From Octopus vulgaris (taxonomy: Eukaryota): a DNA stretch of 64,000 nt. The stretch lies in NCBI GenBank assembly GCA_951406725.2, contig OX597819.1, positions 37,882,001-37,946,000 of the forward strand. The letters are read 5' to 3'. The notes under the pieces were generated by a model. The model did not search any database. It was given only the letters and a program-made list of their open reading frames with translations, and was not told where the DNA came from. Shown piece by piece: positions 1-64,000 of the stretch. The translations under genes and the position numbers were made by a program. The number at the start of each line of letters is the position of its first letter. The stretch's first letter is position 1.

Positions 1-345
1 GTTAGAGCCATACATGCTATGTACAGTGGTGCTGTCAGTAAGGTGAGAATCGGCCATGAATACAGTGATAAATTTAGCATATAAGTAGGGGTTCACTAGA
101 TATCAGTTCTTAGAGTCTTTCAAGCTATAACAAAGAAATTCAAAACTGGATGCCTGTGGAGACTTTTTTAATGCCAAATCTGTAGCGAAAATGGAGAAGA
201 AATTCCAGGTATGGAAACAAAACTTGGAGACAAAGGACATTAAAGTTGACCTAGCAAAGACCGAAGATGTTGTTAGCAAGAGAGTTGATAAGACTCTCTC
301 TTCCCATCAGATAAATGGCCCTGCTCAATATGTAGGAAAGGAGTT
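1..345 (+). mobile_element. Decayed RTE LINE reverse-transcriptase fragment
   Basis: Degenerate match to the RT region of the 48645-51580 element (tggccctgctcaatatgtagg = WPCSICR). Confidence 0.75.
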
Positions 346-1514
346 CTAGAAGCTCTGTGTGTTCCACCTACCCATAACAATAAAATTTTTCACACACCCT
401 ACCCCAACAAGCCAAACTACATCTCTTCTCACAAACTGCATATCTTCTTCACATTTCCTCTTTCATGCACTATAATTATCTTTCACTGCCCAGCTCACTG
501 TATCATTGCTATCCCGTAATCCCCCACCTCCTCTATATACCCAGGTTCTCACCAGTCAAGACATACCCCATTCACACTTCTTTGTCAATACCATGTCACT
601 TATATTATGACCTCCATATCTTGAGAGTATGCCCTGGCATTTGCCACCGGCTATTTCTCTCTTCCTTTACCACCCCATCAATGCTCTGATCCCCATTCCT
701 TGTGAGTATGCCCTGGTACTTCACCACCATCCCTCCCCTGCACTCTCTTTCTCTTGCTCTTTCCCCAGGCTGGGTAACCATATATCTCCTTTACAGCTGG
801 ATACCTGTTTCTCTTCTCATTCTTGTTAACTCTCCCCACTGCTTCTCTCTGTCTCTCTAGCTAGGTGATCATGTATCTCCTCTACAGCAAGACACCTGTT
901 TTTGTCTCTCTGTCACACTCTATCCTTTCATCATCTGACACAAGATCACCTCAAATATCTCCTCCCTTCTCAAACATTCCTTGTCTTGCAAGTTACTTGG
1001 CAACCCTGCCAGTGCTGGTGCTATGTAAAAAGCATCCAGTCCATACTGTAGAGTAGTTGGCATTTGGAAGGGCATCGAGCTATAAAGACTTTGCCAAAAC
1101 TGACTTCACCTATGCTCGTGCCATGTAAAAAGCACTCAGCCCATTCTACTAAGTGGTTGGTGTTAGGAAGGGCATCCAACTGTAAAAACCATGCCAAAAC
1201 AGACACAGAAGTCTGGTGGTCTCCTGCCTGGCCAGCTCCTGTCAAACTGTCCAATGCATGCTAGCGTGGAAGGTGGACGTTAAATGATAATAATGACTGT
1301 AACTGTAGATGTAATAAATACCATTTTTTTTAGTGATTGGTTCATGTAGAGGAAATTCTGATGTCAGCAAATCCTGATGAAATCAATGATCGCTGAGTAT
1401 TTTGAGAGGGAAAGGAAAGCCCTAGGCCATATTCTTTTACTCGTTTCAGCTATTTTATTATTATTTTTTTTTATTTTTAGTTTCGGCTCAGAGCTGCAGC
1501 CATGCTGATATACC

Positions 1515-1850
1515 ACCGTTTAATAATCACTGTGATCACAGTGACTGACCAGACTATCAGATGCTGCTACACATCGCTGGTCACAATGCGCTTTGCATTG
1601 TTTTAGCCTTTAAATGATGCCACCCCGCTGGCTAAGCGAGCAGGCCAACAGAAGAAAGAGTGAGAGAGAGTTATGGCGAAAGAGTACAGCTGGGATCGCT
1701 ACCATCCCTTGCCGAAGCCTCGTGGAGGTTTTGGTGTTTTCGCTCAATAAACACTCACAACGCCCGGTCTGGGAATCGAAACCACGATCCTACGACTGCG
1801 AGTCTGCTGCCCTTACCACTGGGCCATTGCACCCCCAATTTGACTGCATC
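1515..1850 (-). mobile_element. tRNA-derived SINE (same family as 38065-38366 and 62937-63329)
   Basis: Reverse complement begins caatggcccagtggtaagggcagcagactc...ggtttcgattccc (A and B boxes). Confidence 0.8.
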
Positions 1851-2804
1851 CATGCTGGAGCACTGCCTTAAAGGGCTTTAGTTGAAGAATTTGACCCCAA
1901 AATCCATTCTTTGTGAGCCTAGTACTTATTCTACTGGTCTCTTTCGCCATGCTGCAAAGTTATAGCATTGGTTGTCAAATGATGGCCAGGGGACAAACAC
2001 ACACACACACACATCTACCAAAGCCATGCCTGCACCTATATGTAGAGTTTATAAAAAAAAATCTATAACACTGGGATGGTGATATAAGTTTAGGTATTTG
2101 TAGGGAAAACACAAACTAAGAATGATAGACAGCAAAAGTACTTTAAGGATTCTTCTAAAGGAGGAAGAAACTATAGAAAAAAAGATAATTGTAATCAATT
2201 AATAAAGTTTGAAGTGTAAAAAGATTAGAATTGACAGGTTGTGTGAGAGATTGGAGATAGCATGTAAGGATCTTTGCTAGAAATCATATGCATATTCCTC
2301 ATAAGCTAAAGTGAATCTTTGGCTATCATCTCAGAAATAAGCTGGTTTAAAATATTGAAGCATGGCCTATCAGAAAATGGTGATATTGATATGATAATTT
2401 TATTATTTGATATGTGTTTTAATCTAGAATGCTACATGCCAAATGCTTCGGACAACCTGGAATAAAATTATTCAGGTCACCTAAGTCTTTTGAAAAATGG
2501 AGGGTGGGGGCGCACCACTGAAATAGAAACTTGGAGTAAGTAATTGATTCGCAGTTGTTAACAAATGGCATGGCAGCTAATAAAATTTTGTTTGGATGGA
2601 ACTGATTTGAGGTAGGATTTTATGGATGAATGGTTTTCCTGTCACCAATCTTACCTATTTTTGGAGTAGGGGATTTTTTTATTCTATAGATTTTTTTTAG
2701 AAGTGCAGTATGATTAGTTGTTAAGAAATGTAAGCTCTGTCATTGTGTCACTCAAATGGTAACATGCAAAGTCATGAAATATCGACATTCACACAGATAT
2801 ACAT

Positions 2805-3200
2805 GCAGGAGTGGCTGTGTGGTAAGTAGCTTGCTTACCAGCCACACGGTTCAGGGTTCAGTCCCACTGTGGGCAAGTGTCTTCTACTATAGCCTTGGGT
2901 TGACCAAAGCCTTGTGAGTGAATTTGGTAGATAGAAACTGAAAGAAGCCCATCGTATATATGTATATATAAATATATATATATATATGTATGTATGTGTG
3001 TGTGTGTTTGTCCCCCCAACATCACTTGACAACCGATGCTGGTGTGTTTACATCCCTGTAACTTAGCTGTTCAACAAAAGAGACTGGTAGATTAAGTACT
3101 AGGCTTACAAAGAATAAGTTCTGGGGTCAATTTGCTCAACTAAAGGCAGTGCTCCAGCATGGCCACAGTCAAATGACTGAAACAAGTAAACAGTAAAGAG
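2805..3200 (+). mobile_element. SINE family A (gcaggagtggctgtgtggtaag...gggttcagtcccactg...gaaactgaaagaagccc, internal TA/TG tract)
   Basis: Same sequence recurs at about 14950-15295, 17885-18050, 24885-25270(-), 30645-31072 and 60335-60715(-), plus fragments. Confidence 0.8.
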
Positions 3201-4027
3201 AGCACTCACACAAATTTATAGTAGGTTTTTCACAGTTTCTCTCTACTAAGTTTACCCATAAGGCATTGGTTGATTTGAGGCTAGAAGATAAAATGCTGCA
3301 CAGTGGGATTGAACCTGAAACCATGTGGTTGTGAAGTAAACTTCTTGCCCAAACAGCCTTGCCAGGTCCTTAAATATGTAAAAATAACCCTGCAAAAACT
3401 AAAATTTAATACATTTTCATTATTTTTCTGCCATATTCTTATTATCATTGTTTTATCAGTAATGATAGATAAGCTAGTGGAGTAAATAGGAAACAGAAAC
3501 CAGGCCTTTTAATATATCATCTCTCTAACCAGATCTGTATTGTGTTCTTGATAAGGGCAATTAATTTTCAGTGGCCTAATTACCTCAGCTGTAAATAGGT
3601 ACCATTAATAGCTCACTGATGTTGATAGCAGAGCTTTCTATAATTAACAAGTGTTTTTCTTTCTTTTAAGCTTATATGTTAACTGCTTGTAGGAATATAA
3701 CTTGGAGAAGGATAAGCCATAATAAGCTGGCTTGCATTAAATAGTGTCTCAAGCATTAACTTGGAAACCCCTATAAGTTATAGGAAGTATGATTGTATTC
3801 CAAGGAGCATGAAAGCACTACATTAAAATGAACTTCAATCTTGCTTGCTTGCAATGTTACACAGCCAAACCAGCACTTAATGGGAAAATACTTTAAAAGT
3901 AAAGTGCTCTTGAAATGTGAATACAAATGGAATAAAAGAAGCTTCACGTAAATTTCACCAGTGGTTATTGAGATATTCAGGGTTTTGGGGGTATAAATAT
4001 CCAAAATGGTGCATAATGGGAAAATAC

Positions 4028-4880
4028 TCCAGCTGGTTGTGGACAAATGTACCACCATGCATTTTGGGAGGAGAAACCCAGCATCCACCTACTCCCTCCA
4101 CAACACTAATCTCAAAAAGTCTTCATGTGAACGTGACCTGGGTGTTATTGTTGACAGTGATTTGCGTTGTACAAAACACATCGCTAAAATTGTCAAGAAG
4201 GCTGAGGGTGTCTTGGCATCACGCACCAAGTCCTTTGTGAGCTGCTCTCCAACTATCTATCTGCAGCTTCATATAGCTATGGTAAGACCTCACCTGGAAT
4301 TTGCATTACTGGTCTGGAACCCCTATCTTGCCCAGGATATCAATCGTCTGGAAGCTGTTCAGTAACGTGCAACCAAAAGAATACCCTCCATCAGGCATTT
4401 GCCATATTCTGAATGCCTTACTTCCCTGGGCCTGGACACATTGAAACTCCGACGTCTGACAGCTGACTTGGTAGACACCCATAAAATTATCAACCATCTT
4501 ACAAACAATAACTCTGAGCACCTTTTCAAACTCCACCTGTCTAACACCCGTGGACATATTTACAAAGTCAGAAAACAGCACAGCTCCCATGACTTTAGGA
4601 AACATTTTTTCACGCTGAGAGTTGCTGAAGTATGGAACAAACTGCCAGCATCAGTTGTCAGAGCACTGCGTCCTTCAAAACTTCCATGCTTCCTGAGATT
4701 CGCCAACACTACACCTGATTTTCTCCCCTCCATACACACACAAGCATGTATCTGACTCATACATTATTCGTTTTCCAGACATTTGTACATTACTGCATAC
4801 ACTTTATACGCACTGTCTGACAAGTTGTGGTGCACCTGAGCACTGTATACAATAATTTCATTATTATTATTATTATTATA
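4028..4880 (+). mobile_element. 5'-truncated CR1-clade LINE (RT C-terminus, 3' UTR, (ATT)n tail)
   Basis: KCTTMHFG, ERDLGVIVD, RPHLEF..VWNPY, LEAVQ*RATK motifs. One in-frame stop. (att)n tail. Confidence 0.85.
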
Positions 4881-5459
4881 AGACTTTGCAACACCAAAAC
4901 ATGTAAAGGAAACATTTCATATCTCAAGGCAGTGAGCTGGAAGAATCAATAGCACACCAGGCAAATTACTTAGCGGCATTTCATCTATCTTTATGTTCTC
5001 AGCTCAAATTCTGCTGCGGTCAACTTTGCCTTTCATCCTTTTGGGATCAATAAAATAAGTACCAGTTGAACACTGAGGTTGATGAATCAACTTACCTCCT
5101 CCCCCAAATTACTAGCTTTGTGACAAAATTTACTGTTGTTGGAGAAAAGTAATGTGAGTGAAATGCGAGATTTGCAAAAAGACTGAGAAGTATTGACTTC
5201 TACATATCAAATGCCAAAATAAGCCAAGTAAAATCACTGTTATCCATACATACAGGCCTGTCCTTTACAGATGACGGTGCCACATAAAAACACACTCGTG
5301 CTGGTGCTGCTTAAGTGCACCCATGCCATATATATATATATATATACACATGTATATTGTATGTGTGAGCGTCTGTACACCACAGTGTTTCCTGTCGTTT
5401 GACGAGTAACTTTGGAAGTATACTTTTTTAACTATTTCCTATATTAGGAAATATACCAC

Positions 5460-5646
5460 ATGAGAGGGATGACCACTATGTGGACAACCCTTATGCTAGA
5501 AGTAGATCCACTATGGTCTTACCACTAAAAATGTTCTCAAGAATTTCTTAGAGGTAAGACCATAGTGGATCTACTTCTTTGTGGTAAGACCATAGCGGAT
5601 CTACTTCTAGCATAAGGGTTGTCCACATAGTGGTCAACCCTCTCAT
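5460..5646. repeat. Inverted repeat with arms of about 66 bp and an internal partial third copy
   Basis: atgagagggatgaccactatgtggacaaccc... is the reverse complement of ...gggttgtccacatagtggtcaaccctctcat. Confidence 0.9.
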
Positions 5647-5809
5647 ATATATATAATACAATTTACTGAACCTTCAGATTTTAATATGCTAGACCACTGG
5701 TGTTAAATTGATGTTAATTAAATTAATATCCAATTTTTCACCTTCATTTTAAATTTAAATTAGGAAATACACCATATATACATTAATTGTAATTTAACAT
5801 TCCTCAGAA

Positions 5810-6044
5810 TAAAAACTCGTGTTCTCTGGAGGACGATGCAGTTTTGAACACAATACAACGCTCGTTAAAGCGAGTCATATACCTTATCATTATATCTATC
5901 GTACCCACGTATAATGCTACTCCATTTTTCTCCGTTCATTTTTTATTAATTTTTTCCGCATTATACACGAGTTTAATGCTGTAATTTTAAATAATAGTTA
6001 CCTCCCTTGGACCGACGCAGTTTGTAATTTGAAGTGGAAAAACC
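5810..6044. promoter_or_regulatory. Probable promoter/5' UTR of the CCDC175-like gene, possibly bidirectional
   Basis: Non-repetitive stretch retaining many CpGs in an otherwise CpG-depleted window, directly upstream of the ATG exon. Confidence 0.45.
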
Positions 6045-6186
6045 ATGAAGGTCGAAATTATGTCTGAAGGCGTTAAAGCCATTTCTGTCGCTCTCTATCA
6101 AGAAAGTGGAACTTTTTCCTTCGCTTACAAGTTGGCAAAGCAGTTCTGTGAATCAATAAAAACAAAAGGAATCATCTCGAACACTG
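6045..6186 (+). CDS. Coiled-coil protein gene (CCDC175-like), coding exon 1: MKVEIMSEGVKAISVALYQESGTFSFAYKLAKQFCESIKTKGIISNT
   Basis: aaccATG start in a CpG-retaining non-repeat island. 142-nt open frame ending G|GTAAAT (phase 1), matching the phase-1 start of exon 2. Confidence 0.7.
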
Positions 6187-6682
6187 GTAAATAACTGAAT
6201 ATAAGTGTATATATGGCTATGTGTGTGTGTATGTATGTGTATGCGTGTGTATGTTGTTGCTTAGCCTCCCCGCCTAGTCATGTAGGATCGAGCATTCTAA
6301 CTGTGACCATGCTGTATTTGTCGGATATCTTGGGTCACAGTATCCCGTATATGTACTCCTCCATTTTCCTCTTCAAAATGGTAGGATATGATTTGGGGGG
6401 AGATTTAGCTGTTATTTCTAGCAGCTCGAGCGACTACGTTAGGCCTGCCTGATGTGCGCGTGATGTTTACATCTGCTTGTTTCAGGCTGTGTCTATGTTG
6501 TTGTCTTCCTATTTTGTCTATCAATAAATATGTAGACCTGTCTGTACGTTTGAGTCTTAACATACCGATACACAGTCGAGATGTATTCACGTATATTTAT
6601 TTACACTGTCTGACATTCCTATCATCAGCTGTTAGCTGGAAATTCATTCATATCTACACAGCCCTCCTCTAACACTCTACTG

Positions 6683-7097
6683 GGATCTTTTCGGTTTGAA
6701 TGGCAGTTTTTTCTAGTGGTGTCATATGAAATTGTCACCCATAATTATGACCCTAGTATCGATCTATTGCATTTCAATCTGTTTTAGGGTTAGGGTTAGG
6801 GGTGGGGGAGGGTATCTTTTTTTCTTCACAAATGTAAATAAACCCAATCTGTTTCTTAAACGAGGGACATATTCATACGGCACAGAATGCTTCTTAACTC
6901 AATGGACGTCATTGATTGGTTGAAATTGCAGAAATTGAAGAAAAAAAACAACAAATACCTTACAAACTATAGAATTTTCTCAATAAATCCAAGAGAAAAA
7001 GATGTTTTATAAACACATTCTATCAGTATACGGAGTTTTAAATTTTTTAGTTACCTAGAAATTATGTTAAAAACTGCCGTTCAAACTGAAAAGATCC
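6683..7097. mobile_element. 415-bp MITE with GGATCTTTTCGGTTTGAA TIRs, 8-bp TSD and internal (TTAGGG)3 (Merlin/Mutator-like)
   Basis: TIRs of about 28 bp. TSD ctctactg at 6675-6682 and 7098-7105. Confidence 0.85.
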
Positions 7098-8657
7098 CTC
7101 TACTGTATGTTAAGCAGCATTTACATTAATATTCCACATTATATGACTATTACTTATTACATAACATATATCACAAATTGCAATATACCAACAACCCACA
7201 TTACGGTAACATTCTCAATAATTTATGGCTGTCTGTAGGCGGCGAGCTGGCAGAGTCGTTTGCACGCTGGGCAAAATGTTTAGCGGCATTTCGTTCGTCT
7301 TTACGTTCTAAGTTCAAATTCCACTGAAATTGACTTTGCCTTTCATGTTTTTGGGGTCAATAAAATCATTACCATTATACCCTCCCCTGAACTTGCTGGT
7401 ATTGTGCCAAAATTTGAAATCAATAATTTATGGCTTGTGGCCAATGCCGGCGCCACGTAACTGGCACCTATGCTGGTAGCACATAAAAAAGTACCCATTG
7501 CACTGTTGGAGTGGGTGGCATTAGGAAGGCCTCCAGCCATAGACACCATGCCAAATCAGATTGGAACCTGGTGCAGTTGTCCAGCTTACCATGCTTCAGT
7601 CAAACCGTCTAGCCCATACCAGTAGGGAAAACAGACGCTAAATGATGATGATGATGATGACTTCCCAACCATGTGTCTCAGGTTCAGTCCCATTGCACAG
7701 CATCTAGGGCAAGTGTCTTCTACTATAGCCCTGAGATGACCCAAGCCTTGTGAGAGGATTTAGTAGATGGAAACTGAACAGTGCCCCTCCATGTAGTTAA
7801 GAAGCTCACTTGGTTAAGAAGCCCACATGGTTGTAGGTTCAGTCACACTGTGCAGCAACTTGGGCAAGTGTCTTCTATAATAGCCTGGACTAACCAGTGC
7901 CTTGTGAGGGAATTTGGTGGATGGAAACTGTGTGGAAGCCTGAGGAATGTGAAGATGCAAGCTGGAAAGCAGAGCATTTTCCAATGAAATTGGATGTAGA
8001 GGATTTATTGGACACAATGTGAGGCAACTGTTGTTGGTGCTAGGCCTAACTCATCATAAAGCAAATACCACCAGAGGTCTATGCAAACCACCCATAATGG
8101 GATACATAAGAAGCACCCATGCTAGACCACGAATAAAGCACCCATGTTGATGTCATGTAAAATGCACCCATACTGGGCCGCGTAACAAGTAGCTGTGCAG
8201 GTGCCATGTATAAAGTACCTGTGCTGGATCATGTAAGGAACTCCTAGGCTGGTGCCAGTTAAATAGTATGCAGTATTCTCAGTAAAGTGCTTGCCATTAG
8301 GAAGGGAAATCCAACCAAAAAAAAAAAACAAGCTAAATCAGACTGGAACCTGGTGCAGCTGTCCAGCTTGCCATTTCTGGTTAAACCATCCAACCCATGC
8401 CAGTATGGAAAACAGACATAAAATGATGATGATGATGTGTATGCTCTTGTCTTTTCCAGTCTTCCTGTGAGAAACATCTGGCCTTGTTTGGTAACAGGTG
8501 AGGGTTGGTGACAGGAAGGGCATCCAGCTGTAGAATAATCTGTCTTTACAAATTCCATCTGACCCCGTGCAAGCATGGGAAAGTGGGCTTTAAAGGTTGA
8601 TAATGATGATATTAGTGACAAGCATAAGAGGGAGGGCACATCTGTGGAGAAACATTC

Positions 8658-9158
8658 GGATCTTTTCGGTTTGAACGGCAGTTTTTAACATAATTTCTAG
8701 GTAACTAAAAAATTTTAAACTTCGTATAGTGGTAGAATGTGTTTATAAAACATCTTTTTCTTTTGGCTTTATTGAGAAAATTCTATAGTTTGTAAGATAT
8801 CTGGGTTTTTTTCTTCAATTTCTGCAATTTCAACTAATCACTGACGTCCATTGCGGTAAACAACATTCTGTGCCGTATGAATATGTCCCTTGTTTAAGAA
8901 ACAGATTGGGTTTATTTACATTTGTGAAGAAAAAAAGGTACCCTTCCCCCCACCCCTAACCCTAACTAACCCTAAACCTAAAATAGATTGAAATGCAATA
9001 GATCGATACTAGGGTCATAATTATGGGTGACAATTTCATATGACACCGCTAGAAAAAACTGCCATTCAAATCGAAAAGATCCTATTCGGATCTTTTCGGT
9101 TTGAACGGCAGTTTTTAACATAATTTCTAGGTAACTAAAAAATTTTAAACTTCGTATA
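8658..9158. mobile_element. Second, inverted copy of the same MITE plus a tandem partial terminus
   Basis: Reverse-complement match to 6683-7097. The terminal 70 bp or so repeats at 9088-9158. Confidence 0.85.
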
Positions 9159-9418
9159 CAGGTAGATTGTGTATACAGGTGATGGAATGAAAGGGTGAGA
9201 AGCAAGTGTGATGGGTTGTCCAAGATGGTGGCTGTTATGAAATAAATTGTTCAGAGAAGCTGTTGTAGTTATTGTAAAATAGACTCAGAAGACTGTTTTA
9301 TATTGTTGGCCACTGGTTGTAGGATGCTTAGGAATGAGACTAAACCTGAAACTCTGTGGCTGCAGAGCAAATTTCTTAATCACACAGCCATACCTGCACC
9401 TATATATTTATGGATCTG

Positions 9419-9648
9419 AAGGCGGCGAGCTGGCAGAAACGTTAGCATGCCGGGCGAAATGCATAGCCGTATTTCGTCTGTCGTTACGCTGTGAGTTCAA
9501 ATTCCGCCGAGGTCAACTTTGCCTTTCATCCTTTTGGGGTCGATAAATAAAGTACCAGTTACACACTGGAGTCGATGTAATTGACTTAATCCCTTTGTCT
9601 GTCCTTGTTTGTCCCCTCTATATTTAGCCCCTTGTGGGCAATAAAGAA
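9419..9648 (+). mobile_element. SINE family B (ggcggcgagctggcagaaacgttagc...gttcaaattccgccgagg)
   Basis: Pol III box-like head. Copies at about 4928, 7238, 13275(-), 22780, 25285(-), 43200(-), 45690(-) and 57648. Confidence 0.8.
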
Positions 9649-10489
9649 ATATATATATTCATTCATCTGTGTGTATGTGTGTGCATGCATATCTGCATGT
9701 GTACATGTGTGTATGTGTATGTAAGCATGTGTATGTGTGTGGGTGTTTTGTGTGTGTGCACGCATGTGCACATGTGCATGTGTGTGTAATGTCTTTCATT
9801 AAGCATCAGGAAGATTTTCTTTAAAGTTTGATAGTTTTGATAGTGGTGAAATTAAGGAGAATATTTAATTGCATGCAGAATAAAATATTACCTCCATGTT
9901 TTCTACCTTCTTGATGATGTTTCATATCTGCTTTTTTTTTTTTTAAGAAAAAAACTTAAGTATTTTCTGTCTCCAGGCATTTTGCCAATCAGAATTCCTA
10001 AATTTCCTTTCATGGCAAAAAAAAAAAAAAAAAAAAAAATCTTAATATTGATGAGTTCTTACTTGCTGTTGATTCTTCTATTTGCAGTCAGCTTCTCTGC
10101 TCTCTACTCAAGCAAGCTTGGATACTCTACAGTCTTTGTATTCTTGCAGATGAAAATAAATTTACAAACAATGTTTGAATGGTTGTGTATGTACAGGCAT
10201 GACCATGTAGTTAAGAAGCTCACTTGGTTAAGAAGCCCACATGGTTGTAGGTTCAGTCCCATTGTGCAGCACTTTGAGCAAGTGTCTTCTATAATAGCCT
10301 GGACTAACCAGTGCCTTGTGAGTGAATTTGGTGGATGGAAACTGTGTGGAAGCCTGAGGAATGTGAAGATGTAAGCTGGAAAGCAGAGCATTTTCCAATG
10401 AAATTGGATGTAGAGGATTTATTGAACACAATGTGAGGCAACTGTTGTAGGTGCTAGGCCTAACTCATCATAAAGCAAATACCACCAGA

Positions 10490-11000
10490 GGTCTATGCAA
10501 AGTTTTCAAAAAGTTTTCATTGTTCTCGACACAATCAAAGAAATCTTGGGCAATTGAAACCTGAGTGTCGTTTTGGTCAGCTGAATGCAATTTTGGCACA
10601 AACTTGGCAGACACATGTCTCATACTCAAATCTTCTGTGATAATGGACTGAACTGAACCATAACTAATCTGCATATCCTCTGATAACTCACAGATGGTAA
10701 TTTGATGATTTCCCCTCACAGCTGCATGCACATCTGCAATGTTTTTCTCAGTTCTACTGGTTGCAGATCTCCCAGAACGTTCTTCAATATCAAGGTTTTT
10801 TCGGCCATTTTGGAAACATCTGAACCACTTGTACACTTGTGTGCGACTCATACACTCCTCTCCATGCACTTTCTGCAACTTTGCATAGACTTCTGAGCAG
10901 GTATTGCCTTGACAACTTTCTCTCTCATGATCAATGCGATGATCACATGCTACACACCTTCCTTCCAAGCACTGCTGTAAACAGCGGAAGTGAGTTAGAA
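10490..11000 (-). mobile_element. Mariner transposase N-terminal remnant
   Basis: GEECMSRTQVYKWF..F..G, RSGR and VSAKFVPKL (WVP motif variant). Confidence 0.85.
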
Positions 11001-11170
11001 CATTAAAACTTAGTGCACTGTGGGTTCCTCACCCTTCTATACAGTTACTAGAAGGTGGGTACTTCTGAATGGCTATCATTTAACTGATATGAAATAAAAG
11101 AAGCCTTTGTAGAATGTAATTTGTAAAACAAATTTTATGAATTATTTACTTGGAATTTTTCTTTTTGCAG

Positions 11171-11265
11171 ATTTCATTACAGAAACAAAAAACGTAGAAG
11201 AAGCTGATGTTGTTAACAACTTAAAGTCCAGAATTGCTGATGCAAAAACATGTATAGAGACCTTG
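11171..11265 (+). CDS. CCDC175-like exon 2: (D)FITETKNVEEADVVNNLKSRIADAKTCIETL
   Basis: ttttctttttgcag acceptor, TTG|GTAAGT donor, open frame, phase 1 to 0. Confidence 0.88.
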
Positions 11266-11467
11266 GTAAGTTATATCCATAGGGACCTCAGTAAGTTATA
11301 GCCCTTGGGACCTTGATAAGTTATATTTATGGAGAAACTTGTAGTTATACTTAGATGAAACCTGGTATATTTTTTTCTTAGGGACCTTGGTGGGTAATTC
11401 ATATGCATACAGATCTTGGTAAGTTTATATCAAGATTCACATCAGGGAATGGTAACTTTTTTACATT

Positions 11468-12176
11468 ATGAGGTGGTATCAAAAAGTTCCTAGACTAGTT
11501 CTGTAGCGTGCCAACAGATGGCAGCATACTGTTGTGTGCACAGCAAGAGCTAGCAGTGACCTTCACGAGGCAGTGTGCGGAGTGACATTGCTGTGTTTAC
11601 TTCACGAATTGTGAAATTTGTGTTTTTTTGATCACATGTATGTTGTAGTCTGTGATTTTGTCATGGATAGGAAGTTGGAACAAAGAGCCAATGTTACATT
11701 TTGCATTAAATGTGGGAAGTCTGCTTCAGAAACAGTGATCATGTTTTGGGTATGACCCTGAGATGAAGCAACAATAATTAAAATGGAAGAGCCCTTCATC
11801 TCTACAACTGAAGAAGGCAGCTCAATCAAGAGCATGCCAATCGGTTTTTTTTTTTTTACATCCATTGTATTGTAGATCAACAGTTCAACTATGATGTTTT
11901 GAAGCATTTGAAGGAGGACATTCGGTGAAAGCGTCTTGGTCTGTGGAGCATGAAAAATTGGATTCTTCATGACGACAATGCCCTGTGTCACCAAGCTTTC
12001 CTTACTTGTGAGTTTCTTGCTTATGGAAAATGACTTCCAGACCGGATTCCAAAAGTGGCAGAAATGCTGGGGGCCAGTAAATTACTGCACAAGGTGACTA
12101 TTTTGAAGGAGATGATATTAAAACTTAAGTAAATAAATAATTTTTTTTATTAAACATAATTAGTCTGAGAAGTTTT
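11468..12176 (+). mobile_element. Internally deleted mariner element
   Basis: Terminus tgaggtggtatcaaaaagttcc. Remnants of EQRANVTFCIK.GKSASET and WILHDDNA. Confidence 0.7.
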
Positions 12177-12529
12177 GTTTTTGCAGGGTCTGAAAGAAGA
12201 TGCAGTGCTGATGGTCTTATTAGGTTTTCCAAGACCAATGTGGTTGATATTATTAATGTTCCTCTTGAATCATTATGCATGGCCTAATGATTAAAGTGTT
12301 GCATTCTTGATTGTAAGATCATGGGTGGAGTGTTGTGTTATTGAGCAAAACATTACATTTCACATTGTTCCATCTAAGCTGTAAATGAGTCACACTGTGA
12401 TGGACTGGTGTCCTGCTCAAGGAGAATATTGTGATCTTGGTTACTTATATATCATGGAAACTGAGTCACTGGCCCTATGAGTTCTAGGACTTAAGATTAC
12501 ATTACATTACATATCCTGTAGTCTGGCTG

Positions 12530-13020
12530 ACCATTGGGGTACCACTGATGATTTAATGACCAGATCTCTCTACCCATCTCTGTCTTCTGCCTCTTGTATT
12601 GTGTCTCTCATCTTCAGGCCTGTCCCCTCACAGGTGTTGCTTTTCCACCTCTTTCTCTGTCTGCCTCTGCGTCTACCACTTTTGACTGTTCCCTGAAGGA
12701 TTGTTTTGGCCATCCCTGATTAGCGGGTAACATGCCCAAACCACCTGAGCTTGCATTTCTTTACTGTGCTAAGAAGTTCCTCATAGGGCCCTGTTGCCTG
12801 CCTTATTCATTTGTGACACGATCTCTGTATGATATTCTCAAAAGTCTCCTGAAACATTTCATCTTTATAGCTTGGATTCTTCTTTCAATTTCTGCTGTCA
12901 GTGTCCATGTATCACAGGCATACAGAAATAATGAGATCACTAGCAATCTTATTAGCCTGATTTTGGAGCTCATTGAGATATTTCTGTCTTTCCACAATGT
13001 TCTGAATTTGGTCATTGATG
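12530..13020 (-). mobile_element. RTE (BovB-like) LINE 3' fragment, a different family from the main RTE
   Basis: SKIRLIRLLVISLFLYACDTWTL...KCFRRLLRISYRD, RTE-type C-terminus. Confidence 0.8.
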
Positions 13021-16000
13021 CTGTTACTTTGGTAAATTTATTTTGATAAAGGTTAAGATTAATTGCTTAAGTGAATACGAGCTATTGCCAACTTTATTGA
13101 GTCCATGTGGGAACAAAGTTAGTTATATAGTATATGAGAAATGAGGCCACAGTGAAAGAAAATAGATTAAGTATCTGTAGATTTAGAAACAACAAACATT
13201 AATAGATTAAACTTTAGAATACAGTAGGTAATATGTATAGAAACTACTGTTAAGTATAAGTTTCATTCATATTGCTTTCAACTTTTGGCACAAAGCCAGC
13301 AATTTTGGGGGAGGGATAAGTTGATTAGATCGACTCCAGTGCTCAACTGGTACTTATTTTATCAACCCCAAAATGATGACAGGCAAAGTTGACCTTGGTG
13401 GAATTTGGACATTAAACGACGATGACTATGAACTTAAAGACAGACAAAATGCCACTAAGCCTTTTGCCTGGCATGTTAAGAATTGTGCCAGCTTGCCACC
13501 TTATACATTAGATTTTTATTAGAATTTTACCTTAGTTGTTTCTAGGCCTGAAATTGAGAGGAAGATTAGTAACTACATTAACTCCAATACTGTTTAGTAC
13601 TTTATTTTATTGAGCCTGAAAATATGAAAGACAAAGTTATCTTGGGGTAATATTTGAAATTCTGAACATAAAGAGCCACTACAACGGATAGTGCAAAGCT
13701 TACAGTCCAATGCTTATAGTCCAACCTATTACTCTTATTTAACCATAATAGCGATTTCTAAGACGGGCATAAGGCCACAAATATCAAAGGAGGTAACATT
13801 TAACCCTTTAGCATTCAGATTACTCTGTCAAATGTAAAGCCTGTTTAATCACATTGTTTTAAATTAATTGTACAGCATCTTGTAACTCTGAGATTTTGAT
13901 GATGTCCCTGTTTATTTTTAGAATGACTTTGTAGGGTAGGTGTGAGAGGTCAGAGATGGTTGATTTGAGCATAAAACAGGAAGATAATTTCGGCTTGATA
14001 TGGCCAGTTTAAACACTAAAGGGTTAAAGACCTCAACACAGTACTTGAATGATACATTTTTTTTATTAACCCTGAAAGGATGAAAAGTAAAGTCAACTTC
14101 AAAAGGATTCAAACTCAGAACATAAAACAATGCAACTGTTTTCATTGTAAAAAAATTGTAAATTCTGTGATCTTAAATCATTTCAGAATCACTGATAATT
14201 AAACTTTAAATCAGGAACAGCAGCCACCACCGAAAAGTGAGTATGGTCTAATAGCATGTACCATGCTTTTACTAATTGTTTTAGGTGCTTGTGAAATCAC
14301 AAACATAAACAGCTTCACAGCCATTTCTCATTTCTCCCAGTGTCACATCCAGCATGTGGCAGCTGGGGACAGAAAGGGCTGCACCTGTACCTGGCTAGTA
14401 CACATTTTCAACTGAGTAGATTGAAGTGATGTGAAATGAAATGCCTTACTCAAGAACTCAACATGATGTCTGGTCTAGGGATTGAACTTACTACCTTATG
14501 ATCATGAGCCCAACACATTAACCACTATGCTTCATACCTTTTAAAGTAGTAACATAGTTCATTATTCATGAATTATTTAATAGTTGAATTTTAAATACGA
14601 CCGAGACCTCAGAGATATGCTGTGACTGTGAAGACCCGACAAATGAAGTGAGTTCATGGCTCGCAGGACGGCCTGCTGTGCTAACCTTGGATTGTAGAGT
14701 GACCTGCTGTTCTTCAGGAGAACTATTGAGTCAAGTACGTCAACACCAACATCAAAATAAAAATCAAATGGAAGTTGTAGTTATGATACCTGTGCCGGTG
14801 GCACATAAAAAGCACCATCCGAATGTTGCAGATGCCAGCGCCGCCTTGACTGGTGTCCATGTCGGTAAGACGTAAAAGCACCAACTGATCGTGGCCGTTT
14901 GCCTGCCTCCTCTGGCCCCTGTGTCGGTGGCACGTAAAAATCATCCACTACAGGAGTGGCTGTGTGGTATAGCCCCGGGCCGACCAATGCCTTGTGAATG
15001 GATTTGGTAGACAGAAACTGAAAGAAGCCTGTCGTATATATGTATATATATACATGTGTGTGTGTGTGTGTGTGTGTTTGTGTGTCTGTGTTTGTCCCCC
15101 TGGCATTGCTTGACAACAGATGCTGGTGTGTTTATGTCCCCGTTACTTAGTGGTTCGGCAAAAGAGACTGATAGAATAAGTACTGGGCTTACAAAAGAAT
15201 AAGTCCCGGGGTCGAGTTGCTCGATTAAAGGCAGTGCTCCAGCATGGCCGCAGTCAAATGACTGAAACAAGTAAAAGAGTAAAGAGTAAAAGAGTACACT
15301 CACGGAGTGGTTGGCGTTAAGAAGGGCATCCAGCTGTAGAAACACTGCTAGATCAGACTGGAGCCTGGTGCAGCCTCCTGGATTCCCAAACCCCAGTTGA
15401 ACTGTCCAACCCACGCTAGCATGGAAAACAGACGTTAAACGATGATTATGATGACCACAGTAAAAGGAAAATATCTTTCCTCATCAACATCATCATAGGG
15501 TTGTCATTGTTTTTACATCCTCTCTTCCATGATTGAATGGGTCAGATGGAATTTGTTGAGGTGGATTTTCTATGGCTGGATACCTTTCTTGTCATCAATC
15601 CCTACCTGTTAACCTGTAAAGTATATTTCCCCATGAAACAGACATAGTTTCACAGAAAACTGGAAGTGAAGAACACTGCTTGTATGGCTGTGACACTCGT
15701 TTACGACTATCACGTGATATAAAGTCAGGGAGACAGTAACATATGCACGTAAGTACACATACACATATACACACTCACACACACACATGGACACTGACAA
15801 TGGACTTCTTTCAGTCTCTGTCCACCAAATCCATTCACCAGGCATTGGTTGCCCTAGGGCTTATAGTAGAAGACCAAGGTGCCGGACCGAAGGATTGATT
15901 CTGGAACCATGTAGTTGGGAAGCAAATGTCTAACTGTACAGCCAAGCCTGCTCCAATTCAGAACTATAAATTCCCAACCAAGACAAAGCTCATAACACAT

Positions 16001-18334
16001 ATATAGTCAAACATAAATGTGGTGAGTTGCAAAGCTAGTTATTTTTGCAATTCTGAGAACCAATCTCAGAATTGTATAAATAATTAGATTTCTAGCAGTG
16101 TATAGTGTTTAAGATTTTAAGACTTTGTAGTGTGATTCTGTTACACAATAAACTTTACTTTACTCAGAACATTATTAAATACTAAGAAATGGTCATCTTC
16201 ATCATAATTACTGTCCTCATCATATAATTTTAATATCTGCTCTTCTATGCTACAATAGGTTTGGTTCGTCTAAAATACAGGACCTGTCTATCAGTGTTAA
16301 ACATTGATAATTAGAATTAAAAACTTAAAGCATTTGCAAATTATCTGTTTCTTCCATAAATAATTGTTTCAAGTTTTGGATTGAGGCCAGTGTGATTTTA
16401 GTGGGAGGAGGATAGTCAAGTACATCAACATGAGTACTTTATTTTATCGACCCTGAAAGAATATAATGCAAAATTGACTATGACTGGATTTGAACTCAGA
16501 TAGTTAAAAGCTGGAAGAAATACCAATCAGTAGTTTTTTGGACATGTTAACAGAAGCATGATTAGATGGTGTTAGATAATTGGTAGGACTGATTTTGGTT
16601 GTGTGTTGTTACCCATATTAAAACCAAGTTCATTTAAAGTTTTTCAGGAAACCATTTATTTACATAAAAATATACAGAGGTTTTTGCCAAGAGTTAACAG
16701 TGTGCCAGAAATGTATAGAGAAACATTTATCACTAGAGATATGACTGCATGCTAGCCTGGGGAAAATAGCCATATATCCATATTATAAGAAGTGGGAAAA
16801 TTCTGTGATCATTGTATACAAATGATTCTTTTTAACCTGGTGTCTAGCAATGACTAAGAAATCCATCTTCTCACTAAGTTCTGTTGCCTCTGCTTCTGCT
16901 TTTCTGAACTGATTATGATGCACATCTCAACTTATAGCCATGTTTTAGCAGGAAACTCATGGAAAATTCATTCTACAATTGCGGCTGAAATACCATTGGC
17001 CAGAATTCAAGGCAAGCCACCTAATATGCTGTAGGCTATTTCTCATTACTGAGCTGACATGGTGTCAAATCAAAGCTTTACTACAAGGTAGAGAATCATC
17101 ATCATCATCATTGTTTGACATCTGCTTTCTATGCTGGCATGGATTGGATGGTTTGACAGGAGTTGACCAGGCAGAAGACTGCACCAAGCTTCTGTGTGTG
17201 TTTTAACATGGCTTTAAGGCTGGATGTCCTTCCTAACATCAACCACCCTACTGAGTGGACTGGATGCTTGATGCTTTTTCTGTGGCACCAGCACAGGCGA
17301 GGTCAGTTTTGGCATGACTTTTACTGCTGGATGCCCTTTTACATGCCAGCCACTTCACATTGTGGACTGGATGCTTTTTATGTGGCACCAGCACCAGCAG
17401 GGTCACCAAGTAACTTGAAAGACAAGGAATTTTTGAGAGGAGAGGGGACATTGGAGGAGGTGATCTTGTGTCAGATGATGAAAGGATAGAGTGTGACAGA
17501 GAAACTCATGGAAAATTTGAAACCAAGTCGGCTCAATAATGAGAAATAGGCTATAGCATATTAGGTGACTTGCCCTGAATTCTGGTCAACAGTATTTCAG
17601 CTGCAATTGTAAAATGAATTTTCCATGAGTTTCCTGCAAAATTATATTTTCAAACTTTATTTCTCTGAAATTATACATGGAAGTCAAATTACTGGTGTCT
17701 TTCTGAAGCTCCTCTCATCATCCATATTGTTACCCATCTTCAGCTCTTCTACTGTTTTTTTTCCCAGTCCTTCCTTTCTTGGATGCCGTTTCTCTGGAAT
17801 TCCCTTTTTACCGAAATTTTCCTTTTGCTCTCAACTTGTAACTATTCAAGAGAAACATTAACCATGTCAGTCTTAGAAACATCAGGTGCAAGTTTGGTTG
17901 TGTAGTGAGAAGCTTACTTCCCAGCCACATTGGTTCTGGGTTCAGTCCCACTGTGTGGCACCTTGGGCAAGAGTCTTCTACTATTGCCTTGAGATGATCA
18001 AAGCCTTGTGAGTGGATTTGGTAGATGGAAACTGAAAGAAGTCTGTTGTATATATATATATATATTGTGGTGGACAACAGAAGAAAGAAATACGGCAAAG
18101 ATCAGAGGTCTCTTATGAATTCGACACGTCCTGTCGCTTCTTCGTCTATGCTCGAACTGTCCCTTCGTTGATGACCACACATGCATCCTGCTTGACCTCT
18201 TCATTTTCCTGCGATGCATGCACCCTGCAGTCTTCTGCCAGCCCCTGCAAGCCCTACTTCTGCCCGCCTCATCTGTCATCCTCTCCACCAGCACCACATA
18301 GCTCATCACATCCCACAACACCGACTGCCAACAT

Positions 18335-18637
18335 CATCATCATCATCATCATCATCGTTTAACGTCCGTTTTCCGCGCTAGCACAGGTTGGACGGTTCGA
18401 CCGGGGTCTGGGGAGCCAGGGGCTGCTCCAGGCTCCAGTCTGATCTGGCAGTGTTTCTACAGCTGGATGCCCTTCCTAACGCCAACCACTCCGCGTAGTG
18501 GGTGCTTTTTACGTGCCACCTGCACAGGTGCCAGAGGGGGTCTGGCATCGGCCACGATCGGTTGGTGCTTTTTATGTGCCACCGGCACAGAAGCCAGTCG
18601 AGGCGGTGCTGGCATCGGCCACGTTCGGATAGTGCAC

Positions 18638-18640
<3 letters not shown>
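18335..18640 (-). mobile_element. RTE-3'-tail repeat (truncated LINE or RTE-mobilised SINE) with (GAT)n tail
   Basis: Matches 51300-51580. Related copies at about 15295-15455, 19770-19936(-), 46905-47155, 56935-57105, 61020-61450(-) and 62320-62510(-). Confidence 0.8.
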
Positions 18641-18690
<50 letters not shown>

Positions 18691-19047
18691 CTATGTGTGT
18701 GTGTCTTTGTGTCTGTGTTTGTCTCCATAACCGAAAGAGACCGATAGAATGAGTACTAGGCTTAAAAGATAAGTCCTGGGGTCGATTTGTTCAACTAAAA
18801 CCCTTGAAGATGGCACTCCTGCATGCCGCAGTTAAATGACTGAAACAAGTAAAAGAATAAAAGAATATGATCTCAGAGGGCCTACAAAGATCCCAAACAG
18901 AACCTAGACAAAACTATTTTTAAAAACCAAAATAAGGAAAGAGAAACTGTATTTTCCCTACTACAATTTTTTGCAGCTTAAATGATTCTCTGGTCAACCT
19001 ATATATGTCTAATTATACACACTGATCTCTCTCAAATCTTTCATCAG

Positions 19048-19159
19048 GATTATTGCCGATACAAATTGCATGAAGAGTTAGAAATACAATCTATGAAAAG
19101 ATTTACATTGCAACTAACATACGATGAACTCGTGAAAAGTATTAATGAAGAAATTTCCC
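19048..19159 (+). CDS. CCDC175-like exon 3: DYCRYKLHEELEIQSMKRFTLQLTYDELVKSINEEIS
   Basis: ctttcatcag acceptor, C|GTAAGT donor, phase 0 to 1. LEIQSM recalls LEIESM of vertebrate CCDC175 (from memory). Confidence 0.88.
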
Positions 19160-19938
19160 GTAAGTAATTAGTTTTGTTTATATAATAAGCGTGTAATTAT
19201 CTGGAATCAATCTTTATCTTTCAGCTGTTGTTGTTTACTTATTTCAGTCAATGGACTGTGGTCATGCTGGGGAATCACCTCGAAGGGTTTTAGTCAAATG
19301 AACTGACCACAGTACTTCCTCATCATCATTATTTAACATCCATTGTCCATGCTGGCAAGGGTTGGACAGTTTGACCAGAGCTAGTAAGCTGGAGAGCTGC
19401 ACCAGGCTCCAGTCTGATTAGGCTTGGTTTAGAGTCTGCTGAGTGCTTTTACGTGGCCTGCGCAGGCACTTTTATGTGGAACTCCATGGATACTTTTATG
19501 TGGCACCACATGGGGATAGTACTTCTATTTTTTTTTTTTTATTATGTCTGGTTCTTATCCTATTGGTCTCTTATGCTGAATGCTAAGTTACAGGGACATA
19601 AGAAAACCAACACCTGTTGTCAAGTGGTTGTAGGGAACAAACACAATCATAAAGACACACATGCGCACACACACACACACACACACATAGCCCAGGGCTA
19701 TATATATGTATGTATGTATATAGATAGATAGATAGATATAGATGTAGATATATGTATGTATGTATATATCATCATCATCATCATCATCATCGTTTAACGT
19801 CCGCTTTCCATGCTAGCATGGGTTGGACGGTTCAACTGGGGTCTGGGAAGCCCGAAGGCTGCACCAGGCCAGTCAGATGTGGCAGTGTTTCTACAGCTGG
19901 ATGCCCTTCCTAACGCCAACCACTCCGAGAGTGTAGAG

Positions 19939-20033
<95 letters not shown>

Positions 20034-20036
<3 letters not shown>

Positions 20037-21728
20037 TTGCATCGGAAATTAATTAGCACTTCTCAAATTTCTACATTTTCTTACATTTTCTTAATTTAAT
20101 TAACTTATTATCAGAAACGAACTCGTTTTTAATCAAAAATTTATTAAAACATATCCCAGCACACCACATAATTGTTATTAATCGTGAAATTTAGTCAATA
20201 TCTTGTTGCTCCTCCTTTGGCAGCAATGACAGCTGCTACGCGGGTCGGCATGCTGTCTATGAGTGCCTGCAGGTACTGTGCAGGGATGGCCCCCCATGCA
20301 GCAAGAAGTGCCCCAAACAGCTCGTATAGGTTCCTGTATTGTTGCACATTCAAATCCCTACCCAATCGACTCCAGAGGTTCTCAATAGGGTTCAGGTCAG
20401 GTGACTGACCAGGCCAGTCCATGACCGTCACCCCATGGTCCTTGAAGAAACCGGTTGTGAGCTTGGCTGTGTGGGAAGGCGCGTTGTCCTGCTGGAGCAG
20501 TACTCCTCGCCACCAAAGAGGTATCCCGTACTATCTCAACGTACTTTGCTGCGTTGATGTTGCCTTTGACGGCATAGAGCCGCCCAACACCACTGTAGCT
20601 GAACGCCCCTCACACCATCAGACCACCCCCACCTTGCTTCATGGTGGGAGCAACGCAGTCTTTGTTGAAGCGCTCACCCCTGCGGCATCGCACATGGACA
20701 GGCTTGTCACTGACGAGACTGAATTACGACTCATCAGTGAACATCACTGTCCGCCACTGCTGCACGGTCCATGTCTTGTGGGCACGGGACCAGAGCAGCC
20801 GCCTCTTCCGGTTTTGGGCTGTAAGGAGCGGCTTACGGGTGGCCCTACAGGATTTTAGACCAGCTTCCAGTAATCTGGTCTTGACGGTGGTTGTAGACAA
20901 CTGCTTCTCTGTCATCTTTTGCATCTCCTCCGCCAGTTGCCGGCTCGTTACCCTTCGGTTGTACAGTGACTTTCGGATCAGCATCTGGTCCTCCCGCTGG
21001 GTCGTCAGCCTCTTCCGTCCCCTACCCTTTTTGTCAGCTGCTGATCCGGTTTCCTCGTATTTCTTAAATAAGCACTGAATTGTGCGCCTGGCTACACCAA
21101 GTTTTCTGGCTATTGCAACCTCCGACAGCTTCCCACACCACGAGAGAGCCTTGTACCGTCTCTCCAAGGTCATGCGAGGTCTTGGGCCCATCTAGGAATG
21201 AACGATAAAAACCAGTTATTTTCATTAAAACTATTCATTTGAATAATGTTATGCTATAACAAAACTGCTATGAGTTATTATTCATTAAACAAAAAAGAAA
21301 GAAAGCAGAATTTCTCACCTTATTTGATGTATAACAGAAAGTTTTGTGAACCGGAAGTGACGTCACCAAGCAGAGTGTAGGAGAATTTGTGAGGAAAAAA
21401 ATCTTGCAAATACACAAATCAATTAACCTACAAGCTGTTCAAAACGTCTTACGCGATGAGAAAACTTAGTACGGTGTGATTTCGGTCCTTGCGAGGCGCT
21501 ACCTATATCTATTAAACAAAGGAAGATTTGTCTGCATCCGCACTCCAAGTTGTTGTTGCACTGCTATGTCAACATCATTAGGCTGTAGACTCTCAAACCA
21601 CTCTGCAAACAAAGTTACGTCATCGTTCTGCGCAACAAAGCAATAGTTCGAGATATGGCCACTAGGTGACAGCACATACCTTGAGTGAAGAGCAAATCAA
21701 GGGTGCTAATTAATTTCTGATGGTAGTG
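20034..21728 (-). mobile_element. Full-length Tc1 (DD34E) transposon with disrupted transposase (21191 to 20195)
   Basis: 26-bp TIRs CACTnnCATCrGAAATTAATTAGCAC and TA TSD in (TA)n. HTH, FTDES, QQDNA and WPGQSPDLNPIENLW motifs, with stops and a frameshift. Confidence 0.93.
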
Positions 21729-23009
21729 TATATATATTTATAGCCCAGGGCTTACCAAAGCTTTGTGAGTGGATTTGGTTAACAGAAACTGAGAAAAAGT
21801 CTGCTGTACGTACATACATACATCATACATACATACATACATACATACATACATACATACATACATACATACATACAGCAGACTTTTTCAGTTTCTTTTA
21901 ACCAAATCCTCTCACAAAGCTTTGGTAAGCCCTGGGCTATAGTAGAAGACACTTGCCTTAGGCGCCAGGCAATGGGACTGAACTCAGAACCATGTGGTTG
22001 GGAAACAAGCTTCTTACTCACAGCCACACCGGTGCCTGTTTGTATATTAACTGTATGTTACCGACACATTTCTAGCTATTACACGAATCTCAGCACAGTA
22101 GAATATATGGGTGGTTGAGTCAACAGCAATTAATTATAGATTATCAGTTCCCTTTTATTTTCCGTGTAGTAGGACCACAGGCAAGCAGGCAGAGAAAGTA
22201 GGTTTCATATGTGGCAGATGCAAAGGAATAGTTAGCAGTGAGATTACATGAGAAATAAATTCTTTCAAATGTTTGGAGACCCGACAAGAAGTAGTTGCTA
22301 ACTTTTGTTGCCTGAGTGGAGGAGAATGTTCTGAAAGTATGGTTGGTGGAGTAAGAATGGATAGAAAAGGCTTAGCAAGCTATTACCTCCGCTGATAACA
22401 ATGGGTTTCTCTCTCAGAGTAAAAGACAAAATGTGTGTACAAATTTATTTGTTATGTTTTTTTTTATGCTCTATTTGATTCCATTACCATTAATGATACC
22501 TATTCCATCAGTAAATGTTCTCCTATTTCTTGGAACTCCTTTCAAATAACAGCCAAAGCATGTACACACATGCATGCTTGCATGTATGCATACACAAACA
22601 TATACATTTGTGTGTGTGTGTGTGTAAGTTGTGATACTGCATGATAGTATTACATGAGCCTTGGACTGCAGAACATTTGTATTGGTTGCAAAGAACTGAA
22701 GTGAGCACATGTTACCCAATGAGTAATATTAGTGTCCATGAAAGATGGAGAATAATAATAATAATAATAATAATGAAATAAGGCGGCGAGTTGACAGCAA
22801 CGTTAGCACGTCGGGTGAAATGCTTAGCGGTATTTCGTCTGTCTTTAAGTTCTGAGTTCAAACTCCGCCGAGGTCAACTTTGTCTTTCATCCTTTCGGGG
22901 TCGATAAATTAAGTACCAGTTATGCACTGGGGTCAATGCAATCGAATTAATGCCTTTGTCTGTTCTTGTTTGTCTCCTCTATGTTTAGCCCCTTGTAGGC
23001 AATAGGGAA

Positions 23010-23410
23010 ATAATAATGAAATTATTGTATACAGTGCTCAGGCGCACTACAACTTGTCAAATGTGCATATAAAGCATATGCAGTAATGTACAAATGTCTG
23101 GAAAGCGAACAATGTATGAGTCAGATACATGCTTGTGTGTGTATGGAGGGGAGAAAATCAGATGTAGCGTTGGCGAATATCAGGAAGCATGGATGTTTTG
23201 AAGGATGTAGTGCTCCGACAACTAACAACTGATGCAGGCAGTTTGTTCCATACTTCAGCAACTCTTAGCATGAAAAAAATGTTTCCTAAAGTCATGAGAG
23301 CTGTGCTGTTTTCTGACTTTGTAAACATGTCCACAAGTGTTAGACAGGTGGAGTTTGAAAAGGTGCTCAGAGTTATTGTTTGTAAGATGGTTAATAATTT
23401 TATGGGTGTC
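23010..23410 (-). mobile_element. CR1 LINE 3' fragment (same family as 4028-4880)
   Basis: FFMLRVAEVWNKLPASVV and shared 3' UTR. Confidence 0.85.
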
Positions 23411-23642
23411 ATGAGCTTAGAGAAAAGCTGGGTATATAAGAAAATCAGATTGAGAGAGTGTGCAAGAGAAAAGACTGCACTAATGAAGAAATGTAATGTA
23501 TATAGAAGACATCAGATGTATAAAGAATTGATAAGCATATAGAGGAGATGGAACTAGGGAAATATGGGATGAAGTGGTGAAGTACAAGCACAAAATAACT
23601 GACTACATGAAGGGGATGACAAAGAATGATGAGTGGTAACAA

Positions 23643-24156
23643 TCTATATATATAAAGCTGTAGTTGTGTGAGTGTCTGTCCCCTTCGATTTAGATTCCTA
23701 ACTAATCCCACATTTTGCGGTGCAGTTTAACCAAATTTGGGTATCTTATAGTCGTGATTCATATCGAGCCCGTCTGAGTATTAGCGCGCGTCTACGATGA
23801 GTCTACGATTTTAAAAATAATTTAACATCACTTTTTTATTCCATTTTAATGCATAACTTTTCGTGTGTCGATGGCGGTGGAGTTGGCGTCCATGGTCACA
23901 CCTGCACCTGTTTGCTTCTCCCCCTTCTTCCCTCCCTCGTGAAGCTGTGGGGAAGGGAGTGTAAGGAAATCAACGTCGTAAAGCGTTGTCAAGGAGACCA
24001 GCGTTCTTTTAGAACAACGACTTCATGGCTTGAAGACACCAAAATAGAAATGGCTAAGAAAGCTCGAATTGGCATCTATAAGGGAAGTAACTCTCTAAAA
24101 ATGCTTATATAGTTATTTCCCTTACAAACCCGAGCAACGCCGGGCGATACTGCTAG
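23643..24156 (+). mobile_element. Non-autonomous Helitron (514 bp)
   Basis: A|TCTATATATATAAAG 5' end, subterminal hairpin cccgagcaacgccggg, CTAG|T 3' end, no TSD. Confidence 0.85.
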
Positions 24157-26519
24157 TACTTAATAAATCCCTTTGTGCATAAAGAATGTATGTTAGAAAA
24201 TCTAATGCAGATGACAGTTTGTAATGCATAGGCAGAGAAACTATTTACCAAGTATTTAAGTATGTTTCCAACTAATGCAAGATATGTAAATTAATGAAAC
24301 TATTTCAGTGAAGTATTAGTTTATGACTGATTTATTGAGCAATAGCTATGGATTTCATTTTATAGGCAAAGGGTAAGGGGCGCTTGACCTCTGAGAAGTG
24401 ATCTTTTAGCCATAAAACATGTCAGGACAATCTCCTTATTTTTTTTGTGTGTGAATAGATTAACAGACACATTCATATTTGTTAACTTTTCACTGTAAAG
24501 GCATTATAATTTGTTGTCTACCTATGTTACATTTATATACCATCATCATCATCATCATCATCGTTTTACCGTCCCCTTTTCCATACTTGTATGGACCAGA
24601 TGGAATTCCTTGTGGCAGATTTTCTACAGCTGCATACCATTCCTGTTGCCATCTACTAAATCCATTCATTAGGCTATGCTTGACCTGGTGGTATAGTAGA
24701 AGACACTTGCTCAAGGGGCCACATAAGGGACTGAACCCAGAGCCATGTGACTGAGAAGTAAACCTTTCAGCTGTACAGCCACGTCTGCAACTATAATCCC
24801 CCCGCAGATATACCTCTCCCATACATGTGTGTTTGTGCATGTGTGTGTGTGCGCATGCATGCATGTGTGTATTTATGTATCTATGTTCTTTTATTCTTTT
24901 AATTGTTTGTCATTTCACTGCAGCCATGGTGGAGCACTGCTTTGAAGGGTTTTAGTCTAACAAACAAACCCCAGGACTTATTTTTTTAAAGCCTAATACT
25001 TATACTATTGGTCTCTTCTGCTGAACCACTAAGTTATGGGGATGTAGACTCACCAAAACTGGTTGTCAAGCAATGATGGTGGGGACAACCACAGATACAA
25101 ACACACATACACACACACATATATATATGCAACAGGCTTCTTTCAGTTTCTGTCTACCGAATCCACTCACAAGGTTTTGATTGGCCTGAGGCTATAGTAG
25201 AAGAAACTAGCCCGTAGTGCCATGCAGTGGGACTGAACCCAGAACCATGTGGTAGGGAAGCTAGCTTCTTATTTCTTTATATTTCTATATTGCTCACAAG
25301 GGGCTAAACATAGAGAGGACAAACAAGGACAGACAAAGGGATTAAGTCGATTACATCGACCCCAGTGCGTAACTGATACTTATTTAATCGACCCCAAAAG
25401 GATGAAAGGCTAAGTCGACTTCGGCGGAATTTGAACTCAGAACGTAGTGGCAGATGAAATACCGCTAAGCATTTCGCCTGGTAAGCTAACGTTTCTGCCA
25501 GCTCGCCGCCTTAGGGGAAGATAGATTCTTACCACACAGCCATGTCTGCTCTTATATGTATACATATTTATGCTCTATCATAGCTCATAGATGCAAGGCT
25601 TTTTCTCTCTGCCTTCTCTATGTCTATTACAACAGTCACCATTCTTCTGCATATCTCGTCTTCTGTTGTTCTTATTCACACAGGTATTACAATAAACATC
25701 TAAGTCTTGAAAATCCCTAGAATTTTCTTTTCACTTTCGTGGTTTCTCAGACATAAAAATGGGGAAAAAATATGAAACCTCACAATGTAGCTACTACCTG
25801 TAAGACACTAATCCTTGAATTATATGATTTCCTATTATGCGTGTGACATCAGAATGGATGGGAGATAACGTCTAACACTAAACCTTTATGTTAAAGCTTT
25901 AGTGGAGCAAAATCTTCTTAAAATTAGGAGATTTATGTCCCATCTCTAACAATAGATATGAAATAAATGATCTAGTTTCATATAAGTGTATGTACATAAA
26001 TACATAAATACATCTAATATATCTGTCTGTCTGTCTGTCTGTCTATCGTATGTGTACGTGTGTACACACACACACATCCACACACATATATTGCTGAGTG
26101 GTTGGTGTTAGGAAGGGCATCAAGCCATAAAAACTGTGCCAAAGCAGACACAAATACATGGTGCAGGTTCCTACCTGGCCACCTCCTGTCAAACCACTGG
26201 TGCTGAATAGTGCCCCTAGTTGCTTTAGTGATGTATATATTTTTGCCTTTCAGTTGAAAAATTGCTAACAAGCCACCCTTATTATTTATAATTTGTACAT
26301 TTGCCATTTATGAAATCAGCATATGATTTGTATGGTGACCTTTTAAGCTGAGAAGGTGAGTTGAGTTTAACCCAAGGCACCAGTGAGAGTCACTGACAAG
26401 CATTAATGTAAATGCGAAATCACTGGTGATTTGGCTATGTCTGGTGCTTAGAGAGCTTGCCTCCCTTGTCAGTAAATAAGATGGTGCATTATTGTGGGTA
26501 TGAGCTGACCATGAGAAAA

Positions 26520-27695
26520 GCAAGCCAGTAGATTTCAAAGACTGACCTTGAGCTTTATTAATAGACATTGCAAAGCAAAATTGTACTGGGAACTGTACCT
26601 CAAATGACATGTCTGTTGGTTTGATTAGAATTCTTGGAATGAAAACCTTTTCCCCAGAGGCACATCCAGTGATGATGGTAGCTTCTATCACATTAGGTGA
26701 TAATGTCTTCACAATCAACCATTGCATAATTTAGGAGGATCTAAATTTCTTAGAAGCATTATTGGGGCTCCTACCTTCAGAAAAAGTTTATGTGGAGGAA
26801 TTCCAGGTGGCTCAAGAGAATTAGGAACTCTGTTGGGTAATGGACAGCTTGATTTTCACCAAGGACTGAATCAACTGAGTTGTACTTCTTAATGATTGTT
26901 GGAATTTTATTCATTAATTCATGGTTAATCCTTGCTACTGCTTCATTTTTTGGAGCAAGAATTGCTCTTTCATACAACCATTTATGTGAATTATAATTAT
27001 TACTTAAGTCTGGCAAATACCCTGTTCTTCAATTCAGCTCGGGTATTTACCATAATAGCAATATGATCCAAACTGATATCACCATTTCCATCAAATGGTA
27101 CTTTCCCATTTCCTAATTGAAGGAGCCAGGTTGAAAACTGCTTTGCACATTGGTCCCCATATAATAAAGCTCGCACATTAGTATTGAAGGAGAATTTCAG
27201 TACTTTATTCCATAGGTGTGAAGACTTAATGCATGCTTTTATTTCATCAGATCTTTTTCATATCAGAATGACTGGTAATGTCTGAAGTCCCCTGATAAAA
27301 CTAATGTAACTCCTCCCTTAGATTTTTTGTTGCTTCTGATGTCCTGTAAGGTCTTACCAAGAGTTTCCATTGCACCGCTATGTGATATGGTGCATTCATC
27401 CAAATGATAAGGTGGCATTGGCACAACACTTCTTCTGAACCTGAATCTTTGCTTATGTTGCAAATTGGATTGTCATTCGTGACCAAGTTTAGCTGTAATT
27501 TTAAAGCACTATGAGCTGTTCATCCTCCTGGGAGAATAGTGGTAGCCAAGCCAGACAATGGTACCATACAGCAACTGCAATTCTATTTTGTTATCTTACC
27601 TTGGAGAGATGCGATGTTACAAATGTTTTACCTGTGCCACCAGGAGCATCAAGAAAGAAAATTCCTCTGCTTTTTTCTAGTGATTGTGGAAGGCT
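26520..27695 (-). pseudogene. Helitron RepHel Pif1-helicase remnant
   Basis: FFLDAPGGTGKTF (Walker A), GGVTLVLSGDFR, RAILAPKN, YPTEFL and FAMSINKAQGQSL motifs, with frameshifts. Confidence 0.9.
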
Positions 27696-27946
27696 GCCCA
27701 CATGCACGCACACATGCATGCACACATACTCACACAGATATACACATACACATATAGTATCAAACATCCGATGAAATGGACGTGTGTGTGTGTGTGTGTG
27801 TATGTGAGAGAGAGAGTATGAGTGAAGGGGTGTGTTGTCATGTATATGTACATACATAAATAGGCATACATCTTTCTTGTATATATGTATGTGTGTGTAT
27901 GTATGTGTGTATGTATATGTGTGTGTGTGTCCGTGTCCAAATGCTT

Positions 27947-29208
27947 TGTCCAAATGTCTCATGTGCAAAATAAGAGAATGATCAAGCCAAAAAATACTTC
28001 AATTAACTCAAAACCATAATAATGATTGAAAGAAATGTAAATATGAACTTAATACAGTTAGTGTGATGTTTGTAGACCTTTGCTGGAGATCACCTCTGCA
28101 CATCGATTGCCACAGGACATAGCAAGTTTCCTGCACAAGTCAGGTGTTCCTTTCTTCCATTCCTCTTCTAATACACCCATAAATTCATCATAGTAGTTGG
28201 TGCCCTTTGTGTTACTTTGTCCCCAAGTATCTCCCAAAGGTTTTCAATTGGTATTAAGTCTGGACTTTGTGCTGGCCACTTCATTACTTGGATATTTTGT
28301 TCACTAAAGAATTCAGTAACATGGTTTGCAGCATGACAAGGGGCGTTATCTTGCATGAAAATGCACGGTTGATTTGGAAATGCTTGTAATGATGGGATCA
28401 CAGGCTGTTTAACCAAATTCAAATACATATTACCATTAATAGTCCCTTTAATCTGCACTAGAGGGCCAACTCTTTCAGAAGAAATCATTCCCCACACCAT
28501 GACACTTCCTCCTCCAAACTTGGCAGATTTCTTCAGGCACTTGGATTTAGCCGATCTCCTGTGAAGCACCTAACGTACTCTCTACCATCTGAACCTATTA
28601 AATTGAATTTGTTTTTAGTGCTAAAATGAACTTTTGACCAATTTTCATCCCTCCAGTTCATATGAGCTTCTGCAAATAAAAGTCTTTCCAATTTTTTCTT
28701 CTTGCTGATGATAGGTTTTGTTGCTGGGGGACAAGACTTTAATCCAAATCCCTTCAGATGACAAGACACTGTAAAGTGGCTCACTTCTGTACCATTATTT
28801 ACTTTTATTTTCTTAGAAGTTGCATCCACAGTCTTGAAAAGATCCTTCAATACATACTGTTTCATGGCTTGATCATCTTGTATGGTGGTTTTATGTGGTT
28901 TACCAGTTGCCTTTTGCAGTTCAAAATCTTTAGTTTCTTCATAGAGCTTAAGAACACATGAAACTATACTCTTAAATCTCCTTACGTCTCGTGAAATAGC
29001 CAAGAGAGTCATTCCTGAAACTTTCATCCCGACAATTTCTTTTTGGCGGTTGGGAGTAACTTTAGCGTGGTGTGCCATGTTCGGAAGCTAGCACAATACC
29101 GAGATGGTAGTAACGTTGGGCCTGCAAATGTAAACAATGTTTGAAATTTTCAGAAATTTCTGAAGGAATCTAATCGTTCTCTTATTTTGCACATGAGATA
29201 TTTGGACA
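27947..29208 (-). mobile_element. Tc1 transposon with degraded transposase
   Basis: Inverted termini of about 36 bp (tctcatgtgcaaaataagagaa). GGGSVMVWG, FMQDNAPCH and WPAQSPDLIPIENLW motifs. Confidence 0.9.
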
Positions 29209-29965
29209 CAACTAATTAACTTCTATTAAGACCATTGTACAAACTTAGATTTTTCACAGAATTTAGCTAATGGTTAACTGTATTAATGAAACCAATTACA
29301 AATTTGTACACTCACTAGCTTATTGTAAATATACAAGATCAGGACCTTAACCCATATGGATCTATGCAAGATTGCACCTAAGGACTTCTGGACTTATTAC
29401 TACAGCATCAGAAAGTTGAACTGTGAACTTTTATGCTTCTTTTTTCTTCTCTCTCTTCATCTCCTTATTCCTTTGTTCATGTCCTCTTTGTTGCCATTTC
29501 ATTAATGTAAAACCTTCTCATTTTCCGTATTTGTCCCTGATGACAGAATATCCCATACCGTTACAGAATACGTAATCATTTAGATCACCTGTGAACTAAA
29601 CCCCCAAAGTTTGTATATATATATATATATGTTTTCCATTCTATTTAACATTCACTCTATGTTGACTGGTGATACAGTATGGGCAGATTTTCAAAATCCA
29701 ATGAATTTTTATACAGTTATACAGTTACGAAATTTTACAAATGCACTTTCTCAGGGAGATATGATATACCTATTATAATAGGTAACACTACATGTACTTT
29801 TCATATTTTTTATAGTGTGATGTAACTCTTTGGAATAACAATGTTTGCAGCTGAAGAGAGCTTTAAACCATCTTTTATATCAATTATGCACTGATGTAAG
29901 AACGGGTCGTTTATAAAGCTTGAAACACGTGTACCGCGATATCCTTTGTGTTCCGTTTTTGATTT

Positions 29966-29996
<31 letters not shown>

Positions 29997-30063
29997 CCAG
30001 TCGCCATGATAGATCATTAGCCACTACACACATTTTTTTCTCTCCTTGTTTTTTTCTGTGTCC

Positions 30064-30099
30064 CTTTCTGTAGAAGAGCGTAGGCTCAAAACGTAAAAG
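30064..30099 (+). ncRNA. Decayed minimal hammerhead-like motif
   Basis: CUUU-CUGUAGA-A-GAGC-guag-GCUC-aAAA-CG-UA-AAAG, with two core substitutions. Confidence 0.5.
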
Positions 30100-30328
30100 A
30101 CTTTTTCTATTCCTGAGCGCTATACTAATACATCTGTTTGTTTTGTACACCACCTGTCGCCTTCATCTTTTGTTTTTTTCATAAACTCTCCCTATATATG
30201 TACATATATGCACATACAGATGAATATATACGTATATATACTCACACATACATGCATGTGTATTTATTGCTTTATCTCCTCTGATATTGCAAAAAAAAGT
30301 CACTATTACTTTTCCTTCTTCCCTATAG

Positions 30329-30464
30329 ATGCAGTTAAGCAGGCAAAAATTCAGAATAATGAAGAACTTAGAGAAATGGAAGAATCAATGAAGAAGTTAA
30401 ATCTTAGCCTCAGGAGAACCAGTCAGGTTTTGAGTTCCCTCGAAGCAAAAAATAATGTCATTTT
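30329..30464 (+). CDS. CCDC175-like exon 4: (H)AVKQAKIQNNEELREMEESMKKLNLSLRRTSQVLSSLEAKNNVI
   Basis: Polypyrimidine tract plus tag acceptor, TT|GTAAGG donor, phase 1 to 2, heptad-like composition. Confidence 0.88.
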
Positions 30465-31234
30465 GTAAGGCTTATAATCCAATTTAATTTTTAGTAGACT
30501 CATATTTCTTATTGTTGATATTGTCTTATCAATTAATAAGAATATATCTGAGATGTTTCTAAATTGTATTTTATTGATATCTTCACAGGTTACAAACATT
30601 CAGTACCTGATTAAGATTTTCTGAAATCTTTTCATTCTGTTTATAGGTGCAGGCATGGCTGTGTGATGAGAAGCTTGCTTCCCAACCACATGTTTCCAGC
30701 TTCAGTCCCATTGCATAGCACCTTGGGCAAGCATTTTCTACTATAGCTTTGGGATGGCCTAAGCCTTATGAACAGATTTAGTAGATGGAAACTGAAAGAA
30801 GCCTGTTGTGTCATTGCTGAACATCCGCCTTCCATGAAGATATGTGTGTTTGTGTGTGTCTGTATTTGTCCCCCTCCCCTTTTGATAACCAGTGTTGGTT
30901 TGTTTATGTCCCCCCCCCCCCGTAATTTAGCAGTGCAACAAAGAGGGACTGATAAAATAAGTACCAGGCTTAAAAAAAGTACTGGGGTTGATTCATTTGG
31001 TTAAAAATTCTTTGAGGTGGTGCTCCAGCATGGCTGCAGTCTAATGACTGAAACAGATAAAAGATGAAAGATAGTTAACTTCCATATTATAAGTTAAGAA
31101 TTTTAGATATCTTATATCTAATAGAACAAACAAATTCTTTGTTGTTCATTGTATAATCATAACCTTCTCATTTTAATTGTGGCTATAAATTTTTTTAACA
31201 AAATATATTTGCTGTCTTAAAAGCAATGAATGAG

Positions 31235-32910
31235 AATTGTGACTGGTGTAGCAGCATAGTAATCAACTGTTACAAAAGTAAAGGTGACGCCTTAGATAGA
31301 AATAATTACAGAGGTATCAAATTGTTGGATCAAGTGATGAAAGTCATGGAGTGGGTCATAGCCCAACTAATTAGAGAGAGAATTAGTTTAGATGAGATGT
31401 AGTTTGGTTTTGTGCCAGGGAAAAGCACCACTGAAGCTATATTTCTGGTAAGACGGCTGCAGGAGAAATTCCTAGCCAAAGATAAACCTCTATACTTGGC
31501 TTTCATTGACATTGAGAAAGCTTTGACAGGGTCCCTTATCTGGTGGTCAATGTGGAAACTAGGGATAGATGAGTGGTTGCTGAGAGCTGTACAAGTCGTG
31601 TACAGGGATGCTATCAGTAAGGTGTGGGTTGGCAATGAATATAGTGAAGAATTCAGGGTACAAGTAGGGGTTCACCAAAGATTAGTCCTCAGCCCCCTCT
31701 TGTTCATCATAATCCTTCAGATGATAATAGAGGAATTCAAGATAGGCTGCCCCTGGGAACTCCTCTATGCTGATGACCTTGCTCTTTTGGTTGAATCACT
31801 ACCAGAACTAGAGCAGTTTCAGATGTGGAAGCAAGGTCTGGAATCAAAGGGTCTTTGAGTGAACCTAGCAAAAATCAAAGCCTTAGTAAGTAGGAAGGCA
31901 GAAAAATCACAAATCCCTTCAGGTGGATGGCCCTGCTCAATCTGTAGAAAAGGTGTAGGTAGAAACTCCGTAAGATGTACCAAGTGTAAGCTAAGGACAC
32001 CTAAGAGCTGCAGTATTATCAGAGGAAGGTTAACAGGGAAAACAGTTTCTATGTGTGGTGCACAGGTACAATAAACACCAAAAATGTGCAGAAAATAGAT
32101 TCTATCACAGAAGTAGTTGATAGCTTCCGTTACCTAGGTGAGCAAGTCAGTAGCAGGGATGGATTCTCTGAGAGCATAGCCGCTAGAATAAGAATAAGCT
32201 GGGCAAAGTTCAGAGAGCTCCTACCTCTGCTAGTAACAAAGGGCTTCTTGCTCAGAGTAAAAGGCAGACTGTATGATGCCTGCATGTGAACAGCCATGCT
32301 ACACAGCAGTGAAACATAGGCTGTGACTGCTGAGGACATGTTTAGGCTTGTTAGAAATGAAGCTAATATGCTCTGCTGGATGTGTAATGTCAGTGTGCAT
32401 GCATGTCAGAGTGTAAGCACTCCTGAGAGAAAAGTTGGACATCAGAAGCATCAGATGTATTGTGCAAGAGAGACAACAGTGCTAGTATGGTCATGTGATG
32501 CATATGGATGAAGACAGCAGTGTGAAGAAATGTAGCACTCTGACGGTGGAGGGAACCTGTGGAAGAGGTAGACCCAGGAAGACATGGGACAAGGTAGTGA
32601 AGCACAATCTTCAAATGTTGGGCCTCACAGAGGCAACGATGAGTTACCGAGACCTTTGGAGATATGCCGTGCTTGAGAAGATCTGTCAAGCTAAGTGAGG
32701 TCATAGCCATGGCTGATGTCAGTGTCGTGTAACTGACTCGTTAAAAGCACCCTTCAATTGTTGGGTGATATGCTGTGCTTGTGAAAACCTGTTGAACCAA
32801 GTGAAATTGTAATCATGGCTGATGCCAGTGCCATCTGACTGGCACCTGTGCTGATGGCATCTAACCCATGCCAACATCGAAAACAGACATTAAATAATGG
32901 TGATGATGTT
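31235..32910 (+). mobile_element. Older degraded RTE LINE copy
   Basis: PGKSTTEAIF, LYADDL, WPCSICRK and GRGRPRKTW motifs. Stops and frameshifts. Colinear with 49470-51580. Confidence 0.9.
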
Positions 32911-33804
32911 GATTAACTTTTTAATAATTATAAAGACATTACAGAGAAATGATTTTTGCTGGTGCTAACTATTACATTGCGACCCATACTGCATTGTGAT
33001 TGTAGCCATTATATGGTTCCAAATTTGAGTATAGTATGGTATATCTGGATTTAAGGCAATAACTTTTCTAGTGTTGTTCAATAAGAACAACTAGTTTATC
33101 ATAGTTTAAATTTATTTTAAAAATTTTCATCCTTTTACATATTTTAGATTAAGTGTTATTGCTAAAAAGCTAATTGATGAGAATGGTTTTCCTCTAAATA
33201 AATACAGGACTAATTTTTCTTCAGAAAAACTAAAAGAAAATCATTAAAAAAAATATAATCAAAGCTTGCCGTTTCTATATTGGGTAAAGAACAAAAGAAA
33301 ATATAAAAAAAGAAACCATTTTTTACTTTCAGTTTTTCAGATGATAAATTGTTTGTTTATTGCTTCTGGCATATCCGCTCTCTTTTGCTCATTCCTTCTG
33401 AATTTCTATGTGTATTTTTAGAAAGAATAAACCCTTGTCTTCTAAAGCTATTGTTAACAATGAAATTTAAGAGATAAGAAAATATATTTGTCATGCATAT
33501 TGACAGACTGGTTATTAAGTTACCATTAATGTATAGCAAGCTGTACTCATTAATATATTGACTTTTACATCATCACAGTTCTTTGGTTTGTGGTTTTATC
33601 CATTCAACATCACTGCATAGAATAATTTTGATAAAGTTTCACTTTTTTTTTTTGTAGTTGTCAAACCTCATGATCATGAAATTTATAGATTTTCAAAGAA
33701 TAACAAGCATAACAAAACAACAACAACAATAGTCTTTACGTATCTGATTTTGTTACATTTTACAACACTTTGTTATATTTTGCTTGCACTTTAAACTTTT
33801 TCAG

Positions 33805-33882
33805 AATTAAAAGAAACGCACTTGTTTTGAAGTTAGACAAAAAGAATCTCGCGTGGAACAAACAGTATTCCTTGAAATACGA
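33805..33882 (+). CDS. CCDC175-like exon 5: (L)IKRNALVLKLDKKNLAWNKQYSLKY
   Basis: ctttttcag acceptor, GA|GTGAGT donor, phase 2 to 2. Confidence 0.85.
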
Positions 33883-35365
33883 GTGAGTTTTTTTGTCAAT
33901 AGCTTATTTGAATTTTTACACAGATTTTTTTTTATACTGACATGAATGTTAAAGAAAATGCATGTCTTTTTCAACTGATGTATACCTGGAATAATAGCGA
34001 TTTTTATCAGAATCACAAGGTCTCAAATTTTATGGCGATGGTATTGTTGATTAAGACATTGAGACTGACCCCTGGTTTTTGACCGGTGTCATATTTTATT
34101 GACCCCCAGAAGGATGAAATGCAATGTCAGCTGTAGCAGAATTTGAATTCAGATGTTATGGGGCATAATTAGATGCCACACATTGTTTTGTCTGATACTC
34201 TACCAGTTTTGCCAATCTATATTGAACCTTTGAATATGAACTAGAAATATCATCTGAATTCCATGCAGCCAAAATAAAGAAATTGGAATGACATGCTACT
34301 TCCAAATATAAATTGGTCACAATAAAGTGTTTCATTTATTTATCCAAAACCTCTTAACTATTTTAGAAAAGAATATGTTTTGGTTTAATTTTTCTAGTAA
34401 TTTTTAGTCTATATATTTATGTATAGATTTTAATTGTAGTCCCTCAGTTGAAAAACAGTTGACAACAGAAAGAACATTCAGCTGCAAAATTCAGCCTCAA
34501 AATCAATTCCTGTCCAAGCCTTGCAAACATAGAAAAACAAATGTTAAATCAACAAATGAATAAACAAACAAACAAAAAAACATTTTAATTGTAAATTTTG
34601 TGTCTTTCGTTTGTTGTACTAAAATGAGTTTGAATTATTGAAAATAATTTTGTCTAAAGGGAAGGAGCCATGCCTTTTGACTTCCTAGATATTTCTTTAC
34701 TGAAAAATAAAGATAGATGGGTAATGTAAATACAGTTGAAATTCTCTGAGTGAAGAATACAGGCTGGGAAAGAATTCCTGTGTGATGGGTTGTGTGAAGA
34801 GAGGATTGGATAAATGATTGGGGTTGGGGATAGAAGTAGAAGAGAGATGAGGGAGTTTAAGTGGTTGTATAACAAGTTTAGAGCAACAGAGGCAATTTTA
34901 GCAGTGGCAGAAATGAGAGAGTAAATGTGTATGTGTGTGTGTGTGAGTGTGTGTGTGAGTGTGTGTAAGAGAGAGAGAATCCAGAGGCTGTTGTAACAGT
35001 GGTAGAACTGACAGAGAAGAGGTTACAGTTCATAGGAGGAGTGACTAATATAAAAGGAGTAAAAATGACAGGGGCAAGGACCAAGTTCAGTTGCTATAAC
35101 TTTTGTTGTTGTTCCAGTATAAGCAACAGAGAGGATACAGTTCAGAGGGGAACTAACCATTGCAGTGAAATGATGTTTGTAACTCTTCAAAGTTGCCTTT
35201 GTAAAACATTATTTCAAGTTACCTTTATAAAACAATACTATATTGCAAGTTACCTTCATCCAGTATTATGATGTATATAAATAATTCCAGATTTAAATGG
35301 GTTTTTTTAAATATAAGAACTATTACACATGACATGCATTGAATATTTCATTGTAATTCTTTTAG

Positions 35366-35420
35366 GATACAAATCAAAATATATGAAACCAAAGAAAAGA
35401 TCAAAAAGTTATCTAATGAG
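35366..35420 (+). CDS. CCDC175-like exon 6: (E)IQIKIYETKEKIKKLSNE
   Basis: ttcttttag acceptor, GAG|GTAAAT donor, phase 2 to 0. Confidence 0.85.
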
Positions 35421-35596
35421 GTAAATTTTGAAATAAATTCTCAAATCTATTTCTATCTGTAAGTTGCTTCATTCACATTGCTAGCACATTTAATAACAAA
35501 AATCTATCTTAGTTTGTTGCTAAATAATTATTTGATGCTTTGAAAATATATTTTATACAAACTCTGACATTTGTATGTTTATAAAATATTTTCTAG

Positions 35597-35695
35597 ATTG
35601 TTAATTACCAGGAAGAAATTCTAAAAATGAAAGAATCTCTAATTGAAGACCATGCAGCAGCTATTAAAGAGGCAAAAGAAATTTCCCCCCTATTG
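35597..35695 (+). CDS. CCDC175-like exon 7: IVNYQEEILKMKESLIEDHAAAIKEAKEISPLL
   Basis: ttttctag acceptor, TTG|GTAAGT donor, phase 0 to 0. Confidence 0.87.
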
Positions 35696-36459
35696 GTAAG
35701 TACCATAACTAAAACAAAAATTTATAATTTATATATTCATGATATATACAAATTATGTTATGAAGGACATCACATTAGCAAGGGCATCTAGCTGTACAAA
35801 TAATGCTAAAGCAGACATTGACACATGACAGGGCCCATCGGATCATGTCAAACTGTCCAATCCGTGCCAGCATAGAACTTGAATGTTAAATGATGATGAT
35901 GATGATATTTATGATATATAATTTGAAATGATAAATAGTTTAAATAAACATCCCCAGTTTATAATATTTCTATTATTATTCTAATAATTTTTACTCAATA
36001 TGGAAAACAAAACTTTAGTGTATTTTTGCCTCCCCCCCCCAAAAAAACCTACTGTGATTTATAAAGATAATTTATAGAAATGCTCCATTCTTTGGCAGCA
36101 TTTTTTTTATGTTTAATATTTATTGCTTTGAAGGTGCATGGCTCAATAGTTAGAGTGTTGGGATCACAATAATGAGATAGTGAGTTTGATTCCCTGACTG
36201 AGCTGTGTGTTGTGTTATTGAGCAAGACACTTTATTTTCATGTTGCTTCAGTTCACTCAGTTGTAGAAATGAATTGCCAAGCTGTATCAGCTTTTGCCTT
36301 TCCTTTGGATAACATTGGTTGCATGGAGAGTAGAGGCTGGCATGCATGGAGGACTGCTGGTTTTCCGTAAACAATGTTGCCTGGACTTGCACCTAGGAGG
36401 GGAACTTTCTAGGTGCAGTCCCATGGTCATTCACAGCTGAAGGAGATCTTTCCCCTATC

Positions 36460-36900
36460 TATTACTTCAAAAAAGACCAAGGTCATTTCATCTACAAGGA
36501 AAGTAATGGCCTCAGGTTTTGGGATCCAAAAAGCATTGTTTATTGACTATCTTCAGAAGGGCCTCACCATTAATGGAGAGTACTACACCAAATTGCTGAG
36601 GCAAAAACAAAAGGCAGTCAAGATCAAACACCCGGGGAAACTGATGAACAGGGTCTTGTTTCATGAGAGCAATGCTACTGCATACAAGTCCTTGGTTATA
36701 ATGGCTGCTGTGTGTGACTTTGGCTTTGAACTGGTTGCTCACTCTCTATATTCTCCTGATTTGGCCCCATCTAATATATGTTCCCCAACATGAAAAATCA
36801 CTTGGCTGAGAACCAGTATCGCAGAGATCATGATGATGTCATATCTGCTGTTGATGACTATTTTTTGGACCAACAAGATGAAAGCTTCTTCATCACTCAG
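36460..36900 (+). mobile_element. Mariner transposase catalytic-domain remnant
   Basis: KVMAS..G, IDYLQKG.TINGEYY and YSPDLAPS motifs. Confidence 0.8.
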
Positions 36901-36949
36901 TCCAGCAATTTGATACCCTTATAATTATTTCTGTCTAGGGTACTAGAGA

Positions 36950-37730
36950 TTTTAAGCATATCAACGGTGATTCCTGATGGGCTGGAAGCTTTCCCTGTTT
37001 TCATGCCCCTAATTACTTTATCTACTAAGCTGCTGTCGATTTGAATAACCGGACCCTCTGTTAGGTCCACATTAGGTAGGCTCTCCTTCTATACATTCTC
37101 TACATTTAACAGCCTTTCATAGCGGCACTCCCAAGCCTCTTTCTTTACAAAATCACTAACTGCAAGTGAGCCATCATCCATGTGAACACATTTCTCTTCT
37201 ACCACATTATGATTTTCTCTGACATGCTGTCTAGCAATTCAGAACACTTCAAGCCTCTGGTCCACATGACACAGAACATTGACAAACTTCCTCCTTTTTG
37301 CTTCTCCCCTGGCTAAGTACACTTGTCTTCTAGCCTCTCTCCTAGCTTCCTGATATAGTTCCATGCTACTATCACTCTTCCAGTCCTTCCAGGCCTGTTT
37401 CTTTGCTCTAATGGCCTTCTCTACAGCATCATTCCACCACCACATTAACCTAGGTCTGGTTGGAACTTTGCACCAGCTGTTGGTTTGGTCTATGGTACTC
37501 AGCAAGCTGTCCCACAGGAATTCCCGGTTGCCCTCTGTTACTAGTCTGTACTTCCTCCTCCTCATCATCAAATTTCTCAATTAGGGTGCCCCCAAATATA
37601 TGACCGTATAAATGATCCTTAATCTTCCAAATCCTTCTTTTCCAGATTGGTCTGCTTCTTGGCATCCTTCTAGCTTGAACTATAAAATCACTAATGACTA
37701 GTCTATACTGGGGGGTACATTCTTCAGGGA
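36950..37730 (-). mobile_element. RTE LINE fragment (endonuclease-RT linker)
   Basis: WWWNDAVEKAIRAKKQAWK, homologous to 48650-49400. Confidence 0.85.
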
Positions 37731-38064
37731 AATCTTAATTTGCTTGGAAATAGGTGAGGGTTGGTGACAGTTAGGGCATTCAGCTGTAAGAAATCTGCCT
37801 CAGTAAATTCCATCTGGCCCATGCAAATGTGGGAAAGTGGAAGTTAAAACAATGATGATGATGATTTCATATATATATATATACCGAAGTAAACACATAA
37901 ATGTAAAACAAGGTGGAAAAAAGAGTACTCAAATACCAGGGGTAGAGTAATATGCTTTATTTAAAAGCAGCAGAAATTCAACAAAACCTGTTACTCAGAG
38001 TTTTTCACGTTCCGGTTCGTTGGATAGTTTTTGACTATAGAAATATATATATATATATATATAT

Positions 38065-38363
38065 CACGTGATATCACGTGACCGACCAGACCATCAGATG
38101 TTGCTACACATCGCTGGTCACAATGCATTTGCATTGTTTTAGCCTGCGAATGACGCCACCCCACTGGCTAGATGAGCAGGCCAACAGAAGAAAGAGAGAA
38201 AAAGTGGTGAAAGAGTACAGCAGGGATCGCTACCCCCTGCCGGAGCCTCGTGGAGCTTTTAGGTATTTTCGCTCAATAAACACTCACAATGCTCGGTCTG
38301 GGAATTGAAACCACGATCCTACGACCGCGAGTCCGCTGCCCTAACCATTGGGCCATTGCGCCT

Positions 38364-38366
<3 letters not shown>
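38065..38366 (-). mobile_element. tRNA-derived SINE
   Basis: Reverse complement tggaggcgcaatggcccaatggttagggcagcggactc...ggtttcaattccc. Confidence 0.8.
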
Positions 38367-38432
<66 letters not shown>

Positions 38433-38666
38433 GTCAAATCGAACATTAAAAATTGAACATTGAAAATAATAAAACAACAATGATGTACACATGGACTGTA
38501 TTAGTGTGACATCCAGTAAAGGTGGAAAAAGAGTGGGTTTTTTAGCTCTTTGTCAGAAAGAGGAGAAAGGAAAGGTGCAGAGAAGGAAAAAGTCCAGAAA
38601 AAGCACTTGTGAGGAATTATATACTCACCTATATACATACTTATACATTTATATGCATATACAAAA

Positions 38667-38713
<47 letters not shown>

Positions 38714-38732
38714 CACACATACATACATACAT

Positions 38733-38808
<76 letters not shown>

Positions 38809-38884
38809 ACACACACGCACATATATATATATGAAAAAACAAGTCAGGATAGAAAATGCTAAAATGATTTTATAAAAAACATAT

Positions 38885-38920
38885 CAGTACCGGTTTCAGT
38901 CATTGAGACCTTTTCAACTG
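38885..38920 (-). ncRNA. Minimal type I hammerhead ribozyme motif, U3-A8 variant
   Basis: CAG-UUGAAAA-GGUC-ucaau-GACU-GAAA-CCGG-UA-CUG. Confidence 0.65.
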
Positions 38921-39193
38921 TAACAATTAAATAATTAAATTTAGAAAAATTAAAAGAAAATTTTTTTAAAAGAATATTTGTATAGTGTTCAAATATAAGT
39001 GGCATTTTCCTTGTTTCTGCCTTTCTCTGTCTCTCTTGTTTACTCTTGTAAATTCTTGGTAGAGATGAAGAAGAAGGAGGAGGAGGAGAAGGGGAGGAGG
39101 AAGACGAAGAATTTGGAAGTGCCTTGATTGTGGTATTTTGAATGGTCAGTGGAGGCTATATCAGCTTGTGTGTTCCTTTTCATCCTTATACAT

Positions 39194-39254
<61 letters not shown>

Positions 39255-39328
39255 TGTATGTATACACACACATATATATATATCTACATATCAATTAAAA
39301 GATTTTTTTTTTTATGTATAATAAATAG

Positions 39329-39384
39329 AATGAAGTAAAGGCTCTCGATGATGAGTGGCATGCGAAGAATTCAATTATACAGGC
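39329..39384 (+). CDS. CCDC175-like exon 8: NEVKALDDEWHAKNSIIQ
   Basis: T-tract...aaatag acceptor, GC|GTAAGT donor, phase 0 to 2. It is needed to join the phases of exons 7 and 9. Confidence 0.8.
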
Positions 39385-40303
39385 GTAAGTTTAAGCAGTG
39401 AATATTTTTTTTCTCTGGATTTTGGTGTCTGTTTCCAGGTAAGTGCTTCCTGTTGTCATATAGAAGTGATAGTATATGATGAGATTAACTACACTGATTA
39501 TCATGCTAATAATTCATTTAAATATTGATTACTGCTGTAATCATATATGATATGAACAAAGTTTTTCAGTGCAAAACAATAGTTAACATTATCAAATAAC
39601 CAGTATTGGTTTAAAGAGCTTGATTAGATTATTATCTGCTACTATATCATTTGAAGGAATGATGTAAATTCTGATTCAAAATTTCGTATGTTTAATTTTA
39701 TTTTGCTTGAAATTACAACTGGCTCAACAGAGATGTTTTCTTATGCATCAAAATCACCGAAAAAACTAAATTCAAAAATTAAATTCAAATTCAAATGTGA
39801 ATTGAAATACAGTAAAATACCAAACTTTTTGGTGATTCTTCTTGACTTTATGCTAAATTTTCTTTTAAAATTGAAGTACAATGTGAATTTCATTTTAATT
39901 TCAATTTAAAAGATTTTCAAACTGAAATTAAAATAAAGCTGGAAATTCAATTTTAAAAGAAATTGTCCCTCCAATGACTTTAGTTTATGAAAACTCTCCT
40001 GTTTTCATCTGTATGGAAATTAAAAAAAATAAATAAAAGAATAATCCACAAAAAGTCTGTGGATTAAACATGTTCCTGTTTAACCTCACCATTTGATCTC
40101 AGAGTAAACATTTCATCTCTCTGATAAAAGATTTGACCCAAAATGTTAGATGTTTCTTCTCTTCATTCAAAACAACTTATTCCTCATTCAAAACTTTTTG
40201 TATAGGTACAAGCATGGCTATATAGTTAAGAAGCTTGATTTGCAACCACATGGCTTTGGATTCAGTTCCACTGCATGGCACTTTGTGTAAGTGTCTTCTA
40301 CTA

Positions 40304-41242
40304 CAGGGTGGGACGAAGAGGATGAACGTTTTTGAAAAATTCACAAAATCATTAATTTTAGATGCAAACAAATTGTATTGATGTCAATGTGTTCATATTG
40401 AATTAGTATTTGTGAAAATTAAGTGTGGAAAGCAACATCCATTATATGGTGTCCATTTTCATTGTTGCATTTCTAAAGGCATTCTTGGCAGTTGGCCTCC
40501 ACTTTCTCCAGCACTGCTCTGTCAATTTGGGTGACTTCCACAGGAATAGCTTCTTTCAAATTGTCCAATGTATGGGGCTTATGTACATACACATGTGCCT
40601 TGAGGGTTCCCAACAAGAAATAATCACACATAGACAAATTAGGGGACTGAGCGGGCCAAGGAATATCAGCAAACCTGGAAATGAGGTGGTCACTGAAGAG
40701 AGGGCAAAGAACATACATTGATGCTCTGGCTGTGTGGGTCATCTCCCCACCCTGCTGAAACCACATACATCGAATAGGCGTGTGTTTTCATCGTAATTCA
40801 GGCACAAAGAAGTTGTTCATCATCTCAATGAAATGCTCAGAGTTTACAGTAACAGCATTTTGATCATTGTCTTAAAAAAAGTAAGGACCAATGACGGCAG
40901 CTTTTCCAACATTGTACTGTCACTATTCATTAGTGTACCTTGTGTACAAAGTGCATTCACCCAACGTAAGATTGGGATATGGGTGGAAACAGCCTGATTT
41001 CAGTGAATGTTGAAGTGGCACCGAAACTCAAGCTGAACTGCTGTGACAGACTCCTTATTCTTCACATAACTGTCATAGGCAAACACACGATGTTCTATTG
41101 TCTACGGCACCATGGCTTCACCTGAAAAGAAAAAGAATGCTAAGACTCCACAGACCTAATGGTACTTGTCGAACATATATCCCTCCCACTGGGGCTGAAT
41201 AGTAGATATTTCAAAAACATCCGTCCTCTGTGCCCCACCCTG
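40304..41242 (-). mobile_element. Tc1/mariner (DD37D/maT-like) element inserted at TA in a SINE
   Basis: TIRs cagggtggg(a/g)c...gtttttgaaa and TA TSD. WFQQ.G and WPAQSPNLS.CDYFL.G motifs. Confidence 0.85.
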
Positions 41243-41592
41243 TATATCTTCAGAGTGACCAGTGCCTTGTGAGTGAACTTTGTACACAGAAACTGTTTGG
41301 AAGCCTGTCATATATATGTACATATGCATATATGTGTGTCTTTGTGCTTGTATTTGTCCCCTCCTACCACTGGATAACTGACATTGGGTTTCTTTATGTC
41401 TGTATAACATAGTAATTTGTCATGTTGTACTTGCCTTCATATCAATGATTTTATTGAACTATGGAGGCTATTTTAGCCATGTTACTATTACATAACAATG
41501 AATAAAGCTATTTTAAATGCAAATTAATGTAAGAAAGTTTCTGCTTTCCTTGTAATGTTAAAATATATTTCTTAAATCCTATATTTTTACAG

Positions 41593-41656
41593 AGAACTTA
41601 CAAAATATAAGATTGAACAAAGCGCTCTCCTTGCAAAAACTGCCCAAGTAAAACAG
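41593..41656 (+). CDS. CCDC175-like exon 9: (A)ELTKYKIEQSALLAKTAQVKQ
   Basis: tttttacag acceptor, CAG|GTTTGT donor, phase 2 to 0. Confidence 0.83.
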
Positions 41657-42290
41657 GTTTGTTCCAGCTTTTTGTTTCTCTACATTTATTACTACCCACT
41701 GCTCAGAACCTCAATAATTCTGTCTTCAGTCATGTAAATATTTCTACAGAAAACACCTGATCTCTACTCAGTTGGTCATTACTTTGCTATGGGTTTTACC
41801 AATATCCCTTTAAGGAGCTGTGTATGTAACCTTCACATATTCTTTGAATCCAGTGAGACTGACAGTTAACATTCCTCTCGATTGAACAATTGCAAGTCCA
41901 TGGCTGTAGGAAAAACATGTGCAAGGAGGGATTTCCAGGATAATGTTCTGAGGAAAGAGACGGGAGCATAGTAGTTAGTACTGGCCTTGAGAGGTGGACA
42001 CAGTATGGGTGACAACTCAACCACAGTATACAGTGGACTCTTAGATCTGTGAGACCCTTGGAAAATTGCCAAATCTGTCCACACCTTAAGACAGTGCTGA
42101 TCATGAGAAATAATTAGTAAATGATTGATGCAGCTACATCATCTCTTAGCTTGTCCTGATGGGTAAACTCATGTTACTCTGTTTATATTAATTTCCAATT
42201 CTTATTTATCTTTAGCCTTTTTTTATAATGTTTAATTATACTTTGTTGTTGTTGTCATTGCTGCTACCATTGACATTATTGTTGTCATCG

Positions 42291-42339
<49 letters not shown>

Positions 42340-42554
42340 ATCACGTCTGCTTTCCATGCTAGCATGGAGTGAATGGTTCAAGATGCAATTGGTTGAAGGA
42401 TTCTGTCTTGCTCCAATATTTCAGTTTCAACATGGTTTTTGTAGTTGGATTCCCTTTCTATTGCCATCACTTTACTCAGTGTACTGGATGTTTATGTTTT
42501 ATGACACTAGCATATAACTGGTGTAAGTGTCCATGTTTGATAGAGTGCTAGTGT

Positions 42555-43185
42555 TTTGAGAGGGAGGTCAGGCATAAGAGGAATTAGTTGCTGTGTGCAA
42601 GAGAAAAGACTATGCTGGTTTGGTCATGTGATGCAGATGGATGCCGATAGCTCCATAAAGAAGTGCTGGTCTCTCAGAGTAGATGGTACACATGGAAGTG
42701 GAAGACCCAGGAAGACATGGGATGAAGTACTGAAGAACAACCTCAGAATGCTGCACTTTTCAGGCAAAATGACAAAGGACTGAGATGCCTGGTGCCTTAC
42801 TGTACTCAAAAAGATGTGTACTCTGCAGCAGGAGTTCCTCTGATGGTTTAAAGCACTCATGATGGTACCATGTAAAGCACCTGCACTGTGTCACATAAAA
42901 GTGCCTGTGCAGTACCACATAAGTGCCTGTGTGGTGCCATGTAAAAGCATCTGTGTTGTGCTACATAAAAGAACTTGTTCAGTGTTACATAAAAGCACCC
43001 GTGTGACACCACGTAAGAGCACCCGTGCAGTACTATGTAAAAGCACCCAGCATGCTCTGTAAAGTGGTTGGCATTAAGAAGGGTACCCAGCTATAGAAAC
43101 CATGTTAAATCAATCAGGAGTCTTGTACAGCTCTCCAGCTAGCCAACTCTAATCAAACCATCCAATGGATGTTAAATGATGATGT
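42555..43185 (+). mobile_element. RTE 3' fragment with about 8 copies of a 24-bp minisatellite unit in its UTR
   Basis: RLCWFGHV and GRPRKTW motifs. Tandem gtgccaygtaaaagcacc units at 42865-43030. Confidence 0.8.
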
Positions 43186-43689
43186 TAAATCATTGGTTTC
43201 AAATTTTGGCACAAGGCCAGCAATTTTGGACATGGGTAAGTTGATTACATTGACCCCCGTATCCAGCTGGTACTTATTTTATCGAACCCAAAGGATGAAA
43301 AGCTAAGTGGACCGCAGCAGAATTTGAACTAACTCAGAATGTAAAGCTGGATGGAATGCGACTAAGCATTTTGCCTGCTGTGCTATCAATTCTGCCAGCT
43401 CGATGCATTATAGTGATATTGAATTATTAGTATTGACATTATTGGTACACGACCAATAATTGTGACAAACCTTACAGATAATTGAATCAATTCCAGCATT
43501 TGATTAATGCTCTTTTAATCGACTAAGTAACATTTGAACTCATAATCTAACTAATTATTGCAAAATATTTCCTTCTATCAATTTTGTCATAGACGATAGA
43601 TGCAAACATGGCTTTGTGGTCACATGGTTTATGATTCATTCCCACTGCATGATACTGTTGGCTAATATCTTTTACTAGGCCTTGAAGCT

Positions 43690-43741
<52 letters not shown>

Positions 43742-43779
43742 CATACATACATAAATACATGCATACATACACATACATA

Positions 43780-45023
43780 TCAGGTTGAATAAAAAGTAAG
43801 CAACATTTTGAATCATGAAGAATTTGTACAGGGTTTTTGCAGAGTTTTGAACTGTTTAAAACATTTTTTTACAATTGTCTGATAATACAGACATAGACTT
43901 GCCCAAATACCCAATAAATTAACATTGATTTGTTTTCACCGTTGTTACAATCATCTGAAATGGAACAGTCAAAGTGTGATATTTGAGCAATTTTGCTATT
44001 CAACTTCAAAAAAGGATGCAAAGCAGCTGAAACTGCTTGCAATATCAATGTAACATTTGATGGGGAAATGACCAGTGAGTGGTCGAAAATGGTTTAAAGG
44101 ATTTCACAGTGGAGACCTGAACCTTGAAGATCGGGAGAATAATGGTCGCCCATCTGTCATCAATGACGGTCAATTAAAGACCGTCATTGAGAAAGATCCA
44201 CATAAAACCACTTGATAACTGGCAAAAAAACTTCAAGTTAGCCATAAAACTGCCTGTAACCATTTGTGTGCAATCAGAAAAGCAAAAACAGCTTGACAAA
44301 TGGGTACCATACGATTTGAATGAAAATCAGAAAATGCGCAGATATGAAATTTGCTCATCACTTCTCTGTAACTGGACCAATCCATTTCTTGACCGTATTA
44401 TAACTTGCGATGAAAAGTGGATTCTGTACAATAATAAAAAATGTTCTTCACAGTGGTTGGATCAAAATGAAGCACTATAAAACTTTCCCTAAACCTGAGC
44501 TCTTCAAACAGAAGGTTATGGTGACTGTTTGGTGGTGTACTACTGGACTCATCCACTATAACTTCTTAAAACCCTGAGAAACCATTATTGCAGAAACATA
44601 TTGCCATGAAATTGCCAAAATGAACGAAAAACTGCTGCTTCATCCCAGACTGGTCAACAGAAGAGGGTCAATCATTCTTCATGACAATGCTCGACTACAT
44701 GTTTCACTAATGATGCTCCAGAAGTTGAGGGAACTTGGCTGTGAAGTTCTTCCCCACCCAGCTTAGTCCCCAGACCTTTCTCCTACTGACTACCACTTTT
44801 TCAAGCACCTTGATGGTTTCCTGTGAGAGAAGGAGTTAAAAAATCAAACCGATGCTGAAAGTGCATTCAAAGAGGTCATCAGAACTCCAGATGTTTATGT
44901 TACTAGAATAAACAAACCTGTAACTCGTTGGCAAAAGTGTGTTAATTATAATGGTACTTACTTTGATGAATAAAATTTCTGCATTGTTGAAATATATTGT
45001 GATGAATTTCATGTTTAGTCTGA
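43780..45023 (+). mobile_element. Full-length decayed mariner (DD34D) element
   Basis: About 1.25 kb between TA sites. WVPYDL, IITCDEKWI, HDNA and SPDLSPTDYHFF motifs. Many stops. Confidence 0.9.
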
Positions 45024-45962
45024 TATATATATGTATGCATATATATCATCATCATCACTGTTTAACATCTGTCTTCCATTTGGTAGAGTACACATTTATT
45101 ATTCTTTAACAAGAAAAATATTGGCAGTAACTTCAGAGTTTGGTCAGTTAAGCCATCCTCAGACACATACATTCATATATATATATAAAAACAGCAAATT
45201 CAATTATTTCTCTGTAAATTGGAAAAATGATGAACAGCCTCAGTTGATTTTCAAACCTAATGAGGTTCTCATCAGAGGTGACCTCATCATTTGACCAATC
45301 TCAGAGAAATAATTTGTCTATATGCACAACAAATCCAGTCCCATCAGAGAATTAGAACTACAATTTTGTATACTATTAGTTTTTAACATTTTATGATACT
45401 AACTAAGGATCAAATAGATCTTAGAAGCACCTCCATGTAACTTTGGCTAAATATATTACTCTGAAAGAAAGCATTCCTGGTCAGTACAGTGGTCCATACA
45501 GTGTTAAACAGCTGTTTACTGGTCTTGGGTATCCTGCAAAACTGTGTGTGTATTTTACTGAAAAAAAAACAAAAAAAACTGGCAGAATATCACCTGATGA
45601 AATGGGATGGTTACAAAACAATGTGAATCTATGTCATGTTATCTAATATGTTACATAACAGATTTTGTATTGATAATTCTTTCTAATATAAGTACAAGGT
45701 CTGAAATTTTGGTGGAGGGGACTAATTGATTATGTCAAAACCAGTACTTGACTGTCACTTATTTTATCAGCTCCAAAAGGATGAAAGGCATAGTTGACCT
45801 TGGCAGAATTTGAGCTCTGAATGTATAGGTGGATGAAATGCTGTTAAGCATTTTGTGAAGTGTGCTAATGGTTCTGCCAGCTTATTGCCTTGAGGACTTT
45901 GTTTTGATAATAAACCATCTGTGTAATGATATTTTGAACAATCCATTTGATTTTTTTTGGTT

Positions 45963-46017
<55 letters not shown>

Positions 46018-46093
46018 ATGCAAACATGAAAACACAACAACGAGAGGACATGGAACAAGTATAGTATTATTATATGCTCAGGAAAGAAGGAGG

Positions 46094-46128
46094 GTTTAAC
46101 GTTTCGAGTGGAGCTCTTCATCAGAAAC
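46094..46128 (-). ncRNA. Minimal type I hammerhead ribozyme motif
   Basis: GUUU-CUGAUGA-A-GAG-cucca-CUC-GAAA-CG-UU-AAAC: intact core, helix I, helix II and a palindromic helix III. Confidence 0.7.
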
Positions 46129-46777
46129 ATAGGAAAAGGAAAGATCCAAAGAAGGGAAGACGGAGGAAAAAAAATCGCTAACGGTACACACGCGGTCACA
46201 TTTTGAATATATATATATATATTTCTCTTTATCTCTCTGGCTAGATAACCATGTGCTGCCTCTACAGCAAGACACATTTTTCTATCTCACTGTCACATGT
46301 TAACCTTCCATCATCTGACACAAAATCACCCCCTCCAATGCCCCTTCCCCCTCAAAGGTTCTTGTATCTCATCGACAGCAAGACACCTGTTTCTGTCTTT
46401 CTGTCACACTAAGCTTTCATCATCTGATACAAGATCACCTCCTCTAATGCCCCCTCCCCTCTCAAAGATTCTTTGTCATGTAAGTTACTTGCTAACCCTG
46501 CCAGTGTTGGTGCCACATAAAACGCATCTAGTCCACACTGTAAAGTGGTTGGTGTTTGGAAGGGCAGATGGCTGTAAAATCATGCCAAAACTGACCTTGC
46601 CTGTGCTGGTGTCACATAAAAAGCACTCATTTCACTCTATGGAGTGGTTAGTGTTAGGAAGGGCATCCAACTATAAAAACCATGCCAAAAGAGACAGAAA
46701 AGTCTGGTGCAGTCTTCTGCCTGGCAATCCATGCCATCATATAGGGCAGAAGTTAAACACTGGAGATGATGATAATG

Positions 46778-46839
<62 letters not shown>

Positions 46840-46840
46840 A

Positions 46841-49800
46841 CTAGCTTAAGGTGACCCACTCTACGCGCGGGTAAGAGTGTGGTTGTTATTTTCTGTTGCA
46901 TCCTTTCGGCACATAAAAAGCACCAACCGATCGTGGCCACTGCCAGCGCCCCTCCCCCATGGCACCTGTGCCGGTGGCACGAAAAAAGCACCCACTACAA
47001 TCACAGAGTGGTTGGCGTTAGGAAGGGCATCCAGCTGCAGAAACACTGCAAGATCAGACTGGAGCCTGGTGCAGCTCCTGGCTTCCCAGACCCCGGTCAA
47101 ACTGTCCAACCTGTGCTAGCACGGAAAACGGACGTTAAACGATGATGATGATGATTCTCCCTCTTTGTTTCTCTCTCCTTTCTCTCTCCCTTTCCCACTC
47201 TCTTACTCTTCCTTTCTCTCGGACTCTCCCTCGCTTTCTCTTACTCTCTATCTTTCTCTATCTATCTCTCTCCCATTTATAAACAACAAAAGATCTTGAG
47301 TAAGTTGAGAAAGAAAGTTGTTTGAAGGATCAATCATAAATATCAGGCAGTGACAACGGAAAGGTCTGCTTCAAGGCAGAAAGCAAAACACTAACATTTA
47401 AAAGGGACAGATAAACTTGCAAGCTGAAAAAAAAAATTGGAAACCAAAGTTTGGAGGGATGGAATCTGAAGATAGCAGAGTCACCATGGCTGGCATTTCT
47501 TAACGACGGACAGCAATGTAGTTGCAGTTTAACGGCTGGCGTAAAATTTTGAACTTGATGTAAAAGAAAATTCCTGAACACCAAGTTTTGAAGTGATTCT
47601 TTCTCACGACAGTAGACTCACCATGGCAAGCATTCTTCATCATGGACGGCAACACATTGACGATTTAAAAGGCTGGCGCAAATTTTTTAGCTTGATGTAA
47701 CAGAGAATTCCTAAATATTTAAGAACTGGAAAATTTTTCAAATTTACAGAAAAATTTTTGTTTACAATGGTCGGCTTGAGCATACAAATAAATTCTTTTT
47801 ATCCACACAAAAATAAATAATATCTGTTACCTTTCTGAAAGACCTGTGGTAGGAATATTTAAACTTTTGTGGCTGTCATTGAGAGACACTTTGGAGAAGA
47901 AAGAGAGATGGCGGAGGTGCCAAACGTCGTTATAGAGAGAGAGAAAATGGAGAGAAGGGGGAAAAGAGAGAGATCGAGGAAGAAAAGGTGATATATGAAA
48001 GAGAGGGCTGAAAAATGAAATATTTTGAAACCTAAAGATGATTTGTTTTAAGAGAAAGATTCTCATGATTGTGTGATGGTGGTGGTGGCGATTATAATTC
48101 TCTTTATGAATGCAGACAGACGTAGAGAGAGAGAGAGAGAGAGAGAGAGTGACAGCGCTGGCAAAGGAAATATAGTAGACACTATCAAATGACGTTATAG
48201 TGAGAAAGTGAAAGGAAGGGAGGAGAGAGAGAGAGAGAGAGAAGTTTTGAAGTGATTTTTTCTCACGACAGTAGACTCACCATGGCAAGCATTCAAAACT
48301 TCTTCATCATGGACGGCAACACATTGATGATTTAAAGGCTGGCGCAAATTTTTTAGCTTGATGTAACAGAGAATTGCTAAACACCCGTTCCTGTAAATTT
48401 TAATCCCCTTCAAGCCCCATTTAGATCTCTTTTCACGTTTTGGTTAATATAACCCGATTTCATTCGGGTCTACTCGGGCCACATTTTATAAGATGAGGAA
48501 TTTTGTCCTAGAGGTCGCACCTTTCATTTGAGGGGAAAAAATAGTTGCCATGCAAACTCGCCAGCACTTTTAACATAGGTGTGCATATTTTCAGCTCAAC
48601 CGACATATTATATATATATATATATACGCATTAAATATATATGTGTAGTTAGTGACTTTAGGATCAGGACTAGGAGGACAACCAGAAGACGACAAATATG
48701 GAGAAGAAGGATCTGGAAGCTTAAAGATCCTGCAAATGGACAGAGATTTAGGGACATATTACTTGAAGCCTCTGACGAAGTAGAAGGGGATAGAGCATCA
48801 CAGGGGGTAGAAGACAGCTGGACGTTTCTAAGGGACAACCTGCTGAGAGCCACTGACCAGATCTGTGGCTGGTGCAAAGTCCCCTCTCGACCTAGAATAA
48901 CGTGGTGGTGGAACAATATTGTAGACAGGGCTATTAGAGAAAAGAGACAGGCTTGGAAGGTCTGGAAAAATGGGGGTAGCAGGGGATTGTATCAGACTGC
49001 CAAAAGAGAAGCTAGGAGACAGGTTTATTTAGCCAGAGGGGAAGCAGATAAGAAAAAATTTGCCAATGTTCTGCGCCGTGAGGACCAAAGACTGGAGGTG
49101 TTTCGTGTTGCAAGACAGTGTGTGAGAGAGAATCGTGATGTGGTAGGAGAGAAGTGTGTTCGCATGGAAGATGGTTCACTTGCGCTAAATGAGGATGCAA
49201 AGAGAGAGGTTTGGAGATGCCACTATGAAAGGTTGCTGAATGAAGAAAATGAATGGGATAAAGAGAGTCTGCCGAATGTTGACCCAACAGAGGGACCAGC
49301 TATCCGAGTTGATAGTTCCGTGGTAGCTAAGGCAATTAGAAGCATGAAGACAGGGAAAGCCCCAGGCCCATCAGGAATCACTGCAGAGATGCTCAAAATG
49401 TCTGGTAGTGTCGGCTATAGCCTAGTCACCCGTATAGTTAATCAGGTGATACACAAAGGGGTCATACCCAATGACTGGTGTAGCAGTATAATAGTCAACT
49501 GCTACAAAGGTAAAGGTGATGCCCTAGATACAAATAACTACAGAGGTATCAAGCTGTTGGACCAGGTGATGAAGGTTACGGAGAGGGTCATAGCCCAACT
49601 AATTAGAGAGAGAGAGTTAGTTTAGATGAGATGCAGTTTGGGTTTGTGCCAGGGAAAAGTACTACTGATGCTATATTCCTGGTAAGGCAGCTGCAGGAGA
49701 AATACCTAGCCAAAGATAAGCCCCTGTACCTGGCTTTTGTTGACATGGAGAAAGCCTTCGACAGGGTCCCCCGATCCCTTATCTGGTGGGCAATGAGGAA

Positions 49801-52295
49801 ACTAGGGATAGATGAATGGTTAGTGAGAGCTGTGCGGGCCATGTATAGGGACGCCGCTAGTAGGGTGAGGGTTGGAAATGTGTACAGTGAAGAATTCCGG
49901 GTAGAGGTAGGAGTCCACCAAGGCTCAGTACTCAGCCCCCTCCTATTTATCATAGTCCTCCAGGCAATAACGGAGGAATTCAAGACAGGATGCCCTTGGG
50001 AGCTCCTCTATGCTGATGACCTTGCTCTAATTGCTGAGTCGCTATCAGAACTGGAGGAGAAGTTTCAGGTGTGGAAACAAGGATTAGAATCGAAGGGCCT
50101 CAGAGTCAATCTAGCTAAAACCAAAGTCGTAATCAGTAGGAAGGTAGACAAATCACAAACACCTTCAGGTAGATGGCCCTGCTCGATCTGTAGAAAAGGT
50201 GTAGGTAGAAACTCTATAAGATGCACCAAGTGTAAGCTATGGACACATAAGAGATGCAGCAATGTCAAAGGAAGGCTAACTAGGAAGATGGTTTTTGTAT
50301 GTGGCAGATGCTCAGGAACAATAAACACTGAAAATGCTCTGAGACCAACTTCCGTCACTTTCCAGGGAGAAAAACTAGAAATAGTTGATAGTTTCCGTTA
50401 CCTAGGTGACCAAGTCAGCAGCGGGGGCGGGTGTGCTGAAAGTGTAACTGCTAGAGTAAGAATAGCTTGGGCAAAGTTCAGAGAGCTCTTACCTCTGCTG
50501 GTGACAAAAGGCCTCTCGCACAGAGTGAAAGGCAGACTGTATGATGTGTGTGTACGAACAGCCATGCTACATGGCAGTGAAACATGGGCCGTGACTGCTG
50601 AGGATATGCGTAAGCTCGCAAGAAATGAAGCCAGTATGCTCTGATGGATGTGTAATGCCGGTACTCTCACTCGGCAGAGTGTAAGTACCTTGAGAGAAAA
50701 GCTGGACCTAAGAAGCATCAGTTGTGGTGTGCAAGAGAGACGTTTGCGCTGGTATGGTCATGTGGCGAGAATGGATGAAGATAGTTGTGTGAAAAAGTGC
50801 CACACCCTAGTGGTTGAGGGAACCTGTGGAAGAGGCAGACCCAGGAAAACCTGGGACGAGGTGGTGAAGCACGACCTTTGAACTTTAGGTCTCACTGAGG
50901 AAATGACTAGAGACCGAGACCTCTGGAAGTGTGCTGTGCGCGAGAAGACCCGGCAGGACAAGTGAGTCCATAACCCGTGGCCTTCTACATGGGATGGAGC
51001 CGGCCTACGTATGCATACCTTCCCTTCTTGGGACACAAAACTCTACTTGTGAAGACGTGTTGAGGCAAGTGAGGATCAGAATCGAAATCGATCAATGGAA
51101 ATTGCGGATGTGCTACCAGTGCCGGTGGCATGTCAAAACTCTGCTTGTGAAGACCCGTTGAGGCAAGTGAGGATCAGAATCGAAATCGATCAATGGAAAT
51201 CGATCAATGGAAATTGCAGATGTGTTACCAGTGCCGGTGGCATGTAAGAGAACTTTCCGTTTCACGACCGTTGCCAGCACCGCCCCGTTTCGTGTCCGTT
51301 GCCAGCCTCGCCTGGCCCTCGTGCCGGTGGCACATAAAAAGCACCATCCGTTCGTGGCCGTTTGCCAGCTCTGTCTGGCACCAGTGCGGGTGGCACGTAA
51401 AAAGCACCCACTACACTCACGGAGTGGTTGGCGTTAGGAAGGGCATCCAGCCGTAGAAACACTGCCAGATTTGACTGGGCCTGATGAAGCCTTCTGGCTT
51501 CACAGACCCCAGTAGAACCGTCCAACCCATGCTAGCATGGAAAACGGACCCTAAACGATGATGATGATGATGATGATGATGCATTATATATATATGTGTG
51601 TGTGTGTGTGTGTATGTGTGTGTGTGTGTGTATGCATTATATATATGTGTGTGTGTGTGTGTGTACGCAATATATATACAAATTATATATATATAAATAC
51701 AGATATATACACTTTGAATATATACATTATATATACATATTTATATACAGAACACACACACACACACACATATATAAATTAACCCAATAAATATTTGATT
51801 CATAATATTTGTTCTCATGATTTTGTGGTGGTGGTGGCGATAATAATTCTCTTTATAAATGTAGACAGATGTAGAGAGAGAGAGAGAGAGAGAGTGACAG
51901 CGCTGGCGAAGGAAAGATAGTAGACTCTATCAAATGACGTTATAGAGAGAAAGTGAAAGGAAGGGAGGAGAGAGAGAGATGGAGGAAGACAGGCAGACAA
52001 TAGAATGCGATGGCGGCGAGGGAAAGATAATAGATGCTGTGAAACGACATTATAGATAGAACGTGAAAGGAAGGGAGGAAAGAGAGTGAGTGATGGAGGA
52101 AGACAGATACATAAAAGAATGAGAGTAGACTTGTCAAAGTGCGTTTTTGGTCCTAGCAACGACACATTTTACATGTCCCTGTAAATTTTGGAGTCAATCC
52201 GACGGGATCTAGTGACCTTTAACCCGTTCTCAATGCCAAAACCAGACAAACAATCAAACAAACAAACTTTTCGCATTTCAGAATTATAATATAGA
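46841..52295 (-). mobile_element. Probable non-autonomous Helitron with nested SINE and RTE insertions
   Basis: Minus strand starts A|TCTATATTATAATTC at 52295 and ends with hairpin acccgcgcgtagagtgggt...CTAG|T at 46841. It contains internal duplicated blocks. Confidence 0.55.
48645..51580 (+). mobile_element. Young 5'-truncated RTE-clade LINE with near-intact ORF2 (RT), 3' UTR and (GAT)n tail
   Basis: KAPGPSG, NYRGIKLL, QFGF, DMEKAFDRV, GVHQGSVLSPLLF, YADD and FRYLG motifs. One AG-slippage frameshift near 49610 and two TGA stops. Confidence 0.95.
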
Positions 52296-52849
52296 TATAT
52301 ATATATATAGGGAGAATTTATGAAAAAAACAACAAAAGACGAAGACAGGTGGTGTACAAAACAAACAGATGTATTAGTATAATGCTCAGGAACAGAAAGG
52401 GACACAGAAAAAAGAGAGAAACAAGAAGAGGAAAAAAATGTATGTAGTGGCTAACAATCTATCATGGCGTCTGCATATATACATACATATATACATACAT
52501 ATAACGAGAGAGATGTATGTATGTATGTACGTGTGTGTGTGTGTGTGTGCGTGTGCACATGCATGTGTGTATGAGTGCATTTTCCTCTTCTCTTGTTATC
52601 ACGTTTGTTTACATTTGTATTTGAAAACAAAATCACTGCTCATTCAGATTTTCATTTCTTCATAAACTTCTTCAAGTAGTGTCCAGCTATTGAACTATAT
52701 ATCACTTGAAGGGCCAGAAGGAAATGTTGCTTCACTTGGAAAAAACTGATGACACTATGCGGCAGCAAGAGCATTCTGCTGTAGAAAATCTGCCTCAACA
52801 AGGGTTGTCTGACACATGCCGGCATGGAAAATTGGATTTTAAAACAATG

Positions 52850-53175
52850 TTGATGATTATGATGATGATGACGATGATGATGGTTGTGGTAGCAACGATG
52901 CTGATGGTGATGACAATGATGATGGTATTGACGGAGATGGTGATTGTGGTAAAGGTGGTAGTGATGAGGATAATGATGCTGATGGTGATGGTGATGACGA
53001 TGATGATGATGACAACGACAATGATGACGATGACATTGGTGGGGGTGATAGTAGTTGTGGTGATGGGGATGAGGCTGATGATGATGATGATGATGATGGC
53101 ATTGGTGGTGGTGGTAGTAGTTGTGGTGATGGGGATGATGATGATGATGATGATGATGATTATGGTGATGTTGAT
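52850..53175 (+). repeat. Degenerate (GAT/GGT)n trinucleotide tract, an expanded retroelement tail
   Basis: Follows gcatggaaaattggattttaaaac, the usual tail junction. Confidence 0.85.
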
Positions 53176-53484
53176 TATTTTCAATATTAATATTAAAGTG
53201 GTATCAAATTTAAGTGTTCAGATTACATTAATCCATTGGCTACAGAAAACTAAAATAATTTTGAAATGGTTTATATGTATTTACTAGTATTTAAATGCAT
53301 TCGATATTATATAAACATTTATTCCCTGTTTTTTTTAGTATTAACATTGGTTTATTGTATTTGATATTGCTTACATGATGCTCAGTATTGTTTCAAAGTA
53401 TTTGATACTTTTTTGTATTTGACATTCTTTAATACATGATATATTTTAATACACTTAATGCATCTAATTTTCGTGTTTGTGTAG

Positions 53485-53594
53485 CATACTGATGATCTTC
53501 ATCAAAAGATTAACACCCAAAAGGTAAATATTTCTAATAGAAGCAGTTATATAGAAAGTCAACAGAAGATCACAGAGTTTCATGCACATGCTCG
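53485..53594 (+). CDS. CCDC175-like exon 10: HTDDLHQKINTQKVNISNRSSYIESQQKITEFHAHA
   Basis: ttttcgtgtttgtgtag acceptor, CG|GTAAGT donor, phase 0 to 2. Confidence 0.83.
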
Positions 53595-54405
53595 GTAAGT
53601 ACTGGTATGTTTTACATTACATACAGAAAAAAACATTCGATTTTTCTTGAATTTAAACAGATAGGTGTAGGCATGGTTACATGGTTTAAAATGTTAGCTT
53701 TGCAACCTATGGTTTCAGGTACAGTATCACTGCATGACAGTACCATATCAGTGCACACTTCTCTCTAACACTGTGCTCTATAACCTTCATTCACTTGTGA
53801 TACACTTACATTCTTTTCACAGTTCAGTGGCACACCTGAGCTAAAATTATAATTTAAAGTATAGGGAAAAAAAATTATATTCAGGTTACACTGTGGCACA
53901 CCAGTTGCAGAACACTACTCTAGCACGCTACATCGGATTCCTCTTATACCTAATTTTCTCTCAACACATTGGCACTCTCTCATTCATGCATATTGATGTT
54001 GCACATTCAGCAGAACATGCTATCTTCACTTCAATCTAGTCTTTGCATGTCCTCTGCATTCAGGTAATACTACATTACCATGTAATATAGCATTTCTGTT
54101 CATACACAATTTCATTTGATTTGTCTCTCTGATACAGAAACCTTTCATTATCAACAGAATTAATAGCTCTCTAAACTTTCCCCAGCCTTTTCTTACTTTG
54201 TGCTTTCAGAGCAACCCCACCGCAGCTAATTAGATATTCTACGTCAGGCGTTCTCAACCAGTTTTTATCTATGGACCGTTTTGATTACTATTTTATTCCA
54301 GTGGACTCCCATAACAATTTGATGTTTAAAAACCAGTTTTAGAGAAACTTCTTTCAAAATTTTTCTTTTGTTTTGGTTGGACTATTTAAAAGTTTCTTTC
54401 TCTAG

Positions 54406-54817
54406 AATAGATTTTCTCAAAAGCCCAAGAGGTATCCCTAGAAACAGTAGACAGCTTCTATTACCTAGATTGGTGGTTCTCAACTGGGGTCCATATAAGA
54501 TTGTTGAGGGTCATGCAAAAAAATAGTAAATTGGGGATCCACAATAGTGCTTTAAGAGCCCTAGAAAAAATTTTGCTTTAGATTTATGCAATGGTATGTA
54601 TTGCAAGAAACGTTTCTTGCAATACATACCATTACATATATCTAAAGCAAAATATTTTTTGGGGCTCTTAAAGCTCTATTGTGGATCCCCAATTTACTAT
54701 TTTTTTGCATGGACCCCCAAAATCTTATATGGACCCCTGTTGAGAACCACCGATCTAGGTAATAGAAGCTGTCTACTGTTTCTAGGGATACCTCTTGGGC
54801 TTTTGAGAAAATCTATT
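54406..54817. repeat. Spacerless palindrome with arms of about 205 bp
   Basis: Centre aagaaac|gtttctt at 54611/54612. Arms are reverse-complementary with scattered mismatches. Confidence 0.92.
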
Positions 54818-55714
54818 TTCTGTGTAGTCTTAGTGTTTACTGCACCTATGCATGTGTCATATATGTGTGAGTGTATGCATATCATTATTCAGTTTTATTT
54901 CAAGATTTGCTGCCAATAGAGAAAGAGCCAGTTTCTAACCTAGATCCAAAGTTCCTTCACTGGAATTTCAACAACACCAACAAGGTATTTTTTGCATGTA
55001 TGTGTGTGTATGTGCAGTATTTGGAGTCAGTGCATGTGCAGATTTATATGTTTTGTTTTATGTATGTATTCTCACACATATAATTGTATGTCTAGACATG
55101 CACATGTAAACTTAAATGATAAACTTCTGGAAAGTTTTACTAATTTTTACTGTTCCAGTGATGGCTTGGATCTGTAGTCTTTGAATTAGTTTTCTCCTTT
55201 CTGGTTTTAAGAAGCTTAATTTCTCAAGATTGGCGTTTATGCAGTGTGTGACATGCATGTATGCATATATGTGTGTGTGTATACGTGTGCATATGCATGT
55301 GTATGTGTTTGTGCATGCGTGCATGTGAGTGTGCATAAGTGTGTGTGTTGGGGGGTGTACACATGATTGTATATGTGTCTGTGTCTCCTTTGACATCACT
55401 CACTAATTGTAAATGGTGCTAAAGCAGGCAGCTGAACCATATAGGGTGACTGAATAAGTACTTGTTAGATTCTCTCCTGATTGTGTTGCAGAACATATCA
55501 AAGGAATTACTTTTTCAATAGCATCTTGTGTTATTTTCTTCTATAGATGCAGGCATGGCTGTGTGGTTAAGAAGCTCACTTTGCAAACCATGTGGTTTTG
55601 GGTTCAGTCTCACTATGCAGCACTTTGGGCCAGTCTCTTCAACTGTAGCTTCAGGCCAACTAATGCCTTGTGAGGGACTGGTGTAGATAAAAACTAAACA
55701 TGATTGTAACTATG

Positions 55715-55725
55715 TTTGTATGTAC

Positions 55726-55756
<31 letters not shown>

Positions 55757-55798
55757 TGTATGTATGTATGTATGTATGTATGTATGTATGTATGTATG

Positions 55799-55832
<34 letters not shown>

Positions 55833-56020
55833 TGTATGTATGTATGCATGCATGTATGTATGTATGCATGCATGCATGCATACATACATATATATATCTT
55901 GAAATAAAACTGAATAATGGTTGGCATGTATGCATGCATACATACATACATACATACATACATGCATGTATGCATGCATACATACATACATACATACATA
56001 CATGCATGCATGCATGCATG
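55715..56020. repeat. (TATG)n/(CATG)n/(CATA)n microsatellite complex
   Basis: Direct inspection. Confidence 0.9.
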
Positions 56021-58269
56021 CCAACCATTATTCAGTTTTATTTCAAGATATTTCTTGCCAATAGAGAAAGAGCTGGTTTCTAACCTAGATCCAAGGCTCC
56101 TTCATTGGAATTTCAACATCAACACAGTACTTTTGTATGTATGTATATGTGCAAATTTGTTGGTTTTGTTTAATATATATCTCTTCTCATGCATATACTT
56201 GCATATCTAGACATGCTCATATATATACTTAAAAGATAAACTTCTGGAAAGTTTTTCAGATTTTTACAGCTCCAGTGATGTCTTGAATCTGTTGTCTTCA
56301 AATCAGCTTATGCAAAATGTGTAGCTATTGCATAAGAAATTTTGAAAGTAGGCTTGAAGCCAAAAAAATAAGAGTATACATCATACTTATTGTAAATGGC
56401 TGCCTATCAGTCTTCTACTAGGATATCCCAAAATGCATCTGAATTGGAAGTAGCAATATATAGCATTCACCATCACTTTAATGAATTACTCTTTCTGGTG
56501 CAACATTCACTGGCATTTTAATGATTCAAGTTTCACAGGATCCTTGCTGAGCCTAACTTCTCATTGTCACTGCATGGAATTAAAATGAGAGGATAAAACA
56601 AGAATAATTCCTTTATTCTTGTGTTTAATATTCATCTTTCTACAACCACGTAGATTACACAGTGGTGTTCTTATGAGGTTGGGTTTTATGGCCAAGATGG
56701 TCAGTTTCCTTGAGATTGCATATTAACGAGATATCTGGTCCAAATGAAAACTCTCATGTGAAATTGTTCAACTCACATACACATGTCTATTTTTCTCGGT
56801 CCTATTAAATATTGATCACTAATTCTATCATTTTATTTGGCATTGAAGAATTTCTCACTGTGGCATTAAACAGATTAATTCTTAGTGCAAAGAAGTTGTC
56901 CAAATTTTTGATACCCACAAATGCATTTTTATATGGTGGCACGTAAAAAGTGCCCACTACACTCTCGGAGTGGTTGGTGTTAGGAAGGGCATACAACTGT
57001 GGAAACTCTGCCAGATCAAGATTGGAGCCTGGTGCAGCCATCTGGTTTGCCAGCCCTCAGTCAAAATCGTCCAACCCATGGAAAGTGGACGTTAAACGAT
57101 GGTGATGGATTTTTTTATGTGAAATTGAAATACATCTCTTTACCTTGCTCATAAAAGTAGTGGCAATGGTGGTAATGGTGGTGGTGGTGGTGGAGATGAT
57201 GGTGTTGTTGTTGTTGGTAGTGGTGGTGGTTGCGATATTGGTGATGGTATTGGTGGTGCAGTTTTGATTTTATCATCTGACTCATCTAGTTCAACAACCA
57301 CAAAAACTATATAAAAGTCTTCTTTGGACAGACACAACTTGCCAGAAAGTTTAACACTCGATATGGGGTTAGGAGCTTGGAACTGATGTTGAGCCATTTA
57401 GTAATTTTCATTGGACAGAAAGCCACCCTGCCAATTACCTCAATTACAATTAATTTAAATGAAATACATGTAATATACATTGATAAAGTGAATATTCCAA
57501 TTCTGTTGACATTTCTGACACCATGTTATAATTAATTGTACATTGTAGTTCACAAATGTTAATCAAACAATACACATACATGCTCTGTTCTGATGATGGG
57601 ACCAATATTGATGCCCTTCACATATTGCGAATGTGTGTGTCTATAATGGTGAGCTGGCAGAAGCATTAGAGTGTTGAAAGGAATGCTTTGCAGTATTTCT
57701 TCTGGCTCATTACATTCTGTGTTCAAATCTCACTGAGTTCAATATTGCTTTTCATCCTTCTGAGGCTGATAAAATGGAGCACTGGTCAAGTACTGGTATC
57801 AAAGGTATTGACTAACTTTCTCCCCTCAGAAGTTGCTGGCTTTCTAAATTAGAAATCATTATAATATCAGATTTTCTGGCATACAAGTTAGACCAAAATT
57901 GTCTGGGCATTATACACAAAGATGACTTAGGAAGACCCCCAAAATTTAATGTGAAACGCAGCAGGATTTTGGAAGATAGTGATGGGGTTTAAATGTTTAC
58001 AATACATGTCTACACTATCTACTATGTAAATTTGTATGCTGGAAAATACAGTCTATATCAAAGGGAATACAACTATTGTTGCAAGCATTTCTTCATTATT
58101 GTAACCCATTCTGCATTGATAAAAGATTTCTAATGTGTCTATCCATTCCATCAAGTTAATGTTTCATGTCCACAGAAAGAATATTGCAGAACATATCAAA
58201 ACTGGTATTATTTATTATTGACCTTTGTAAGAGATCCTTATTATTTTTCAAAGATTATTGTACAGAATT

Positions 58270-58698
58270 TTGTTATATTTCGGAATGGTCATATTGCCAG
58301 TTTAGCCAATAAAAACACACGCACTATATATTTGGTGTTATTTTGCTTCAGTGATATTTATTTTTTACATTAATCTTAATCTTATTTCGGCCAAAGTTCT
58401 TTCGTCACACTCCTGTGACCGCATCAGTGGTCCTTTGTTTTCTTCTCACTTACTTGTGTCTCTCCTTACTAACCGTCAGCCATTGTGGCTGACGGTTAGT
58501 AAGGAGAGACACAAGTAAGTGAGAAGAAAACAAAGGACCACTGATGCGGTCACAGGAGTGTGACGAAAGAACTTTGGCCGAAATAAGATTAAGATTAATG
58601 TAAAAAATAAATATCACTGAAGCAAAATAACACCAAATATATAGTGCGTGTGTTTTTATTGGCTAAACTGGCAATATGACCATTCCGAAATATAACAA
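58270..58698. repeat. Perfect palindrome with 213-bp arms and a 3-nt loop, inside an insertion flanked by a 13-bp TSD
   Basis: Arms 58270-58482 and 58486-58698. TSD tattgtacagaat at 58256-58268 and 58756-58768. Confidence 0.95.
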
Positions 58699-58796
58699 TA
58701 TCTGTTTCAACACACGACTTCACATAAAAAATCTTGCACAACAAATATTTAAACGTATTGTACAGAATGTTATATGCTAAAACATCTATATTACAG

Positions 58797-58878
58797 TTTG
58801 ACACATAGTGCTCAAATCCAAAAGGTTGAAGAAAAATATGAGGAAAGCTTAAATGAAAAGAAAGCATCACTAATTAAT
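58797..58878 (+). CDS. CCDC175-like exon 11: (R)LTHSAQIQKVEEKYEESLNEKKASLIN
   Basis: tattacag acceptor, AAT|GTAAGT donor, phase 2 to 0. Confidence 0.83.
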
Positions 58879-59528
58879 GTAAGTATGTTTTATCATATTT
58901 GATCAATTATTCAGTAATTGCTACTAGATAGACTGTCATCTGCTGTAGATTGACAGCAGTAAATAACCATTGACCAAGAATTAATTGTTCACATTTGTTA
59001 ATGTGATCCAGTAGAAAATATCCCCTGTTGACACTCTCTTACCTGCTGAGAAGAAGATATAAAATGACTTCAAGTTGATTTGTTGGCAACAACCGTACTT
59101 GCAGGTACTCCTCTTAATACAAAATTTATCATTCTACTATCTAGTGGATAGAAATAAATAACGCTTAGCTTACATACTAGCATTGGCTGTAATTGTTGTA
59201 GTATGATTGTCTAGTTTTAACAAAGAACGATTTTAATTCATAATGTTTTTAACTGTTTATGAAGTAGAAAAAGACTTCTAATCAAATTGTTAGTGAGGAC
59301 TAGAAATGTAAGTATTCTGCTTTCTTCATGGATTCATGAACTGAATCAATTCATGAATCTGTTTTAATGCATACAATGCCCCCTTATCTCAGTTTCTGTG
59401 GCAATAACTGGCAGAAAACAGTTGTGCCTTTGCAATTTTTGATAAAGAATCTTTACTACAAATAATGTATTTTTTAAAATTAAATGATTTTTAGTGTGAA
59501 ATATTTATCTTTAGCATAATACTTTCTA

Positions 59529-59744
59529 TGAGACGTGCTGAAAAGTTCCTGACTTTCAGGATATCAGAAAAGGCCTGGTTGGAGGCCCAACCTTCTGAGT
59601 TCTTTTACAGGGCTTAGAAAAACTGAATGACTCCTGCAATGAGTATGTGAATTTGAGAGGGGAATAGGCTGAATAAAATCATAATTAACTGATCTTCTGG
59701 TATTTTCTTTTACCCAAAGTCAGAAACTTTTCAGCATTCCCTCA
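59529..59744. mobile_element. Mariner-derived MITE
   Basis: Inverted termini tgagacgtgctgaaaagttcctgacttt / aaagtcagaaacttttcagcattccctca. Confidence 0.75.
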
Positions 59745-59861
59745 TGGAGATATAAACATATATAAGAAATTATCAGCTCAAGGCATTATTGATGTAAAAG
59801 TTCTAATACTAAGCATATATGTGTATTTTATGTCTCACAATATTATTAAATGTTTCTCAAG

Positions 59862-59934
59862 GTAAAACTGAAAATAAACCAAGAGAGGTACAAAACCAGT
59901 GAACAAAAGAAGAGTATGCATCAACAAAGAAGAG
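59862..59934 (+). CDS. CCDC175-like exon 12: VKLKINQERYKTSEQKKSMHQQRR (gene continues beyond the window)
   Basis: tgtttctcaag acceptor, G|GTATGT donor, phase 0 to 1. Confidence 0.8.
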
Positions 59935-62334
59935 GTATGTCATCAAATGAGTTAATGCTAAACAAGTATTTATTAATGATGTAATCTCATAGTGAATTCA
60001 TCTATATAGCTTAATTGGGAAAAGTCAGAGAGCTGCCTGTATGACTCAAAACAAGTATCATCTCTAATCCAGAACGATATGTTACCAATTATATTTCTAC
60101 ATTCAGACTTTCAGCCATCCAAATTAGGCATCGCTGTGTGGTCAAGATGTTTGCTTCCCAACCACATGGTTTGGGGTTCAGTTCCATTGCATAACGTTTT
60201 GGACAAGTGCCTTCTACTATATTCCTGGGCTGACCAAAGCCTGGTATATTATTATATGACTGAGCACCACACATCTTCTTCAAAGTAAGTTTTATCTACA
60301 CACACATATATATATATATATACATACATATATTTTTTATTCTTTTACTTGTTTCAGTCACTTGACTGTGTCCTTGCTGAGAACACCACCTTTAGTCAAA
60401 CTAATCAAACCCAGGACTTATTCTTTGTAAGTCAAGAACTTATTCTATTGGTCTCTTTTGCCAAACCGCTAGGTTACATGGATGTAAACATACCAACATT
60501 GGTTGTCAAGTGATGGTGGCAGGGACAAACACAAACACACAAACATATACTTACAACAGGTCTTTCAGTTTCTGTCTACCAAATCCACTCACAAGGCTTT
60601 GGTCAGCCTGAGGCTATAGTAGAAGACACTTGCCCAAGTTTCCGTGCAGTGGGACTGAACCTGGGACCATGTTGTTAGGAAGCAAGCTTCTTACTTCACA
60701 GCCATGCCTGTGCCTATATATATATATATATATATATTTCGAAACGCAGAGTAGATGAAACCATGGCGACTGAAGAAGGGGAATTTTCCTTGTATTATTT
60801 ATCCTGTACTCTATTTTTTCATTGTTTAAGAAAAATGTCCAGTTCCTTGGTTCTGTGTTTATGTTTTCGTTTCTCATTGTGTTCAACGTTTTTTTTGGTG
60901 TCCTGTACTCATATATGCATGTATATATACATGTAGAGATAGGTACGTACATATATGTATGTATATAGGCATATGTTTTATTTATTAATTTATATATATA
61001 TATACATATATATATATCATCATCATCATCATTTAATGTCCATTGTTCATGTTGGCATGGGTTGGATGGTTTGACCAGAGCTTGGAAGCTGAAGGGCTGC
61101 ACCAGACTCCAGTCTGATTTGGCATGGTTTCTACAGGTGGATTCCTTTTCTAATGCCAACCACTTCACAGTGTGTGCTGGGTGCTTTTACATGGCACTGT
61201 GCTGGTGCTTTTATGTGGTACCCATAGATGCCTTTATGTAGCACCACACAGGTGCTTTTACATGGCACTGCATGGGCGCTTTTATGTGGCACTGTGTGAG
61301 CATTTTTATCAGCATCATCAATTAACGTCTGTTGTCCACGCTGGCATGGGTTGGACGGTTTGACCAGAGCTGGCATGCTGTGGAGATGCACCATACTTCA
61401 GTCTGATTCAGCATGGTTTCTACAACTGGATGCCTTTCTTAATGCCAACCACTTTATAATTTATTTACGTGGCATCGCATGGGAGCTCGTAAGTATGTGT
61501 GTGTGTCTGTGTGTTTGTATCTGCTTGTCTTAACATTGCATGATTGTTGTAAATGAATGTCATTTATTTCCAATATTCTCTAGAAATATGTCTGATTATG
61601 AGGAAATGTTACCTTGCTTGGAAACAGGTAGAAATTGGAGACATGAAAGGTTTCTGGTTGTAGAAAATCTGCCTCAGTGAACTCTTTCCACCCATACAAG
61701 CATGGAAAAGTAGATGTTAAAATGATGGTGATGGTGATGGTGATGAATATGATGATGATGAGGATGATAGTTAAACAGTTGTTTTGATATAATTGGTATC
61801 ATGTTCGTCTGGGCTACAGAAGATACAAAGTTCAAATCCTACAGGCAGCTTTCCACCTATTTTTTCATTTCAGAAGAGTTTAACTCGCTTTTTTATGAGC
61901 TAGATTTTATGCTTGAATTTTCTTTGAAATACATTGTTAATATCAACTTATTTACACATTTCTTGATATTTCTGTATTTATGCTCTAAATAAGTAAACGT
62001 TGCTTTCTCTTCTCTAGTTATAGTTAACCATATAACTATGTGTCTTTCGTAATGAATTCATAAAAAAATTATTACTCTCAATAATGATATATCTATCACA
62101 AATTCCTTCAATATAAATGTTGTCAATCTATTTATCAAACTAAAAAATATAATTACGGAGATGTACTTGCATACATAGCGAGTGACTTGATCTGAGATCA
62201 TGTGCTGGAACGAAAACAATTGCAGCGTAGAAGGTGTTTATAAGCCATTTAAGAAACATACAACGCTGCAATTGTTTTAAAAAATATAAATTTGAATTAA
62301 AACATCTGATAATCATCATATCATCATCATCATC

Positions 62335-62375
<41 letters not shown>

Positions 62376-62512
62376 TATTTAATGTGTGTTTTCCATGCTG
62401 GCATGGGTTGGACAGTTTGACTGGGGTTGGTAAGGCAGAAGACTGCACCACACTTCACCGTCTGTTTTGGCATGGTTTTCATGGCTGAATGCCCTTCCTA
62501 ACACCAAACAAG

Positions 62513-62552
<40 letters not shown>

Positions 62553-62936
62553 TACACGCACACACACACATGCATATGTATATTGTCATCGTCATCGTTG
62601 TCAATTAATGTCTGTCTTCCATGTTGGCATGGGTTGAATAGTTTGACAAGATCTGGGGAGCTTTGGGACTGCACCAAGCTTCACTGTCTACTTTAGAATG
62701 GTTTTTACAACTGAATACCATTAATACCAACCACTTTACAGAGTGGACTGTGTGCTTTTTATGTAGCATCAGCACCAGCAAGGCCCCCACATAACTTGCA
62801 TGACAAAGATCCCTCAACCGAGAGGAGTAGTGGTGTTAAAGGCGGTGGTTTTGTGTCTGGTGATGAGAGGTTAAACTATGACAGAAGAACAGAAACAGGT
62901 GCCTTGCTATAGAGGAGATGCATATTTATCCCAGTG

Positions 62937-63329
62937 TGGAGGCGCAATGGCCCAGTGGTTAGGGCAGTTGACTCATGGTCATAGGATCGCGGTTTCAATT
63001 CCCAGACCGGGCGTTGTGAGTGTTTATTGAGCAAAAACATCTAAAGCTCCACAAGGCTCCTGCAGGGGATGGTGGTGATCCCTGCTGTACTCTTTCACCA
63101 CAACTTTCTCCCACTCTTACTTCCTGTTTCTGTTGTACCTGTATTTCAAAGGGCCGGCCTTGTCACTCTCTGTGTCACGCTGAATATCCCTGAGAACTAC
63201 GTTAAGGGTACACATGTCTGTGGAGTGCTCAGCCACTTACACGTTAATTTCACGAGCAGGCTGTTCCGTTGATTCAGATCAACCAGAACCCTCGTCGTCG
63301 TAACCGACGGAGTCAAGGAGGGAGAAGGG
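62937..63329 (+). mobile_element. Complete tRNA-derived SINE with 13-bp TSD
   Basis: A box tggcccagtgg, B box ggtttcaattccc. TSD atttatcccagtg at 62924-62936 and 63330-63342. Confidence 0.88.
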
Positions 63330-63340
63330 ATTTATCCCAG

Positions 63341-63372
<32 letters not shown>

Positions 63373-64000
63373 CAAGAGAGATGGTGGCACTGTGCCAGGG
63401 CATACTCTCAAGATATAAGGATGTGAATATAAATGAAGTGATAGGGGCTTGCTCAGAGTGTATGAGTAGGGAGTTGATGAAGGTGGAAAAAAGGTGGAGG
63501 GAATGAAGTGGGTGATGAAACATGAGTATATAATGGAGTGATAGGAAAGCAATAATACAGCTGATAGAGTAAGAACAGGAGAGAGAGAGAGAGAAAGGGA
63601 GAGATGACAGAGCAGTGTTGGGCTGCAGGAGTTGAGTGGGAAACAGAAAAGCATAGTGCATGAAGAAGAGATGTAGTTTGGTTTATTGGGGTAGAGTGTG
63701 TGAAATAATGTTACATATGAGTAACTCAGTTTCAGTGAGGTAGGCAGGTTTTCTCAAGACTCCCAAATCACCAGAAGCCTCAGTTCATTGTGCTCTCCTC
63801 CGTAACGCCTAACATCTTGGGATCAGCTCTCATTACTTTATCCCATGTCTTCCTGGGTCTCCTTCTTTCTGACTCATAAAAGGCATCCATGCCAGTGATA
63901 CATACAAAGCACCCACTACACTCTTGGAGTGGCTGGCATAAGGAAGGGCATCCAACCATAGAAATCAAGCCAAATCAGACGGGAACCTGGTAACAACTCT

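What the first reader, a model, noticed from the sequence alone, without database searches (positions are those of the whole stretch)
58256..58768. Perfect 213-bp-arm palindrome with 13-bp TSD and a hammerhead-like motif in each arm, just upstream of exon 11
Seen: I found no mismatch between the arms (loop TTG). A 57-bp unpaired tail follows the right arm, and the 487-bp insert is flanked by the direct repeat tattgtacagaat. Each arm holds CCA-CUGAUGCG-GUCACA-ggag-UGUGAC-GAAA-GAAC-UU-UGG, whose core deviates at A9. The second TSD ends 28 nt before the exon 11 start. Established: Penelope-like insertions often leave inverted partial pseudo-LTR copies, and coleoid cephalopods edit dsRNA heavily via ADAR. 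Inference: a very recent PLE-type insertion that puts a long perfect hairpin in the pre-mRNA near a branch point, where it could alter splicing, be hyper-edited or yield siRNAs.
Basis: partly seen in the sequence, partly recalled or inferred. Interest (0 to 1): 0.8.

Follow-up and report, generated by a model that had tools for sequence, protein, structure and literature searches.

The report
Penelope retroelement hairpin stub, octopus intron
A real, perfectly mirrored 487-base insert in an octopus intron is one copy of a very abundant repeat and is most likely the stump of a Penelope-like jumping gene, a kind of insertion already described, with no sign so far that it affects the host gene.

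Summary
In detail: perfect 213-bp arms (58270-58482 / 58486-58698), loop TTG, 57-nt tail, 13-bp target duplication, 28 nt before exon 11 of an Octopus coiled-coil gene. Contigs of four public runs show that the arm-plus-tail unit is a high-copy family with two 3' ends 57 nt apart, exactly where this copy's left arm and tail end, mostly followed by (AT)n/(ATT)n; other copies run on 5' of the centre without mirroring. That is the published signature of Penelope-like elements (inverted pLTR, one-sided tail, two reverse-transcription starts, minimal hammerhead, ORF start in the tail) and excludes a fixed fold-back MITE. No linked RT/endonuclease gene could be reached, so the clade is open. The hammerhead's C at position 9 is the family's majority allele, not private decay; in the pre-mRNA it would be locked in the duplex. 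The last 41 nt of the acceptor are unchanged, and the same intron holds an older 206-bp hairpin. Splicing, editing, siRNA and the empty allele remain untested. The scan already found this kind of stub in three other genomes. New member of a known kind; low interest.

The parts
58256..58268 (+). target-site duplication, left copy (13 bp)
58270..58482 (-). left arm: inverted, 5'-truncated pLTR copy; its outer end is the family's proximal 3' end; its inner end agrees with the family's upstream sequence for 2 more bases (58483-58484)
   Evidence: (loose ends at 58701 and 58486)
58483..58485 (.). 3-nt loop at the head-to-head junction
58486..58698 (+). right arm: direct, 5'-truncated pLTR copy
58535..58579 (+). 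minimal type I hammerhead motif: stem I 5 bp with a bulge, core with C at position 9, extra G before a 6-bp stem II, 2-bp stem III, U at the cleavage position 17 (family majority C); mirror image at 58389-58433 on the - strand
   Evidence: architecture as in PMC4209133
58676..58756 (+). start of the element's reading frame, 27 codons running to the end of the tail; peptide conserved with diverged relatives
58699..58755 (+). one-sided 57-nt tail between the family's two 3' ends
58756..58768 (+). target-site duplication, right copy
58480..58514 (+). candidate 35-nt cryptic exon over the hairpin apex (pyrimidine-rich acceptor, GTAAGT donor); not beyond chance, buried in the duplex
58797..58878 (+). 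host exon 11 of an uncharacterised Octopus coiled-coil gene (LOC118763782 / CAI9724042.1)

Best explanation
This perfect 213-bp palindrome with a one-sided tail and a 13-bp duplication is one copy of a high-copy octopus repeat, likely a young, 5'-truncated insertion of a Penelope-like retroelement's terminal repeat, whose mirror half was likely made during insertion. Shown: arms, tail, duplication, high copy number, two family 3' ends, hammerhead motif, conserved frame start. Inferred mechanism: the element's endonuclease nicks both target strands 13 nt apart; both 3' ends prime reverse transcription, the left one at the proximal start (58698) and the right one at the distal start (58755); the left cDNA stops after about 215 nt, folds back and copies itself, which gives the exact mirror and the 3-nt loop; the new strand pairs with the tail-bearing cDNA and repair closes the site. 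The copy codes for nothing, its hammerhead would be trapped in the duplex, and it is most likely a neutral passenger that is spliced out, probably edited like other octopus intronic hairpins.
For:: 11384 of 52,169,119 contigs read (X1), 5305 of 36,192,745 (X3), 6 of 7509 (X14), 1051 of 6,579,193 (X16) lie on 58483-59082; summed depth about 1e6 over the unit in X1 and X3 and near zero or about 150 on the flank (not a copy number). Loose ends cluster behind 58701 (37 contigs X1, 4 X16) and behind 58757-58758 (63 X1, 3 X16, 1 X14), followed by (AT)n, (ATT)n or (CA)n; allowing for the shared TAT these are 58698 and 58755, the ends of this copy's left arm and tail. PMC11167929: the tail lies between two RT start sites, both strands are cut and extended, AT-rich targets. 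PMC3846280: inverted pLTR, tail, 8-10 bp duplications, first 12-22 codons of the ORF in pLTR plus tail. Other copies continue 5' of 58486 with one non-palindromic sequence (20 contigs X1, 6 X16, 1 X14), and 2 contigs of X3 show strand-change joints at other places. Frame from 58676: 85% identical over 26 residues to the N-terminus of O. bimaculoides P0003, 15 invariant columns in the three-row alignment with P0006. Both arms share this copy's minority alleles at 58515, 58574, 58614, 58675; the left arm alone agrees with the upstream family sequence for two further bases. Hairpin -385 kcal/mol against -12.6 for the local hammerhead stretch.
Against: No protein joining this N-terminus to an RT or GIY-YIG domain was found (hits were P0003, P0006 and one spurious repeat protein); the rest of P0003 is not an RT (no Pfam family above cut-off; nearest named Atlas cluster SWIM, score 0.84, 12% of members). 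The octopus Naiad and Hydra elements of Craig et al. 2021 show no match to the five DNA words and two peptide words searched, and the Hydra-1_Obim hammerhead and N-terminus differ. The tail is longer than the 30-40 nt usually quoted. Core C9 and a non-palindromic loop III depart from the PLE hammerhead consensus. Arkhipova et al. 2013 explain such junctions by self-priming on an antisense template, which one copy cannot exclude. No listed contig spans the centre or the whole site.
Confidence: 0.85

Rival explanations
1. An ordinary fold-back MITE that moves as a fixed palindrome.
For: Perfect long inverted arms and high copy number; fold-back elements occur in this window, one at 54406-54817.
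Against: A 57-nt tail on one side; 13-bp duplication; other copies continue 5' of the centre with non-mirrored sequence (27 contigs in 3 of 4 runs); two 3' ends; hammerhead motif and frame start.
Confidence: 0.03
2. Assembly or library artefact (fold-back chimera).
For: Zero mismatches between arms; no listed contig spans the centre (short-word contigs break in repeats and a filter drops records, so this proves nothing).
Against: The mirror stops exactly at a natural family end, the other side ends at the second natural end, a 13-bp duplication frames both, and unique intron sequence continues on both sides unmirrored.
Confidence: 0.03
3. The unit is the end of another mobile element that borrowed a hammerhead: a non-LTR retrozyme monomer, or the 5' end of a DNA transposon with a SWIM-type protein.
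For: Retrozymes are hammerhead-bearing pLTR derivatives (bioRxiv 10.64898/2026.07.22.740005); P0003 continues the same N-terminus into a C-x-C-ending sequence with a weak SWIM lead.
Against: No head-to-tail tandem here; family depth collapses at codon 27, at the tail end, which a transposon's 5' end would not do; P0003 is a lone predicted protein (cluster of 1) and is more likely a chimeric gene model (inference).
Confidence: 0.05
4. Same origin, but the hairpin now changes the host transcript: exon 11 skipping, or inclusion of a 35-nt frameshifting exon once ADAR loosens the duplex.
For: Exon 11 has the weakest pyrimidine tract of the 11 acceptors listed (0.50; others 0.59-0.86); mean unpaired probability over the last 20 intron bases falls from 0.55 to 0.35 in a folding model; acceptor at 58480 (0.73) and GTAAGT donor at 58515 resemble the gene's own sites; octopus hyper-edits long duplexes (PMC5625713).
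Against: Last 41 nt and the -20 branch-like motif unchanged; both cryptic sites lie in the perfect duplex; 11 of 21 GTAAGT words in 6200-59800 have an equally good acceptor 25-250 nt upstream (these 21 include real donors); the predicted O. vulgaris protein keeps exon 11 (whether that animal carries the insert is unknown).
Confidence: 0.04

Closest known systems
Insertion units of endonuclease-bearing Penelope-like elements with inverted pLTR and one-sided tail (Adineta vaga Pen2/Pen2a, Arkhipova et al. 2013, PMC3846280; general scheme in Craig et al. 2021, PMC8557442)
   Same: Head-to-head inverted, 5'-truncated pLTR of about 200 bp; tail at one end only; short target duplication; first codons of the ORF inside pLTR plus tail; simple AT-rich targets.
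   Different: No ORF body between the repeats; tail 57 nt against 31 (30-40); duplication 13 bp against 8-10; clade unassigned.
PAc (Poseidon of Anolis carolinensis; Frangieh et al. 2024, PMC11167929)
   Same: Two family ends bounding a tail, downstream of a hammerhead and inside the ORF start; AT-rich targets.
   Different: In PAc the ORF starts at hammerhead stem II; here the ATG in the core (58544) is in frame but stops after 19 codons and the conserved frame starts at 58676.
Minimal type I hammerheads of metazoan PLEs (Cervera and De la Pena 2014, PMC4209133)
   Same: Long stem II, short stem I, unpaired base between 9 and 10.1, G10.1-C11.1 pair, vestigial stem III; the paper also reports pairs 100-700 bp apart on opposite strands.
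   Different: C at position 9 in most family depth (A in 11-28%); loop III not palindromic; U17 in this copy.
Non-LTR retrozymes (bioRxiv 10.64898/2026.07.22.740005)
   Same: Short, non-coding, hammerhead-bearing, pLTR-derived.
   Different: Defined by head-to-tail tandems; this is a single inverted pair with tail and duplication.
Palindromic Harbinger repeats of Xenopus, hyper-edited (Porath et al. 2017, PMC5625713)
   Same: A self-folding repeat of 200-400 nt in a heavily editing animal.
   Different: DNA transposon with a palindromic consensus; here the consensus unit is not palindromic.

Membership tests
Penelope-like element (EN+) insertion | Inverted, 5'-truncated pLTR in head-to-head arrangement | tested here: met
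Penelope-like element (EN+) insertion | One-sided tail bounded by two recurrent 3' ends | tested here: met
   ends at 58698-58701 and 58755-58758 in runs X1, X16 (both ends) and X14 (distal end); not among the rows shown for X3; 57 nt, longer than usual
Penelope-like element (EN+) insertion | Minimal type I hammerhead in the pLTR | tested here: met
   stems and core checked; position 9 is C here and in most family depth, canonical A in 11-28%; cleavage not tested
Penelope-like element (EN+) insertion | ORF start within pLTR end and tail | tested here: met
   27 open codons from 58676, peptide conserved in P0003 and P0006; that it is the RT ORF is inferred
Penelope-like element (EN+) insertion | Short variable target duplication, AT-rich or simple-repeat targets | tested here: met
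   13 bp here; simple repeats behind both ends in other copies; variability of duplication length not tested
Penelope-like element (EN+) insertion | Autonomous partner with telomerase-like RT and GIY-YIG endonuclease | tested here: inconclusive
   none found; no genome held
Fold-back MITE | All copies share one palindromic consensus bounded by terminal inverted repeats | tested here: not met
   non-palindromic 5' continuation and one-sided tail
Fold-back MITE | Short fixed target duplication | tested here: not met
   13 bp
Non-LTR retrozyme | Head-to-tail tandem of hammerhead-bearing monomers | tested here: not met
   single inverted pair in the window; other loci not testable
Active hammerhead ribozyme | Self-cleavage | not testable with these tools
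   no Rfam hammerhead match, but a canonical-core motif at 46124 was missed as well

The most novel reading that the evidence does not exclude
The palindrome is an editing-gated poison exon: mirroring the pLTR builds a pyrimidine-rich acceptor on one arm and a GTAAGT donor on the other, 35 nt apart across the apex, hidden in the duplex until ADAR melts it, so a single retroelement landing would put a host gene under editing control. A milder and likelier new point (about 0.35): the family spread to thousands of copies with a non-canonical hammerhead core, and its junctions record double priming plus cDNA fold-back, the unsolved late step of Penelope insertion.
Probability: 0.04. Interest if true: 0.7.

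Novelty: new member of a known kind. Interest (0 to 1): 0.2.

Why it matters
As a single locus it matters little: inverted pLTR plus tail insertions are textbook Penelope anatomy, Penelope-like families are listed as recently active in O. vulgaris (31 families, 336 recent insertions; PMC13282606), and long intronic hairpins are common here. Its use is as material: a young, high-copy family whose junctions could be counted to decide how the inverted half is made (double priming with fold-back versus antisense self-priming), and whose majority C9 hammerhead tests whether cleavage is dispensable in vivo, as it was in vitro for PAc.

Tried and rejected
Whole genome: none held. Other copies in the window: none by blastn (best other E 0.58). 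Rfam: only generic microRNA-hairpin matches below gathering score caused by the palindrome, nothing for the single arm, nothing for the control motif at 46124. RT partner: 2 hits of 17 candidates, both already in the query; 2 hits; P0005 is a repetitive Plasmodiophora protein, rejected as chance; DNA or peptide scans of metagenome, viral and prokaryote collections gave 0 loci. Supplement of Craig et al.: no match; supplements of Frangieh et al. held almost no text; the O. vulgaris repeat library of PMC13282606 was not seen and may already contain this family. Expression: no RNA holder listed. Editing: A>G and T>C places were about as many in the guessed-RNA run X16 (3 and 2) as in X1 and X3 (3 and 3 each); pooled family contigs at 85% likeness cannot test editing at this locus. 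Empty allele and centre-spanning evidence: not shown; cover is absent at 58783-58842 in all four runs, only one arm was laid, and 443 loose-end rows and 17,859 pieces were not displayed. The energy evaluation of my hand-drawn hammerhead fold failed on the 2-nt loop and was not used. An A9C literature search gave 6 papers, none read. The branch-like motif at -79 of the pre-insertion site was rejected as the working branch point because four AG dinucleotides follow it.

Full report
Observation. The arms 58270-58482 and 58486-58698 are exact reverse complements over 213 bp around TTG; the repeat finder extends them by three bases with one mismatch. A 57-nt tail follows, and the same 13-mer frames the 487-bp insert, far beyond chance. 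The host is an uncharacterised coiled-coil gene on the + strand; its exons match Octopus sinensis XP_036359414.1 and O. vulgaris CAI9724042.1, and the exon at 58797-58878 is the 11th of 12 matching blocks. Zero mismatches in 213 pairs means a young insertion; an older palindrome in the same intron has decayed to 94%.

The family. No second copy lies in the window and no genome is held, so I used public runs. Of 24 runs listed, 20 hold the stretch or part of it, in 12 studies. I laid 4 of them on the right arm, tail and right flank. The unit is highly repeated: 11384, 5305, 6 and 1051 contigs were laid; summed depth is about 1e6 over the unit in X1 and X3 and drops at the end of the tail. The tool warns that this is no copy number; thousands of copies is my inference. 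Three features decide the class. (1) Loose ends pile up behind 58701 and behind 58757-58758 and continue as (AT)n, (ATT)n or (CA)n. The window reads TAT at both 58699-58701 and 58756-58758, so the true ends may be 58698 and 58755: exactly the outer end of this copy's left arm and the end of its tail. These rows were shown for X1, X16 and (distal end only) X14; X3's displayed rows list other places, and 443 rows were hidden. (2) Before 58486, 20 contigs of X1, 6 of X16 and 1 of X14 continue with one and the same non-mirrored sequence: the family is not a fixed palindrome. Two contigs of X3 change strand at other places. (3) An ATG at 58676 opens 27 codons that run to the tail end; the peptide is 85% identical over 26 residues to the start of O. 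bimaculoides A0A0L8I3J7 and has a more distant unnamed relative (P0006, E 2.7e-4; alignment).

Comparison with print. Arkhipova et al. 2013 (PMC3846280; passages and sections 6 and 11) describe an inverted, shorter pLTR adjacent to the direct one, a 31-bp tail at one end, 8-10 bp duplications, and the first 12-22 codons of the ORF in pLTR plus tail. Craig et al. 2021 (PMC8557442; passages and supplement searches) give the same scheme for all endonuclease-bearing PLEs. Frangieh et al. 2024 (PMC11167929; parts 1-2 of 4) show that the tail lies between two internal RT start sites, that both target strands are cut and extended, that AT-rich DNA is preferred, and that hammerhead mutants still insert in vitro. 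Cervera and De la Pena 2014 (PMC4209133; parts 1-2 of 4) define the minimal PLE hammerhead and mention pairs on opposite strands 100-700 bp apart. Penelope-like families are recently active in O. vulgaris (PMC13282606; passages; supplement listed, not read) and expanded in coleoids (PMC8967140; passages). I also read part 1 of 5 of the retrozyme preprint, passages and section 8 of PMC3088659 and passages of PMC5625713. A search for octopus, Penelope and hammerhead ribozyme together returned only Craig et al.; this family was not found in that paper's supplement, but I could not see repeat libraries, so I do not claim it is undescribed.

What is missing for membership. No protein or contig joins this pLTR to an RT and GIY-YIG domain. 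The remainder of A0A0L8I3J7 is not RT-like; its resemblance to SWIM-finger proteins of DNA transposons is a weak Atlas lead plus my recall. Since family depth collapses at codon 27, I read that protein as a chimeric gene model (inference). The clade is unassigned; the octopus Hydra-1 and Naiad elements do not match.

The hammerhead. Pairing was checked base by base: stem I 5 bp with a bulge, stem II 6 bp closed by G10.1-C11.1, an extra G before it, stem III 2 bp. That A9 pairs with G12 and that its loss lowers activity is recalled, not shown by my calls. In the host pre-mRNA only the right arm has the motif in sense, and it is paired with its complement in a -385 kcal/mol duplex against -12.6 for the local fold, so cleavage of the host transcript is unlikely (inference).

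Mechanism (inferred). A 13-bp duplication implies two 3' overhangs. The strand extended from the left overhang reads as antisense element from the proximal end; the strand extended from the right overhang reads as antisense from the distal end. Both are therefore plausible first-strand cDNAs primed at the two starts, which yields head-to-head arms with a tail on one side. Two independently truncated cDNAs would give unequal arms; here the centre is symmetric to 3 nt, both arms share four minority alleles, and only the left arm agrees with the upstream family sequence for two more bases. This fits fold-back of the left cDNA, self-copying, and pairing with the tail-bearing cDNA. An 8-nt identity between the target just right of the duplication and the start of the left arm (chance about 1e-3) may have helped docking. 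One copy cannot exclude Arkhipova's antisense self-priming model. I put about 0.9 on PLE origin and about 0.5 on this particular route.

Effect on the host. The last 41 nt before exon 11, with the branch-like motif at -20, are the same with and without the insert; the hairpin ends 98 nt upstream. Exon 11's acceptor is pyrimidine-poor, and the folding model lowers its accessibility modestly, so an effect is not excluded. The mirror creates a candidate 35-nt exon over the apex, but such pairs are common by my crude score (11 of 21) and both sites are in the duplex; the donor's G is a minority allele of the family. Editing is expected in octopus for any long duplex but was not testable here. Intron 10 already carries a 206-bp hairpin and the window has at least two more decayed palindromes of about 190-200 nt, so a hairpin in this pre-mRNA is no oddity.

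Earlier notes of this scan: no look-alike by sequence and nothing for this genome; by words, three palindromic Penelope stubs in other genomes, with the same reading that I had entered beforehand. They are unchecked notes and not counted as support.

Verdict. Real, young, and ordinary in kind: a Penelope-like inverted-pLTR stub. New member of a known kind, interest 0.2.

Noticed in passing
window 54406-54817: Second long palindrome in the same intron 10: arms 206 nt, 94% complementary, no loop, no tail, no flanking duplication above 7 nt, no hammerhead core; looks like an older fold-back MITE.
   Followed up: partly
window 46097-46130, - strand: A second minimal hammerhead with a canonical CUGAUGA core and short stem II, next to an (AT)n run; unrelated in sequence to the finding, probably the stub of another Penelope-like family.
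   Followed up: partly
window 5460-5646, 21739-21941, 55894-56051: Further decayed palindromes, 80-83%.
   Followed up: no
window 48579-50644 (+), older copies near 31240-32708 and 36941-37694: Long reading frames of a LINE with a YADD reverse-transcriptase motif, RTE-like by recall, nearly intact in two overlapping frames.
   Followed up: no
window 20195-21191 and 28168-29087, - strand: Broken Tc1/mariner-like transposase frames (family name by recall).
   Followed up: no
window 58544-58603: The ATG inside the hammerhead core opens a 19-codon frame, in frame with the ATG at 58676; the C/A polymorphism at hammerhead position 9 is synonymous (Arg) in it.
   Followed up: no
window 58676: Many contigs (66 in X1, 84 in X3, 6 in X16) match only from the ATG onward and have unlike, A-rich sequence upstream; diverged subfamilies seem to share the coding tail but not the untranslated part.
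   Followed up: no
window 35695: The O. sinensis RefSeq model (244 aa) stops after exon 7, whereas the O. vulgaris model (642 aa) runs on through exons 8-12 present here; probably a split annotation.
   Followed up: partly
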